A stretch of DNA of 64,000 bases, taken from positions 11,718,001-11,782,000 of the forward strand of contig NC_135667.1 of the NCBI RefSeq assembly GCF_964188315.1, in the 5' to 3' direction. Every line of letters begins with the position of its first letter. Position 1 is the stretch's first letter. Below are positions 1 to 64,000 of this stretch, piece by piece. Below the pieces are notes generated by a model. The model did no database searches, was not told the origin of the DNA, and saw only the letters and a list, made by a program, of their open reading frames with translations. A program made the translations under genes and the position numbers. The DNA is from Podarcis muralis. Its lineage: Eukaryota.

Positions 1-45
<45 letters not shown>

Positions 46-46
46 G
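1..46. repeat. (ATT)n microsatellite
   Basis: Direct reading. Confidence 0.95.
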
Positions 47-180
47 ACTACATTCATCCTCGAACATTTCTGAAGGTCAGTGGTGAAAAGTCCTTAAAAC
101 AGATGTGGATGTGTGAGATTTACATGTAAAGATTCAGACTTGTATACAAGCTGGACATATGCCTTAAGATAAATCAGTAC

Positions 181-1047
181 CTGCCAGGCTTCCATATTTT
201 GTGGAGACAAGCTGCCTCTGACCTCCTTGTGGCTGGCTTTAGCTGAATATGCGATATGTAAGGCATGTGCCAGAGCATACACAGCATTATAGATACTGTA
301 GCTGTGGCCAGTCATGCTCGTCTCAAAATAAGGTGTAGGAAGGCTTTCCAGCATTTCCTCTTCTGTACATATTTTTCCAGTGATTGTGGAGTTTGAAAAT
401 GAACATCCAAATGCTTGTTGCCAGAAATCTTTTATAAAGCCATCTTCCTTTGCCCAATTAGGATATACACCCCGAAGAAAGTATTTGAAGTCTTGAATCT
501 CCTCTGAGTGAATTGCAAATGAGATAGCACCATGAAATGTCTGTAGATCTGTGGTAATTAAACTTTGCCACCTATATAATGGAAAATCTATTTGGGCTGT
601 GGTAATCCAAACTTTAGCTCTAGATCTGTGTTGAGAAAATATCACTTGCATTATTCTGGATGCTGCTATACTATTCCCTGTAAATGTTATGGCTGCACTT
701 TCTCCATATATCAGAACTGCATTGGCTTTGCTTGATATGAAAGCTGGCATTTTAAAGCGTATATTGTCAATCAATTCACGTGCATTGCTGGACAAATGCA
801 TTGTTTTTTTGCTTCTGTCTGTGAATGCTGAACAGATTCCATTCTTGAAAAGCATTGGCTCTATCGTTTGCAAGAAACGTTCTCCACCTTCATCATCCTG
901 AGCAATGAGCCCTACCCATTTCCATTTGAAGTGCTGAAATAACTCAATGATTCCTTGGTACTGAAGGTCTTCATTAGGAACCATACGGTAAAATGAAATT
1001 AAATGAGCTGGATAATTCAGTGTTGGTTGAAATGAACCAAATGAAAT
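181..1047 (-). CDS. Vmn2r: V2R A exon 3
   Basis: ISFGSF...SFYRMVPNE...EAWQ|gt; 867 bp, open. Confidence 0.93.
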
Positions 1048-2350
1048 CTAAAGGGAAAGAAAAACACAGACATTTTGGAGTGGTAACAAAGGTCATTATA
1101 TTCTCATTTACATAATTATTTTCATAAAGTTACGATCCTATATATCCCCAATGTTCTTCTATTTAGGATGATGTCCCCTACTTTTTACATTCACACAGTA
1201 GTTTTCCATTCAATATTCACCCCTCCAACATTTGGAGCAACTTTTGGTGAAATTTGGTGAATTGTGGGGGCGATGAGAGGAAAGCCTGATAGTAACAATC
1301 TTCAGTTCCTACCTGTGGACTCTTGTAAAGACCCAGGATATCTGCCATGCAGGAAGAGATGTCAGAACTTAGCCCCCCGATGACTCCTATTACATTTTCC
1401 TGGATGTCACATCTGTAGTTGGGGACAAACTGATGTGATTTAAAGAGCAGGTCCAGAGTGGCACGGTAGGTCATCCCTGCTTTGGCATAGCTGTCATAGA
1501 TGTGGAACCCGAGAGTGATGTTGGGCAAGATCTTGGGATTCTCATTGATCTTGTCAACAGCAAATGCCAAGGACAGGACATGCTGATAGAACTTGGTCAC
1601 CATGCTGCAAATAAAGTCACTTGCTATTTCAGGGGAGAATGAAAACAGTATACTCTGCATCAATTTAGCAGTGTTTGACAAGTCAGCTGCCTAAGTATGG
1701 AGAGAGGGAAGAATCTTCTAAGTTAGTCAAAGTTAGACTGCAATTTTTTAAGCAATGGGGTGGTCAAGAGATTGGTGATATTACAAGTTGTCCATATGTT
1801 TTTGACATCTCATCTGGAAACAATTCCCTCGCAAAGCTGCTTTTAGGGTTGGATCAGAACCTAAAGTAGCCAGAGCCTTCCATTCTCATTTCATCTCTTT
1901 CTGCCACCCAGTTTTCTCTCCCTCTTTCTGCCATCTCTCTTTCCCCTCTCTGAAAATGCCACCTCTCTGAAAACCTGGAGACAATGCACTTAGTTTTGAG
2001 CATTTCATTTTCTGATCAGAAATAGGGTCTTTTCCTGTTTTTCAAAGCAATCAGAGTACATTACAGTCATCCTTAGAATTACAAATATCAGCACAATTAA
2101 AAAGCCTATTTACTTACAATGGGACATCAACCCAGAACTGAGGAGGGTGCTCATTGAAAAGAAGTTTGGGGAAAATGTAATTGATATGAGTTGCTACCCC
2201 ACCAATGAGGAGATCTCCAGACTCGTACCACTCATGCGGAATATACACAGCACTGTTTCTTACACACTTAATAGTATTCACTTTGGATACCATATTTGAG
2301 AGAAGAAGCAGGCAAAGCAGCATCATGACATTAAACTCCCCCCTGAACAT
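181..2350 (-). CDS. Vmn2r: V2R gene A, exons 1-3 (exons 4-6 lie beyond the left edge)
   Basis: Exons 2350-2118 (233 bp), 1604-1313 (292 bp) and 1047-181 (867 bp). All have GT/AG sites, consistent phases and no stops. Motifs include [34 protein letters not shown] and WITTAQ. Confidence 0.93.
1313..1604 (-). CDS. Vmn2r: V2R A exon 2
   Basis: ttgcag|C ATG GTG ACC AAG...CCACAG|gt; 292 bp. Confidence 0.93.
2118..2350 (-). CDS. Vmn2r: V2R A exon 1 (signal peptide and VFT start)
   Basis: MFRGEFNVMMLLCLLLL...GDLLIGG...DVP, followed by a GT donor at 2117. Confidence 0.9.
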
Positions 2351-3490
2351 GGACTGTCCTGTTTCAGGCTACAACTCCATTCTGCTCTCTTCTGCCTGAA
2401 CAAAACATGACAACTTGGGTAATAGCTGAACTCTTCTAATGTACTACTCAGAGAAACATTAATGCACCTTATTCATAACCACAGCAGTGTAACAAAATCA
2501 TGGTTTAAATTTGCATGGTTTGAATGACAATTAAGAGACAGAAACTGAACAATCTATGAAAGGATAGGGTGCTTTTTTAATCAAAATGACAGGGCCCCAT
2601 TTCTCTGTCCCCCCCCCTCTCTCATATCTCTAATCTTAGCAGTTTATGGATTTCTGGAGTACTTAAAACCATTTTTGACTTGAATTCTTTCCTTTCACAC
2701 ACACACATTGGAGCTTTCATCTTCTTGTGATTTCAATTATAGTGTTTTAGATAATTACAGAGAAGATAATCACTTCTGCAATGCATTGGACTGCTGAAAA
2801 TATGTTTGTATAACTACTGCAGAAAACATATTTCTCATACCATAGAATGTATGACTAGACCTCCAACTGTCATTTGGGCCAATGCAAGGTGGTCCACATC
2901 TACTAAAACTCAAAAGTTGGACATCTGCTTTAAAATTCGTCTGTTTAAAATCCTCACTGGTGAGCATATCAGACCCCACCCTATGTAAAGCTAAAGCATC
3001 CTTTTTAAAAATAGAAAATGAAGCATAAATCTATAACACTTAGATTCAGATATAATATTTATGTTCAGTTTTCAACCACCACACCACTGGTCTATGAGGG
3101 CTTCCAATCTGTCACTATATTTGGATGAGATCCAATCACACACCAGAAAATTCAGGTTATACAATTAATGTTGATATTGTGTGCATCTGCAACAACCCTT
3201 CAACAAAACTGTCCCTCCCCAAATCTGACTTTTTATCATAATAAAAATGATGAAGAAACACATCAGAAAATAATATATGCTTGATGCAATGTTCTCAAAC
3301 AAATCAGGATGAACACTCAATTAACAGGTTGTCCTGAAGTGACCTAACAGGGATATATTTGGTAAGGTATACACCAGAACCCTCATACACATATACCGCA
3401 CACAAGAACCTCAACATACTCTTCTGCAAGAAATAGAATAACTGGTGTGGAGATAATAAAACAACCACAACACATGTCTGAACGTGTGTT

Positions 3491-4356
3491 TGTTGCAACC
3501 CTTATTTCCAATAATAAGCACTAACACCTTCCTTTGTGGGGGCTCTTTGCAGGACTGCACGCAGCACCTCGGCCCATGTGGGACCCACCAGCTGGTTGGG
3601 CTGGCCTGCCTCCCTGTGTTAGTCATTGGAGGTTCCCGCCAAACCTCAGTTAGCCAATCAGCCCTTCAAGGAGGTGGGGCCAGTTGCTTAAATAGGAGGT
3701 GGAGGTGGCAGCAACAACCATGCAGTCGGCTCTGGAGGTTCACCCACCCAACCCTCCCTTTGTTTAATGCTTGTTTGCAGGTTAACCATTTTCCTTCCTG
3801 TTCAGCGGGTGCTGCTACGGTCTTTAGATGGTTGCTGTTGAAGAGACAGGAAGGAATTTCTCTGCATTGGCAGGTTTTGCCTTCCGAGTAGCAATTCGTC
3901 ACAACTTTGGCAGTTTTAGGCCTTGGGAGTAATCCTTTAGTCTATCTTCCTTAAATGGTGTGTGTGTGTGAAGTGGTGACACCCCCCCCCCATGATGGTG
4001 ATTCCAGGGTCCTCTCTTAAAGGGGTTTGTAAAATGGGAGTCACTGGCCATACACTGAAAGATTGTCAGTGAACTCCCCTGCGTTGTGTGGATATGGGGT
4101 GGGCTGCCAGAGTACACAAGCGTCTTGCTGTGCACCCTCCCATATCTCATTCACCCTGAGGAGCCCCAGTATCCCTAGCTGGGGGGGCTGGGAGGGATAC
4201 ACACCCTCTGCCTGAGCCAAGGTCTTCCTACATCTGAAAGGTTTAATAAAGTTGTGGCCAATTTTTAATTCCATAACCCGTTGTCATGAGTCATTATTCC
4301 TTTTGGCGGTCTCACGGGGCCGAGGGGGGGGGGCCTCTCCGCCTGGGCACGCAAAA
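3491..4356 (+). mobile_element. Probable solo LTR-like element
   Basis: GC-richer block starting TGTTGCAACCC and ending GGGCACGCAAAA (imperfect inverted termini), with TTAAATA near 3688 and AATAAA near 4245. No convincing TSD. Confidence 0.45.
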
Positions 4357-4479
4357 GTTCTTGCATACCAAGAGCTAAAAAAGAGAGTGGTTTATTACAA
4401 GTAAATATAGTGTACATGCTACTTTTCAAAAAGTCTCACTTGGTGGATCATCACCTTGTTGTGGAAGCATCCTCGGTCA

Positions 4480-5025
4480 AACCACTGGCACCCCTTACAC
4501 AATGTGATTGTCCAAGCTGAAGATCGCCATGATGTGCTCTTTATGAGAGCTATGATGGGTGCTGACGACTGCTGGAGAGGTCACTGATTAATATGCTCCA
4601 TGATGGCTATCAAGATTATACCTCAACACAGGCTTCAAGGATGGAAACCAAGGCGCAAAATGAATATTCAAGCCCTTCAAGATCCTATTAAGTGGGATTG
4701 CTTTCAAATGACTCTTAAGAACCATCTGCTTCCTGGAGCTTCCTGATAACATTGAGGAACACTGGACCAAGCTAAAAACATCCATTATTGCAGTAAACAA
4801 ACTATTGGATGCTAAACAAAGAAACACCAGGACTGGTTTGAGGAGAATGACACTGAGATTGAACATAATATTGACAAGAAAAGGAAGGTCTTTCAGATCT
4901 GGCAAAGAGAAAGAAACTTTGCCACTAAAAAACCACCTATGCCAATGCTTAGGCTGAGGTTCAAAGAAGAACCAGAGAACTAAAGAACACCTGGTGGGTA
5001 AAAAAAAAAGCTCAAGAGATCCTCA
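4480..5025 (+). mobile_element. Degraded RTE-clade LINE fragment (end of endonuclease plus linker)
   Basis: Translates with stops and frameshifts to AMMGADDCWRGH*LI...KHQDWFEENDTEIE..IDKKRK...AEVQRRTRELKNTWWVKKAQEI. Confidence 0.75.
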
Positions 5026-5497
5026 GCTGGGAAAACGATGAAGATGGCTTGATTACTAGAAGCTGAAGCACAGGACAAAGCAATGCAGTGACTTCTGGAA
5101 ACAGAGAAAACAGCTTCTCCTGAGACATGATGGGAACCATCAACAGTTGCAGGAATAAAGGCTACAGCATTATGTGGATGAGAAAAATTATCACACACTG
5201 GAAAGAATAAGGATTACAGCTAAAGTTTCTCACTTGAAACTTTATAAATTACCTATTACACGGACACGAATTGGAATCACAAGATTGTAGCTGTTATAGA
5301 AGGAATTACTATATCAATGGAATGGATTGGAAATTATTAACATTTTGGAATGCAGAAAAAATGTAGAAGAATGAAATCATCAACTCTAACATGTGAGGGT
5401 GCCAGTTTAATTAAATTCTATAATTTGGCATTTGGCATTAATAAGATTATTAATTGGATGAAATTGGTATTGTTGTAATGAGGCTTTTATTGGAAAA

Positions 5498-5502
<5 letters not shown>

Positions 5503-5548
<46 letters not shown>
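5503..5548. repeat. (TA)n microsatellite
   Basis: Direct reading. Confidence 0.95.
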
Positions 5549-5552
<4 letters not shown>

Positions 5553-7330
5553 CAACACTTGGGGAGAACCAGCTTCATCTTCCTGGTACCCAAATTAAAT
5601 GTGTCAGGAGTTAAAACTCATCCCCAGAAACTGGACAGGTTTTTCTGAACAGTTTATCAATTTGATCCTCTTTGGAACTCTCAAGTCAGGAAGTCTGGAA
5701 AGCCACTGTCTGTAGTTTGGTCAAGCTGAATCTAATATAGTAATTTAGATGGTTATGAAGGAGGAAATTCAATATTTTTGGACTGCTGAAAAATTGTGTT
5801 TCAGAAGTGCTGAAACAAACATTCATCACATAGAAGCATGGAGCTGGAACTGTCCTCAGATACCATCTAGTCTGTCATTCCAACCGAAGTGAGGAATTCA
5901 GCACTGCATTATGCCTCTTTTTGTGTTTCTGTGTAGGCTAATGATATAAATGGAACAGAAACACCATTTACTATTTAATGAAAAAAATATTAATTTTGAA
6001 AACTGCATTATTTAGCAATTTTCCATTGTAGATATTATTTATATCCTTTTGTGTTCTGCTCAGGCCTTAGGACAATGAAATAGTATTTGAGGAAAAGCTG
6101 AGATCCAGCAATGGGTAAGAACTCAACACCCATGGAGATATCAAGCACCAGAGCAGTACTCCGAGGGAATAAAAGTGAATAAAGCAGCAAAACAACCACA
6201 GAACTGTCAACAAATGCTAGAACCTTTAGCTTCTGATGACTATTGTTTCTTAGCTTTATTTAGATATTGATTTTCTGAACAACTGACACCAGTGTTCTAG
6301 GGATGTGGAGAGCTGGGCAGGACATGGAGAGACTTATATTGATTTTAAACCCCATTCAGCTGGGTCTTGGGAACTAGGATCCAATTCTAAAAACTTTGGT
6401 GTACATTCATCTACCACCTCAGTTGGGAGTAGGAGGCTTCTGAATGGTGTCTGGAATATGCCAGTGTAATTTATGCCAGTACAAGTTATGCCAGTTTCCT
6501 AGATCTAAGGTTCCTGGGTGCAAGATGTATAGTAGCTTTGACATTTCCATCCCAAGGGTGTACCATTTAATGTTTCCATGCTAGATGTTATGGTGGATGA
6601 TCCACAGTTTAAGCATCTGCCAATATGGACCAACAGAATAAAACAGATATATTTGCTGGATATTATTAATTAACTAATAATTTTTAGATAGTGGGACAAT
6701 GGGGCAGCCTTCCTCAGATGGTGGTAGACTCCCCTTTGTTATAAAAGTTTAAGTAGAGGATGGATGCCCACCTATCAGGATTTGTATAGCAGTGGGTTAC
6801 TTGCATGGGCAAGGGGTGGACTAGGTTATTTTCTAGATAATTTTCAGTTCTAAGATTGTATGATGTAATGGACATGTTTTCTCCAGCAGTTATGCTATGG
6901 ATGATGAACCATGGAGTCGAAACTCATTGCAAAGTAATTCTGTCCTCTGTTATTATATAAATAACTATAATTGCTTCAGTTGGTCAAATCTCCAGGGGCT
7001 TTCTTCTAAAACCATAGTGGGTGATTAATAAGTAAGTCTGGAATTGCATTATGTAGCCCATTGTGTTTTTGTTTTTTGTTTTTTAAAAAGCCAAGTTTAG
7101 GTATAAAGAAGGGGGGTGTCTGTAAATTTCTCTATTTCATTTTAAATCTCAAGCTTCCAACTATGTCCCTTGACAATCTGGATGATGGTGCCCCGGCAGA
7201 GTCTGTTTCCATCCCAGACAGGGTGCAGAAATCAGGCCGGCAGCCTTCATGAGATTGAGAGAAAAGGGGAGTCAGACTGAGAGATTGAGAGAAAAGGGGA
7301 GTCAGCTGCAGAAGTACGTTTGCCACCAGG

Positions 7331-7542
7331 ATGTTGGTGCTGCTTCTGCTTCTACTGCTCCCAAACACAGTGTTCAAAGCACATGCTAGTAAATGCACTG
7401 GAAATAGTCCTGTGCATATTCCACATGAGTGGTATGAGCACAGAAATCTCGTCATTGGTGGGATGGCATCATTCATGCGTTACCTTTTCCCTAAATTTGT
7501 ATTCAACAAGCACCCTTCTAAGGTCTTGTCTGATGTCCCAAC
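7331..7542 (+). CDS. Vmn2r: V2R B exon 1
   Basis: [12 protein letters not shown]...HEWY...IGG; donor AC|gtaag. Confidence 0.9.
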
Positions 7543-10500
7543 GTAAGAAAATTGCCTGGCATTTTATTTTAGTGTTGCTTAGTCTTGATATTTGTATCAC
7601 CAACTGCAGATTGTATTGCTTTCAAAATATATTAGATTTTTTTTAAAAGAAAAATGATAGATGGCTAGATAAGGAAATGAAATACTCAAACACCCATGAG
7701 TGTAAACTGTGCCTTTATGGTCAATTGGACATTTAGAAATATTAACTTTTTATGGTCCAACCAATCTCTGCTCTGATTATCTTATGTAGGTAGGGAGTCT
7801 TCTCAGTATATGAGGGAAGTATGGAAGGGGAAGCATCCCCCCCCAAAAAAATTTGAACACATTCAGCTATATTCAACCTATATAGCTCTGTATTTCATAA
7901 GTAGCAGCTTGCAACCTGAAGGTTATATGTAGTTCTCAGCCTAATTTTATATTGGTGGCAAAGGAGAGAGGATGGAGAAAAGGGAGGTGGCTAAAAAAAA
8001 CCCAGAGTGAGTCAGCTTGAAATCTGAGGACTCTATGTAATCCCCAGCCTAGGTCTATATTGGTGGATGGCAATGGGAAGTAAAGTGGAGGAGAAAGGGA
8101 GTGAGACAGAAAAGTGTGACAGAGGGAGAGGAGATATCAGAAATTAAGAAAGAAAAGGGGGACAGAATGGCTGCAGCTTAATAGGTTCCAGCTTAATAGC
8201 TGGAAGGAGGCAGGGTGGTGATGAGGACACAAAGGTGAGAGAATGAGAGGCTCTGTTGGTGCATTCACATCACATCCCTGCCCTGCCTCACATCATCCAG
8301 GTAAGATTCAGGCAATGGATTACTACTGTCATTATCAACTAACTAGGGAATGCATAGCATAAAAGAGAGAGAAAATAAGGGGAGAGGGGAAAATAACAGT
8401 CCATACTTTATTCCCATTGAATATATTTTTTTCCAAAGAAAAGCTGATATGCAAAAAAAACAAAACTGTTGACTACTACCTGCTTATGATATCAAATGAC
8501 TAGGTTGAATGATGCATTTGTTTTAAGGAATAGGTTGCTAAAGAGAAACCAGCAACCAGGGCAGCAAACAATTTCATGGTACAGCACCAGATGCATTGCA
8601 TGCAAATGCTCCCAAGTATAACCCCAGATGTAAGTCGGCAGGGTTGGGAAAGACCCCTTTTTAAAACCCTGGTGAGTGCCTGGACCTGTTTGAGTATTGT
8701 GCCTTTGGATTGCTGCATTATCGAATTAGGCAAGTTTGATTCAGTCTTCGTTTTGTATGTCTCAGAATGCACATATCCTGGAAACTGTATAGTATGGGTC
8801 ATATATATTGGGTGTCTGTTGTCGTCTAGATGTTGCTGGACTACAGGTTATATATTCCCTCTTCATTTGCCATGCTGGCTGGAGCTGGAGTCAACTAATG
8901 GCCAAAGTTCCCCAACTCCCATATAGACAATGCTGAGATAAAGGGACGCAGAAGAAAGCAGCCTCCAATGTTGTGGTTTCAAACTATTAAAAACCTAGAT
9001 GCTGAAGGTACATGGAAGCCTAGTAGTGCAGTCAGTCTTTTCAGGAACTCTCAGAAACCTTTAGCTATAACCCTGTGACAGACTAGATGCTTCAAGCTGT
9101 AATTATTTCAGAGTGAAGAACAAAATTGATTTTAAAAACCCAAGAAAATATATGCCCCATACTATACAGTTTCCAGAATATGTGAGTTCTGAGACATTCA
9201 AAATGATGTATGTTGGTCCGAAGCCTGAACCAAACTTGCCTAATTTGATAATGTAGAAGTCCAAAGGCACAATACACAGAAGTTACCAACAATACTTTTT
9301 TCCTTATTTTCAACAGGACTTGCCAGATAAATAACTTTTCTGTTTGTAACTTTTCCTTATAGTCAGGCGACTGAATACTGTAGGTGAATACTGTGTGCAG
9401 ACAAATACTGTGATAAAGTGTTTTGTGCATTGGTTAATTATCTGATGACATGTCAACTTCATTTGTAGTGTGGTGACCAAGTTCTACCAGCACATCCTTG
9501 CCCTGGTGTTTGCCATTGATGAGATCAATTATAATCCCAATATCCTGCCCAATGTTACCCTTGGGTTCCACATCTATGACAGCTATACTGATTCTAGGAT
9601 GACCTATCGCACCATTCTGGACCTGCTCTTTAAATCACATCACTTTGTCCCCAACTACAAATGTGGCACCCAGGAAAATGTAATTGGAGTCATCGGTGGA
9701 TTCAGCTCTGATACCTCTTCACGCATGGCAGACATCTTAGGTCTTTTCAAGATTCCACAGGTAGGATCTGAGAATCAGAGAAATGGGGACTTCCCTTAAT
9801 CACCCACCATAAATTAGCCAGCTCCTCTCTTTCTAGTATGATTGATAATGATTGAGTGGTGTAGTAAGAGAGGAGAATTAAAATGAACTGAATGATGTGG
9901 ACTTGTTTTAGCTGGTTGTATGTAAGCCACTGTGGAAGATTTTTTGACTTAAAAGTGAGGAAGAAATTATTGAAACTGTGACGGAAAGCTCAGATAGACC
10001 AGGGTTTGGTGGTGCAGTGCGGCAGAAACCCCCCAAAGTGGTATATCTCACAAAGTGCTGGGTTGGTGACTCATTCAGATTGACTGCAGGTATTATGGAT
10101 GCGACACTTTTGGAGGGGAAAAGAAATGGAGTTGAGGGTTTGGGTTTCTGGAGTTCAACTGGATAGTAGTATAGCCTCTGAGCTGTATGTGTAATTCACC
10201 CTGAGGAAACATCCTGAGCTGGGTGTTCAATTAAAAGACAATCGCTAGAAAATTTTAAGAGTATACAAACAAGTGAGAAATGGGTAGTTGAATTTGAGAA
10301 AGAAGAATTGAAGTTGTGAGGGAAGATTCTACTTGGATTCAGTGAGAAGGGCAAAGATCTTCTGGGTAGAGAGAATAATAACCCCAAACCAGTTAGAAGG
10401 GGAATGTGCAGTGATCCCCTGGCCTGGTATACTCATGGAGGAGCCTCAGGACCCAGATTTATAGAAGGTTGGGAAACTGGCAGAAGGTACAAACTTCTTT

Positions 10501-13500
10501 CAGAACCAAAATATTAAGACCTGAGCAGTAACATGTCTGCAAATAGTTTAAGGAACTGAAGTAAATTTAAGCTATACATTTACCATCTTGTTTAGAAACC
10601 TGTAACATCCATTGAATTTATGTGTGCATGTGCATGTAAATTTTACTGTTACTTGAAAGAATTGATGCATCTGTTGTTTTAACAAGTTTGTTGTAAAATA
10701 AAAACATTTTTCCTGTTTAACATCCCTGTTTCCACAGGCGAGAGTTTTTCTTTAAAAAATGAAATTAGTCAGTAGTAGTAGTAGTAGTAGTAATAATAAT
10801 AATAATAATAATAATAATTTATTTATACCCCACCCATCTGGCTAGTAAGAAGGGACATGCCTCATAAACAAAATAAATAAAAATAAATAAATTAGGCATC
10901 CAACTATGAGTATGAGATGGGAGAGGTTCCAAAAAATGTGTTTTAGATGTGTAGAAAAGAATTGCTGCAAGCCAAATAGGACTGAATAGCTTGAGGAAAA
11001 ATTGATGAAGATAGCGTAAGGAAATTATGTATGTGCAAAAGACAGAATAGTGGCTTTAAAATATTTAGATAAATGGAGAGAAATATGAGCTCCTGTTTCT
11101 ACTCAGCAATGCCTGGCTTTTATTGTTCAGATTTCATATGGCTCTTTTCAACCAGCAGTCAATTATCAAATCAAGTCCCCTTCCTTTTATCGAATGGTTC
11201 CTAGTGAATATTTTCAGTACAAAGGAATTATTCAACTCCTTTTGCATTTCAAGTGGAAATGGGTTGGCCTCATTGCCCAGGATGATGAAGGTGGAGAACA
11301 TTTCTTGCAGACCATAGAGCCAATGCTTTCCCAAAATGGAATCTGTTCTGAATTCACACAAAGAGTTCCAACAAATGTGCGTTTCTCTGAAAATGTGTTC
11401 AAAATGTTGTTGGACCGATTAAATATTCTCCCAGCTGTTCTGGTGGGCAAAGCCAATGCTGTTATTGTATCTGGAGAAAGTGCACCAATCACATGGTTGG
11501 CAAATTCTGTAGCAGCAATCGATTTGTATCGAACAAAGTATCGTCAATATACATTTTCTGCTGTAAAGGTGTGGATTACGACGGCCCAAATTGATTTCAG
11601 AGTGTATAAACTTCAAATGATGAGTGATATTATTAGCCGTATGTTCCATGGTTCCATTTCCTTTACAATTCACTCAAAGGAAATTCAAGATTTCCGGGCC
11701 TTTCTTCAGACAATAAATCCTTCCGAGGCAGATGGAGATGGTTTTATCAACGATTTCTGGGCAGAAGCGTTCAGTTGTTCTGTTTCAGATTCTGCAGGTG
11801 TGTCTACATTCTTCAGACATTCTCCATGTACAGAAGAGGAGATGCTGGAGAGCCTTCCAGCACCATTTTTTGAAATGAGCATGACTGGCCACAGCTACAG
11901 TATCTACAATGCTGTCCATGCTCTGGCACATGCTTTGCATATCATGTACTCAGAAAGAGCCAGCAATAAAGGGATGGATGCCTGGGGAAACCTGTCTTTT
12001 AAGAATGTGGAACCCTGGAAGGTAGTGTTTCCTCAATGACAAATATGAATAATGAACCCCTGGGTATAGCACAGTGATGTGACATGCAGTAGCAAACATG
12101 AAATTGACTACTAAATTCTTACAGTATATGAACACTCCTTGCTTTTCTCATTCTCAGATTCCTTCCCTTAACATTATCTGATTTCATTTAATAGCAATAT
12201 TTTTAACCTCATTTCTCCTTTTGAAGATTCTCTTGATCTTCCTATATTTGCTACCACACTTGTCCTTTGTCAACCCTAATTCACTTCTTGTTGATAAAAC
12301 TCCTCAGTAGACTCATGCTTTACATACCCATGTTTTACGAATCTTGTGAATTAGTTTCTTTTGACAGTGGCAGCAACACGTTTGGGCAGATTTACCTTGA
12401 AACACACACATACAGGTTTAAAATGGGGGTCTTTATTGTACATGCACAGAGAGAATAAAAATATGCACATTAAATGCTTCATGCAAATGGTGTAAGCAGG
12501 ACCACTGAGAGGTAGATAAAGGGGGTGTATATGTTGCGCACAGCCTATGAGTTCTATGTGCGGTGCAACCAGATTCGGATTATTTGGCTGGACTTTTTCA
12601 ATGAAATAAGCCTCATCACACAGCAAGCAGTTCAATGCATGCCACAATTTACAACACAAGGAAATTAATTTCATTTCTTCTTGTGGTTGCTCAACAACCT
12701 ATTGCAGAGAACAAAAATACATTGAATTTTTGAATGGATTTTTTAAAAATGGAACAGGATGAATTTAGTTCAACCCTTGTGTAGAACCAGACCATTGAAA
12801 ATTCCTTTTAAAAAGGAACTAGTTTTACCAGTCCTCAAAGAGGAGGAGGAGAGGAGGAGGAGGAGTTTGGATGTGATATCCCGCTTTATCACTAGCCAAA
12901 GGAGTCTCAAAGCGGCTAACATTCTCCTTTCCCTTCCTCCGCCACAACAAGCACTCTGTGAGGTGAGTGGGGCTGAGAGACCTCAAAGAAGTGTGACTAG
13001 CCCAAGGTCACCCAGCAGCTGCATGTGGAGGAGTGGAGATGCGAACCCGGTTCACCAGATTACGAGTCTACCACTCTTAACCACTACACCACACTGGCTC
13101 TCTGGTCCACAGGTTCCCCATCCCCCCATTAAGCCCCCCCCTTAATATTACGATGTTATAAAATTATCTTTCTCTCTCCACCAAGCTTCACTCATTTCTT
13201 CAGCGAATCTCATTCAATAATAGTGCTGGAGATTTAATAACACTAAATGAACACGGGGAATTGGCAGCTGGATTTGATATTACAAACTTGATCACGTTCC
13301 GTAATAAATCCTACGTCAGAGTGGAAGTGGGCACACTGGATCCTCGCAATCCTCCTGGGAAAGAGCTGACCATTTTTGAGGACCGAGTCGAATGGCACAA
13401 AGGCTTGAATCAGGTTTCAAGTATCAGCTTCATGGTCTTACAATGAATTGGGAGGGTAATAGATGTAAATAAAATGATGGAGGAATTCATTCATATAACG

Positions 13501-13990
13501 TATAACTCTGAAATGCACTGGAATACCCCACTGTGTTGACAAACAAATGTTTGTTAAATATATGAAGTAATCTGATATGTGGATGGTGAGCATTTCTACA
13601 GAGACGAGCCACCATTGAAAGGACTGCCTTCAACCATATGAATGTATTAGTTCATCAGCTTTGGACGTTCGGAGCTGTTGGCACACCATTTTCAATGGTG
13701 GTCCCTATGCAATTAAATTCTCCTTTAAGGGGTTTGCATTGGTGTTTACTGTTACTTGTTTCAAAAATTCTTTGAAAACCATTGTTACCAAAATGGCTTT
13801 TAACTGAGATCATTTTATTGAGATTGCTGCTAAAATGTTGATTTTAGTATTGCAATATTTGGAACTGATGGCTATCTTTACCTAGGATTGGCACTATTTC
13901 AAAGGTTTGATTTATTTGTACTTGTTGTTCACAGGATGGCACTTTGGTTTGTATTTGATATTTTTTATTCTTTTCACTTATGCATTATGC

Positions 13991-14056
<66 letters not shown>

Positions 14057-16215
14057 TTATTATTTATACCCCGCCCATCTGGCTGGGTTTCCCCAGCTAC
14101 TCTGGGTGGCTTCCAACAAAGTATTAAAACACAGTGGTCTGTTAAACATTAAAAGCTTCCCTAAACAGGGCTGCCTTCAGATGTCTTAGAATTCTAAGTA
14201 GAACAACTACTTAGAAGTCTGGTAGTTGTTCTTCTCTTTAACACCTGGAGGGAGGGTGTTCCACAGGCAGGTGCCACTACCGAGAAAGCCCTCTGCCTGG
14301 TTCCCTGTAACTTGGCTTCTCACAGTGAGGGAACCACCAGAAGGCCCTCGGTGCTGGACCTTATTATCATCGTCAGTATTATTATTAAATTATATACAAC
14401 TGTGAACTAATGAATCTAAGTTTTGGACAGTAAAAGCAATACATTAAATGCATAGTAAGTTAAAACATGAACCACAAATTCCTATTGCTGCAAAATATAT
14501 TGATATAGAACATCATGAACAATGTGTGAAGAGGTGGCAGAAAATACAGGTAAAAAAGGAAATTGTTAGCAGGCACTGGAATGTATGTATACAGCTTTCG
14601 GGCTTCCATTGTGTACATGCGGTTAGAGTTGCATAAAGTGGGGACAATCCAGCTGAAGGCTCTGATCCTTCGTAAGCCAACCTGAATTGTTAAACCAAGT
14701 GAACATACTGTAATTACGGAGCAGGGTTCAGGAGAAGAATAGTAGAATCATAGAATTGCAGCGATGGAAGGGACCCTGAGGATCATCTAGTCCCAAACCC
14801 TGCAACGAATGAATATGCAGCTGTCCCATATGGGGACTGAACCTGCAACCTTGGTATTACCAGGACCATGTTCTAACCAAGAAAGTCTCTCAGTGACTCA
14901 GGTGTACACTCAGGCATATCTGTATACAGATTTGTGTGCTACTGCCATATCCACAACCTTCATTTTGGCACGGCAGTGTACTGGAAGGAAGTGCAGCTGT
15001 TTCAATAGAGGTGTCCTCTGTGGATCATAAGTTGCTCCACAAGCTCCTGAACTGTTGCATCTTGCACCAGCTGGGACTTCTAGACCAATCTTAAGGCCAG
15101 CCTTACATAGAGTGCATTGCAATAGTCAAGCTTTGAGGTTACAAGGACACAAACCACAATGCCCAAGTTATTCTTACCCAGAAAAGGTCTGATCTGGCAC
15201 ATGAGCCAAAGTTAATTAAAGACACACCTAGCCTAAATGGGCCTAAATGACACAGATATACCTGATTCTTCAGAGGGAGAGTGACACCCCCCCCCCCCGA
15301 ACAGACAATTTGCAAATTTCCTAAGCCTGGAAACCACTTACCCACAGGATTCAGTTTCACTTTGCCAGCCTTAATCTAGCCCATTACTGCAGGCACTCCT
15401 GAATCAGATAAGACCAAGAAACTGAGCTATGTCTCTGAAGCGTACTAGATGGAAACTGGGTTCGTGGACCCTAATGACCAACCATAGCAGTTTCATGTGG
15501 ATAGTAAAATAGCGCAGGAGACAAAATGGTGCCCTGTTCTATTTTGTGCAAGAGTGAAGAGGTCAAAAGATGATCTCCAAATGCTATTCTATGCCCTAAT
15601 GGCAATTAGTCTACTGGAAGGAAGTGCTACCAACTCCTAGTTCACAGAGAGGATCTAGGAAGGCACTAAGGTCAATTGTACTGAAGGGCACTGAGAGGTC
15701 CAGGAGAATCAATAGGGTCACACTCCCCCTGTTTTCCTCACTGTAGATGCCATCCATAGGGATAGCTAAGGTTCATTCATTTACAAAAGCAGGCCTGAAC
15801 CTGATGCACATAGAATCATAGAATCATAGAATCTTAGAGTTGGAAGAGACCACAAGGGCCATCGAGTCCAACCCCCTGCCAAGCAGGAAACACCATCAGA
15901 GCACTCCTGACATATGGCTGTCAAGCCTCTGCTTAAAGACCTCCAAAGAAGGAGACTCCACCACACATAATATTGTAAGGTTGCCTCCAGTTACATCCAG
16001 CAGCATAACTCTCCCCAAAAATTCTACTTTACTCCCCACAGAGCTGCAATTCCTAGCATCCTTAAGAAACTATAGTCTCCAGGATCCTATAGAGTGGGTG
16101 TGATTTATATATGTTTAAAATGTATGGTGTACACAGCAACAATGTCATCAACATTACTGTGTGCTGAAGGATCATCTGATGTAAGAGGAATTCTCTGAAC
16201 ATTTTTAATGCTAAA

Positions 16216-16302
<87 letters not shown>

Positions 16303-18945
16303 GGATAGGTACCACCTCTTTCAGTATGCAATGATGAATGCCGACCTGGTAATGGCAAGAAAAAGAAGGAGGGGGAGAAATTTTGTTGCTATGATTGTGC
16401 TCCATGTCCAGATGGGATGTTCTCAGATGAGAAGGGTAGGAGATGTCATGCTAAGATTTACCAAGCTATACCACTGACTGCAGTAAACTCTGATCAGTTC
16501 TTCTGCAAGCTTCTTTTAATTAGCTTTGTACATTTTATGAAATGATAGCAATAATATTTGTTCCTCCTGCTTATATAGATATGAACACTTATTTTCTGTT
16601 AAAATAAAGTAAGGTGAAGCTTGCTAGAATAACAAATGACACAAGTTAACATAACCAAGTTCCCATGTAACTTTGATGCCATAAGACATAGAATGTCCTT
16701 CCATTGTCCTTGCATCACAGATAACTGAGAAAACATGTTAAGGTAGGAATTTGTACTCATGCCCCAAAATGAAGTTGCAACACTCGGGAAACTGTGTGAT
16801 TTTGAATCAGCAATAACTTTGGAAACTTTTCTGGGGAAATCCAATGGCTTAAAATGAAAGTAACAGAAACTGTTTCCAATTGTGTAGGTGACCTGTAAAA
16901 TTGAAGAAGGGGAGTTTTTGCTTCAACCCTCTCTAGGAAATCTCCTTGTTTAGAAAATGTGACACCTACACACACCCCATGCCACATTTGTTCTGCTCAG
17001 GGTAAAACCTTAAGAATACATTTTATGTATCTAACATTTTCTTCAATGCTTAAAGCAGCACCTTAGATTATCCTAGAAACAGATGTCATGGTGGAGAGGA
17101 ATGAAGGCAGGTCTTCCTCTCTGTATTCAGAAAACAGAATATTTAGGGCTCATGAAAGTCTCATTTTCTAAAGTTAGGCAATTTAATTAAGCAAGCATAG
17201 TTCCTAATTACCAAAGAGAAAAATGGTAAGGTTAATCAATGAGAGAAATAAATATCATTTTAAAAGACAATAATGCAATACGATCAAAACTCCTGAATTG
17301 CAGAGCTGAGGCAAAATACACAATTACCTGAGCACAAACTCGGGTTATCTGAATTCGAGAAGACTGAGTTGATAGCCAAAATATAGAAATATTTCCCCAC
17401 TCATCTCTCTTTTGAACAGAAAGGATTTATAGTGGATATATATGATGGGTGGTGAATGCTTTTCTCTCTCCTTTCCTACGGAGAGCAGTTAGGTTTGGAG
17501 GTCTCCTGCCCCCACAACTTTTTCGCCAGCCTTCACTGCCCATCCCACTGCTTTATCACTGACTGCTATGGCCTCCACCACCACTCACTTGCCAGCTTCT
17601 TTTGGCCAACTACCTGCCCTCTCAGCAACTTCAGCCACACACACACACACTGCTCTCTTGCTCACTAACCTGTAAGAGTGTTGTCATGCTGTATTTCTTA
17701 GTGCCATCTGTTAGTGGCCACACAACTGCAGTCACAACTGCAGTGTGACAATAACCATAAAAGTTTAAGTACTGTATATAGGACTACCAGGAAACAAGGA
17801 AGATAAATATCACCTGTCAGGACTTTGTTAGTAATCGCTCTAGTCGTGATGCAATAGCAAAATCTGTATAGAATTTGGTTGGGGAAACGTAGGTAAATTG
17901 AAAATATGACGGATGGCATTTTTTTCAAGCATCTTGGTCAGAAAATGTTTACCTTTCCCCTTGTGAAATATAGTTAGTTTTGGTAGATGCCTGGCGAGGC
18001 AGTTCTTAACACTTTGTGGTTTTTTATTCATTTCTTTTCTTAGACAAAGAAACTTGTCTCAGATGTCCAGAAGATCAATATCCAAACAAAGCCAAGGATC
18101 AATGCATTCTCAAGATTCCAAATTTCCTAGCATATGATGACATTTTGACAATCATTTCAACTTCCTTTGCACTTCTGTTGTCTCTGATGACACTTCTAGT
18201 GCTTAGCATCTTCATCAAGCACCAGGAGACTGCCATAGTCAAAGCCAATAATATAAGCCTCACCTACATTCTCCTCATCTGTCTCCTCTTATCTTTCCTC
18301 TGCTCCTTACTGTTCATTGGAATGCCTAATGAGGCAACATGCCTTCTCCGACAAACTTCTTTTGGCATCATCTTCTCTGTGGCCCTCTCTAGCATCTTGG
18401 CCAAAACCATATCTGTGGTCTTGGCATTCATGGCCACCAAACCAGGATCCAGGATGAGGAAATGGTTGGGACAAAAATTGGCTTATTCCATAGTTCTCTT
18501 CTCCTCCACCATTCAGTTGGGCATCTGCACTCTCTGGCTGACAACCTCTCCACCATCCCCAGATTTGGACATGCACTCAATGGCAGAAGAAATAGTTTTT
18601 TTGTGTAACGAAGGGTCAGCTACTATGTTCTATTGTGTCTTGGGCTATATGGGCTTCCTGGCCATTGTCAGTTTTACCGTGGCCTTCCTAGCCAGAAAGT
18701 TGCCAGACACTTTTAATGAAGCCAAGTTCATCACGTTCAGCATGCTGGTCTTTTGCAGTGTTTGGTTGACTTTTGTTCCAACTTACCTGAGCACAAGAGG
18801 AAAATACATGGTGGCCGTGGAGATCTTCTCTATCTTGGCTTCAAGTGCTGGGTTACTTTGTTGCATCTTTTCCCCCAAATGCTACATCATTCTTCTGAGA
18901 CCTGACCTGAACAACAGAGAGCAATTGATACAAAAAAAGTTATAA
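7331..18945 (+). CDS. Vmn2r: V2R gene B, complete and intact, 883 aa
   Basis: Exons 7331-7542, 9469-9760, 11131-12021, 13186-13413, 16309-16435 and 18044-18945 sum to 2652 bp (884 codons). Encodes signal peptide, VFT, cysteine-rich domain and 7TM ([18 protein letters not shown]). Confidence 0.95.
9469..9760 (+). CDS. Vmn2r: V2R B exon 2
   Basis: ttgtag|T GTG GTG ACC AAG...ATTCCACAG|gt; 292 bp. Confidence 0.94.
11131..12021 (+). CDS. Vmn2r: V2R B exon 3
   Basis: ISYGSF...EPWK|gt; 891 bp. Confidence 0.94.
12841..13102 (-). mobile_element. tRNA-derived SINE (Squam1-like)
   Basis: Near-identical reverse complement of 25951-26200, with a microsatellite tail. Confidence 0.85.
13186..13413 (+). 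CDS. Vmn2r: V2R B exon 4
   Basis: aag|[15 protein letters not shown]...GLNQ|gt; 228 bp. Confidence 0.92.
13993..14362 (-). mobile_element. L2-type LINE 3' end with (AAT)n tail
   Basis: (AAT)n followed by tttataccccgcccatctggct...; shorter copies of the same terminus lie near 10790-10845 and 26420-26455. Confidence 0.7.
14900..15420 (-). mobile_element. Old L2-type ORF2 fragment
   Basis: [20 protein letters not shown] resembles the L2 C-terminal TPxLxxLHWLPV motif. Confidence 0.6.
15809..15967 (-). mobile_element. CR1-type LINE 3' end
   Basis: (ATAGAATC)n tail plus ttggaag...gtccaacccc terminus. Confidence 0.8.
16216..16300. repeat. (TTTC)n microsatellite abutting the exon-5 acceptor of B
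   Basis: Direct reading. Confidence 0.95.
16309..16435 (+). CDS. Vmn2r: V2R B exon 5 (cysteine-rich domain)
   Basis: [14 protein letters not shown]...[12 protein letters not shown]; 127 bp. Confidence 0.93.
18044..18945 (+). CDS. Vmn2r: V2R B exon 6 (7TM)
   Basis: tag|AC AAA GAA ACT TGT...KKL*; 902 bp. Confidence 0.95.
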
Positions 18946-19886
18946 CTGATAGAATAGTTTGTAACTTTCTTTATGTTCTTTTCCTAGATATGCAGATGAA
19001 CTTGTTCTAGATGAATCAAATTGCTTTTTTTAATTTTATTGGATTGTAGAATCATTGCCTATTTGTTTTAGATGCTGTTCTGGCACCTCCACTCTGAAAC
19101 ACTACAGGGATGCCAGTAACCAGTGCAGAAAATGTAGCATTATATGCTCTCAGATTCGAGAAGTTCAAGCTTTGAGAAGTGCAGCAAAGTTAGAGGTTCT
19201 TGCACAAATTCTCATCACAAAGAATTTGTTCACAGGATCTGTGGGGTTATGGAATTCCCATAATGGTGTTGGACTATTAATAAATATTCTAAAAGTATAA
19301 AATTATTATTATTTATCACATTTATATATCACCCTTTATCCAAAGATCACAGGGCAGTTTGCAATATAAAACACAACACTTAAGATAATAACAAACAAAA
19401 TAATAACCCCCATGCCCAGGGGCAACCTTGAAGTTCCCTTCCAACTCTGTGATGTAACAGATTTTCAGCAGGCAATAACATTGCAGAAGTTATTATTTCC
19501 CCTGCAATTATCTAAACCAGTATAATCAATTCAATTGACCAAAGCTCCAGTGGCTTCACAGAAGGGGGAAACATTCAGTTGGAAAGTCTGAAATGTTTAT
19601 AAGTTCCCCAGTATTCCATAGACAGCTAAGATTAGGGAATAGAGAGAGTTAGGGCTGTGTCATTTTGACCAGATTCTCACTTTCAGTGTAGAGCTCAACT
19701 TTCAAATTTATGTAGTTTAATTGGCATTCAAGGTATGCTTTTGTGATATTGTTGAGGTTAAGGTTAAGGTGGATAGGAGTCCCTTTGAGTAGTGTGTTGG
19801 CAGAGTCAGCTGCTAATAAAGTCATCTTGCTCAAATGAGGTCAATAGTTCTAATGATATGGTAAACTGAGAGACGTGGGAGATTTC

Positions 19887-20119
19887 ATGTGTGGACAGAA
19901 GGTTACTATTAGGATGGTGATTTTTCTCCTTCTGCTTCCAAACATGGTGTGCAAAGTGCATAGTATTAGCTGCAGCAGAAAGAAACCTGTACGTGTTCCA
20001 CATGACTGGTATGAGCCAGGTGATCTTCTCATTGGTGGGATGACAACTCTTATGCATTACGTTTTCTCTAAAGTTTTATTCACGGAGCAACCTTCCCCAG
20101 AACTGATTCAGGACCCTTT
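19887..20119 (+). CDS. Vmn2r: V2R C exon 1
   Basis: [19 protein letters not shown]...PGDLLIGG...DP TT|gtaag. Confidence 0.9.
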
Positions 20120-23100
20120 GTAAGGAATTGTTTCCTTCTATAAAACTGTGGTGTGTGCATGTGTTAGTGGTTCTTTATGTTTGTACAGTTGACTGCATGT
20201 TTCTTTGAATTCAGGTTTCCTTGATTTCTTTGAAAAAGGTCCCATTATCTGCCTACTCTCTAAGTGGAGATTCACTGATTTGAATGTAAATAATTATGTC
20301 CAAACTTCTCTATACACTCTGCAGATTCAGCTATCCGAACAGCCATCACTTGCCTCCTTCCTTCCTTCCTTCCTTCCTTCCTTCCTTCCTTCCTTCCTTC
20401 CTTCCTTCCTCACTTGTTTGCTCTTTGCTGGTCGACAGCAGCCATTTTGAGGCAGAAACCATGCAGAGAGGGAGAGAGATCAGCCGAATGAGAGAGCAGG
20501 AGAGATCTGACAAATCATAAATCTGGAGAAATCAGACACATCAGTTATTTCTTTGTCTCTTTTTTGTTGGTTTACTGCCATCATTTCAGGAAGAAGTGTG
20601 TGTATATTTGGGGGGAGGGGGTTCAGACAAATCCCAGATTAGAAATGTTCCCATAGAAATAAAGTTCATGCTTTCATTCATAAATTGATTACTAGCTAGA
20701 AACACCAAATATGTCAAGTTAAATGCACAAGGTGGAGGTCAATGCACATACCATTCAGAACGTATGACCTGTCTGTGTCTGCCTATAGGGAACAGCAGTA
20801 AGGAAGTGTTCCAGGACATGCTTTTCATGTAAAGGGTTGTAGTTTAAATTATTGGCATCCACTGGCAGGGCTGACAAAGACTCCCACTCTGCAACATGAA
20901 AGTAATCAGTGTAGAAAATGCTGAGCTAGAGGGACTTAGTAGAAGGCAGTTCCCTGCATTAAGTTCTATGTCCACTCAAAATTGGGTTTCAATTTTTTTT
21001 AAAGGAAGGTTCTGAATGTACACAAACATGTGTGAAACTGGTGCATTTTTAGTAGCAGTGATTCCAAACTCATTATCACACTTTTGTGGCACAGTTAATG
21101 TTCATTGCTGAAACTGTACAGCGTTAAAGGGGGGGGGGGGGAAATGGACGAAATATTACAAACAAATGCAGTGAAATACAAGGAAATATTCCATCCCATC
21201 TATATAGATAATTCCACAACTGATGTGCTCTGAGATACTAAAACTCTGATCTGGTTGAAGGAAGCTCCAAATACAGAATTATATAATTCTAACAATCATA
21301 GCACAGTTGTTTTCTTGCCAACGGAATTTAGCTAATGACTAACTTTGTTGGCTGTGTCCTCTCTTTAAACTTGGGCAATTTCAGCTCTCATATCTAGATG
21401 AAAACAGTGTTAAAATAACTTTGTTTAATTTTCCAATGAAAGTCCCTTCATTTGCAGCATGACGACAAAGTTCTACCAGCACATCCTAGCCCTGATGTTT
21501 GCTGTGGCAGAGATCAATGAGAATCCCAAGGTATTGCCTAACGTCACTCTGGGGTTCCACATCTATGACAGCTATACTGATTCAAGGATGACCTACCACA
21601 ACACCCAAAACCTGCTGTCTAACTCACATAACTTTGTACCCAACTACAAATGTGGTATCCAGGAAAATGTAATAGGAGTCATTGGGGGACTAAGCTCTGA
21701 GACCTCCTCAGCAATGGCAGACATCTTAGGTCTTTACAGGATTCCACAGGTAGGGTTTGAATGTCAAAACAAAGGGAATTTATCCCTTTCGTTTAGGAAT
21801 TTGGTGACACAAAAAAGTCAAGTCTTTTTTTTCCTTATTATTATCTTGTCACCTAACACAATGAAGTAGGTAGTTGATTGCTAAGTTGGCTCAGTTGGTG
21901 GAGCATGAGGCTGTTAATTTGACTGTCATTGGTTCAAGCCACATGTTGGGCAAAATATTCCTGCATTGCAAGGGTTTTGACTAGATGATTTGCTATTGTG
22001 CATCTTTGTCCGGTTAGATCAGGGCTTGTCAGCCTGGTCCCTACCGCCCACTAGTGGGCGTTTCAGGATTCTAGGTGGGCAGTAGGGGCTTCTACAGCAC
22101 AAGCTGAATCCTCCTTCCATTGAGCACTGGTGGGCAGTAAGGAAATTTTACCATCAAGAAAGATGCATTAGTGGGCGGTAGGTATAAAAAGGTTGACTAC
22201 CCCTGGGTTAGATAATTAATGAGTCAAATTTGATGCCTTTCTGTTTCATGCTCCTGTTCTTACAGGGGGATTTCATTTTGGAAAGATGGTTACCAGATCC
22301 AAATAAGGTCTTCTTGGTGAGTGATGTTAGATTTTTAGGTGGGCAAATTTACATCTGGCTCCAGTCAACCAAACTCATCAGCATCTCTGGGTATGCATGT
22401 GTGGATGGATGGATGGTTGGCTTAGATGAAGGTTATGCCTGGTCAGTTTCCCATTAGTAAGGTAGAGACACTGAGCTCCTCCCCCACACTGAAATGGTGC
22501 ACTTTTATTTGTTTGTTTTAGATATCATATGGTTCATTTCATGAAGAAGTGCATGATCAAATCAAGTTCCCTTCCTTTTATCGTATGGTTCCCAATGAAG
22601 CCCTTCAGTATCAAGGAACTGTTGAGTTACTTCTGTACTTTGGATGGAAATGGGTAGGGCTGATGGCTATAGATGATGAAGGCGGAGGACATTTTTTGCA
22701 GACCATAGAGCCAATGCTTTTGCAGAATAAAATCTGTTTGGCATTCATAAGACGAATTCGTGAAAATTTGTATAACTTCCTGTATGAACGAAAGTTTGGT
22801 GCTGATACAAGGAGTCTTTTGCCAGCTTTTTCACTGAGCAAAGCTAACGCAGTTATTATATATGGAGAAACTTCTTCTATTTTATGGTTGCCATTTTCTA
22901 TAGAATTAACTAGAATAATTCAAGAAATACATCCTGAATATCAGGAGATGGTATCTACAGCAAAAGTGTGGATTACAACAGCCCAAATTGACTTCACATT
23001 ATCTAGCATTCAAAAGATAGCTGGCATTGATTTACAAGAGCTTCATGGTGCTATATCCTTTGCAATTCACTACAGTGACCCAGAAGGTTTCCAAGAGTTT

Positions 23101-26100
23101 CTTCGGAATGTACGTCCTTCTTGGACAAATAAAGATGGTTTCATCAAGGATTTCTGGGAACAAGCATTCAGCTGTAAATTTCCAAACGCTATGGAGCCAA
23201 CAGACATCACAAACCCATGTACAGGAGAGGAGATGCTGGACAGCCTTCCTGCACCTTATTTTGCAATGAGTATGACGGGGCACAGTTATGCTATCTATAA
23301 TGCTGTCTATGCTCTGGCACATGCCTTACACTTCAGGTACTCATCTAGAGGCAACTACAGAATAACTGATGCCAGGGGGTGGCCATGTCCTTGGAATGGG
23401 GAACCATGGAAGGTAATATTCTCTTTCATAAAGTGTGCAGTTTACATGCAGTTACTGTTCCAGTGTCTCCCCTTCTGGGATGCCATTGGGAGCCAATAAC
23501 CACATCTACACGAAAGCAGCAGATAGGATTAGGGCTGCCATACAATTTTGGGGTGCTGTGGTTTTTATTTTTTGAGATATGGCAACCCTAAGATAGATGG
23601 TGGAAGGCTACTCAATGACAGGTAGGGAAAGGTTAAGGTTAAGAGAATGGTAGAAGAAAGGGAAGCTTCCAGGTGAGAGGTACTATATTGTAAGCCACTT
23701 TAACATTTTGCAAAAACCAAGAACAGGATCATATCATTATGCTTGGTGACACTCTCAAACCAGTACGTAATTTACATGATTTCTCTGAATCCCTTTTTTA
23801 TAGTTAGTGTTATGTTGGCCTCTCCCCAGTCCTCAAGCATGGAGCCTGATCTGAAAGAGAAGTTACATATTTTGACTATAAGATTAATGTCATGGACTGG
23901 CTATGTGCAGAGGAGTGGTGGAAGGGGTCAGCTGGGGAATCCCCAAGGGAACAGCCAATGGAAAAAGGCTCAGAGCCAGGGGTGGGTGGTGGGTGGTGGG
24001 ATGGGTGGCCAGAGGGAGAAAAGGGAACCGACTGGGAAAATGAGGTATTGGAAGCTGTAGAGGTAACAGGGTTTAGTGAGCAGGGAGAGGCTGGGGGCAG
24101 GGAACAGTCCATAATCAGAAACAGAAGCAGAGGCTGGAGAGGATGCAAATAATTCACTTTCTCTGCTTTCTTCTTTTAGCACACATTTGTCTCTCTTGTC
24201 ATCCAAGAGTCCAAGCACCTCCTTAGCCAAAGTCTTGCTACTCAACTATTTAAATAATGTTTTACTGTTGCTCTTTATGTTTTTAGGAATGGGCAAAATG
24301 AAATCCTTTTTAGCTTATCTTATTGTCTGCTTGCATTTATTTAGCCCAAGCTTGTGTTCTTTCCCCACTCCTTATTTCAACAAGAATTCAGTTTTCTAGG
24401 GGAAGCCTTCTTGCCTCCAGCGACTGTAATAGTCTTAGCTATCCTCCCTAAATATATTGGGAAGCACCTTCAAATCCTGAATTTCCACTGATTTGATTAT
24501 TTGTCACTCTCTTCCTGTATCTGCTACCAAAAGCTGACTGCACTTCGTTGTGATTTTGCCAGCACAAAATAAATGTAATTATAATATTACAACCCTTTAT
24601 AGATTTTACAACTCATTCTTTCTCTCTCTAGCTCCACTCATACCTTCAGAGGATGTCATTCAACAACAGTGCTGGAGATGAAATTGCATTTAACAAACAT
24701 GGGGAATTAGTAGGTGGATTTGCTATTAGAAACTTGGTGACTTTCCCAAATGAGTCCTACATCAGGGTTAAAGTGGGGGAACTGGATCCTCAGGCACCTC
24801 CTGGGAAACAACTCACCATTGATGAGGACAGAATCAAATGGCATTGGAACTTGTCTCAGGTGGGGAAATAGCCACACTGCCTCTCAAATAGCAACATTCA
24901 TGATCAAGCAATAAAATGGCTGGTCAATAATACTATGAAGAACATCAAATGTGCTTTGCCAAAACCCAGTAAACTTGTAACACTCCCACTATAAATGTAT
25001 AAAGTTTCCCCCTCTTGTTACAGCTTCACCAGCCATGAGATGAGGTTGTAAAAGTGATGTGAGAATGCTTGACTGTAGTACCAGTGAAACACTGCCTTAA
25101 GCACTGCCTCTTGGTCTCTTGCAAAAGTGGCATTTATAGGACGTTTCATCCTGATTCAAACCCAGGCATCTTCATCTATTGTTACACCTAGGTTGTATTC
25201 CCATTCCTGGCACATTCTATCTGCATTTAACATCTTACAGTCAATCAGACAGTAGATAAAATGAAGTGGGACTCTTCACGTGTCAAGCAGACTGGATACA
25301 ATGATGTTTAATATTTTCTATTACATTCATTTTCAACATAACTATACTATACAACTGATAGATGTTCGAAGCTCTTCTTACTGGCTTTAAGGCTTTCTTT
25401 TACAGCATCTTCAAATCTGGAAAAATTAGCTTGAAAAGGTTTTGTCCGTATGTTTAATCAATAAATACCAATATACTTTCTAGGTGAGCTATCTATGAAC
25501 ATTAAAAGGATTTGTTATATTTTTCCTTTAGTTATTCCACACCTGTATTGATTTTGTATCTGTATAAATGAGTCATCATAACTATGGAAACCTTTGGCCC
25601 TTCAGTTGGAAAACTTTGGCTGATAGGAATGCTAATTCAACAAAATATGGAGAGTCATAGGGTCTCCAGCCTAGTTAATGGTATTAGATCAGATGTATAA
25701 ATAGGTCAATTATTTGGTGGACTCATTATAGAAATTCTAATCTTTAGTTGTAAGATGCTTGACATAATCAGTATTTCATCCACTGAATCTTGCACCTGTG
25801 CTCATATGGCTATGTTATTCCATATCATTTACACTCCAGTTTACTGGTGATTCTTACTTATTTAAGATCAGATTCTTACTTATTTACTGGTGATTCTTAC
25901 TTATTTAAGATCAGATTCTTACTTATTTAAGATCTTACTTATTTAAGATCGGAGAGCCAGTGTGGTGTAGTGGTTAAGAGCGGTAGTCACGTAATCTGGG
26001 GAACCGGGTTCGCGTCTCCGCTCCTCCACATGCAGCTGCTAGGTGACCTTGGGCCAGTCACACTTCTCTGGAGTCTCTCAGCCCCACTCACCTCACAGAG

Positions 26101-28800
26101 TGTTTGTTGTGGGGGAGGAAGGGAAAGAAGAATGTTAGCCGCTTTGAGACTCCTGAAGGGGAGTGAAAGGCGGGATATCAAATCCAAACTCTTCTTCTTC
26201 ATCATCATCAATTTCCCAGGCATTTTCTTAATAATAACCTTTCCCTTTGGATAGGTGCCACCCGTTTCAGTATGTAATGACAACTGCCATCCTGGTTACC
26301 GGAAGTTTAAAAAGGAGGGGGAGAAATTTTGCTGTTATGATTGTGTTCCATGTCCAGATGGGATGTTTTCAAATGAGATTGGTAGGATTTACTGTTTTGC
26401 AAGTTAGCTGTTATGATTCTAAATAATAATTTTATTTGTACCCTGCCCATCTGAACGGGTTGGATTATTAACTTTGGGGTCCCCCCCCCACATTCAAATC
26501 ATGATATAATATATGGTTCTTATTGTTTATATAGTTAAGTTTTATGGAAAGACCTTGATAATATTATGAAAACTTATAATATGATTAGAAACACAGGTAA
26601 AATATTTCAGCGTAACGAAATTCCAAAGTAACTCTGAAATAATAATGGCATAATTCATTGTCCGAATATGTAGAACATCCCATTAAAACTATTTTTGGTT
26701 AGTGTGAAAAAAATGCTTTTAAAACAGAAGACCTGTTATGAAGCGTCTCAAGAAAGTCTTGAGAGCCCTCAAGAATTCTCCCCTCTCATTAACCTGGTGG
26801 ATTTGGGTCTCCTTAGAGGTCCTTCTCATAGTGCTCCAAAACCACCATACTTTCAAACAATATAGTTTCTGTCACACCATGGCTCAGACCTCCAGAAAAG
26901 CAACTCTGAAATCAGTACCAATTCCTTGTCCTCCCCTTTCTTGTCCCCTTTCTTGTCCTCCCCTTTCTCCAGAGGTTTGTTAGCAGTTCTACATCTTTCA
27001 CTGTTCCGCACATTGGTTATGAATCTTCCCAGAAACGATTCACCCAATAGCTTTCCCCTTTTTGTTGTTCTCTTTCGGTCCAACCGCATCATCTCTCCTT
27101 ATCCCTGCTTTTGCCATCCCATTCCAGCACGAATGAATGAAACTTGATTTGTGTCAGCCATCAGCCATAGCAACAAAAGAACATTGGTACACAGAACAAA
27201 ATAAAAAGTCAGTTATATAAAACACAGTTTAGGGTCCTGAGTCAGCAATCAAAAAGTGGACATTATTCTGATATTTTATAAGTTCTTGAATGGCATCATA
27301 TTTCTGGTATAAATGCACCACTGCTTGTCCATATATCACAATACACCCAAGAATCAAGGCAGCGTGCGATAAAATAGCTTGAAACAAAGGGAAACGAATC
27401 AATCAGGATAGAGCAGACATGATCTGTTCTTTAAGAACAAACTATTTGGGCAGAGGATAAAAAGTTTCAACACATCATTATTTTGGCTTCTCATATATTG
27501 TATATCTTTTGCAATAATTCTTTCTTTTCACTGCACAACAGTTGTGCATTAGCAGAAATTAATTAACCAGGATTTAATGTAAGTTGTGGTCTGTTTTTAA
27601 AGAACAAAGCTATTTCGCCAGCAGAAAGTCTAATCAAATTATCATTATTTTGGCTTCCAAGATATTGAATAACTTCTGCAATGATTCTCTCTTTTCACTG
27701 CATTGCAGTTGTTATTATAATGGGGGGAGAAGGGGGTTAAGACTCTGGGTTTGATCTTCGGCTTTTGTTTTTGGAAGCACATTGTTACAAAGGCTTTGTA
27801 ATGTTTCCATGGTGAATATTTGTTAGGGGGACTCTTGAAAAAACAGTTCTTAATCTTGAGAATAATGTTCATTGAATTAAATTTCATTTCCCTCCCAGAC
27901 ATGGAAACTTGTGTCACTTGTCCAAATCATCAGTATCCAAACAAAGATCGGGATCAATGCATTCCTAAGATTCCAAACTTCCTGGCTTTAGATGACACTT
28001 TGGGCATTGTTCTAATTTCCTTTGCGGTTTTGTTGTCTCTGACCACAATTTTGGTATTTGTCATCTTCATTAAATGCTGGGACACTGCCATAGTCAAAGC
28101 CAACAACAGAGACCTCACCAACGTTCTCCTCATCTCCCTCCTCTTGTGCTTCCTCTGTTCCTTACTGTTCATCGGAAGGCCTAATGAGGTGACCTGTCGT
28201 ATCCGACAAACTGCTTTTGGCATTGTCTTCTCTGTAGCCCTTTCTAGCATCTTGGCCAAAACCATCTCTGTGGTTTTGGCATTCATGGCTACTAAACCAG
28301 GATCCAGGATGAGGAAATGGATTGGTAAACGCTTGGCTTATTCCGTAGTCATCTCCTCCTCCAGTACTCAAGTAGGGATTTGTATTCTGTGGTTGGGAAC
28401 CTTTCCACCATTCCCAGATGTGGACACACCCTCAGGGACTGAAGAAATTGTATTGCTATGTAACGAAGGCTCAAGCATCATGTTTTATTGTGTCTTGGGC
28501 TACATGGGCTTCCTAGCCATTGTCAGCTTCACTGTAGCTTTCCTAGCCAGGAAGTTACCTGACAGTTTTAATGAAGCCAAGTTCATCACTTTCAGTATGT
28601 TGGTATTTTGCAGTGTTTGGCTCTCTTTTGTTCCAAGTTACCTGAGCACAAGAGGAAAATACATGGTGGCTGTGGAGATTTTCTCCATCTTGGCTTCCAG
28701 TGCAGGGTTACTAGGATGTATCTTTTTCCCTAAATGCTACATTATTGTTTTTAGGCCTGAGCTTAACAACAAAGAACAGCTAATGCAGAGAAATAAATGA
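19887..28800 (+). CDS. Vmn2r: V2R gene C, complete and intact, 890 aa (881 aa if the ATG at 19914 is used)
   Basis: Exons 19887-20119, 21458-21749, 22522-23412, 24632-24859, 26255-26381 and 27899-28800 sum to 2673 bp with no stops. Confidence 0.95.
20356..20410. repeat. (CTTC)n microsatellite; homologous array at about 56160-56215
   Basis: Same intron-1 position in C and F. Confidence 0.9.
21458..21749 (+). CDS. Vmn2r: V2R C exon 2
   Basis: ttgcag|C ATG ACG ACA AAG...IPQ|gt; 292 bp. Confidence 0.94.
22020..22205. mobile_element. hAT-type MITE
   Basis: Imperfect CAGGG...CCCTG termini with an exact 8-bp TSD GGTTAGAT (22012-22019 and 22206-22213). Confidence 0.85.
22522..23412 (+). CDS. Vmn2r: V2R C exon 3
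   Basis: ISYGSF...EPWK|gt; 891 bp. Confidence 0.94.
23808..24560 (+). mobile_element. LTR-like insertion in intron 3 of C (approximate ends)
   Basis: Purine-rich block (gaggagtggtgg...cagagccagggg) not seen in the homologous intron of F; TSD not identified. Confidence 0.4.
24632..24859 (+). CDS. Vmn2r: V2R C exon 4
   Basis: [15 protein letters not shown]...NLSQ|gt; 228 bp. Confidence 0.93.
25845..25950. repeat. Compound minisatellite of gattcttacttatttaagatc units
   Basis: Direct reading. Confidence 0.85.
25951..26200 (+). mobile_element. tRNA-derived SINE (Squam1-like)
   Basis: A-box-like tggtgtagtgg, B-box-like gggttcgcgtc and a (CTT)n tail; three copies in the window. Confidence 0.85.
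26255..26381 (+). CDS. Vmn2r: V2R C exon 5
   Basis: [14 protein letters not shown]...[12 protein letters not shown]; 127 bp. Confidence 0.93.
27110..27420 (-). mobile_element. LINE 3' end (RTEX-like)
   Basis: About 130 bp shared with 41820-41955, ending in an AAT(C/A)AAGTTTCATT tail on the minus strand. Confidence 0.5.
27899..28800 (+). CDS. Vmn2r: V2R C exon 6 (7TM)
   Basis: cag|AC ATG GAA ACT TGT...RNK*; 902 bp. Confidence 0.95.
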
Positions 28801-29264
28801 ATAATAAATTTGTTTTTTATTTCCTTGCACAGCAAAACATAAAATAGCTACAGGAAAACTGGTACTATGTGAAATAATGAAAGTATTACAGCATTTATTA
28901 TTATTGTGTGGTGGTTTTGAGATCAATATTTTTTATTTTAATTTAAGTTCTATTTCTTTGTGGAAGCCAGCCTGAAGCTCTTTCATCTTTTAAGTAAAAT
29001 TAGAGGCTACTCTGACATATTCATTTTAATATATCTATTTGGTTTTTAAATGGAATCTTTGTATGATTTAATACTTCATTGCTTGAGTATAAAGAGAGGG
29101 CTCAATGCAACAATGCTTTTGTTGTATTGTATCCATAGACTTGTATATATGAAATGGGATCAAGTCAGTTTTCAGTTTTTGGTACAAATCTTTTTTTATA
29201 ATGTGCCAGAAAACACACATTTTGTTTATACTTCTGAAGAATGGGTAGATCCCAACTCAGCCCT

Positions 29265-29581
29265 GTAAGGTAAAGGTACCCCTGCCCGCACGGGCCAGTC
29301 TTGCCAGACTCTAGGGTTGTGCGCCCATCTCACTCAAGAGGCCGGGGGCCAGCGCTGTCCGCAGACACTTCCGGGTCACGTGGCCAGCGTGACAAGCTGC
29401 ATCTGGCGAGCCAGCGCAGCACACGGAACGCCGTTTACCTTCCCACTAGTAAGCGGTCCCTATTTATCTACTTGCACCCGGGGGTGCTTTCGAACTGCTA
29501 GGTTGGCAGGCGCTGGGACCGAGCAACGGGAGTGCAGCGGGGATTCGAACCGGCGACCTTTCGATCGGCAAGTCCTAGGCA
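29265..29581 (-). mobile_element. Sauria SINE, 5'-truncated, young
   Basis: Reverse complement of most of 34732-35094, with (ACCTTT)n tail and CpGs retained. Confidence 0.88.
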
Positions 29582-30197
29582 CAATGAATGGAAGGTCCTT
29601 CCATGTCTTCTATATTACAAATCAAGCCAATATTACATCAAAACTATCTGAGATCTTAATTATGCTGAAACTTGTTGTTCGAGAAATATATTTCCTAAAA
29701 ATATTAGCAACAACAAAATCAAAACATTGTGATTTATATAAAGAGTGAGAACAATACATAATGCAACATTATTTAAAAATTAATCAAGAAGACAAAGCTT
29801 TAAAGACATCAAAATTTCAAAATAGCACATTACATTGATATATTTTAATATAACATGTTCTTCATATTTGGATTAAGAAAAATGCTATCTGCTACCGTTA
29901 TTAATGTACTTTATTCTCCCTCCCCTTCTCAACATCTTGATCAGTCATTAAGAGTTAAGTTAAGTTTAGATCCCTAGTTCCTCCTTAAATTTCAGGTTTT
30001 TGAGATTAACATTTCTCTTTCTCTGACTCTCCTGGTCAGAATACCCTTGAATATGAATTAAATAATATAAAATAAATAGGTTTGAGAACACCACAAGCAA
30101 AATTGCTGAAATAATTTAGTTCTTCCCAGTTGATTGTATCACACCTCTTTTATGATCCTGCATAGGATTCCAAGAGTCAGGTAGGTAGCTGTGCAGT

Positions 30198-30198
<1 letters not shown>

Positions 30199-30246
<48 letters not shown>
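30199..30246. repeat. (AT)n microsatellite
   Basis: Direct reading. Confidence 0.95.
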
Positions 30247-30247
<1 letters not shown>

Positions 30248-30251
<4 letters not shown>

Positions 30252-30310
30252 AGTAGCACCTTAGAGACCAACTAAGTTTGTTCTTGGTATGAGCTTCCGT
30301 GTGCATGCAG
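30248..30310. mobile_element. Penelope-like terminal fragment next to (AT)n
   Basis: gtccagtagcaccttagagaccaactaagtttgttcttggtatgagct, recognised from memory as a lizard PLE terminus. Confidence 0.5.
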
Positions 30311-30324
30311 TGCTCTGTAATTTA

Positions 30325-31223
30325 TCACTTTCTTCGTATTAGTTGTTCTCTAGTGTTCAACTCAGGCCTCATAAGAATAATGTAACATTTGGGGGAAAAG
30401 ATGCAATTCAGCAGTCCAGCACTGGAGGTCAAGATGGAGAAGATCTCAACAGCTACCATGTATTTTCCTCTTGTGCTCAAATAAGTTGGAACAAAGGTCA
30501 GCCAAACACTGCAAAAGACCAACATGCTGAAGGTGATGAACTTGGCTTCATTGAAAGTGTCGGGCAACTTCCTGGCTAGGAACGCCACACTGAAGCAGAC
30601 AATGGCCAGGAAACCCATGTAACTCAAAACACAATAAAACATGATGGTTGATCCTTCGTTACAGAGCACAACTATTTCATCAGTCAATGAGCTCATGTCC
30701 AAATCTGGAAATGGAGAAGAAGTTGCAAGCCATAAAACACAGATGCCCAATTAAATATTGGAGCAAAAGAGGACAATGGAATAAGACAATCCTTTCCCTA
30801 ACCATTTTCTCATCCTGGATCCTGGTTTGGTGGCCATGAATGCTGAAACCACAGAAGTTGTTTTGGCCAAGATGCAAGAGAGGGACACAGTTAAGATGAT
30901 GCCAAAAGCAGTTTGTCGGAGAAGACAAGTTACCTTGTTAGGTTTTCCAATGAACATGAAGGAGCAGAGGAAGCAGAAGAGGAGGGAGATGAGGAGAATG
31001 TAGGTGAGGCTTCTGTTGTTGGCTTTGACTATGGCTGTGTCCCGGTGCTTAATGAAGATGCCCAGCACCAGAACTGTGATCAGAGAGGGAATTAGTGCCA
31101 AGAAAGTTAAAACAATGCCCAAAGTGTCATCAAAAGCTAGGAAGTTTTGTGTCTTAAGAATGCATTGATCCTTCCCTTTGCTTGGATATTGATCTCCTGG
31201 ACAGGTGACACAAGTTTCCAAGC
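30325..31223 (-). pseudogene. Vmn2r: V2R D exon 6 (7TM, premature stop)
   Basis: ...FCSNI*LGICVLW...; the two track ORFs are in the same frame, separated by one TAA. Confidence 0.93.
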
Positions 31224-31377
31224 CTGAAAAACAAGAAGAAGCAGGTAGGACTATTTAAAAGCATGAATAATGGTTGTAACAAAGTGGAACCATATAAACC
31301 TTTGAATTTGTCTGATAGTATTATTTCAAACAGTGATGACAGAGATCAAACCTTGAATTTTCTATAAGAATATGTGG

Positions 31378-31616
31378 GTTGTAGTGGATTTGATATCCCG
31401 CTTTATCACTACCCTAAGGAGTCTCAAAGTGGCTAACATTCTCCTTTCCCTTCCTTCCCCACAACAAACACTCTGTGAGGTGAGTGAGGCTGAGAGACTT
31501 CAGAGAAGTGTGACTAGCCCAAGGTCACCCAGCAGCTGCATGTGGAGGAGCAGGGAAGCGAACCCGGTTCACCAGATTATGAGTCCACTGCTCTTAACCA
31601 CTGCAACACACTTAAA
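31378..31616 (-). mobile_element. tRNA-derived SINE (Squam1-like)
   Basis: Third copy of the 25951 family. Confidence 0.82.
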
Positions 31617-31886
31617 CACCTTTGCAGTGTGTGATAATTACAACTGTAACCATATTTAGTGAAGAAAGAGATACAGTATATAAAATGGATGCAACTTCTT
31701 CTCTTCCCCTCCTCTTGCCATGTTCTGAAAGGAGAGACTGCCACCTCTTTCCTCTCCTGATCTCACCATTTCTCTAACTTTCAAGCTCAACTTTGATTTT
31801 TCCTAAATATGCAGCTCTGCATTTATTCCACATGTATGATCCGTACAAAGAACGTTGTTTTAAAAAAGAAAGGGAATGTGGCCTAC

Positions 31887-32013
31887 CCTCCTCATTTGAG
31901 AACATCCCGTCAGGACATGGAGCACAGTCATAGCAACAAAACTTCTCTCCCTCCTTCTTTTTCTTCCCGTATCCAGGTTGGCACATTTCGTTACACAAGC
32001 AAAGGGGTGGCAC
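31887..32013 (-). pseudogene. Vmn2r: V2R D exon 5
   Basis: VPPLCLCNEMCQPG...[12 protein letters not shown]; 127 bp. Confidence 0.92.
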
Positions 32014-32171
32014 CTATCAAAAAGTATAGAAACTTTTTCTAAATGAAGAAAAGACTTGAGGAATTCATCTGCATCCGACTGGTAAACAGCGATCTAGAGT
32101 CCAAGACTCTAAAATACTGTTCATCTAGATATGGCTGCTAACCTGTAAATCATGGAAAGCATCAGTTTGAG

Positions 32172-32307
32172 CAGGCTTCCTCAACCTCGGCCCTCCCGAT
32201 GTTTTGAGACTACAATTCCCATCACCCCAGACCACTGGTCCTGCTAGCTAGGGCTCATGGAAGTTGTAGGCCAAAAACATCTGGAGGGCCGAGGTTGAGG
32301 AAGCCTG
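32172..32307. mobile_element. hAT-type MITE, 136 bp
   Basis: 25-bp TIR CAGGCTTCCTCAACCTCGGCCCTCC with an exact 8-bp TSD AGTTTGAG. Confidence 0.92.
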
Positions 32308-32827
32308 AGTTTGAGAGTGTGGCTGCACTCAGTGTTTGCTTGCTCAGATCATTGCTGGATTCTGAGCAATAAGACCTCTTCAGCAGGCCTTGGAAGAAGC
32401 CAAAGAGTGTTTAGGGCCTAGCAAGTGGCTGAAGATCATTGGGGAGCACAATTTTTCTTAGCCTTTGAAGTGGCTGAAGAACTCATCTGGCATGTAGACC
32501 ATCTAGGTGCAGGGCTACTGGCAGGAGTGGGTTTTCTGCATTTCCTTCCCTTCCAGTCACTGTGGTGCCATTGAAAAATCACTTTTAAGTGCTGAGCTGG
32601 TCACAAACAGCACTTTTAAGTGCCAACCTTCAGTGGGGACATTTTGTTTTGTCTTCTTATTTATTTATTTTTAAATTTCCTGTTATTTTAAAACGCTACT
32701 TTTCACTTCTAGTGAATTGCAAATTTATTTATGTGTTAAATGAAGTGAAGTAATGATTCCTTTCTTTTCCTTACATCCCTCTTTATTGGATGTTGTGATT
32801 TGGGAGACGGTGCAGTTATTTTCTCAC

Positions 32828-33055
32828 CTGAGTGAAGCCTTTGTGCCATTTGATTTTTTCCTCCTTAATGGTGAGCTCTTTGTCAGGAGGAGCCTGAGGA
32901 TCCAGCTTCCCCACTTTGACCCTGACGTAGGACATATTTGGGAATGTGACCAGGTTCATAATATCAAAGCCAGCTTCTATTTCTCCATGTTCATTAAAAG
33001 TAATTTCTTCTCCAGCACTGTTGTTGAATGAAATTATACGAAGGGATGAGTGGAG
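32828..33055 (-). pseudogene. Vmn2r: V2R D exon 4
   Basis: [15 protein letters not shown]...GFTQ|gt; 228 bp, open. Confidence 0.9.
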
Positions 33056-34149
33056 CTAGATGGAAAGAGAGAGAGAATAAAGCAAACTAAAAAGTACTAA
33101 GATTCTTCAATAGCTTGTATTTAAATGATTTTTCTCCAGGGAAGAACCATTGCAATTTACAATGGACATCACCTGTCATTTGGTAGCTTACATGTGAAGA
33201 GAGTGGCCCATCGTGGTGAAAACACAAAGGTTCTGCAAAAAGACCTCCCAAATTGATCAGGGAGGGGGTGGGATTAAAGCTGTTGTTTATTATCAGTCTT
33301 TGGCAAGTAAGGGAAGGAATTTGAGAACATGTACAAGGCCAGCGAGATTTATTGGTCAAGGGCACACTGGCAAGCGCATATGAAATCACAATGCAGGTCA
33401 TGACACCTGTTAGTGAGGAAACATTACCACTAAGAGTTCCACAATCCCATTTTAATTTTGTCAGTCATAAGTATTGCGGAGAATGCTTAGGTCACTTCCA
33501 GACTGTCAGTATTTTGTGGAAGAGATTAATGCCCATACTGCAAGCCACACTGGCCTGGGGATACTGGGGCAAGATGGCACTGAGGTAGGAAGTGCTTATC
33601 AGAACTCTGCATATTCTCTTTCAATTACATGACTGGGGTTTGCTTTTCTGGCTTCTCTCCCCCCCCCCCCCCGCTCTTTTTCTCTTTTTAAAATTCCTCC
33701 TATCGAAGGGAACGTTGTTTTATGTGTTCGGGCAACCCCAGGAATTTGCAACCTAGAACATTGTGAAGCTAGCGTCGTAAATTAGTTTTAACGAAGTCTA
33801 ACAGCCTTGCAGCCACCACCCTGGTTTCCTGTTAACTATATCTCCACATTTTAAAAACTTCTTTTGAAGACTTTTAACCTTCAAAACCTTTTAATCTCTT
33901 AAAATCCTTTTTAATTCCTTTGACCCCCTATATTTTAAACAAAATGAAAGAGAGGAAAATTGCTGTTGCTGAAGAGACTATGTTGAAATAACGCCCTGTT
34001 TGCGTTTGACTTTTAGCCTCCTCTCTATTACCTTCCTGCCCACAAAGTTGCTGTAGATCAATCTGGACTGGATGAGACTGTGGGCTACCAGAGGAACTTT
34101 TAAGTGTATAGTTGCAGAGCTGCAAACCCATGCGCCATGGGAATATGAA

Positions 34150-34690
34150 GAATATAGGGTGGGTTATGGGCCCAATTCAAGATGCTCATGTTGGTGTTTA
34201 AAGCTCCAAATGACTCAGGCCTCAAATACCTAAAAGCAGACCCCTTGACCTCCTCAATGTTTGTTGGACGCATCACAGGATCAGTGGCCAGCTCCTCCAG
34301 TGTGCTTGGCCTCCGCCTGGTGATGTTAAAATGCCTGTGTATGCTGCAGGTTGGGGTCCCTCAGTCTTGGGGGCAATCTGAAGCCTCTGCCTGAAAGACA
34401 GCCTACTTTGTAAAAACCCTCTTAGATGTTGTGATTGGTGGACACTGCCTTCTTGGTTGTTCCTCCACCCTCAGAAGCTCAAGGGTGGTGGCTGAGAGAG
34501 GACATTCTATGAGGCCGTCCCTCTTTATGCTCACATTTAACCCTTAAAATGTGTATTTTATGTATATGTAATTTCAAGTTTTCTTTACACTGTTTTTAAT
34601 TTTTTTATTTTAAAATTAAAGATGTTTTTAGATTGCTGTCATCTGTACTGGATCTTAGGGTCAAGGGCAGCTATTAAATTCTAGAAGCAA
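34150..34690 (+). mobile_element. Old L2-type 3' fragment
   Basis: gcccaattcaagatgctcatgttggtgtttaaagc encodes an AQFKMLxLVFKA-like L2 motif and runs into an AT-rich tail. Confidence 0.55.
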
Positions 34691-34731
34691 TAAGAATAGT
34701 AATATTTAACCAGGAATATATGTAAACACCA

Positions 34732-35094
34732 GGGACGCAGGTGGCGCTGTGGGTAAAAGCCTCAGCGCCTAGGGCTTGCCGATCGAAAGGTCGGCGGTTC
34801 GAATCCCTGCGGCGGGGTGCGCTCCCGCTGTTCGGTCCCAGCGCCTGCCAACCTAGCAGTTCGAAAGCACCCCCGGGTGCAAGTAGATAAATAGGGACCG
34901 CTTACAAGCGGGAAGGTAAACGGCGTTTCCGTGTGCGGCTCTGGCTCGCCAGAGCAGCGATGTCACGCTGGCCACGTGACCTGGAAGTGTCTCCAGACAG
35001 CGCTGGCCCCCGGCCTCTTGAGTGAGATGGACGCACAACCCTAGAGTCTGTCAAGACTGGCCCATACGGGCAGGGGTACCTTTACCTTTACCTT
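34732..35094 (+). mobile_element. Full-length Sauria SINE
   Basis: A box gtggcgctgtgg, B box ggttcgaatccc, (ACCTTT)n tail and an exact 15-bp TSD TATATGTAAACACCA (34717-34731 and 35095-35109). Confidence 0.93.
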
Positions 35095-35657
35095 TATATG
35101 TAAACACCACACTGGGAAATCAGGAGGAATACTAATGGCCGTATCATCTTGCTGAAAACACATCAAAAGAAATGTCACTTAAGATATGGCATGGACAAAT
35201 CTGCCAATTTCAGTTATCTAGGTTTCTTATATTTATAATCTTTAATTGAGTACATCACATTTCTGCAATACTCTGATATTTAAAAAAATTAAAAATAGTG
35301 TAAAGTTCTCCTAACAATATTTTATATGCAATTTTGTGGAAGGCAGCAATTTTTGCAAGCATTTTCTCTTAACAAAATGATTTTTTTTGGTTTTTTAAAA
35401 ATCTTTATACTAATATACACATTTTAATGCAATCTTCCTACTATTGCATAGATATTAAATATTGTTGGGTTGGAAAACAGCAACCCAAAATTTGGAGGAA
35501 ATCAGATTTTAAAGCAGAAAGGGATTTCAAATGATAAAACCATTTGGATTTGCATATTCAAATTTGGATGAATTCTCAATCAAGTGGTCATCTAGAAGTA
35601 ACAGGATAGAGTAAAGGCTTCAGTGAAAAGACTACATTTCCTAACAGCAAACATTAC

Positions 35658-36541
35658 CTTCCAGGGCTCCAGATGATGAAGAGAGAATCTACCCACAGTC
35701 TCCTTTTTTCTCATGTTCATTCTAGCTGAGTATGTGATGTGCAAGGCATGTGCTAGAGCATGGACAGAATTATAGATACTGTAGCTGTGGCCAGCCATGC
35801 TCATTTCAAAAAATGATGAGGGAAGGCTTGTCAGCATCTCATCCCCACTACATGGCTTATCAGCAAGAAACACAGTGTGGTTTGAAAGAGAGCAACTGAA
35901 TGCTTGTTCCCAGAAATCATTGATAAAACCATCTTCACTTGCCCATGAAGGATTTACGATGGAAAGAAAATTGTTGAAGTTTTGCAACTCTGTTGTGTGA
36001 ATTGTGAAGGAGATAGCACCATGGAATTTTTGTATATCGGGATCAAGCGCCCTGTGCAAAGTATGCAATGTGAAATCAATTTGGGCTGTCGTAATCCACA
36101 CCTTTGTTGTGGATAATCTTTGTATTGAGGAAATATTCGTTGAATTATTTTGGCTGCTGCTAAACTGTTCTTCACCCATTCAAGGGCTTGATTTTCTCCA
36201 TATACAATAACAGCCTTGGCTTTGTTCTTCAGGAAAGGTGGTTCAACTATTCGTACGTCAGCAAGCATTTTCAGCATGTCATCAGAGAAATGCACATTTT
36301 TTACGCTTCTTTCTGTGAACACTGAACAGATTCCATTCTGGAAAAGCATTGGTTCTATAGTTTGCAAAAAATATTCTCCACCCTCATCATCTGTTGCAAT
36401 AAGACCTACCCATGTCCATTTGAAATACACAAGTAATTGGATAATTCCTTTACACTGGAGACGGTCATTGGGAACCATGCGGTAAAAGGAAGAGAATTTG
36501 AATTGATCATTGACTGATAATTCAAATGAGCCATAGGAAAT
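35658..36541 (-). pseudogene. Vmn2r: V2R D exon 3 (frameshifted)
   Basis: Homology switches from ORF 35954-36478 to ORF 35592-36179 at [16 protein letters not shown]. Confidence 0.92.
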
Positions 36542-37927
36542 CTAAAAGAAAATGGCAGACATTTTAGAGTGGCTTTAGGAGATGACTGTGATCTGAATTC
36601 ATGTCTTTCCTTCCAATAAATCTCAAGGCAATTAACCATGTTACTATAAAATGAACTGAAAATAAAATTAGAAACAATGCAAAACACACACAGCAGCAGC
36701 AATAAAGAGTGATTTCAATCAGTACAAATAAGCAGCCATGTCAGAGACCTATTTTTCATTTTTAGTATCTTGCAACAAAAATGCATTATTTTCTCCCTCA
36801 AATTTCCAATACTGGGTACCTGTCATAGCTCAACAGAAAAGAGAAATAGTCTCACTGTAAGCGCTGCTCCTGTTTGAAGTGGGTTTCTGGGTATCTGACA
36901 ATATACGGTATTTTGGAGCCAGTATCTATCTTAATAGCAGCTGGTGAGAACTGCATTTGTGAAGAGTGCTGTTGTGTGCAGAGTCTGTTTGCAGATTTCT
37001 CATTGGCATCTAGTTGGCCACGGTGAGAATAGACGTCTGGATGAGATTGGTGTTCGGCCTGAACTAGCAAGGGTCTTTGTATGTCGATATTGGGTATTTA
37101 AGGCAATCATTCTCAAGCAATCTTGTCCCAAGGTGTATGGGGCCTTATGTTTTAGTTCCAGAATTTTAAACCTGGCCCAGTAGGAGATTGGTATCACAGA
37201 CATATGTCTCACAGACATAGAATCATAAGCTTGTGGTCGCTATCACTTTCTGTAGTAGTTACAGTCTCCAGACAAAATAAAAGTGCATTGCAGTAATTCA
37301 CCATTGAGGATAGGAATGCATTAAAACATTTCCTGATACAGAAAGGTTCCTGCTGTCTTACTAGCTGAAGTTAGATGCACCCATATACATTTGTTTAATA
37401 AATAAAGAAACATCATTATTTGTCCATAATTTAATACTGTTACATGTTCTCATTTTACTATTCATTTCCTTATAGTACTCTGTCTCCATAGTGTTCTTAC
37501 TATGACAATATTCCCTTCCTCTGAGACGCACATGAAGAATCAGACATCATTAAATTTCCCCGTGGATATTCATTTCTATCATCAGTGGAGAAATTCTCCT
37601 ACACATAGAGCAAGCCCAAAACTTACATGGGTGTACGTTAAGGGGTTCATGCCTAAAGCCCAAATTGTGTATAGCCAAAACAAAGTTCAATGGGTGCATG
37701 TGAAATATGTGTAAATTGCCAGCTGACTGCATATCCAATACACACTGTTGGGACCAAGCCCCACCCAAACCCGTACAGCACTCAATGCCAATGCAGCTAT
37801 TGTGTCCCACCATCCCACCCCAATACTGCTCAATATTCCTGAATCATCAGATTCTTCTTGGAAAGACAGTAGAAGTGTGCCTTATAAGGGAGATTTTGGG
37901 GGAAACCCATTGCTCCCCAAATCCTAC

Positions 37928-38219
37928 CTGTGGAATCTTGTAAAGCTTCAAGATGTTTGCCATGCATAAAGAAGTATCAGAGCTCAGTCCCCCAATGACT
38001 CCTATTACATTTTCCTGGATGCCACATTTGTAGTTGGGGATGAAATGATGTGATTTAAAAAGCAGATCTAGAATGGTCCGATACGTCAACCTTGAATGGG
38101 AGTAGCTGTCATAGATGCGGAACCCAAGAGTGATATTGGGCAAGATCTTAGGATTATCGTTGATCTCATCAATTGCAAACACCAAGGCCAGGATGTGCTG
38201 GTAGAACTTGGTCACCACG
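37928..38219 (-). pseudogene. Vmn2r: V2R D exon 2
   Basis: 292 bp, open, canonical splice sites. Confidence 0.92.
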
Positions 38220-38959
38220 CTGCAAATAAAGTGACTTGATATTTCATGAGAGAATTAAAGAGGACACCTGATCATTTTATATCAGTCTTTGACTGCTTAG
38301 ATAAGGAAGAAGCACAATGAGGAAACTCAATTCTAATGGAAAGGAGGATAGTGTGTTGTGACTGCCTTTTGCTGGATTGTGATTTGAGATTGTTGGCAGT
38401 GTGTATGGGGCTTCTGGGCTGCCCAGACGACAATGAAAGCAATCTGTTTCAATCTTGCTTTCCAGAGCTTGGCACCCATCTTATGCCTTTGCTATATATT
38501 TTTTAATGCTTCCTGCATTGTACTCTCCCCTCCACCCCAGCTTCATGTTCAGGGCAACCCATTGGGTGCAGGCTATGAAATATGGTCATTGATCTCTGAA
38601 TAGAGATTTGTACTCAGATCTCACCAGTCATAGTCTTCCATGCTAATTGATATACTTTGCTGGCTCTTGATTAACTGTTTAATTGACACACTAACGTTAC
38701 TCAGAAATTATCTGACAAGAAAATAATGCTAAATTGATATTCCACTCGGTGTATCTATTGACTTTTAGAAAATGTAAAGATGGAGGATTTAACCAATTTA
38801 TAAAATCAATAATACTGCACAGTAGTAGAAACAGGGAGGTTTATCCAGCAGCATGGAAACCCAAAACAGAAAAATACCTTGGACAGAGCAAAAGTTACCT
38901 CAGCCACTCTCAGCGGCTTCCAACAAATAAAAACACAATTTGTTTGGACAGAGAAAAGG

Positions 38960-39058
38960 TTTCTGTTCTCATCCTGAAGCAAAGTACTTAACCTGAAGCA
39001 CTATTTCTGGGTTAGCGGAGTCTGTAACCTGAAGCGTATGTAACCTGAGGTACCACTG
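38960..39058. mobile_element. Right end of a Tigger/pogo-like MITE
   Basis: ...aacctgaggtaccactg|TA, matching the right end of 47505-47702. Confidence 0.75.
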
Positions 39059-39250
39059 TATATCAAGAAGGGCTTTATACCTCCAAACTGTTTTAACAAA
39101 ATGACTCTCCTGACTAAAAAACCCCCTCTACATTTTCAAAGTTAAGAGTGTTACTGCTACTTTGCCCAAGTATTTTTCAATTCATCTTACAAACATACAG
39201 AATTGTTATAACTAAATTTAAGAACGTTGTGCAGAGATAGAATTTCTTAC

Positions 39251-39483
39251 AAGGGGAGTTTAATTGACTCCTGAGAAGGATGCATGTTGAACAAAAAGCT
39301 GGGAAATACATAATCGATATGAGATACTATCCCACCGAGGGCAAGATCACCAGGGTCGTGCCACGCATGTGGAACATGTACAGAATCAGTTGTGGAGCAC
39401 TTAACACAGTCCACATTGCAAACCATGTTTGGGAGCAGCAGCAACATGTTGATGAGAAAGCTCCCTCTACTTCTGGTCTCCAT
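39251..39483 (-). pseudogene. Vmn2r: V2R D exon 1
   Basis: METRSRGSFLINMLLLLPN...PGDLALGG...LP TT|gtaag; 233 bp. Confidence 0.88.
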
Positions 39484-40049
39484 GGTGCACCTTTTTCTCA
39501 TCCCAATTGCATGAAGCCTGATTGGATGAAACGTGGTGTCAGAAGTGGCTCTCAGGCTGTTCCATATGTTCCTCTCTGAGGTCTGTATGGGGCCATCTGG
39601 CCTGGCTGATTTCTCAGGCATTTGTGAACTGTATATTCTGCTGGGAAACACCTGTGCATTTGAACTATATGGCTTAGGAGGCAGCTGATGCTGTCTCCTG
39701 AAGGAAATAATTCTCTGCTTTGTCTTTGACCACAACAGCATTACAGAAGCATTCATTGAATGGGAACTGAGAGCTACCCTTTGATGTTTGATAATGAAAG
39801 AGCAAAACTCGTCAAAAGGACAGAGCCCACCTTTCTTCCCTCCCTAATCTTAGATGACTAAAGAACACTGGGGCACATATTATTTCAGACTTGCTTCTTG
39901 ATTCCCCCTGCTCCCAACAGCCTCCTGAAGGTGAATTGATAACAGTTATTCTGATAATTATAGGGAAGGCAAACATTTCTACAATTATATCCTCTGAACA
40001 GCCTCTGAAAAAGCTTCTGAAAATTAATTGCTGCCCAAACCATGTTTCT

Positions 40050-40410
40050 TCACTAATTATGTATTTTCCTTTTCTGCTGAATTAAGTTTGAACAAAGGAG
40101 AGTCAAACAATGCAAAAGACAAGTATGCCCAAGTTGATATACTTGGTGTCATTAAAAAGCTCTGGCAACTTCCTGGTTGGGAAGGCCACAGTGAAGCTAA
40201 AATATAACCCTAAAATAGAACAAAACATAGTGAATGACCCTTCATTATATTACAGTACAACTTATTAAGTCACTGAGTATGTTGCCAGACCTGGGAGTAG
40301 AATGAGAGTTTGCCCTAACTGAAATTTTATAGCAGAAAGGAAGAACGGAATAAGCAGTTTTCCCTTGAAGGTTTAATATATTGAGTTGAAAGTGGCATTG
40401 CATAGCCTTT
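40050..40410 (-). pseudogene. Orphan, heavily degraded V2R exon-6 (distal 7TM) relic
   Basis: The minus strand reads VVL*YNEGSFTMFCSILG...[44 protein letters not shown], colinear with exon 6 of B-E. Confidence 0.8.
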
Positions 40411-41654
40411 AGTGTAATTCGCCCACTCCTGTGGAATACTCTTGCAATAGTGATTCAGAGGGACCAAACTTCAAAATGTTTGTTAAATACTTTTCTCTGT
40501 TGCCAGGTTTATGCAGACAGTTAAGAAAATATATGTTGTTTGGTAATTTGTTTTATTTTTTGTGTTGTTCTTGAATTTTATTAGAATTGTTCTAAGCCAC
40601 ATTTATTTTTTTAATTAAAATGTGGTAGACAAAACATTTAATAAATAAATAAACATATAAAAATATTGGGATGTTCAATGCAAGTCTCACAAAATATCAA
40701 ATTATTGCCCATGGGGAATTGTCAGTTTCCACTCATTCATTTAATTAATTATTATATGTAAGCAGCATGATGGGCTTGGTACATATCACATATTCAGTTA
40801 AACTTTGAAGACAAGATTCTTAACCAATCCTCTAAAATTAATAAATCGTTACACGAACCTCAAAGATCACACCCAGAAAATTACTTAAGTGCACTGGACA
40901 ACCCTAAACATCATTGGGCATTTTCCAGATTCCATTTTAATTTTCTCCCTTCAGCACTATTACAGGGCAAATGTCACGACATCTAATCGGAACAGAGATT
41001 ATACCCATGCAGCTCTGTTGAGATTGAATCTATCAGGCATGTTCTTCTACACTGATTGTTGTATTGTGATACCCAAAGAGAGCTAATCCAGCCACTACTA
41101 AGGAAATTAAAAACTAGGCTACATTATGAGGAAAAGATCGATTCAATATCTGCCTCATCTACATAACAATGTGTAAGATTTTTCTTTCTTCAGCAACACT
41201 CTGTGTACATCATCTGAGGCCCTTCTTCATGTGCTTCCTTCATGTGAAGTCCTCCAAATCCCCACAACATTTTTTAGTGGCGTTCGAATCATAGCGCCAT
41301 ATTTCAACTCCATATAGAGCATTTGAGTAAGCACTTTGCTACTAAAAATACCTTGAAGGCAGGTTCAAACAGCTGCCCTATCTGATTTTAATAGAACTTC
41401 AACAATGCCTCCATATTACACTTCCAAGAGAGGGGCTCATTAATGCATTCACCCAGGTACGTAAATAAGTAAGTTTGTTCTATAGCCTGCTGATCCAAGC
41501 GGCAACTATACTAAGATTGCCATATTTCAAAAAGATAAAATCCAGACACAAAGGTTGTAGCACTTTTTTGGGCAAAGTTTTTTGGGAGCCCAAGATTGTT
41601 GAGCTTTTTTAAAAATCTACAAAGGGTTGCCATAAATCTGGTAAAGATAAAGGC

Positions 41655-42165
41655 AAAGGACCCCTGGATAGTTAAGCAACTATGGGGTGCAGCACTCATC
41701 TCATTTTCAGGCCGAGGAAGCTGGTGTTTGTCCACAGACAGCTTTCCGGGTCATGTGGCCAGCATTTCTAAACTGCTTCTTGAGCAATGGAACAGCATGA
41801 CAGAAGCTGAATAAATGAAACTTTATTTGCACCAGCTATCGTTCACAGCAACAAAAGAACATTGGGGTGTACACAGAAAAAAATAAAAAGTCACTTATAT
41901 AAAACACAGTTTAAGGTCCTGAATCAGCAATCAAATAGTGGACCTTATTCTGATTGCCCCAGCAATGACGGAAGCTGTTTACCTTCCCACCACAGCGGTA
42001 CCTATTTATCTACTTGCACTGGTATGCTTTCAAACTGCTAGGTTAGCAGGAGCTGGGACAGAGCAACAGGAACTCACCCTGCCACGGGAATTTGAATGGC
42101 TGACCTTCTGATCGGCAAGCCCAAGAGGCTCAGTGGTTTAGACCACAGCACCACCCACGTCCTAG
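41655..42165 (-). mobile_element. Older Sauria SINE interrupted by a 155-bp LINE 3' fragment (41810-41964)
   Basis: The SINE halves are colinear. The insert is flanked by ATGAC(A/G)GAAGCTG direct repeats at 41797-41809 and 41965-41977. Confidence 0.75.
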
Positions 42166-42169
42166 GACT

Positions 42170-42440
42170 CTGTATGCCAAAAATCGCAATCTTGGTCTTA
42201 GAGTAATTTATAGATAGACTTTCCTGTTTACAGTATGTGATGAACACCTCCAAGAGACCTAATTGGAAATGAGGGAGGAGCAATAAATCATCAGGATATA
42301 TCGATATTGAGGTCTTTTTGCTCCTAATTACATGAGAAGGGGAGCTTGCATTGCCTAGATATGACACAAAATCATTAATATAAAAGTTAAAAAGAGTGGG
42401 AACCAGAATGCAATCTTTAAGGCATTTTAAAAGCATCATT
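42170..42440 (-). mobile_element. Degraded LINE reverse-transcriptase fragment (RTE/RTEX-like)
   Basis: CILVPTLFNFYIND...SIYPDDLLLL...LSINYSKTK matches RT motifs (YADD-like). Confidence 0.8.
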
Positions 42441-42649
42441 AATACAACAATTTAAACCTAATCCGAGCCTTATTTCTTTGTTGCAGTATAGTTCTTGGAT
42501 CAATAGCAGAAGTCTGCAGTCAATGTTGGCAATTTGAAATTTCTCCCACAGTCTATTTCAATTAAAACAAAGAGCAAGCTTTTCACAGAACAAAACATTA
42601 AATTGGTGCAATTTATTCTTACATAGGATGCAACAAAATATTCTCTCAT

Positions 42650-43551
42650 TTATATCTTTTTTCGTATCAGATGTCCTTTATTGTTCAACTCAGGCCTCAC
42701 CACAATAATGTAGCATTTTGGAAAAAATATACAACTCAGTAACCCAGCACTGGAAGTCAAGATGGAGAAGATCTCCACAGCTACCATGTATTTCCCTTGT
42801 GTGCTCAAGTAAGTTGGAATAAAGGAGAGCCAAACACTGCAAAACACCAACATACTGAAGGTGATGAATTTGGCTTCATTAAAACTGTCAGGTAATTTTC
42901 TGGCTAGGAAGGCTACAGTGAAGCTGACAATAGCCAGGAAACCCATGTAGCTTAAGACACAGCAGAACATGGTGACTGACCCTTCATTACATAAGAGTAC
43001 AATTTGGTCAAGCATTGTGTGTGAATCTAAATCCGGAAATGGAGGGGAAGTTGCCAACCAAAGAGCACAAATCCCTACTTGAATATGGGAGCAGGATAGA
43101 ATTATGGAAAAAGCCAATTGTTTCCCTATCCATTTCCGCATCCTAGATCCTGGTTTGGTGGCCATGAATGCTAAAACCACAGATACCGTTTTGGCCAAGA
43201 TGCTGGAGATGGACACACAGAATATTATACCAAAAGCAGTTTGTCGGAGAAGGCAAGTCACCTCATTAGGCTTTCCAATGAACATCAAGGTGCAGAGAAA
43301 ACAGAAGAGGAGGGAGATGAGGAGAATGTAGGTGAGGCTTCTGTTGTTAGCTTTGACTATGGCTGTGTCCCGGTGCTTAATGAAGATTCCCAGCACCAGA
43401 ACTGTGATCAGAGATAACAAAAGTGCAAAGAAAGTTGAAAGAATGGCTAAAGTGTCATCAAATGCCAAGAAGTTTGGAATCTTAGGAATGCATTGATCCT
43501 GGCCTTTGTTTGGATATTGGTCTTCTGGACAACTGACACAAGTTTCTTCAT
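42650..43551 (-). CDS. Vmn2r: V2R E exon 6 (7TM; open in its own frame)
   Basis: cag|AT GAA GAA ACT TGT...RKKI*; 902 bp. Confidence 0.92.
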
Positions 43552-44198
43552 CTGAAAAGGAATGTAAGGCATTGTTCGTTGTTCAAGCTTTAGAACTGCC
43601 TTCAAGAAGCCCACCTTGTGTTTTTGCCCATGACATGTTTAAAATTCTTCTGCCCAACGTGCATCAAACAGAAATGTCATGTATCACATCTGGATTGAAA
43701 TTTGGTTTTCTCCTGATGTTCAAAAAAGTTTTTCTTAAAATAAGAAGTTCTGTTCAGTGAAATGAGACAACCATTCTAGCTGTATTTCAAAATCTTAGGA
43801 GTCAACAAAGGTGTTAGTCATTTTGACCTCTGTCCAAATCAAAACTGCTGATAGCTTTGTGTTATTTCAGTCTGCCATCTCCTGGTGTTTTATTTCTGGG
43901 GCATTATATAATTCATGGGCATCCAGTCTGACTTTCAGAGCTCTAATATTGCAGTTATCTGGGAACTTGGCACTAGGCATTACTCATTCTTCTAAAAACA
44001 TTGTCCTTAAAATAATTTAAAGCAATTATAAGTAAACAGCCAATGGAAAGGTATCTATATAAAAATGAGGACTATGCTTAATTTGATAATTATAAAAAAA
44101 ACACAAAACATTTTGTGAATGTTAAAAAATATGCACAAAGTAAAAGCCAACAGCGTTATAAAAGGGCTCCTCACTTTTTACTTCAACAAATACAGATA

Positions 44199-44429
44199 CA
44201 GTGGTATCTCTGGTTACAAACTTAATTCGTTCCGGCGGTCCATTCTTAACATGAAACCGCTCTTAACCTGAGGTGTGCTTTGCTAATGGGGCCTCTTGCT
44301 GCCACTGTGCCGACTTCCGCTCGCATCCCGGGGCAAAGTTCACTACCAGGAGCATCTACTTCCGGGTTAGTGGAGCTCGCTGCCCGAAGTGTTTATAAGG
44401 GGGATGGTACGTAACCCGAGGTTCCACTG
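44199..44429. mobile_element. Tigger/pogo-like MITE
   Basis: TA|CAGTGGTATCTC...GAGGTTCCACTG|TA. Confidence 0.85.
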
Positions 44430-44462
44430 TAGTTTGGTGTACTATAACATTGCATGTCTTAC

Positions 44463-44579
44463 CCTTCTCATTTGAGACCATCCCAGCTGGACATGGAGCA
44501 CAAGAATAGCAGCACCCTCCTCTCTCTTCTTCCCATAACCATGATGGCACTTGTCATTACATACTGATAGGGGTGGCAC
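44463..44579 (-). pseudogene. Vmn2r: V2R E exon 5 (10-bp deletion)
   Basis: [22 protein letters not shown], then the frame shifts; CCYSCAPCPAG continues in another frame. Confidence 0.9.
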
Positions 44580-45132
44580 CTGCCCAAATATATAGGGATG
44601 GTTTAGGGTTAAATAAGGTTTGTGGAATTAATCTTTCATTATCTTATATCAGATTATCTACCAGCAAACAGGAGGGCAAGTGATGCAGAAGGTAAAATCT
44701 GTAAGTACAGTGGGACACATTAAGTGGTAGGAATCTCTGCTCTACTAAGATTCCTGCGTTGCAGGGTGTTGGACTAGATGACCTCAGGTTCCCTTCCAAC
44801 TCTACAATTTTATGATCCTATGATTATATGAAATTATCTTAATTAATAGCCAACTGGAACATAGGGGTTTTCAAAGCTTTTCTGAAGGGCAGCACAGGTG
44901 AAATGCACATTCCTTGGAATGTAGTTCCATAAAGTAGGGGCCATCACCGATAAGGTCCTTTCTCTAGTGACTGATTATTTAGCTAATTTCAATGGTAGGC
45001 CAGAAAACAGAACCTCCAGATCTGAATTCAAAACATAGACCTGCACATGTAGATAAAGGTAGTCCTTAAAATGATGCTTTCTCTTCAATGACATTCTCAT
45101 TAAAACCACTTGTGTTATTTGTCATCACAATA

Positions 45133-45335
45133 TGGTACTCCTTCCAGGGAGCACTCAGGGCTGATTTCCTGAAGAATGGATGCGTTTGATCTTCTTGCAG
45201 TCCATGAGACTCTCAAGAGTCTCCTCCAGTACCATAATTCAAAAGCATCAATTCTTCGGCGGTCAGCCTTCTTTATGGTCCAGCTCCCACTTCCATACAT
45301 CACTACTGGGAAAACCATGGCTTTAACTATACGGT
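45133..45335 (-). mobile_element. BovB/RTE LINE ORF C-terminal fragment
   Basis: MVFPVVMYGSGSWTIKKADRRRIDAFELWYWRRLLRVSWTARRSNASIL. Confidence 0.88.
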
Positions 45336-45511
45336 CATCACAATATAGTATTCCAATAAATTTCAGCTGTAATTATTTATTTTGTAATGCATTCATTCAT
45401 TCCTCCCCCCCTTATATCCCTCGTGCTCCCATTTTGTGTTTTCTTCCTTTTTATTGCCCTTCCACTTTGAGTGGTGATCACCAGCATTGACGCACACAGT
45501 TAATTCCCTAC

Positions 45512-45730
45512 CTGAGTCAAGCCTCTGTGCCATTCAATTCTGTCATTATCAATGGTGAGGTCTTTCCCAAGAGGATCAAGCCTCCCTACTTTAACTCTGA
45601 TGTAAGATTTATTTTGGAATGTGACCAAGTTTGTAATATCAAATCCGGATGCTAATTCTCCATGTTCGTCCAGTGTGATTGCATCTCCAACACTGTTGTT
45701 GAATGAGATTCTCTGCAGGAATGAGTGGAG
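45512..45730 (-). CDS. Vmn2r: V2R E exon 4 (9-bp in-frame deletion)
   Basis: [15 protein letters not shown]...LDPLGKDL...GLTQ|gt; 219 bp. Confidence 0.9.
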
Positions 45731-45935
45731 CTAGGTTGAAAGAGAAGGACAATGAGAAGGTCAGTGTATGTCAAGGAAGGGAAGGAGTTTCAGAAAATGA
45801 AGAAAACAAGAGCTTGACATTAATGTTTTGTAGAGACTTTGTCACATAAGGAATATCTGTTAGTCAAATAATAGATACTGGGTACAGGCCACTGTCCTGC
45901 ACTCAGAAAATGACAATTAAATGAGGAAACATTAC

Positions 45936-46826
45936 CTGCCAGGGCTCCACATTTTGAGGAGACAATATGTCGCTGGCCTCCATTCTATTGTGTTTTGATC
46001 TGGTTGATTTCATGATATTTAAGGCATGTGCCAAAGCATACACAGCGTTATAGATGCTGTAGCTGTGGCCGGTCATGCTCATTTCAAAATAAGTTGCAGG
46101 AAGGCTCTCCAGCATCTCCTCTCCAGTACATCTGCCATGGATTAATGCAGACATAATGGAGTTTGACCATGAACAACCGAATGCTTTTTCCCAGAAATAT
46201 TTGATAAAGCCATCTTCATCAGACCAAGAAGGATTTACATTCTGAAGAAATTCTTGGAAGTCTTGAATTTCCTTTGAATGAATTGTGAAGGAGATGGCAC
46301 CATGGAACATTTGTCTATCCATATTAGTAATTGTCTGATAGCTATATAATGTGAAATCAATTTGGGCTGTTGTAATCCACACTTTTGCTGTAGAAAGCAT
46401 CTTCTTATTTTGAGGAAACAGTATTTGACTTACCTTGATTCCCCCTATAATCCCTCCCAACCATGTAATAGTTCCACTTTCTCCATATATAACAATTGCA
46501 TTGGCGTTGCTCAGCATGAAAGTTGGAAAAATACCCTTTATGTAAGTAAACATTTCTTCTATGTTATCAGAGAAGCGCACATGTGTTTGAGCTCTTTCTA
46601 TGAATGCTGAACATATTCCATTGTGCAAAAGCATAGGCTCCATGGTCTGCAAGAATTGTTCCCCACCTTCATTATCTATCACATACAGCCCGACCCATTT
46701 CCATTTGAAGTGTAGAAGTAACTGGACAATTCCCCTGTACTGGAGGGCTTCACTGGGGACCATGCGGTAAAAGGAATGGAACTTGTTTGGATCATTCATT
46801 GCTGGTTCAAATGAGCCATATGAAAT
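45936..46826 (-). CDS. Vmn2r: V2R E exon 3
   Basis: aag|ISYGSF...EPWQ|gt; 891 bp, open. Confidence 0.93.
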
Positions 46827-47504
46827 CTTTAAGAACAACAGCAACAGATATATTAGGGTCGGAACAGGAGCTAATTATTGGATAAAATGGCAGATGGGAT
46901 TGCCAAATTTCCCAACCCTCTGGATTCCTGCCCCACTTAAAAATAAATAAATTTGCCAAGCATATGTAGCTGAATGCACACAAGTTAAATATGCATAAAT
47001 TGTGGGTCTGCTGTACTGTTTAACACCCCCCCCCCAATTTTGGTAAGCATCATGGTACAACCTTAAAGTATAGATCCCTAAGTGACTTTCACACACTCCA
47101 ACTGAAGACTAACAAATGTATGCTGGCTGAAGTTTTCATGTACTACAGTCTACTTCATAAGATACATGAAATGTTTTTTTAAATGCCGTATGTATCTGAG
47201 AGAGAGAGAGTTGGAAGCAGGAATTGTAACAGGCTGGTCAAAAGATTGTTTGCACTAACCGCCTGGTAAACTCTTTGATATAAAGAATAATTTTAATGAG
47301 CACCCAACATTTAGAAAACTGTTATAATTTATAATGCCTGTTTTTGGAAGTTAGCCTCTTTAAGTTCAACATGACTCACTCTCAAGAAAACGTGTATGTG
47401 ACTGCAGCTGTTTTGTATTGGTTCATGGAGCGTGGCCTTGTCTTTGAGACGGGATGGGACTTGCAATATCCAGTGATTGCCCATTACATGCAATCATGTG
47501 TGTA

Positions 47505-47702
47505 CAGTGGTACCTCGGGTTAAAAACTTAATTTGTTCTGGAGGTCCGTTCTTAACCTGAAGCCAATGGGGCCTCCTCCTGCTGCTGCACTGCCAGAGCA
47601 TGATTTCTGTTCGCATCCTGAAGCAAAGTTTTTAACCTGAGGTACTATTTCTGGGTTAGCGGAGTCTGTAACCTGAAGCATCTGTAACCTGAGGTACCAC
47701 TG
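47505..47702. mobile_element. Tigger/pogo-like MITE
   Basis: TA|CAGTGGTACCTC...GAGGTACCACTG|TA. Confidence 0.9.
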
Positions 47703-47747
47703 TATGTGTGTGTGTGTGTAGAGGGGCAGAGAGAGTGGGGGTGGCAG

Positions 47748-47938
47748 CAGTGGCGTAGCGTGGGGGGTGCAGGGGGGGTGCAGGGGGGGCCGGCCGCACC
47801 GGGCACAACATCTGGGGTTAGGGCAAATCCACAGGTTAGGGGGCGCAAATCCATGGGTTAGGGGGCGCAAATCCACGGGTTAGGGGGCACAAATTACTTG
47901 CCTTGCCCTGGGTGCTGACAACCCACGCTACGCCACTG
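47748..47938. mobile_element. hAT-type MITE with internal 22-bp repeats
   Basis: 17-bp perfect TIR CAGTGGCGTAGCGTGGG with an exact 8-bp TSD GGTGGCAG. Confidence 0.92.
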
Positions 47939-48347
47939 GGTGGCAGTGGACTGGCAGATAAGGCAGTCTCTTTAACCTAAAGAGAAAATCTCTCTAATAG
48001 ACTGACTGAGTGAAAAATCAGTAATTATACAAGTGGGGGTCTTGAGGGTTTGTGGTTCTGGGATTTTTGTGAAGATGCTGTTGTAATTGCCAAAAGCTGA
48101 TAACCCATCTCCTTCTATCACATTTGAAGCAATTCGCCTCTAAATGAATTAAACAAAATTCTTTTACACCCCCACCCATTTCATGCACATTATTTGATAG
48201 ACCCAAAGGCAATTCCACATATTTCAGTTAATTTTACTTTTCGCCATTATGCTTTATGATTCATGGAAACACTGCTGGAAAGAATGGAAAAAGGAATTGT
48301 GGGGGCGATGAGAGGAAAGCCTGATCGTAACAATCTTCAGATCCTAC

Positions 48348-48639
48348 CTGCGGAATCTTGTAAAGACTCAAGATGTCTGCCATGCATGAAGAGGTGTCAG
48401 AACTAAGTCCCCCAATTACTCCTATTACATTTTCCTGAATGCCACATTTGTAGTTAGGGAAAAACTGACGTGATTTAAAGAGTAGGTCCAGAGTGGTGCG
48501 GTAAGTCTTCCTTGAATCAGTATAGCTGTCATAGATGTGGAAGCCAAGGGTGACATTGGGCAAGATCCATGGATTTTCATTGATCTCATCAATGGCAAAA
48601 ACCAGAGCAAGGATGTGCTGGTAGAACTTGGTCACCATG
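48348..48639 (-). CDS. Vmn2r: V2R E exon 2
   Basis: 292 bp, open. Confidence 0.93.
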
Positions 48640-49068
48640 CTGCAAATAAAGTGACTTACTATTTCATGGCAGAATCATACAGTGAACAGTACTGGTCCTT
48701 TCTAGACCAGAGAGATTCAGCAGTCTATTAAGGAGAGGGCACAGCCAGCAAGGTTAGTCATTAGCCAAACCCTTTAGGAAAGAAAGAAAATGCGCTGTGA
48801 TAACCTTTCACTGCATTGTTCCTTTAGACTTGTACACCAGGTAAGGGCTTACCCATACTTACTTTTTGCCTAGCTCTTTCCAGGCATAGATCCACATGTT
48901 CCCCATGTCCAATAATTTTTTTATTTTTTTTTGCCCCAGAGCTTCCCCCATGAACACCCACTTTTTAGTGCTAAATTGGAGAAAAGGTTGATTCAGGGTA
49001 TGCTCTGGAGCAAAATACTATGATGACGATGACGACAACTAATGGTACTTGGACATGGAGCTTTAAAG

Positions 49069-49204
49069 CAGGCATAGGCAAACTTGACCCTCCAGATGTT
49101 TTAGGACTACAACTCCCATCATCCCTAGCTAACAGGACCAGTTGTCAAGGATGATGGGAGTTGTAGTCCCAAAACATCTGGAGGGGCAAATTTGCCTAAG
49201 CCTG
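49069..49204. mobile_element. hAT-type MITE, 136 bp (related to 32172)
   Basis: TIR CAGGCATAGGCAAA/TTTGCCTAAGCCTG with an exact TSD CTTTAAAG. Confidence 0.9.
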
Positions 49205-50184
49205 CTTTAAAGTTTGGTCCATGCCTAGAAAGAGTGGAGGAAGGTTGTAAATGTTTGGATCTGACTTCAGCTCTCATATTTTTAAATGTGTCAGAACACA
49301 TACATTATGGAGACACGGATTCAGAATTGATAAAATATTTTCTGGAACTGCATTTCAGTTTTGGTGGTTTTGTCCAGTTTGTTCTTCATTACTTAAACAG
49401 TTTCAGTTATGCATAACGACTGTTGCTGAAACACTTTGATAATTTTGGGATGCCATTTATTGTCTCATCAATTGATGGAGCATAGTTTAAAAAAGAACAA
49501 CAACACACACAGAATAAATTGGCACAATTCTATTATCGATACGAATTGTCCATAACTTGATCTGCTCTAGAATGCTTTAATCTAAGCATTTCTGTTCCAT
49601 AGTACAACCCTTAAAATGGAGATCACAACAAATAGTATCTGGAAAAATGTGCCATTTTCAAGTAGACTGCAGGAGTAGGGAATGTGTTCCCTTAAGGGTA
49701 ATCTTTGGGTGGACTGGGGTATGGAGGGCCAGAGTCAAAATAATGCAGGATGCACCATTTCCTTCTGCCATCCTGTTTCCTCTCTCTACCACTCGCTTCC
49801 GTCCGTCCGTCCATCCCTCCCTGCCACTGCTTTCACCCACCTCCCTTTCTCCTATTTTTATGGTCAAGGGTAGAGCCAGCCCAATACATTTTGGCACCTG
49901 AGGCAAGCCAGGAAAGAAGGTGGGAGTGAAGAGCTACATTGGGAACAAGTGTGGGTAGAGACCAGCAGCACTTCCTATTCACCAAGAAGCTGTTTTGGTG
50001 GCAGCTTCAAGGGGGGATTGTGAAAGAGGTCGCAAATGCAGCCTCCAAGGAACATATCCCATCTGTCTCTACCATTGTGGCAGCAGCAGCAGAACTGAGC
50101 GATGCATCCCTTGGAGGGCAGATCTGCCGACCCTGTGGATCCTGCCACCTGAGGTGAACACCTCGCCTTGCCTCATGGGACGAA

Positions 50185-50377
50185 GGCCAGTGGTACAGCA
50201 TCCACTTTGCATGCAGAAGGTCCCAGATTCAACCCTTGGCATTTCCAAGTTGGGATGGGAGTGCCCTTTGTCTGAAACCCTGGAGAGCCACTACCACTCA
50301 TTGTATGCAGTGCAGAAAATACCGGGATAGATGGACCATTAGTCTGTCTCAGTATAAGACAACGTCATATGTTCCTC
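50185..50377 (+). mobile_element. SINE (Squam2/MIR-like)
   Basis: tRNA-like head (gtggtacagcat...ggtcccagattcaacc) and an L2-like tail; fragments also near 20860-20975 and 57360-57470. Confidence 0.6.
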
Positions 50378-50727
50378 TTCCTTGTCATGTGCATGAAATT
50401 TGGCTTAGTGCTAAATGGGTCCACCCCTGAATTAGAGAACTATATAGGATAAATATGTTTGGATGGGTGAAAATATGGGCAGACACAGCACCTATGCTAT
50501 AGCCAGGTAGAGAGCTATTCAATCATAGGACATTAATATTTCCACATATCCAATTGCCAGTCGAACCACAGCCCAATTGCAATTGATTGAGCACATCATT
50601 TTCTCATGTTTTCATATTTCTTTAAAAAGTTTACTTTCATTATTTTCCCCAAATTAAAGTAGTACTTAGTGATTCATACAAATATTTTTAAAAAAAAACA
50701 CTAAAAGGGAAAAAAGTGTTTGCTTAC

Positions 50728-50939
50728 ACTGGGTACTTGATAAGGGCATGAGAAGGGTGTTGGTTGAAGAAAATGTTGGAGAGCACTGGGTTTGAGATGT
50801 GAGACAGGATCCCACCAATTAGGAGATCAGCCGAATGGTGCCACTCATGTGGAACATCTTCAGGATTATTTCTGGTGCACTTAATGGTGTGCACATAGCA
50901 CACCATGTTTGGAAGTAGCAGTATCAGAAGCACCAACAT
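50728..50939 (-). CDS. Vmn2r: V2R E exon 1
   Basis: MLVLLILLLPN...DLLIGG...YP GT|gtaag; 212 bp. Confidence 0.88.
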
Positions 50940-51311
50940 CCTGATGACAAACTTCTCTCCACACAAGGAGACTCCTGGTTGAAAGATAGCTTGGGTGGCA
51001 GCAGAATCTGGGAATGTACTTCTCAAATGGACACGTTTCCAACTTATCATTAAACTCAACTGTTTAAAAGTGTATATTGAATTCTAATTGAAAACAGAAT
51101 CTTGAATTTTCCTCTACACAGAGAGAGGGCAGAATGACAAAAATGACAGAGACCTACCTCTCCCCCCCCCCCCAACTTAGCTGTTAATGGAACAAGGGTT
51201 TTACTTATAACCATTTCAGATTTGCTTTTAGTATTTTGTTTTCTTATTCTATTTTGGAAATCTACTGGAGCTTTGAGCAGCTGAATTGATTATAGTGATT
51301 TTGATAATTAT

Positions 51312-51392
51312 GTTGTTGTTTAGTCGTTTAGTCGTGTCCGACTCTTCGTGTCCCCATGGACCAGAGCATGCCAGGCACTTCTGTCTTCCACT
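51312..51392 (-). mobile_element. BovB 3' terminal fragment
   Basis: gttgttgtttagtcgtttagtcgtgtccgactc. Confidence 0.7.
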
Positions 51393-51781
51393 ATAATTGA
51401 TTATAGAGGGGGAAATAACTTTTGTTATGTTTTTGGATGCCATTATAAATCAGTAGCAAAACTGCTGAAGCAAACATATTTGGCAGATCATAGAATCAAC
51501 CATTTGGTAGCTACCTAAAAGGTCATCAACTCCATCTCCCCTGAAGATATGCAAAATGCACTGCTACAAAATGCATTGCTACAAAAGCTGGGTATCCATC
51601 TTCTGCTTAAAAAACTTGTAATGAAGGGGTGTCTACTACCACCAAAGGCCATCTGTCCATTATTAGACCACTCAAATTTTCAGGAAGAACTGCTTTCTGA
51701 TGTAGTAGGACTTTCTAATTTGATCCATTCTACTGCTGCACAATGGCAGAAGTAAGAGCAGGGAAATTTAGGATGACCAAC

Positions 51782-52565
51782 TGTCAGGGGTTCAGGGAGA
51801 GAGGCACAGATGAGGGAGGAGACTGACAGCGAGGGGGAAGAATCCCGGAACGAGGAGGAGGAGGATGACAATGACTTGAGGGTTTCCATGAGTCTTTCAA
51901 GTGAATCAGAGGATTCCCAAAAGGGGGCGCCCCTGGTCAGGCCAAGGGGAGCCACAGGGGGGACTTGTCAAGAGCAGGGGAGCAGCAGGGAAACCCCGAG
52001 TGGGAGTTGGAGATCGGGGCCGGCTTCCCCGCCGGAACGGAGTGAAGAGGGTGGAGTTCCCAGTGTGACAGACGAAGCAGAGCAGGAAGCAGAGAGGGGA
52101 AGGAGATCGGGGCAAGACGTCCTGCCGGAGGGGGCGGAGAGTAGTACAGAGAGTAGTGTAGCTGTCAAGAGGAAGGTCAGAGGTAGCGAACGCGCGCCAA
52201 GTTCAAATGTGGAGGCGCGCGGAAATGCGGAGAGCCCGGAGGAGGAGCCTGGTCCCAAAGCACGGAGGAGGGGGGAGCAGGGGTCTGGGGACTCAGCGTC
52301 AGGGGAAAGCAGGAGGGAAGGAACCCAGGGGGGCAGAAAGACCCTGCGGAAAAGGAAGGACAGGAAGAGGTGGACCAGCAGAAGCCTCTTAAACTGGTGT
52401 GGAGGCGGGACTGATTCAGAGGGGACTTCAGCGGTCTAAGCGTAACAGACGTGGGGCTGCGCGCCTCGGCTGTGGAACAAACAATGTACTTCAATAAAGA
52501 CTTTTGTAAGTAAAGTGGACTTGGTGTTGGTCTCTTGTGAGCTGGGACCTGAGGCGGCCCTGAAA
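51782..52565 (+). mobile_element. Solo LTR, 784 bp
   Basis: Termini TGTCAGGG...CCCTGAAA, exact 5-bp TSD CCAAC (51777-51781 and 52566-52570), AATAAA near 52494, GC- and CpG-rich. Confidence 0.85.
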
Positions 52566-53289
52566 CCAACAATGACTCCAATTTAATAATAAATGAGGAA
52601 ATGGGAAAATGCTTTGGATAGAAATGTCAACAGTACAATTCATTTTCCCTCCTCTTATGATCAATATCAGCAACAGGACATTTTAGTGACGAACATACTC
52701 TAACATCTTTCCACACTATAAGTTGTTGTTTCTAATTAAAATGAATAATTTTCTTATATACCTTAGAAAGATAATAGCATTTTTCTTCTAATCCCATTTT
52801 CAGTGCTAGAGGCTTCTATGTACTTCAGCCCACACGACACCTCATGTTCTGTATTTCTTACTGTATTTGGGGAACAGTGAGAGGATCTCAGCACCATGCC
52901 AGGATCTAGAGAGCATGGGGAATTTCTTTATTTCTTTATAAAATTAAGTGTATATTAAGTGTATATCTCAATTTCAGAATAAATGTCAAAGTGGTTTACA
53001 GGTATTTATTATGATATAATAAAAAGCACACAAAAAATGAAAAAAGATTACCAGCCGACTATTTCAGAACAAACTCCCCCAAAGGGCCATACAATGCAAT
53101 GCACACATCTCAAGAAACTAATGCAGTAAAGAAATGGTTTATGATTGTTCTAGAATTTTGAGACTCATGAGCTATCACCCTTCTCAGCTTGGAAGGTGAT
53201 AACCCCACAAGATATTGTAATGTATTGACTGGCACATGGTGGCGGGGGGGGGGGGAGGTTTCTTCATATAGATGTTAAATAGCATGTGT

Positions 53290-54480
53290 AGACCACTGTA
53301 GAAGACCATGGGAGAAATGTCCTGATTCTGGGCAGTAGCGTCTTGATGCTAATCTCTGAAAATGGCCCAATATATAGGAGCAGAGCCTTTGCAATATGTT
53401 GTTCTCAGTCCCAATTTCATAGTGCTGACTGAGAGGAATAACATGGCCAATTGTATCAAAAGTCCTTGAGGCATCAAGGAGTGGGAGCATGTTACACACA
53501 AAACCATTGTCATCAGGACCCACCCAGCCACTCCCTGCAGCAAGATTTAATAAGACTAGATGAGCAAGAATCAAGAGGGCAGTTAGCTAGGGATGAGCCA
53601 ATCCATCAACGCTGGGGGGTTTTCAGGGTCTTATTTTCCTAAACTTATGTCCTATTTCTCCATCTGTGGGTGGTGTTTTTTGTTGGTGGTGCAAAAACTC
53701 AGTCACATTTTAGGGCTCATTTTGCCTAAATGCACCATTTTAAATGGTTCTCTGTATTGTATTGTTTGGTCACATGTCCAAGCTGAACTGGTTTAGGATC
53801 TAGTCTAAGTCTCAGACTTCTGGAGAGGAAAGATGACCATCTAGTCACTGATTGCTGACACTCCTTTTCTAGGTTTCTCCAATTATAACAACCAAAACAA
53901 CTTTAGACAGCTTGGTTGGGGAGGCTCCTGAACAACAGAATGTACCATATCTTGTCTGTTTGGCCCAAAACCAGATGTAGGCCCTAAAGTTCTGTTCAAA
54001 GAAAGCAGATTCCAAGGGATGGGAAGTGAACTTCCATGGATCATAGCAAAAAGCCTTCAATACTGGGCTGAAGTTGCACAGAATACACAGGAGAACAGAG
54101 CTGAGTCATATCTGGCTTGACCAGCTTCTCCAGCGAAATTTCAATGATACATAACAGGTTGGTCCATTCATACATAATCAAATCATGGGTCAGCATGGTT
54201 TTATCATGGACCAACAGGAGAACCAATGGACAGTGGTAGAGAGTCCGTTAATACAGGGTATAAGTGCAAGCTTAACAGAGTGCAAGTACCTACCTGTCTG
54301 CTATGCCTACCTCTCTCCTCAGTTACTAAGACAGGTCATCCAACAACCACCTTCTCCAATATCCTTCTTCCAAAACACACCCTGCCAGAAGAGTTCAACA
54401 CATCATCTATCATCCTGCCAGGCCACAAAGGCATCCATCCTCAATGGTCAGATCACATATAGCCCACAATAAATATGCCC
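53290..54480 (-). mobile_element. Old L2-type RT fragment
   Basis: MLPLLDASRTFDTIGHVI...LQRLCSYI resembles L2 LxLLDLSAAFDTIDH...LxWFxSYL; boundaries approximate. Confidence 0.65.
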
Positions 54481-55664
54481 ACCCTCCAGCTGAGGAAGAC
54501 ATATATTCTACTGGCATTCCATTCCACCTGTTGCCTGAGGCATAAATAATCAGTTTTCTACACATTTCTCACATCCAGGGGTTAGAAAATGCTGTGGGAC
54601 ACCTCAGTCTTTCTCACATGCTTAACTTTGCAGGAGTGATGTATGAACATGACTCAATGTGTTCCAACATCCATTCAGATTTTCTTCTGTTACTTTCTGT
54701 TACACTGCAATTGGTTTGTTTTGGCTTCTGTTTTGTTACATATATATATTAACTTAGCACACAATAGAAACATGTAACTCAACCACCAACAGATATTTAC
54801 AAATATGTTATCTTCCCTGTATGCTTCCTTTCAGAGTTCATGCATTTCTAGATGGGTCGCCTTTTGTGACAAAAACAACACAGAATCAGGGCGTCCCTGG
54901 GCATAAGTGTGCCCACCAGTACCCCATTGGTGACCCATGGCTTAGAAGGCAAAGAATCCTCCAGCAAATTCTAGTCATAAAGAGGACATTTTTTTTGAAT
55001 GCAATTCTCTTATAAGTTCAGGATTCAACTTTTAAAAACAAATGAGTTTCTAGCTCAGATAGGGTTGGATTCTGCTCATTACTAAGAATTTATTGAGAAA
55101 ATTCTCCAGGTTTTGGTGGCTATGGGTTTCCCACAGTGGCAGGTCTCTTGGACCAGATGAACTCTGAGTTCCCTTCCAACTCTAAGATATATAAAAAAAT
55201 GTTTGCTTCAGCAGTGTTGAAGCAAACATATTTTCAGCAGGATAAAACACTGCACAATTTATTACCTTCCTTGTATTATCAAAATCATTATAATTAGTTC
55301 AAGTGATCAAAGCCCCAGTGGCTTCACAGAAGGTAGTAGGAAGAAAAAAAATAACTTGAAAGTCTGAATTGATTATAAACACCCCAGTGTTCCATAAACA
55401 GCTAAGATTAAGAACTAGGGAGAGGCAGAACTCTATGATTTGATCTGTTTCCCTCTTTTGTTGTAGTGCTGAAGTTTCAAATTGTTGTATCTTTATTGTC
55501 ATTCAGTGTATGCTTTTGTGATATTGTTGCGGTTAAGGATAAGGGGTGGGGTAGATGTCCCTTTGAGTAGAGTGTTGGCAGAGCCAGCTGCCACTCAAAC
55601 CATCTTGCACAGATCAGGTCAATAGCAGTAATAATATGGTAAACTGAGAGACGTGGGAGATTTC

Positions 55665-55897
55665 ATGTGTGGATGGAAGCTTGCCATCAGGATGGTGATT
55701 TTTCTTCTTTTGCTTCCAAACATGGTGTGCAAAGTGCATAGTATTAGCTGCAACAGAAAGAAACCTTTGCATGTTCCAAATGAGTGGTATAAGCCAGGTG
55801 ATCTCCTCATTGGTGGGATGACATCTTTTATCCATTACATTTTCCCTGAAATGTCATTTGAAGAGCAACCATCCCCAGTACTGATTGAAGACCCTTT
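55665..55897 (+). CDS. Vmn2r: V2R F exon 1
   Basis: [19 protein letters not shown]...PGDLLIGG; 233 bp. Confidence 0.9.
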
Positions 55898-55926
55898 GTA
55901 AGAAATTGTTTCCTTCTATAAAACTA

Positions 55927-55968
<42 letters not shown>

Positions 55969-58900
55969 TGTTTTATGTTTCTATAGTTGACTGCCTCTAT
56001 GAATTCATGTTTCCTTGATTTCTTTGAAAAAGACGACACACAGCTCCCATTATCTGCCTGCTCTCTGTGTAAATTCACTGATTCGAATGTAAAGAATTAT
56101 GTCCAAACTTCTCTATACACTCTGCAGATTCAAATATCTGAACAGCCAGCATTTGCCCCCTTCCTTCCTTCCTTCCTTCCTTCCTTCCTTCCTTCCTTCT
56201 TTCCCTCCTTCCTTCCTCTTTGCTGGCTGACGGCAGCCTTTTTCAGGTAGAAAACCATGCAAGAAGGGAGGGAGCAAGATCAGATGAATGACAGAGCGGG
56301 AGAGTGCATAGCATTAGCTGCACCAGAAAGAAGCCTGTATGTGTTGCACATGAGTGGTAGGAGCCAGGTGATCTCATTGGTGGGATGACATATTTTATCT
56401 GTTACATTTTACCTGAAGTTTTATTCATGAAGCAACCTTGCCGAGAACTGATTATCTCACCTTTAGAGGAACCTTTAGAGGAACGGTTTCCCTCTATGAA
56501 AGTGTGCTGTGCATGTGTGTTGGGGTGTGAGTGTTTCAATGATTCTTTACATTTATATTATTGGCAACATGTTTCTTTGATTTTAAAGACTATGCTCATA
56601 TTGCCATTTGAACCTTTGGGAACATCAACCTATTGTAATTCAATTTGAGCAGAAATTCAAGATCTGAAGCATTCTATCATATTATCTTTATCTGCAGGAA
56701 AGATATACTTTGCATTGGAAAAGACAGCCCTTAAGTCCCTTGATTTATTTCATAATTATATTCACTTTTAAAAATAACCAAATGCCAACAGCTACTGGAA
56801 AAAGAATCTGCTATGGGACCAAAAGAAAATCTCATAAAAGCATTCTAGAAGGGAATGGGTTTTCACTTATTCCTTTCTAGAAAGAGAATCTAAGAACCAA
56901 AGCAGCAAAACAGAAAGAAGAAAATTTGTTCTTCTTTTTCATGCTTTCTTTACTAAATGGTCTTCTGGAAAGAAGCCCCCAAGATATGTGAAGAAAAATG
57001 CAGTTTCTTCTCAAACTGCTGCTCAATAGCAGATTCCCACTTGCACATTGGAATTTTCCACTTCTCTCATTTGCAACCTCCCCTCAAAACATGCTCCCAG
57101 AAGGCTAGAGGACTTCCCCTGACCCCAGGGAAGATTTCAAAGGCACACAGAAAGAGGAAAGGAAGGAGAAGTTTCATTGCATAAATGGACCTCCACACGA
57201 ATATTGTTGGATAAATCTACATTGATTTTATTTTGCACTATATGTCCAACATTGCTGAAAAAGGGATATACTAGAGTATAGAAAAGAATTCATTAAAGCG
57301 GGGTTTGTTTTGGGGACCATCTGTGTTACAAAACAGCTTAATAAAGGGATCAGCACTGTCTGTCTATAGGGAACAGCTTGGCACTTGCAGGTAGTGCTGA
57401 CAAAGACCCCACTCTGAAACATTACCAGTTACCAGTGTAGAAAATGCTGAGCTAGATAGGCTGGGCTCAAAACTGGCTTTGAAACTTTAAAAAGGAAGCT
57501 GGCAAAGCTGAACAGATAGGTATGAAGATGATGAAGTTTTAGGATGTTTTGGAAAGTGGCAATGATTCCAAACACAGAATCACACATCTGTGGCGCTGTT
57601 GATGTTCATGGCATAGTTCTTGCCAACCAGACTTACTGAATGATTATGCTGGTTGTGCCCCTTCTTTATAGTTCGACAGCTGCATATCTGAAATCTAGAA
57701 GAAAATGGTATTAAAATAACTATGTACACTGTTTAATTATCCAGTTAATTTATTTGCAGCATGGTGACAAAGCTCTACCAGCATATCCTAGCCTTGGTGT
57801 TCGCTGTTGAAGAGATCAATGAGAATCCCAATATCTTGCCCAATGTCACACTCGGGTTCCACATCTATGACAGCTATTGTGACTCAAAGATGACCTACTG
57901 CAACACTCAGGATCTGATCTTTAACTCTCATAACTTTGTACCCAACTACAAATGTGGCATCCAGGAAAATGTAATTGGAGTCATCGGAGGACTAAGCTAT
58001 GAGACCTCCTCAAACATGGCAGACATCTTAGGTCTTTACAAGATTCCACAGGTAGGATTTGAGTATCCAAACAATGGAAATCTCTCCCTTTCGTGTAGTA
58101 ATTTGAATATTCATGTGCAATAATTTGACTGTTTGGTCGCTTTTCCTTCAGAATTTTGGTGGGGCCTCCTTCTTGAGAAAAGAATGCCTTTTCAAACCAA
58201 AACCTCAGGTTATGTCAGATGCAATCCCTATTGTATTTCTTTGGTGTTTCATTAGGTGGTAGTAATATACTTATGAATTCCACTGCATACTTTTGGTGTT
58301 ACTGTCAGGCTACTGTATGAGTTACTAACTTCCTCACACCCAGATCTTTTTCATGAGTGGCCTTAGGTTTTCAGAGGGGCAAGAGTGCCTCGATTGTTGA
58401 TTGTCTAAAGTCATCAGCACCACTAGGATATTAATTCTTTCCATGAGTGGCTTAGCGAAAACTACTTTGTAGACAAATTAGGAGGTCAGCCAGACCAAAT
58501 TAGAACACAGGTCAGAGGTTCCCATCACTAACCTTGAGATATTAGAGAGTATGTGACAAGGTTTTAAACAATATGAGGAATGCCTCTTTCCATGCTGAAA
58601 TGCCCTCTTCCTTTTTTCTTCTTCCTTTTTAGATTTCATATGGTTCATTTCAACCAGAATTGAATGATCAGTTGAGGTTCCCTTCTTTTTATCGCATGGT
58701 CCCCAATGAAGCCCTTCAGTATCAAGGGATTGTTGAGTTACTTGTGTATTTCAGATGGAAATGGGTAGGTCTGATGGCTATAGATGATGAAGCCGGAGGA
58801 CATTTTTTGCAGACCATAGAGCCGATGCTTCTGCAGAATAAAATCTGTTTAGCATTCATACGTCGAATTGGTACCAATTTGCATACCTATTTTATTGAAC

Positions 58901-61900
58901 GTAAAGTAGTCTCGGAAACACAGGGGCTTTTCCCAGCTTTTGCGGTAAGCAAAGCTGATACAGTTATTATATATGGAGAAACCTCTTCTATTTCATGGTT
59001 ACCATATGCAATAGAAGGAACTAGAATACTTCAAGTAATGCATCCTGAATATCAGGAGAAGGTATCTGCAGCAAAAGTGTGGATTACAACAGCCCAAATT
59101 GAATTCACATTCTCTAAGCTTCACAATTTGTTTTATGCTGAAATGCAAGAGCTTCATGGTGCTCTGTCCTTTGCAATTCACTCAAATGATCTGCCCGGCT
59201 TCCAAGAATTTCTTCAGAATGTACGTCCTTCCTGGGCAAATGAAGATGGTTTTATCCATACTTTCTGGGAGCAAGCATTCAAGTGTAGATTTCCAAACGC
59301 TATGGAGCAAATAGACGACACATACACATGTACAGGAGAGGAGATGCTGGAGAGCCTTCCTGCCCCTTATTTTGCAATGAGTATTACTGGCCACAGCTAC
59401 AGTATCTACACCGCTGCATATGCTCTGGCACATGCCTTACATATCAAGTACTCATCCAGAGCCAACTACAGAACAACTGAGACCAGTGGCCGACCATCTC
59501 CTCAGACTGTTGAAGCTTGGAAGGTAAAGTTACCTGTGGCAGACTGTTCAGTTTGCATGCAATACTGAATTCTCACCTATTACTATTGATGCCTTTGTAT
59601 ATGGCATATTGACATTAAAATGAGCAAATTTTGGAATTTGTCACCTCAAGAGGTGCACTTAATGAATACAAGTATGCATATAATGTAGATTTATTTGTTC
59701 AAAGAATGTCTAGAATGTATTTGAAGAAAATATACCGTATTTTTCGCCCTATAGGATGCACTTTTCCCCCTCCAAAAATGAAGGGGAAATCTGGGTGCGT
59801 CCTATGGGGTGAATGCAGGCTTTCGCTGAAGCTTGGAGAGCGAGAGGGGTCGGTGCGCACCGACCCCTCTCGCTCTCCAGGCTTCAGGAAGACATCCACA
59901 GCCTAGGCAGCCCTGCAGGAGTTCCCGCAGGGCTGTCTAGGCTGCGGATAGTAGCCTGCTTCCCAGAGCGCTGGGTGCGCTGAAAGCAGAGCTCCGGCGC
60001 TTCGGGGACACCTCCACAGCCTAGGCAGCCCTGCGGGAGTTCCCCGCAGGGCTCTCCACGCTGTGGATAGCAGCCTGCCGCCTGGTGGGCGGGGCGCCCT
60101 GAAGCAGAGCGCCCCACCCGCCGGACAGACATCCGCAGCGTGGGGAGCCCTGCAGGAGTTCCCCACAGGGCTCCCCATGCTGCGGATAGCAGCCTGCCGC
60201 CCGGCGGGCAGGGTGCCCTGAAGCAGAGCGCCCCTCGCACCGGGCAGACATCGGCCAGCCCCACAAGCTCGGGGGACAGCAGGAAGGCGCAGCGCCGCCA
60301 TCCCGCTGTTCCTCGACCTGGTTCGGTTTCCCCGACCTGCTTTGGGGGGGGGGAAATAAAGGGGGCGGAATTTCCTTTATTTTCCCCCAAAAGACTAGGT
60401 GCGTCCTATGGGACGGAGCATCCTATGGGATGAAAAATACGGTACTCTCTGGGGCAGCACATTCAAAAACCTGAATTTCCACTAATTCGGCGATTTACCA
60501 CTCTCTTCCCATATCTGCAACTGAACGTTGAATAAACCTTCATTGTGAATTTCCCCACTCCCAACCAAGAAAGTGAATTCAAATCTATCTAGGAAAGTTA
60601 CCTGAACCACCTTAATGATAATATTACAACACTTCATAGATTTTTTATTAGAACTCTCCCTTTCTCTCTCTAGCTCCACTCATTCCTCCAGAGGATGTCA
60701 TTCAACAACAGTGCTGGAGATGAAATTACATTTAACAAACATGGGGAATTAGTAGGTGGATTTGACATTAGAAACTTGGTGACTTTCCCAAATAGATCCT
60801 ACATCAGGGTCAAAGTGGGGAAGCTGGATCCTCAGGCTCCTCCAGGCAAAGAGTTTTCCATTTATGAGGACAGAATCAAATGGCACTGGAACTTGACTCA
60901 GGTAGGGAAAGAACCACACTGCCTCTCAAGTATCGATATTCATGATCATACAATAAAATGAGACATCTATAGATGTACACTGGCAGAGAAAGGGGGTGCA
61001 GTGGGTGTGGTCCACCCCAGGTGTCATCCCTGAGGGGGGTGACATCACTGCCCTGCCCCGCCCCCCGGGACACTTGCCATGGGTGATGCCCCCCTGGGAT
61101 GCGCCCCTGTGCACGGGTAGCCCTGCCCCCACTCACACGGTCGCTTTGAATGCCGGAGCACCTATGCCGGGTGTCTGTAGATGTAACAAAGAAAAAGGCA
61201 AAATTGATTAATATATTGCATACATTTGAACTGTTGACAAATTGATAAAAGTGTGTTAAAGAAACTGAGGAATGCAGCATTGTCATCTTGCATTGAAAAG
61301 GGGGCCCGATGTTGCACGCATGCAAGGCACGTGTGTGACGTCACATGTGTGGCATGCAACAAGTGCTTGTGACATGGCATGGTTGGGAGCAGGCCATACC
61401 AAGCACCCTGTGCCATACAGTTGGGAAAAGACCAGGTGCTGTGCACCCCACACTGAATCCAGAGCACCCCACTCTGTGCTGTTGCGAGCCTGTTGGCCAA
61501 ATTAGCCAAAGCCATTAGGGTTTCAGCTAGTGACTCAGATACCTTAGAGTCAAGGCTAGCTAGGCTTCTATCCTCTTGATCCCCTTATTGAAGTCTCACA
61601 ACCAGGCTTCTAGGTCAGTCTTCACCACTTGCAGCTGTTGATCTAGCAAACCCATTGAGAGGACTTCATTTCAGCAAACTGCTGCTCCATCTGTTGCTAT
61701 CTTTGATGCTTTATCTGTTCCAGGTGTGTTCCCGTTCCTCCCTCCATTTAGAATCAGGACTCTTTGCTCACAGGCTCTTCTCCAGAAACACAAATCTAGA
61801 TTCTAACACCAGTGTTACATGCCACCCCAAAGTTTGAGCGGTGTGAGATTCCAGGGGTTCCAGGGGTGGTGTTTCCTTTGGAAATGCAGCACAGCAGAGA

Positions 61901-64000
61901 CTATGGTGTCTTTAAGAGATATGGTTTACTTACACATATATACAACCTGAACCTTCAGTGAAATCAAACATTGCTCTGAAATATTTCTCTGTCTCTCTGC
62001 ATTTTGCTGCTTTACTTCTAGGTCAAATCATTCCTCCAAACTCTGTACTCTAAACTCTGGCTTTATCTATTGAGGGAGAAAACCCCACCCATTTGCCACC
62101 TTGCGCCAAGCCCCTTAACCCCTCTTAATGGTTCATCATCCAAGCTATCACCACACCAGGAGGCTAGCCTGGCAATTCCAAGACTTAGAAACCTTGATTA
62201 AATTCTAACACTTGTTGGACCCAGGGATTAGAGGGGTCTGGCACCCACCTTAACACCCCAAACTCATAACAATATCAACAATTTCTAACATCTTCAAAAT
62301 AATATATGGAACAGAGACAATTGCCTTTTAATACAGAAATTAAAATTTCTGTTATTACATTCATTTTTAATATAACCAGTCAAGACAGCCAAGAAAAGTT
62401 TTAAGTTTTTCTTATTGATTGCAAGGTTTTCTTTTACAGTCCTTTCAAATGTGAAATAATTATTTTGAAAGCAAATACTGATAAACTTTAAATTGTGAGT
62501 TAACAATCAACATTCAAATGGCTTGCTACATCCTGCTTTAGCTATTCCATTAAATTATTTCCCATCTGTATTATTTTTATTAATGTTATATCCTGAAACA
62601 TTTGTATGGAAGGGAGAAATTCTAACTATGGAAAGCAGTGTAAATTACACTTTATTAAGTTTAGAAACGTCTAGTTCAAGTCATTCTGTTTCTGGCATGG
62701 AAAAACTTTCATACTTTAGATGTTGCTGAAATACAGCTCCTATCATCCCTGGCCATCGGTCGTAACTGCTGAGGCTGTTAGGAGTTGTAGTTCAGCAACA
62801 TCTGGAGGGTAAAAAGTTTCCCACACCTGTTCTAGGTAGTGACATTAGATCAGATGTTTTACAAGTTGTACTATTTGCTGGGCTAAGTGTAGGTACAATG
62901 GGGACGCGGGTGGCGCTGTGGTCTAAACCACTGAGCCTCTTGGGCTTGCCAGTTAAAATCCCAGTGATGGGGTGAGCTCCCATTGCTCTGTCCCAGCTTC
63001 TGCCAACCTAGCAGTTCGAAAGTACACCACTGCAAGTAGATAAATGCCATACTATTCCATGTATAATACTATGGTTTTTTTTACTCTAAAATAATGTTCA
63101 AAACCTGGGCTCGTCTAATACACGAATAGTATCTCCCCCCATTTTTTAAATTGGAGTCCCCCAAAATAAGGGGCATCTTATGCATGGGGGCGTCTTATAG
63201 ACAGAAAAATACGGTAGGTGCCGCTGTGTCGGGAAGGGAAACAGTGTTTCTGTGTGCTCTGGCTTCCGTTACGGTGTCCCATTGTGCCAGAAGTGGGTTA
63301 GTCATGCTGGCCACATGACCCAGAAAGCTGTCTGTGGACAAATGCTGGCTCCCTTGGACTGAAAGCCAGATGAGCACCACAACCCCATAGTCGCCTTTGA
63401 CTGGACTTAACCATCCCAGGGTCCTTTAACTTTACCTTAACTAGGTACTACAATATTCCAATCATCATCTGAGTCCTTTATTTGTGTGCCCACTACATAG
63501 AGGTCTGGAGGGTGAAAACATGAGAACAGGTGTTTACTGTGGTGGCTCCCGATTTGTGGAATTCAGTCCCCAGGGAGGCTCGCCTGACACCATTTTTATA
63601 TATATTTGGGTGCCAAATAAAAACATTCCTCTTCAACCAAGCTTTTGGCTATTAATGATCCATGGCCTTTTAAAGTGTGTGCATAGGAGTATCCAATAAT
63701 AATATAATATAATATAATATAATATAATATAATATAATATAATATAATATAATATAATATAATATAATATAATATAATATAATATAATAATCTTCTTTAG
63801 TGTTCAAGATGCTTGATCTAGTAGGTATTTCATCAAGTGATTCTGGCACGTGTTCTCTTGAGCATATTTTATTCCACGTCATTTGCACTTTCATTTATTG
63901 GTGCTTTTTACTGATATAAGTTCAATTTCCTGAACATTTTCTTAATAATCAATTTCCCTTTGGATAGGTACCACCTCTTTCAGTATGTAATGACAACTGC
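55665..64000 (+). CDS. Vmn2r: V2R gene F, exons 1-4 and the start of exon 5 (cut by the right edge); close paralogue of C
   Basis: Exons 55665-55897, 57760-58051, 58633-59523, 60674-60901 and 63968->64000. All are open with canonical splice sites. Confidence 0.93.
55929..55966. repeat. (GT)n microsatellite
   Basis: Direct reading. Confidence 0.95.
56302..56465 (+). pseudogene. Partial duplicate of exon 1 (pseudo-exon) in intron 1 of F
   Basis: VHSISCTRKKPVCVAHEW*EPGDL-IGGMTYFICYILPEVLFMKQPCRELI. It lacks the signal-peptide part and GT donor and carries a TAG. Confidence 0.85.
57760..58051 (+). CDS. Vmn2r: V2R F exon 2
   Basis: 292 bp, open. Confidence 0.94.
58633..59523 (+). CDS. Vmn2r: V2R F exon 3
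   Basis: ISYGSF...EAWK|gt; 891 bp. Confidence 0.94.
59735..60442. mobile_element. Tc/mariner-type MITE, 708 bp, with GC-rich palindromic interior
   Basis: TA|CCGTATTTTTCGCCCTATAGGATGC...GCATCCTATGGGATGAAAAATACGG|TA. Confidence 0.9.
60674..60901 (+). CDS. Vmn2r: V2R F exon 4
   Basis: [15 protein letters not shown]...NLTQ|gt; 228 bp. Confidence 0.93.
60978..61174. mobile_element. GC-rich MITE-like insertion
   Basis: CACTGGC...GCCGGGTG imperfect termini similar to the 47748 family; TSD unclear. Confidence 0.45.
62901..63438 (+). mobile_element. Older Sauria SINE split by a Tc/mariner MITE remnant (63047-63214)
   Basis: The SINE halves rejoin at aaaTAggt. The insert ends GAAAAATACGG|TA like the 59735 family. 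Confidence 0.8.
63697..63790. repeat. (ATAAT)n pentanucleotide microsatellite
   Basis: Direct reading. Confidence 0.95.
63968..64000 (+). CDS. Vmn2r: V2R F exon 5 (partial)
   Basis: ttggatag|[11 protein letters not shown]. Confidence 0.88.

What the first reader, a model, noticed from the sequence alone, without database searches (positions are those of the whole stretch)
43447..50939. Gene E predicts an NMD-escaping, ectodomain-only (possibly secreted) V2R
Seen: exons 1-4 are fully open. Exon 5 lacks 10 bp (GAG GG[G GAG AAA TTT] TGC TGC, junction 44515/44514; 117 vs 127 bp). With normal splicing the shifted frame runs AAILVLHVQLGWSQMRR|[34 protein letters not shown] to a TAG at 43449-43447 inside the last exon. 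The product would be 611 aa: signal peptide plus the entire Venus-flytrap domain, with no 7TM. Established: stops in the terminal exon normally escape EJC-dependent NMD, and isolated class C GPCR VFT domains (mGluR1, CaSR) fold and bind ligand as soluble proteins. Inference: this may be a soluble odorant-binding or decoy protein in vomeronasal mucus rather than a dead gene. However, exon 6 is still intact in its own frame, so the simplest reading is a very recent or polymorphic null.
Basis: partly seen in the sequence, partly recalled or inferred. Interest (0 to 1): 0.72.

Follow-up and report, generated by a model that had tools for sequence, protein, structure and literature searches.

The report
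Polymorphic null allele of a V2R
One lizard pheromone-receptor (V2R) gene carries a real 10-base frameshifting deletion in this assembly, but other animals carry the undeleted, fully open version, so it is an ordinary young knock-out allele and not a new secreted protein.

Summary
Gene E is a six-exon V2R on the minus strand. Its exon 5 is 117 bp, against 127 bp in three paralogues in the window. The reference frame gives 611 aa and ends at the TAG at 43449-43447, inside the last exon, while exon 6 is intact in its own frame.

Public reads settle the interpretation. One run of the same organism label (X1) shows the deleted form. Another (X6, a different study) holds a contig of this exact locus with 10 extra letters at the break, and apparently the deleted form too. 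A run of a closely related organism (X20) holds only the undeleted form. With those 10 letters the gene is a single 880-aa open frame with Venus-flytrap domain, all nine cysteines of the cysteine-rich domain, and a complete 7TM domain.

The deletion is therefore real, derived and still segregating: a "segregating pseudogene", a well-known state in chemoreceptor families.

The headline idea of a functional secreted ectodomain or decoy has no support. The truncated form is not shared with the related organism. The product keeps only 2 of 9 cysteine-rich-domain cysteines. The one RNA run laid had no reads on any exon, but its tissue is unknown.

Interest is low.

The parts
50728..50939 (-). Exon 1 (212 bp): ATG at 50939-50937, hydrophobic N-terminus (probable signal peptide), donor GTAAGC
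   Evidence: paralogous first exons found by tblastn
48348..48639 (-). Exon 2 (292 bp), start of the Venus-flytrap domain
   Evidence: Pfam ANF_receptor E=5.5e-13
45936..46826 (-). Exon 3 (891 bp), main body of the Venus-flytrap domain; the Cys in GICSAF aligns with residue 236 of the CaSR chain
   Evidence: Pfam ANF_receptor E=2.6e-23; CaSR, mGluR and T1R ectodomain chains
45512..45730 (-). Exon 4 (219 bp; 228 bp in the paralogues, an in-frame difference), end of the Venus-flytrap domain
44463..44579 (-). Exon 5 (117 bp in the reference, 127 bp in paralogues and in the undeleted allele), start of the nine-cysteine domain
   Evidence: the first 22 aa match the start of Pfam NCD3G (19.9 bits, below the cut-off because the piece is short)
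44513..44515 (-). Break point of the 10-bp deletion. The undeleted allele has TAAGAAATTT (minus strand) here; one T of microhomology makes 44515/44514 and 44514/44513 equivalent
   Evidence: gap against paralogues; table 4 ('put in behind 44513: AAAATTTCTT' on the + strand: X1 0 of 39.6, X6 22.7 of 43.9, X20 31.8 of 31.8)
43447..43449 (-). Premature TAG of the deleted allele, 102 nt into the last exon
42650..43551 (-). Exon 6 (902 bp): rest of the nine-cysteine domain plus the complete 7TM domain in its own frame (phase 1), native TAA at 42652-42650
   Evidence: open frame, 299 aa; Pfam 7tm_3 280.7 bits, model positions 1-251 of 251

Best explanation
Gene E is a normal six-exon vomeronasal type-2 receptor (a class C GPCR: Venus-flytrap domain, nine-cysteine domain, 7TM domain) in a tandem V2R cluster. 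The assembled haplotype carries a young, derived 10-bp deletion in exon 5. The deletion shifts the frame after residue 560, adds 51 unrelated residues and stops in exon 6. The deletion still segregates: other animals carry the undeleted allele, which is one 880-aa open frame. So the assembly shows the null allele of a 'segregating pseudogene', arising from ordinary birth-and-death turnover of chemoreceptor genes. Shown here: the lesion, its presence in short-read contigs, the intact allele at the same locus, and the absence of any second lesion. Inferred: a neuron that chooses this allele may make a stable mRNA (the stop is in the last exon) and some truncated protein, but this is a by-product without a selected function.
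For: The deletion and the 611-aa frame are confirmed; the X1 contig covering 44403-44757 is identical to the window (0 other letters, 0 gaps), so the deletion is not an assembly slip. The X6 contig covering 44403-44774 differs by 1 letter plus the 10 inserted letters and includes intron on both sides, so it is this locus and not a paralogue (paralogues are only about 85% alike in exon 5). At that place X6 has depth 22.7 with the insertion out of 43.9. The X20 contig (another organism label, about 1.3-1.9% divergent here) has the 10 letters at full depth. Putting those 10 letters back gives a 2643-nt frame of 880 aa with one terminal stop and 9 Cys in the cysteine-rich region. Exon 6 still matches the full 7tm_3 model, as expected if the lesion is recent. 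Three paralogues and the related organism all have 127 bp, so the deletion is the derived state. Neighbouring gene D has its own 4-bp frameshift in exon 3, and a decayed exon-6 fragment lies at 40294-40046, so small-indel pseudogenisation is routine in this cluster. Literature: segregating pseudogenes are defined and counted in chemoreceptor families (PMC12703715). Frame-shifting indels in vomeronasal receptor genes differ among mouse strains (PMC3460788). V2R transcripts with premature stops are expressed in corn-snake vomeronasal organ (PMC3590772).
Against: Only three DNA runs could be laid, so the allele frequency is unknown. X1 may be the animal the assembly came from, in which case the deleted form is seen for certain in one individual. 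In X6 each of the two forms has about the depth of the flanking single contigs, not half of it. Simple heterozygosity is therefore not proven; a local copy-number difference or a pooled sample would also fit. Contigs cannot exclude that X20 also holds the deleted form at low frequency. No informative RNA was available, so lack of use of the truncated product is inferred and not shown.
Confidence: 0.85

Rival explanations
1. One reading: the deleted form is a used gene product, a secreted or soluble Venus-flytrap protein acting as a ligand binder or decoy in vomeronasal mucus. It would be made from an mRNA that escapes NMD because the stop lies in the last exon.
For: Exons 1-4 are open and have a hydrophobic N-terminus. 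The stop is 102 nt inside the last exon. Class C ectodomains have been solved as soluble proteins (1ewk, 2e4u, 5k5s, 5fbh). Premature-stop V2R transcripts are detectable in snake vomeronasal organ (PMC3590772).
Against: The truncation is an allele and not the gene's fixed form: the intact allele occurs under the same organism label and in the related organism. Exon 6 shows no decay, so there has been no time for selection to act on a new function. The break lies inside the nine-cysteine domain, so the product keeps 2 of 9 Cys and loses the CC motif. By homology with the CaSR disulfide map (recalled, not tested here), the Cys that aligns with CaSR residue 236 and both remaining domain Cys would lose their partners, which favours retention in the ER. 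V2Rs are expressed in sparse neurons, one receptor per cell (established knowledge), which is a poor source for a mucus protein. There were no reads on any exon in the RNA run laid, although its tissue is unknown.
Confidence: 0.04
2. The 10-bp gap is an assembly or consensus error and the gene is simply intact.
For: Indel errors in low-complexity runs (here G and A/T runs) are common in long-read assemblies. Two of three runs show the undeleted form.
Against: The short-read contig of X1 (355 bp, word depth 39.6) reproduces the window exactly across exon 5, with no insertion at 44513. In X6 about half of the depth at that place lacks the insertion. A 10-bp loss is not a typical homopolymer error.
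Confidence: 0.03
3. The deleted and undeleted forms are two very recent duplicate copies (a copy-number variant), not alleles of one locus. Animals could then carry both a dead and a live copy.
For: In X6 each form has about the full single-copy depth (22.7 and about 21.2, against flanks of about 23), not half of it (tables 2 and 4).
Against: X1 and X20 each show a single form at single-copy depth. The window holds no second copy of gene E; the best paralogue is 80% identical in exon 6. Contig word depths are crude, and the tool itself says they are no copy number.
Confidence: 0.07

Closest known systems
Segregating pseudogenes of chemoreceptor families (OR, V1R, T2R and V2R genes that are intact in some alleles and disabled in others)
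   Same: There is one disabling lesion in an otherwise intact receptor gene, and the intact allele is present in the same species. The gene belongs to a large tandem family with birth-and-death turnover. The definition and counts are in PMC12703715. Frame-shifting indels in vomeronasal receptor genes differ among mouse strains (PMC3460788).
   Different: This is a squamate V2R, a multi-exon class C receptor, and not a single-exon OR or V1R. The allele frequency is unknown.
Squamate V2R repertoire with expressed pseudogenes (corn snake vomeronasal transcriptome)
   Same: Squamates have a large V2R family. In corn snake, 39 transcribed V2R contigs had stops before the end of TM7, and one pseudogene was detected in sensory neurons by in situ hybridisation (PMC3590772). 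A transcript from gene E's deleted allele would therefore be unremarkable.
   Different: The snake data are transcripts without allele information. Here the DNA polymorphism is shown but no transcript.
Soluble class C GPCR ectodomains (mGluR1 ligand-binding region, mGluR3 and CaSR ectodomains)
   Same: The fold is the same (ANF_receptor; best solved relatives are CaSR and mGluRs). Chains consisting of the Venus-flytrap domain alone, or with the cysteine-rich domain, have been solved as soluble proteins.
   Different: Those are engineered constructs cut at domain borders. Gene E's product breaks inside the cysteine-rich domain, carries 51 unrelated residues and has unpaired cysteines. No natural secreted V2R ectodomain is shown here.

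Membership tests
V2R / class C GPCR | Venus-flytrap ligand-binding domain (Pfam ANF_receptor) | tested here: met
   Exon 2 E=5.5e-13 and exon 3 E=2.6e-23; CaSR, mGluR and T1R chains match
V2R / class C GPCR | Nine-cysteine domain (NCD3G) in frame between the Venus-flytrap domain and the 7TM domain | tested here: not met
   In the reference allele only the first 22 aa (2 of 9 Cys) are in frame. In the undeleted allele all 9 Cys are in frame.
V2R / class C GPCR | 7tm_3 transmembrane domain | tested here: met
   Exon 6 in its own frame scores 280.7 bits over model positions 1-251 of 251. It is out of frame in the reference allele and in frame in the undeleted allele.
V2R / class C GPCR | Six-exon structure shared with neighbouring family members in a tandem cluster | tested here: met
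   GT..AG at all five introns. Six V2R genes or gene parts in the window have matching exons.
Segregating pseudogene (polymorphic null allele) | A disabling lesion is present in some chromosomes | tested here: met
   The 10-bp frameshift deletion is in the window and in the X1 contig
Segregating pseudogene (polymorphic null allele) | An intact allele of the same locus exists in the same species | tested here: met
   The X6 contig (same organism label) covers 44403-44774 with 1 other letter plus the 10 letters and gives an 880-aa open frame. Caveats: labels are coded, and allele versus recent duplicate is not resolved.
Segregating pseudogene (polymorphic null allele) | No further disabling lesions (recent origin) | tested here: met
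   All six exons are open in their own frames and the splice sites are canonical
Natural soluble or decoy receptor isoform | The truncated form is fixed or conserved across related taxa | tested here: not met
   The related organism's run X20 shows only the undeleted form, and X6 holds it too
Natural soluble or decoy receptor isoform | A transcript or protein of the truncated form is present in the relevant tissue | tested here: inconclusive
   RNA run X23 gave no reads on any exon, only on intron repeats. Its tissue is unknown and about 12% of the run was read.
Natural soluble or decoy receptor isoform | Constraint on the ectodomain exons together with decay of the 7TM exon | tested here: not met
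   The 7TM exon shows no decay: it is a full-length 7tm_3 match in an open frame. dN/dS could not be measured, because too few differences were listed (3 synonymous and 3 non-synonymous against X20).

The most novel reading that the evidence does not exclude
The deletion allele is kept at appreciable frequency because the truncated protein (Venus-flytrap domain plus stub) does something. It might act as a dominant-negative dimer partner for other V2Rs in the neurons that choose it, or as a released ligand binder. That would make this a natural presence/absence polymorphism of a soluble class C ectodomain.
Probability: 0.04. Interest if true: 0.6.

Novelty: new member of a known kind. Interest (0 to 1): 0.15.

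Why it matters
Mostly as a caution. A single reference haplotype can show a receptor gene as "broken in an interesting way" when the species still carries the intact gene. For annotation, gene E should be counted as a functional V2R locus with a null allele, not as a fixed pseudogene or a new secreted protein. For chemosensory ecology, it is one candidate for individual differences in vomeronasal repertoire, as in mice, dogs and humans. If the deletion allele proved common and selected, it would be a rare natural test of what a free class C ectodomain does, but nothing here points that way.

Tried and rejected
1. Splicing rescue, checked by eye. No alternative GT donor after exon 5 at +1, +4, +7, +10 and so on, and no AG acceptor in exon 6 at -2, -5 and so on, would restore the frame. 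Skipping exon 5 joins phase 0 to an exon that needs phase 1, so it does not rescue either. Any downstream fix would still leave the CC..C..C motif out of frame.

2. Assembly artefact. Rejected because the X1 short-read contig reproduces the deletion.

3. Contigs from a paralogue mistaken for an allele. Rejected because the X6 and X20 contigs include the flanking introns at 98-99.7% identity, while paralogues are about 85% alike even within exon 5.

4. RNA evidence. The one bulk RNA run laid gave reads only on interspersed repeats in introns 4 and 5. This is uninformative because the tissue is unknown.

5. dN/dS by region. Not attempted against paralogues, because exon 3 is only about 55-58% identical in protein and synonymous sites would be saturated. 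Against X20 only six coding differences were listed.

6. The large protein searches were not run. Family membership is clear from Pfam and PDB, and exon-sized queries cannot reach full-length V2Rs under the tool's length rule.

Exons were searched one by one by reference, and the joined frame was computed only in local scripts.
Full report
**What is there.** The window holds a tandem cluster of class C vomeronasal receptor (V2R) genes. tblastn with gene E's exon peptides finds five more genes or gene parts, in both orientations. Gene E lies on the minus strand and has six exons, with canonical GT..AG at all five introns:

| Exon | Coordinates | Length (bp) |
|---|---|---|
| 1 | 50939-50728 | 212 |
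| 2 | 48639-48348 | 292 |
| 3 | 46826-45936 | 891 |
| 4 | 45730-45512 | 219 |
| 5 | 44579-44463 | 117 |
| 6 | 43551-42650 | 902 |

- Searched exon by exon by reference, exons 2 and 3 match Pfam ANF_receptor, the Venus-flytrap domain.
- The first 22 residues of exon 5 match the start of the nine-cysteine domain NCD3G.
- Exon 6 in its own frame matches the whole 7tm_3 model (280.7 bits, positions 1-251 of 251).
- The nearest solved structures are the calcium-sensing receptor, mGluRs and T1Rs.

**The observation.**
- Joined locally, the reference frame gives 611 aa ending at the TAG at 43449-43447, 102 nt into exon 6. That is 538 aa from exons 1-4, 22 in-frame residues of exon 5, then 17 + 34 = 51 out-of-frame residues.
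- Aligned with exon 5 of paralogues B, C and D, gene E shows a single 10-column gap between GGAGGG and TGCTGC, and nothing else.
- The product keeps only the first two of the nine cysteines of the cysteine-rich domain.

**The decisive result.** Twenty DNA-type runs from six studies hold this stretch. I could lay four runs once.

| Run | Label | Contig over exon 5 | 10 letters behind 44513 |
|---|---|---|---|
| X1 | organism A | 44403-44757, identical to the window | absent (0 of depth 39.6) |
| X6 | organism A, another study | 44403-44774, 1 other letter | present at depth 22.7 of 43.9 |
| X20 | organism B, about 1.3-1.9% divergent here | 44403-44777, 5 other letters | present at 31.8 of 31.8 |

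- The inserted letters are AAAATTTCTT on the + strand.
- The X6 depths suggest that it also holds a form without the insertion.
- All three contigs include intron on both sides of exon 5. They are far closer to the window than any paralogue (about 85% in exon 5), so they are this locus.
- On the minus strand the undeleted form reads GAG GAG GGT AAG AAA TTT TGC TGC (E E G K K F C C).
- With those ten letters the gene is one 2643-nt open frame of 880 aa, with all nine cysteines and the 7TM domain in frame (local script only).

The deletion is therefore real and not an assembly slip. It is derived, because three paralogues and the related organism all have 127 bp. It is also not fixed.

**What it is.** This is the null allele of a segregating pseudogene. 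The lack of any second lesion fits a very recent event: every exon is open in its own frame, the splice sites are intact, the 7TM match is full-length, and an upstream block is still shared with genes A, C and F.

The same cluster shows the later stages of the process. Gene D has a 4-bp frameshift in exon 3, and a decayed exon-6 fragment lies at 40294-40046.

The state is well documented in chemoreceptor families:
- PMC12703715 defines segregating pseudogenes and counts 179 among dog OR genes, with a few in V1R and T2R genes.
- In corn snake, 39 V2R transcripts with premature stops were found in the vomeronasal organ, and one pseudogene was seen in sensory neurons by in situ hybridisation (PMC3590772).

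**The secreted-ectodomain idea.**
- *Formal premises.* These are sound. A stop downstream of the last exon junction is not expected to trigger EJC-dependent NMD (established rule). Class C ectodomains have been solved as soluble proteins, for example the 490-residue mGluR1 chain 1ewk and the CaSR ectodomains 5k5s and 5fbh.
- *No positive evidence.* Nothing points to use of the product, and several things point away from it.
- *Not fixed.* The truncation is polymorphic and absent from the related organism.
- *No division of constraint.* Exon 6 shows none of the decay the hypothesis predicts.
- *Break inside a domain.* The break is inside the cysteine-rich domain, not at a domain border.
- *Unpaired cysteines.* The exon 3 cysteine in GICSAF aligns with residue 236 of the CaSR chain. 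As I recall the CaSR disulfide map, which I did not test here, that residue and the two remaining domain cysteines pair with cysteines that the frameshift removes. That would leave three unpaired cysteines and favour ER retention.
- *Poor source tissue.* V2Rs are expressed in scattered neurons, one receptor type per cell (established knowledge), which is an unlikely source of a mucus protein.
- *RNA uninformative.* The one RNA run laid had no reads on any exon, only on intron repeats. Its tissue is unknown and only about 12% of the run was read.

**Open points.**
- Allele frequency is unknown, because only three DNA runs were laid.
- X1 may be the assembled animal.
- In X6 each of the two forms has about the depth of the flanking single contigs, not half of it. 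A very recent duplicate or a pooled sample is not excluded. The tool itself warns that contig depth is no copy number.

Exons were searched by reference, and the joined frame was computed only in local scripts.
- Earlier notes of this scan call the genome a wall lizard and describe a conserved V2R promoter block. I did not verify the species. I saw the upstream block only in a six-sequence alignment.

**Verdict.** The finding is an ordinary young null allele of a V2R, and the soluble-decoy reading is unsupported. Interest is low.

Noticed in passing
window 35658-36541 (minus strand), gene D exon 3: The neighbouring V2R gene D has a 4-bp gap relative to paralogues B, C and E in exon 3, which shifts the frame (884 bp against 891 bp). 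This is another disabled, or possibly polymorphic, V2R in the same cluster.
   Followed up: partly
window 40046-40294 (minus strand): An isolated, decayed fragment of a V2R 7TM exon (47% identical to gene E's exon 6, with several stops) lies just upstream of gene D's first exon (39253-39456, minus strand), between genes D and E.
   Followed up: partly
window 56304-56462 (+ strand): A second exon-1-like copy (42% identical to gene E's exon 1) lies about 600 bp downstream of gene F's exon 1 (55692-55895). It may be a duplicated or alternative first exon.
   Followed up: no
window 45512-45730 (minus strand), gene E exon 4: Gene E's exon 4 is 219 bp against 228 bp in paralogues B, C and F. The 9-bp difference is in frame.
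   Followed up: no
window 45048-45335 (intron 4 of gene E); also 44184-44327 and 44760-44903: Interspersed repeats have enormous contig depth in all DNA runs (up to about 2.5 million summed word depth). They were the only places with RNA reads in run X23. The 45115-45318 piece has an open frame resembling part of a retroelement protein.
   Followed up: no
window 50940-51240 (minus strand), with 2327-2627 (-), 19610-19910 (+) and 55388-55688 (+): A block upstream of the first exons of genes E, A, C and F is shared (CTGTCATTT ... TAATTG/CAATTA ... CATTCAA ... CAGCTGCCACCCAAG). Gene E keeps it, with the TAATTG-type core apparently inverted (CAATTA). This fits the V2R promoter block described in earlier notes of this scan.
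   Followed up: partly
window 45098 and 44093 (introns 4 and 5 of gene E): There are further indel polymorphisms between runs: 11 or 14 letters put in behind 45098 (X6 and X20), and a variable A run at 44093. They could serve as markers to phase the deletion haplotype.
   Followed up: no
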